A stretch of 7,990 bases of DNA from Octopus sinensis. Lineage: Eukaryota. Below are positions 1 through 7,990 of the stretch, in pieces. How positions within the stretch are numbered: position 1 is the stretch's first letter; every line of letters begins with the position of its first letter. Made by a program: the position numbers and the translations under genes. Location of the stretch: the NCBI RefSeq assembly GCF_006345805.1, contig NW_021828622.1, positions 1-7,990 on the forward strand, in the 5' to 3' direction. The notes under the pieces are model-generated. The model did no database searches, was not told the origin of the DNA, and saw nothing but the letters and a program-made list of their open reading frames with translations.

Positions 1-139
1 CAATGCAATTCTAACCTTTTGTGTTACCCCCCCCCCCCTTGCCAGAGTACTTTCACATCATTGTATTTCGAGGAAGCATTAACGAGCTGTTCTTTTTAGT
101 TAATAGAATATTAAGTAGAAATGCACACAAGTTCAACTG

Positions 140-160
140 TATATATATATATATATATAT
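140..160. repeat. (TA)n microsatellite
   Basis: About 10 perfect TA units directly left of the repeated unit that starts at 165. Confidence 0.95.
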
Positions 161-164
161 CTAT

Positions 165-303
165 ATCGTGGAGTATATTTGCCACCTAAATGTGGCTGCC
201 CCATATGGGGCGATGCTACTGTAGTTTATAGCCCCAGGAAGACATCTCCTCCAGCTGGCTAACGACACACTGTCTGTGCCCGATTAGTATTTGCGAAGGG
301 AAA
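165..303. repeat. Direct repeat copy 1 (139 bp)
   Basis: ATCGTGGAGTATATTTGCCACC...TTTGCGAAGGGAAA aligns by hand to 498-635 with about 10 substitutions and 1 gap (~92% identity). Confidence 0.95.
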
Positions 304-334
304 TCATCGTTCTCATCTCTAGCCTGACGTGATA

Positions 335-379
335 CACACGGATCCAGGTTTCTGAGTAGTAACCCGTAATCAGCGTGTG
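335..379 (-). ncRNA. Type I minimal hammerhead ribozyme, mutated core (probably inactive copy)
   Basis: Minus strand reads CACACG-CUGAUUA-CGGGU(UACU)ACUCA-GAAA-CCUGGA-UC-CGUGUG: 6-bp stem I, CUGANGA box with G8>U, 4-bp stem II with tetraloop, GAAA, short near-palindromic stem III, and a UC cleavage site between 341 and 340. Confidence 0.7.
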
Positions 380-497
380 ACAATCGCCAGCTAGCGATGA
401 GAAGTGATTTTGCAGTGATAAAAAGTGGCTGATCTCGAAAAAGGAAAAACAAGCAATAATAAATCTCTGAACGAGATATAAACAGTAGCAGCACGAC

Positions 498-635
498 ATC
501 GTGAAGTATATTTGCCACCTAAATGTGGCCTCCCATATGGGACGATGCTACTGTAGATTATCGCCACTGGAAGACACCTCCTCCAGCTGGCTAACGACAC
601 ACTGTCTGTGCCCGATCAGTATTTGCGAAGGGAAA
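498..635. repeat. Direct repeat copy 2 (138 bp)
   Basis: ATCGTGAAGTATATTTGCCACC...TTTGCGAAGGGAAA; second copy of 165-303. Confidence 0.95.
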
Positions 636-793
636 AAGCATATAGTTATGGCGTATGGTTGGTTAGAATGTTGCTCTCGGTTTCATGTCGAATAATAATG
701 CTTTTAGAAAGGTAACATTCTAACAAGTTATATGGTCGACGATATATATAAAAATATAACTACTCCCTTACTCATATTAAGTTTTTTTTTCTG

Positions 794-794
<1 letters not shown>

Positions 795-847
<53 letters not shown>

Positions 848-852
848 ACACA
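795..852. repeat. (CA)n microsatellite
   Basis: About 24 perfect CA units (795-842), one TA interruption, then 4 more units. Confidence 0.97.
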
Positions 853-1074
853 TGCACTATCTCTCTAACTCATACATATATATCTTTTCAAAATAGTTTT
901 GTCGCAGATAATTAACTAATAAACAATATTTTACCATGGGTTTTCAGCGTGGGCACGCAAAAGTGACATATGGGTAGACAATATGCTCAATAATTTAATG
1001 GAATGAGAGAAAGTATAGATGCTCAAATAAAACGAAGTGATAATGAACTTTCTTAATTAAATTAAATTCACTTA

Positions 1075-1254
1075 TGATGCAAAGCTGTTAGAATAACAGA
1101 ATCAAAACAGCGCGACAGGTGAAAGTGTTATGTCCTTTACATTCGGAGTTCAATTACTGCCAGTGTCGATTTTGCGTTTCTTTCTTACTGGTTCGATAAA
1201 ATAATGTACTGATGTGTAATGTAACTGATGTGATTACAGTGTACCCCCACTCCC
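1075..1254 (+). mobile_element. Old, diverged tRNA-derived SINE (same family as 7762-7982)
   Basis: GAGTTCAATTACTGCCAGTGTCGATTTTGCGTTTCTTTCTTACTGGTTCGATAAAATAATGTAC aligns to the reverse complement of the 7762-7982 copy (AAGTTCAAATTCCGCCGAGGTCGACTTTGCCTTTCATCCTTTCGGGTTCGATTGAATAAGTAC). Ends are approximate. Confidence 0.7.
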
Positions 1255-1442
1255 TAGGGGTTAGTAAACAGAGAGAGATTGCAGGTGATTGTTAATAACT
1301 GCATCTATCGCTCCAGTTTCATTTGCAGTCGGTCGTTTACAGGAACAATGACGTCAAAGTCTGAAATAGATTTCTGAAGTGAGATAAACATACATGTGTA
1401 TGTGCGAATGAGTAAGAGAGTTTGAAGAGTTTGTAATGATAG

Positions 1443-1515
1443 TAACTTGCTCTAGTTTGTACTATTTAACAGCAGTAAAGACGTTACTATTGGGACCAGT
1501 TGCTTCGTCAGACTG
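1443..1515 (-). ncRNA. Decayed hammerhead ribozyme remnant (PLE pLTR type)
   Basis: Minus strand AGU-CUGACGA (1511-1505)-AGCAACU...long stem II region...AGUAC-AAAC-UAGA-GC. The CUGANGA box is intact, but the G of GAAA is missing and the GUH triplet is altered. Confidence 0.35.
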
Positions 1516-2220
1516 AAAGGATTAGAAGATCTGTTCAGACCAGAAACGAGCAGTTTCAGCAAGACGGCTGCTAACACGGCCATCTTGCACAAGAATTAGT
1601 AAGAAATTCCCACAAATTTGGATCTACTTCAATTTTACAGTTCATTGAGACACAAAATAGACATCATTTGTTTTTAGTTTTGTTTTGATTTTTTTTTTGT
1701 AGTCATCCTGGGTTGCAGTGTTGGATAAAATCCTCCCAGGTAGTGATGGCGTATGACCTGCTGTATTCTTTCCTCATAGTTTCAACACTGTTGTGGGGAA
1801 ACCGCATGAAGAATAGGAGAGGAGGTTGATAATGTGAGGAATGTAAAGGTACATGCCTAAGAATATGGTTTTGTTCCCTCTTAGCCGTCGTCTCACGTGG
1901 ATTCGGGCGATGAAAGACATTCCTATCAAGAATGATTGGAATTTCGACCAATATTCTGTTAACCATTCCGTAATGGAACAAATACATCTATCCGTTTACC
2001 ATGCTTCCTGGACATTTTAAAGTCTTTGTACTCTCTTAGATGGTAAGAGATTGATAGCTCCTGATTCAACTCACCTCTCTTTCTTGGAGACAAAGGGCAC
2101 TAAGAATCGTTGAAGGTTCTCTCATCTCACTGTTGCAGAGGTAAGAGGGTTGTCAATAGCTCTATTATCACCCAACATAGACGATCCTGGGAGAGAGAAG
2201 GGAAGAGAGCCTACCTTGTA

Positions 2221-2353
2221 CTTGGTACTCTGCCGACTGCTAGAAGGATAAACGGCAAAGCTGACTTCGGTTGGCTTTGATCTTAGAATCTAAATAACCG
2301 GAACACAATCACCGAAAGAACGGAACGCTAACGATTCTGCTAAACAACTGCCT
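2221..2353 (-). mobile_element. Old, diverged tRNA-derived SINE nested in the PLE relic
   Basis: GGTACT..CGACTGCTAGAAGGATAAACGGCAAAGCTGACTTCGGTTGGCTTTGATCTTAGA...GCTAACGATTCTGCTAAACAACTGCCTT is colinear with 7854-7984. Confidence 0.7.
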
Positions 2354-3194
2354 TATCGGTTACCCGTAAACAGAGGTTCGTGAAGCTGAGTATGGTTGAT
2401 GTCTGTGAGGTGAGTGGCCTTGATTAGATAGTGATTTCCCAACCCATAACAGCAGAGAAGATTATGAATGAGGAGATTGGATTCCATATAACTCAGACCC
2501 TATCTTTCAGAATAAAACTGCAGTAGAGAAATTAACCTAGACAACAGAGATGGGTTAGAGAGAAGAGGTTGAGGGATATGTAGCGCAAAGAATAGGATCT
2601 GCAGTTTTTGTTAGTCGGGTAACTGGGATTTGATTTGAACCGAAATCCTCAGATGTTAGCAAAGAGGTTGGGAATTGTTTCCAATTTTTGTCAGATGCAA
2701 GTAGATTTCTTTGAGGGAGACAAAGGAGAGACTACATTTTCCATCCCTATAAACAACCCGGATAAATGTTAGTGGCCGCGAGTGAATCTACAAAAATGCT
2801 GTGCCTGCCGGTGCTCATGTCAAGACTGAAGATACAAGATTGCACGCCAGCTGGCAACGAAGACTCGTGTGTTGCCAACAGTTAGGTTTCTTGCCCAATC
2901 GGTCGAAGGAAGTCGTGTTGTAGGTGCTTGATTTGGTGGAGGTGTAGATGATGCTTTTCATGTTAATAATTGAGTTAATACCGTTTGCCGTAATAGGTTT
3001 GTGGTAGGCTTCTTTATTGATATTGTTGTTGTTATTTAGAGGGTGCTGTAGATGTTTTTGTTGCATGGGTAGAAAGTAATGATGTTGTTAAGATAGTGTA
3101 GGAGGTTGCACAATGAAATTGTTTCCTTTTTTTCTTTTTTTTTTTTTTTTCTACTTTCTGCTTTGAAGTAAAAATACGTTTTTATGGCTACATC

Positions 3195-3444
3195 ATAAGC
3201 AATTATCACTTGGCTTGGTTCCCTAGAGTCATTATATTCGATAACACTCAGATTAATCTAGAAACCAGCCAGAGGCATTTGGGTAAGAGTTTAAGTAAAA
3301 TGGGAGAACGAAGTATCTTCCCCGTTTCACGCAGACTCTGCAGAAACGTTGAACCATTATTAACAATGTGTACTTTTCTCTTGATATGTCAAAATGCTGC
3401 ATTTCTTGTTGATCTATAGAAGGGTTTCTGGGTGGTCTATAACC
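3195..3444 (-). pseudogene. Apurinic-like (APE) endonuclease fragment of a CR1/L2-type LINE, heavily degraded
   Basis: Minus-strand motifs in canonical order and spacing: YRPP (3441-3430), LIM-G-FN (GDFN with a small deletion), LTQM, LD(L)I, EP..SDNC (SDH>SDN, 3210-3202). Several frameshifts are required. Confidence 0.45.
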
Positions 3445-3445
3445 A

Positions 3446-3464
3446 CATCCTCATCATCATCATC

Positions 3465-3496
<32 letters not shown>

Positions 3497-3517
3497 CATC
3501 ATCACCATCATCATCAC

Positions 3518-3579
<62 letters not shown>

Positions 3580-3607
3580 CCATCATCACCATCATCAACA
3601 ACAACAA
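3446..3607. repeat. (CAT)n microsatellite with CAC/CCT interruptions, ending in (CAA)4
   Basis: About 50 trinucleotide units; accounts for the poly-S, poly-I and poly-M ORFs. Confidence 0.97.
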
Positions 3608-3840
3608 GAATACTTTTTTTTCTTTATTGGCCACAAAGGCCGCACACAAAACAGAGGTCAGTGGGGATTTACATAAAACTACGTGTAAACAATAGAAAAG
3701 CAATAACAAAATTATAACAATAAAATTCCCCGTAACGGTGGGAGCGCCACGAAGGGGTGATTAAGGAACCCTACAGATCCCGAGTTATCCTTCTCACCAA
3801 GTACAACATAGTAAGTGCTCCTCTCTCTGTAAATTTCAGC

Positions 3841-4850
3841 CTACAGGCGCATGCATAGAATAGGCTCATTTACTCGGGTCACTCTCGTTACATTCACCTA
3901 CTTTTCAACGATTTTACAGAGGAATAGTGCCTCCTTCTCCTACCCCTCAATTTCTTTTCTAAGAGGAACCTGAAAAAGTTGATGAGAGCTTGACCGAACA
4001 GGAAAGTACCTATCTTCACCACATCAGCTCTTTCGTCATAATCCTCAGACAGAAGAAAACTGCTTACCCTTCCCGGTCAAAAGAAGGTGGCTAGGTGATC
4101 ATCACGCTGGAGTCGGCCGATAGCCAGGTCCGTCATACATGCGACAGTTGGTATTCGACATAACTCCACAAGTCAGCAATGCCCAGTCAATGAGTGACTT
4201 CTCCATCGTGCAGTCCGTCATCGTTGTCCGTATTCCGTCATTTATTATCGGCCTTTCACGGAACTCCACATCCTCAACGAGAGTTACAGCAGGCCGCGAG
4301 GTGGGCTGTAAAGTCCACCACCGTCTTCGGTCCACGTCCTCTCCAAATAGTTATGTGAGGTGCTACTGAAAAACCGCATACTTCTGCTTGGAATAGAGTA
4401 GCATGCACCCCTCCCGATCTGCCAAAGACCGAATTTTTGCCTTGCTACCGCGTTGCGCCGCTACCACCGGGTCTATCGAATGGATTTTGTTCCCACATGT
4501 TTTAGAGCACGCATCCTTTCTCTGACAAAGCAATCTTCGCGCTTAGTATGGAAGCATCGATCAAAGGCAAATCTTACCATACTTCTAAGTGCCTATTCTA
4601 GGTTACTAAGAAGTTCACCCTCTACTCTAGAATTCTCTACCGTTATTCACTTCTAAACATTATCGATTCGAATCATATAGCTCTTTTCTGGGCTAATCAT
4701 CGTCGGTTGACCCTATTGACGCATACTCTCTCCTAATTAGTTCTCTGATCCAATCTCTATAAACTTAGCGAACCGGGAAAGACGTGTTCAGTTTCCAGTA
4801 ACCAGGTTCATAGGCAGAGACCTATCCAGGGACTTAACTCTATCTAGGTC
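3841..4850 (-). pseudogene. Tx1-type ORF2 remnant (endonuclease end, linker, C-terminal domain; RT core absent)
   Basis: LDRV (4847-4836); GYWKLNTS (4803-4780, an L1/Tx1 hallmark); FVRERMRAL..QRGSKAKIRSLAD..VFQ*HLT*LFG; ERPIINDGIRTTMTDCTMEKSL (cf. EGPITxxEIxxAxxxxxxGKSPG); then directly IADLWSYVE..AVFFCL..KELMW..LINFFRFLLEKK; stop at 3843-3841. Many stops and frameshifts. Confidence 0.75.
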
Positions 4851-4969
4851 TTTTTACTAGATTTTACCCCCTTGCAAGATGATATTTCCTTGTCTTTCCT
4901 TGTCGAGTGTGGAAGACATACCTCTTCCACAATGATAGGGCGGAAGAGGTATGTTTCCGCGTGTGTCTA

Positions 4970-5660
4970 TATGTGCGTTGAAAAGAGGATGGGAAGGAGT
5001 AATGGAGAGGGATTTGGGGTGGATTTTTCTTGGGTGGCAGCTCCTGGTTCTGCTGTGTGCGTTGTTGTATCTGTTGCTGGTCATGCTATTCCTACTTCTG
5101 CTACTGCTGCTGGCGTACTCGTTCCCATTGCTGCTACTGCTGTTGCTACTACTCCTATATGTTGCTGCTCTTGTTGGGGCTTTGGTGTCGCCAGTAGTAG
5201 GGCTCCACCTGTTCTGCTTTTTGCTGAGGGTAGAAAGCTTTGAAGTGGTCTTTGTTTACAACATAAATATCTTGGCCCTCTGCTCTTAACCGCAACTCAC
5301 AGCTCTATTGCGTTAGGCCTTGAATCTTTTCTATTTCGTCCGATTTGATTTAAAGGAGGATCTCTACTGCGGTCTCTCTCTGTTCGCATCACTTCGAGAA
5401 TGGTTCCACTGCACTTGAGAATAACACATGCCAGTAACATCTTAATGTCTAACCCAGGTCAAACTCCATCTTAACGTGACAAGTTCAACTCCCCAAATAG
5501 TTTGGTTAGAGGGGGAATTTCCTGTTGCGTATAGAAGCCACCGAACGCTTCAATTTAAGCGCTTTGCTCTTGAAGAGGCTCTCTACGCTCCTGAACTTCC
5601 TTGCTTTCGATACATAATCTATGTCCACCCATAATATTTAAAGGCTTCTTTCACGATGGG
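4970..5660 (-). pseudogene. Tx1-type ORF1 remnant
   Basis: WVDIDYVSKARKFRSVESLF..L*PNYLGS*TCHVK..; then VAVKSRGPRYLCCKQ-DHFKAFYP (5300-5228), matching VxVxGRxPxCxxCxxxGHxxxxCP with two C>Y changes; followed by a low-complexity CAG/TAG-rich tail. Confidence 0.6.
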
Positions 5661-5824
5661 TTTCAGTCAATGCGCAACAATACGGGAAGTTGCTGCCAAG
5701 ATTTCAACTGGTGTCAGCTTCCGTGAAACGTTGCTCCTTACCGCTTAGTGAGAGCGAGAAAAACTGCATTGATCTTGCAGCCGTCCCTACAAAAGGATGT
5801 CTGTACATGACGTTGTCCCCATTA

Positions 5825-5950
5825 CTTTGTTTGTCGTTTTCGTTATTGATGTTATTGCGGTTTCTGTTGCTGCTGCTGCCGCTGTAGTTGTTTTGATCAT
5901 CGTTGTTGCTACAACCACCACTTCCGCTGCTGCTCTGCTGCTGTTGTTGG
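5825..5950. repeat. Degenerate (TTG/CTG)n trinucleotide low-complexity tract
   Basis: Mixed GTT/GCT/GAT triplets; the tract resumes on the other side of the SINE. Confidence 0.8.
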
Positions 5951-5952
5951 AA

Positions 5953-6333
5953 GCACTCCGTCGGTTACGACGATGAGGGTTACGGTTGATCCGAATCAAC
6001 GGAACAGCCTGCTCGTGAAATTAACGTGCAAGTGGCCGAGCACTCCACAGACACGTGCACCCCTAACGCAGTTCTCGGGGATATTCAGCGTGACACAGAG
6101 AGTGACAAGGCCGGCCCCTTGAAATACAGGTACAACAGAAACAGGAAGTAAGAGTGAGAGAAAGTTGTGGTGAAAGAGTACAGCAGGGATCACCACCATC
6201 CCCTGGAGCCGGAGCCTCGTGGAGCTTTTAGGTGTTTTCGCTCAATAAACACTCACAACGCCCGGTCTGGGAATCGAAACCGCGATCCTATGACCGCGAG
6301 TCCGCTGCCCTAACCACTGGGCCATAGCGCCTC
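5953..6333 (-). mobile_element. Full-length tRNA-derived SINE (~380 bp), second family
   Basis: Minus-strand head GAGGCGCTATGGCCCAGTGGTTAGGGCAGCGGACTCGCGGTCATAGGATCGCGGTTTCGATTCCCAGACC with A box TGGCCCAGTGG (6324-6314) and B box GTTTCGATTCC (6280-6270); CpG-rich body; CAA-type tail; candidate TSD TGCTGTTGTT at 5939-5948 and 6335-6344. Resembles abundant octopus SINEs from memory. Confidence 0.88.
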
Positions 6334-6334
6334 T

Positions 6335-6570
6335 TGCTGTTGTTATTGTTAAGTGGTTACTTTTGCCATTGTTATTGTTGCTGCTCCTGTTACTGCTGAT
6401 GCTCTTGTTATTGATATTGCTATATTCGTTTGCCGCCAAAGCAGTTGGACTTTGAATCGTCATAACAGAAGTTTTCTCCTCCTTTTCAGTGCACTTCACG
6501 TTGTTAATGTTGTTATTGCTGTTGTTGTAGTTGTTGATGTCATCGCCGTCGTCGTTGTTGTTGTTGTTGT
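6335..6570. repeat. Degenerate (TTG)n-type low-complexity tract
   Basis: GTT/GCT/GTC triplet runs; accounts for the poly-V, poly-T and poly-N ORFs. Confidence 0.8.
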
Positions 6571-6856
6571 CGAGCTTCCGCTCTCTAATAAGCTGGTAAC
6601 GCCATGAGACCTTTCTGCTACCACCTCATCGAAACAATATGTGGGCATTAACGATGCTCGGAAAACAATACCAGACGAAAGCGTATAAATATTACAACAA
6701 TTATATCCTTTGGGGTACAATTTGGCGGTCCCCAACTCTTCACCCATTGAATCAGGCTTTCTTAAATAAACTATTCAACAAAATATTTCCGGCAAAAATT
6801 TATTCCTGCAAAAATTGACAAACCTCGCGAGTCGAATAACCTGCGTGCGACCAAAG

Positions 6857-6965
<109 letters not shown>

Positions 6966-7750
6966 TTGTTATTGTTGTTGTTTATTCGACATTTGATAGT
7001 TCAGGCAAATTTCTGCTGCATCACATATTACAACTCCGTGCTAGTGTGTTCTTGGAGTTTTTTTCTTTCTTTTTTTTTTTGAGATAGTGGGAGTACAAAC
7101 TCTTCCTGATATTGCATTGAATAATTTGTTTTGTTATGGGGTTTGGGCTTGCGTCTTTGTGTGCATTAGTGTTTATATTGTGTTGTGTGCTGCGTGTGCA
7201 ACGTGAGTTTTGTTCTTCTGTTGGATATCCGACCATGTAGAATACATGTTGCGGAAGTTCTTTATTTCATTAGACATTTACTGTACAGAGTGTGTCTTGT
7301 GTTTCTGGATTGTCATATTTGGGTCGTATTATTGAATTGATAGTGTTCTTGCGTAGGATGTGGGCTGTTCCTAGCAGGGTTATCTTTTGAATAATGTTAG
7401 AGTTGAGGATACAGTATATATTCTACGCTTCCTGGTTATACGTTTCTTTTAAAATCATGCTCAATATCCAATTACAACTGGTATTCTTTTCACTTTCATA
7501 CCCACATCTTTATAACTTCAATTTCAAGGTTTTTTGCACTTAGACAATTTCTTCACTTCTTTTGAGCAATATTTTGATCAGAAGGAACCGCAACGTCTAT
7601 TAGCAAGCAAGCTATTTTTATTTATTTTATCATCCCCCCCCCCCAATCCTATTATTATCTCTGGCGATTAAATTTTATTCGTTTGTCGGTTTGAACAGGT
7701 ATAGCTCAAATGATTGTGGCCTGGGCGTTATCATGTACCTTGTTTAGCAC
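6966..7750 (-). mobile_element. 3' part of an RLE-type non-LTR retrotransposon (R4/Dong/NeSL-like), degraded
   Basis: Minus-strand translation across frameshifts: KVHDNAQATII*AIPVQTDKRIKFN(R)PEIII..CLLIDVAVPSDQNIAQ(K)EVKKLSKCKNLEIEVIKMW(G)MKVKRIPVVIG..IQKITLLGTAHILRK(T)LSIQ* (stop 7331-7329), a restriction-like endonuclease of the PD..D..K..KY type. Assigning 7328 to ~6966 as 3' UTR is tentative. Confidence 0.85.
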
Positions 7751-7761
7751 ACGTTTATACC

Positions 7762-7982
7762 GTTTCTTATTTCTTTATTGCCCACAAGGGGCTAAACATA
7801 GAGCGGACAAACAAGGACAGACAAAGGGATTAAGTCGACCCCAGTGCATAACTGTACTTATTCAATCGAACCCGAAAGGATGAAAGGCAAAGTCGACCTC
7901 GGCGGAATTTGAACTTAGAGCGGCAGACGAAATACCGCTAAGCATCTCGCCCAGCGTGCTACGTTTCTGCCAGCTCGCCGCC
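7762..7982 (-). mobile_element. Young tRNA-derived SINE (~220 bp) with a Meta-domain-like core
   Basis: Head GGCGGCGAGCTGGCAGAAACG; B box GTTCAAATTCC (7914-7904); core GTCGACTTTGCCTTTCATCCTTTCGGGTTCGAT; tail ...CTTGTGGGCAATAAAGAAATAAGAAAC. Two older homologues lie in this window. The Meta-domain resemblance is from memory. Confidence 0.88.
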
Positions 7983-7990
7983 TTCCACGT

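What the first reader, a model, noticed from the sequence alone, without database searches (positions are those of the whole stretch)
165..635. Candidate retrozyme: Type I minimal hammerhead inside a 333-bp non-coding unit with a terminal direct repeat
Seen: the minus strand at 379-335 has full hammerhead topology (stem I CACACG/CGUGUG, CUGAUUA, stem II GGGU/ACUC, GAAA, ACCUGG(A)U, C17), and the unit is present in about 1.4 tandem copies. Departures from consensus are few and look like decay: G8>U (368), a C.A mismatch at the base of stem II that a CpG>TpG change at 353-354 would explain, and one extra or changed A in the palindromic stem III. Known: animal non-LTR retrozymes and Penelope pLTRs carry minimal Type I hammerheads with palindromic stem III that can act as dimers, and retrozymes yield circular RNAs. 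Inference: this is an insertion of a ~333-nt circular-RNA retroelement family, copied more than once around the circle, possibly mobilised by Penelope-like RT. I do not know whether the family has been described.
Basis: partly seen in the sequence, partly recalled or inferred. Interest (0 to 1): 0.75.

Follow-up and report, generated by a model that had tools for sequence, protein, structure and literature searches.

The report
Hammerhead retrozyme family with Penelope ends
This is a damaged copy of a short, very abundant jumping repeat whose intact copies carry a hammerhead motif predicted to cut its own RNA; its ends match those left by Penelope-type transposons, so it is likely copied by their enzyme, possibly from an RNA circle, and a second transposon repeatedly inserts at its predicted transcription start.

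Summary
The hammerhead and the 1.4-unit repeat are real. The window holds a decayed copy of a dispersed non-coding family (unit 352-357 nt; 333 here because of a private 23-nt deletion). Most copies have the intact core; 274 exact intact-core sites occur in the genome (control 0), and the stems covary across subfamilies. The motif is a canonical animal type I hammerhead, not a minimal one. The C.A mismatch is family-wide, and there is no extra A. Copies have Penelope-type ends: two fixed 3' ends about 45 nt apart, variable 5' ends, inverted arms and (TA)n flanks. No copy was found as the pLTR of an RT ORF. Multi-hammerhead arrays exist (up to five, 99% identical). Cleavage, circles and expression are untested. 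This scan noted that LINE targeting before in another genome. The window copy has lost G8, the helix III pair and the promoter spacing, so it is likely dead.

The parts
140..164 (.). (TA)n microsatellite flank at the element's 3' end; no target duplication seen
   Evidence: 91 of 134 distinct family loci have a TA run within 25 nt on at least one side (no control run)
165..497 (-). One full unit (333 nt; family 352-357 nt); 165 is the tail-less fixed 3' end
329..387 (-). Type I hammerhead: helix I 379-374/340-335 with extension 387-383/333-329, core 373-367, helix II 365-362/357-354, GAAA 352-349, palindromic helix III 348-343; predicted cut 341/340; damaged at 368 (G8), 346 and 343
396..398 (-). 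Predicted transcription start (398) and, in other copies, the LINE insertion site; empty in this copy
   Evidence: the start itself is inferred
412..413 (.). Site of a private 23-nt deletion between the promoter-like box and the predicted start
   Evidence: alignment with L002 and L006
428..433 (-). ATCAG[TC] box shared with U2 snRNA upstream regions; at -35 here against -58 to -64 in other copies
452..497 (-). Segment that forms the optional ~45-nt Penelope-type tail at the 3' end of other copies
498..635 (-). Second, 5'-truncated unit (0.4 unit, no hammerhead)
631..646 (+). 16-nt inverted snippet of the unit at the 5' junction; it overlaps the segment deleted at 412/413, so the template likely still had that segment
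   Evidence: exact 15-16-nt matches to L185, L189, L192

Best explanation
The window holds a decayed, 5'-truncated 1.4-unit copy of a dispersed non-coding hammerhead repeat family (a non-LTR retrozyme) that is likely inserted by the reverse transcriptase and GIY-YIG endonuclease of a Penelope-like element. Inferred cycle: a master array with two or more units is transcribed from an internal U2-type promoter starting about 25 nt before a hammerhead. Successive hammerheads cut, probably as dimers through the palindromic helix III, to give a ~355-nt monomer that is likely ligated into a circle. The Penelope enzyme nicks (TA)n DNA, starts copying at one of two internal sites about 45 nt apart, and stops anywhere, often after more than one unit and often with an inverted second arm. 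This copy is predicted to be dead. An L1/Tx1-type LINE inserts site-specifically at the predicted start of these units. Shown: family, structure conservation, end pattern, arrays, promoter-like box, LINE site and duplications. Inferred: transcription start, cleavage, dimer, circle (about 0.55 on its own) and the identity of the mobiliser.
For: Copy number: 4175 first-look candidates, 40 scored; 369 exact 22-mer sites, control 0; 274 exact intact-core sites, control 0. Core conservation in 96 copies: G8 86, G12 95, A14 96. Pairing 88.3% against 13.7-50.1% in slid controls, and 102 double-change cells against a shuffled mean of 35.9. 3' ends: 104 of 124 pieces at two sites; 63 of 84 hammerhead-anchored runs at two distances. 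34 of 81 loci carry both orientations. These match the PLE tail and inversion described in 10.1101/2021.04.23.441226 and the two RT start sites in PMC11167929. One insertion holds five hammerheads at 353-nt spacing, with 347-351 of about 351 positions identical in the four units compared, and PLE-type ends. One insertion joins unit sequence directly to the 3' part of an RT/GIY-YIG ORF (L411/L429). Box at -57 to -61 in 19 of 20 U2 loci, 0 of 20 U6 loci and -58 to -64 in 14 of 17 units; background 0.37% per 8-nt window. 37 of 57 LINE 3' ends are followed by a hammerhead unit (classes set by eye); exact 9-20-bp duplications in 13 of 20 loci fetched.
Against: No autonomous element sharing the unit's sequence was found. 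There is no RNA evidence. 5' ends do not pile up at the cut site (8 of 124 within 171-182, like neighbouring bins), which fits circles but equally uncut tandem transcripts; in PMC11167929 hammerhead cleavage was not needed for insertion in vitro. Two-hammerhead runs are rare: 0 in 81 loci of the window's subfamily sample and 3 of 84 intact-core runs. The number of pairs with double changes (10) did not exceed the shuffles (285 of 500 as high), and related copies inflate the other measures. The helix II base pair is a mismatch in 70 of 96 copies. In five copies folded, the monomer's minimum-energy structure kept helix I but was not the active core fold. The PLE chimera is a single case. The promoter box is only 6 nt and the U2 loci are paralogues.
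Confidence: 0.78

Rival explanations
1. Same element and mobiliser but no circle: the Penelope enzyme copies uncut linear read-through transcripts of tandem master arrays, and the hammerhead has another or a later role.
For: PMC11167929: unprocessed RNA is the main substrate in vitro and no reads ended at the cut site. No pile-up of 5' ends at the cut site. Arrays exist as possible templates. Only 1 of 9 frog dimers cleaved in 10.64898/2026.07.22.740005.
Against: Core and stems are kept across subfamilies about 75% identical. A 4.6-unit insertion has near-identical units. Mussel retrozymes of the same size give circles (PMC7229834).
Confidence: 0.35
2. The unit is the pLTR of an autonomous Penelope-like element, and the copies are its 5'-truncated insertions.
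For: All PLE end hallmarks are present. PLE ORF fragments lay within about 1.5 kb of 9 of 148, 3 of 30 and 2 of 58 unit loci (the sets overlap in part).
Against: Upstream of one unit lies another unit, not ORF, in the tandem runs. In the seven ORF-adjacent loci read by eye microsatellite or unrelated DNA separates unit and ORF; the eighth (L411) is an inverted chimera. 1 of 36 GIY-YIG loci held a unit. None of 30 loci and none of 6 further long loci of that PLE family did, apart from one 35-nt match; that family has a different hammerhead in its own 3' UTR.
Confidence: 0.1
3. The unit is mobilised by, or is the 3' end of, the L1/Tx1-type LINE it adjoins.
For: Four loci of the window's family share a LINE ORF2 3' end joined to the unit.
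Against: The unit continues on the LINE's 5' side with a target duplication, so the LINE is inserted into it. The unit's own ends lack such duplications and show PLE tails.
Confidence: 0.04
4. A locally amplified satellite or chance duplication with a fortuitous motif.
For: Rfam gives no hammerhead hit.
Against: Dispersed on many large contigs with unrelated flanks; conserved core and covariation; 0 of 300 shuffles give the motif.
Confidence: 0.02

Closest known systems
Animal non-LTR retrozymes (mussel, coral, axolotl; PMC7229834, seen: passages and section 14; 10.64898/2026.07.22.740005, seen: parts 1-3 of 5, which hold the main text; supplements not seen)
   Same: Non-coding ~350-nt low-GC unit with a canonical type I hammerhead, thousands of copies, tandem arrays, PLEs in the same genome. 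A mismatch at the base of helix II is also reported for one axolotl ribozyme.
   Different: Mostly dispersed inserts of under two units with PLE tails and inverted arms; no matching PLE pLTR found; a U2-like promoter box and a LINE target site, neither seen in the parts read; cleavage and circles untested here.
Penelope-like elements and their pLTR hammerheads (PMC4209133, seen: parts 1-2 of 4; PMC11167929, parts 1-2 of 4; 10.1101/2021.04.23.441226, passages)
   Same: Tail on one end, 5' truncation, inverted arm, partial tandems, AT-rich targets, hammerhead in sense with the 3' end.
   Different: No ORF; the tail is about 42-46 nt against the 30-40 reported; the hammerhead has a helix III and a 4-bp helix II, unlike min-HHRs.
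Target-specific Tx1-clade LINEs: Tx1 in Tx1D, Keno in U2, Tx1-Mar (PMC4494074, seen: passages and section 15)
   Same: Zinc-knuckle ORF1; AP endonuclease, RT and zf-RVT in ORF2; insertion at a fixed site in a multicopy element with target duplications; one copy sits at a U2 gene.
   Different: The target is the predicted start of hammerhead retrozymes, not among the targets listed in the passages read; Tx1 membership was not tested by phylogeny.

Membership tests
Non-LTR retrozyme | Type I hammerhead with intact core | tested here: met
   Met for the family; the window copy is damaged at G8 and at pair 15.2-16.2
Non-LTR retrozyme | 150-450-bp unit, GC under 50%, non-coding | tested here: met
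   352-357 nt; GC 0.42 over 1-500; one 100-aa stop-to-stop frame and no PLE or LINE protein match in the unit
Non-LTR retrozyme | [quoted passage not shown] | tested here: met
   3 of 84 intact-core runs; five hammerheads in L430; these belong to sister subfamilies
Non-LTR retrozyme | At least two complete hammerheads in the window copy | tested here: not met
   One damaged hammerhead; 0 of 81 loci in the window-subfamily sample had two
Non-LTR retrozyme | Self-cleavage | not testable with these tools
   Needs in vitro transcription
Non-LTR retrozyme | Expressed as linear and circular monomer RNA | tested here: inconclusive
   No run on record as RNA, and contigs only
min-HHR of metazoan PLEs | Helix III/loop 3 absent or minimal, long helix II, short helix I | tested here: not met
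   Helix I 6 bp plus extension, helix II 4 bp, helix III with a palindromic 4-nt loop (definition)
Canonical metazoan type I hammerhead | Helix I 6 bp, helix II 4 bp, helix III 1-2 bp with palindromic loop | tested here: met
Canonical metazoan type I hammerhead | Loop 1-loop 2 tertiary contacts | not tested
   An internal loop in helix I is conserved; contacts were not assessed
Autonomous PLE pLTR | Contiguous with an RT/GIY-YIG ORF | tested here: not met
   sampled loci only, one chimeric exception
PLE-type insertion | Tail on one end, 5' truncation, inverted arm | tested here: met
Tx1-clade target-specific LINE (the inserting element) | ORF1 zinc knuckle; ORF2 AP endonuclease, RT, zf-RVT | tested here: met
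Tx1-clade target-specific LINE (the inserting element) | More than 20% of flanks in one target (criterion of PMC4494074), with duplications | tested here: met
   24 of 30 and 13 of 27 in two samples; duplications in 13 of 20
Tx1-clade target-specific LINE (the inserting element) | RT groups with named Tx1 elements | not tested
   No named Tx1 among the 120 homologues listed; the clade name rests on architecture and recall

The most novel reading that the evidence does not exclude
A three-tier parasitism: a superfamily of hammerhead retrozymes, transcribed from a U2-type promoter and copied from RNA circles by Penelope enzymes without sharing a pLTR, is itself the specific target of an L1/Tx1-type LINE lineage. 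The LINE inserts at the +1 of these units and of U2 genes, gaining an upstream promoter and a downstream self-cutting site, while the retrozyme subfamilies diverge at the target.
Probability: 0.45. Interest if true: 0.68.

Novelty: new member of a known kind. Interest (0 to 1): 0.48.

Why it matters
How animal retrozymes are transcribed and which enzyme inserts them is open in PMC7229834 and in the 2026 preprint, which argue for Penelope-like elements from co-occurrence and pLTR similarity. Here the inserts themselves carry the two-site tail signature that PMC11167929 ties to Penelope reverse transcriptase. There is also a candidate partner family, a defined promoter box and young intact arrays, so each step can be tested. 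The LINE that targets the predicted start adds a hammerhead element to the targets of site-specific LINEs. The window copy itself is an ordinary dead insertion.

Tried and rejected
Rfam scans found no hammerhead in the window or in three intact-core loci. Expression: no RNA holder was listed; the contig-only layings cannot show strand, ends or circles. A pile-up of 5' ends at the cut site, suggested by L002, was not borne out. A pile-up of 5' ends at the predicted start could not be judged, because diverged subfamilies stop aligning to the two reference units there. The Neptune/Nematis-type PLE next to L056 was rejected as a sequence partner; no similarity was found between the unit and the UTRs or bodies of three PLE families. 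The genome-wide pattern for LINE 3' junctions was too loose (538 hits, control 257). The LINE tree had unsettled bootstraps and long branches from decayed copies; targets cluster by LINE subfamily, but co-evolution is not claimed. The protein atlas gave no result. Print searches showed no description of this family or of a LINE targeting a retrozyme. PMC13282606 (passages) has no occurrence of ribozyme, hammerhead or retrozyme in its main text; PMC8869645 (passages) only lists general target classes. Repbase, Dfam, subscription journals and all supplements were not seen, so an entry for the family may exist.

Full report
Observation. The window has a direct repeat 165-303 / 498-635 with period 332-333 and 92-93% identity, next to a (TA)n run. 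The minus strand at 379-335 has hammerhead topology as described. A descriptor with one core mismatch hits once in the window and in 0 of 300 shuffles. The unit folds well (z -5.82), but the damaged motif folds as a rod. Rfam does not detect it or intact copies. The host genome is 2.72 Gb; the named homologues of an associated LINE come from cephalopods, so the host is likely a cephalopod.

Family. The unit gave 4175 candidates, of which 40 were scored, at 78-93% identity. One 22-mer occurs exactly 369 times and an intact-core pattern 274 times, with controls of 0. A young sister subfamily, about 75% identical to the window's, has copies 95-98% alike. Tandem periods are mostly 350-358 nt; the window lost 23 nt at 412/413.

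Ribozyme. In 96 aligned copies (chosen from 128 extracted, leaving out mainly gapped or partial rows) the core is conserved: C3 89, G8 86, G12 95, A14 96, U16.1 94, C17 81. Of all cells 88.3% pair, against 13.7-50.1% in slid controls; double-change cells number 102 against 35.9 in shuffles, but the count of pairs with double changes does not beat the shuffles. The helix III loop stays palindromic through double changes (19 and 6 copies at its two pairs). The base of helix II is unpaired in 70 of 96 copies, so the C.A is ancestral to this subfamily. The window copy differs from the majority at G8, in the loop (346) and at 16.2 (343). By PMC4209133 this is the canonical animal type I form, thought to act as a dimer. 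G8 changes abolish activity in a PLE hammerhead (PMC11167929; that test was G8C, not G8U).

Ends. In 81 loci sampled by a 22-mer, 104 of 124 pieces have their 3' end at one of two sites about 45 nt apart, 34 loci carry both orientations and 5' ends are spread, with 8 of 124 near the cut site. In an independent hammerhead-anchored sample 63 of 84 runs end at the same two distances. 91 of 134 loci have a TA run at a flank (no control). This is the PLE pattern of tail, truncation and inversion, and the tail equals the span between two RT start sites in vitro. The window copy is a tail-less end with a 16-nt inverted snippet at 631-646.

No autonomous parent found. PLE ORF fragments lie near 9 of 148, 3 of 30 and 2 of 58 unit loci (partly overlapping sets). 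Seven read by eye are separated from the unit by microsatellite or other DNA; the rest were judged by distance only. In one, L411, the inverted arm runs from unit sequence straight into the 3' part of an RT/GIY-YIG ORF. I read this as a template switch by a PLE enzyme, on one example. Conversely, 1 of 36 GIY-YIG loci and none of 36 loci of the neighbouring PLE family hold the unit, apart from a 35-nt match. Only a small part of the PLEs was sampled.

Masters and circles. Three of 84 intact-core runs have two or more hammerheads. One has five at 353-nt spacing, near-identical, inside PLE-type ends. Many inserts cross the cut site without a pile-up, so the template was either a ligated circle or uncut tandem RNA. 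Conservation of the ribozyme and the mussel precedent favour circles; PMC11167929 favours uncut RNA. Sequencing runs could not decide.

LINE target and promoter. Four loci shared a LINE 3' end joined to the unit just 5' of the hammerhead. The unit continues on the LINE's other side with a duplication. Of 57 distinct LINE 3' ends, 37 are followed by a hammerhead unit, their core lying 18-36 nt beyond the LINE end, from six unit families by my reading; 6 are followed by only a short unit-like start and 14 by other sequence. The first 30 were selected by likeness to a unit-targeting copy (24 hits), the other 27 by protein (13 hits). Exact duplications of 9-20 bp were found in 13 of 20 loci extended upstream. 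An intact relative has a 481-aa zinc-knuckle ORF and an 1181-aa endonuclease-RT ORF. I found this targeting before consulting earlier notes; notes on another genome reported the same and proposed that the site is a transcription start. I tested that lead: ATCAG[TC] lies at -57 to -61 in 19 of 20 U2 loci, the twentieth having this LINE's 3' end at +1; it is absent from 20 U6 loci and lies at -58 to -64 in 14 of 17 units, against a background of 0.37%. In the window the deletion moves it to -35. That newt satellite 2 uses an snRNA-type promoter is recalled and comes from no call.

Verdict. A new member of the animal non-LTR retrozymes, in effect a non-autonomous Penelope-type element, represented here by a dead copy. 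The family-level evidence on mobiliser, promoter and LINE parasite is the valuable part. I did not find it in ten print searches, and repeat databases were not available.

Noticed in passing
window 3948-4186 (-): Decayed fragment of the same LINE lineage that targets the units (41-46% amino-acid identity); not adjacent to a unit here.
   Followed up: no
window about 5900-6400 and 7700-7990: Two other abundant repeats, SINE-like by recall, found in up to 26 and 65 of the fetched loci.
   Followed up: no
window 6859-6960: (GTA)n directly followed by (CTA)n, a near-perfect microsatellite palindrome that gives spurious microRNA hits.
   Followed up: no
L406:600-745 (-), also L266 and L425: A non-coding element ending like the LINE sits at the same target region in 3 of 84 intact-core runs; possibly a SINE mobilised by the LINE.
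   Followed up: partly
L349 (U2 gene at 1501): The LINE's 3' end abuts +1 of a U2 gene.
   Followed up: partly
L201, L204, L214, L217; L202, L206, L215, L219; L223, L246: Further hammerhead unit families with different palindromic helix III sequences, seen only downstream of LINE insertions.
   Followed up: partly
L056:2690-2750 (-), L062:4632 (+): A young Neptune/Nematis-type PLE family (at least 150 matches, many 99% identical) has its own hammerhead-like motif in the 3' UTR.
   Followed up: partly
L226, L233, L234, L249: One young LINE subfamily forms head-to-tail arrays about 5.3 kb apart and has a different, unidentified target.
   Followed up: no
L358-L369: A tandem array of divergent U6-like genes at 1.1-2.5-kb spacing.
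   Followed up: no
L058:674-2110 (+), L069: A PLE family with a separate 479-aa ORF upstream of the RT/GIY-YIG ORF.
   Followed up: no
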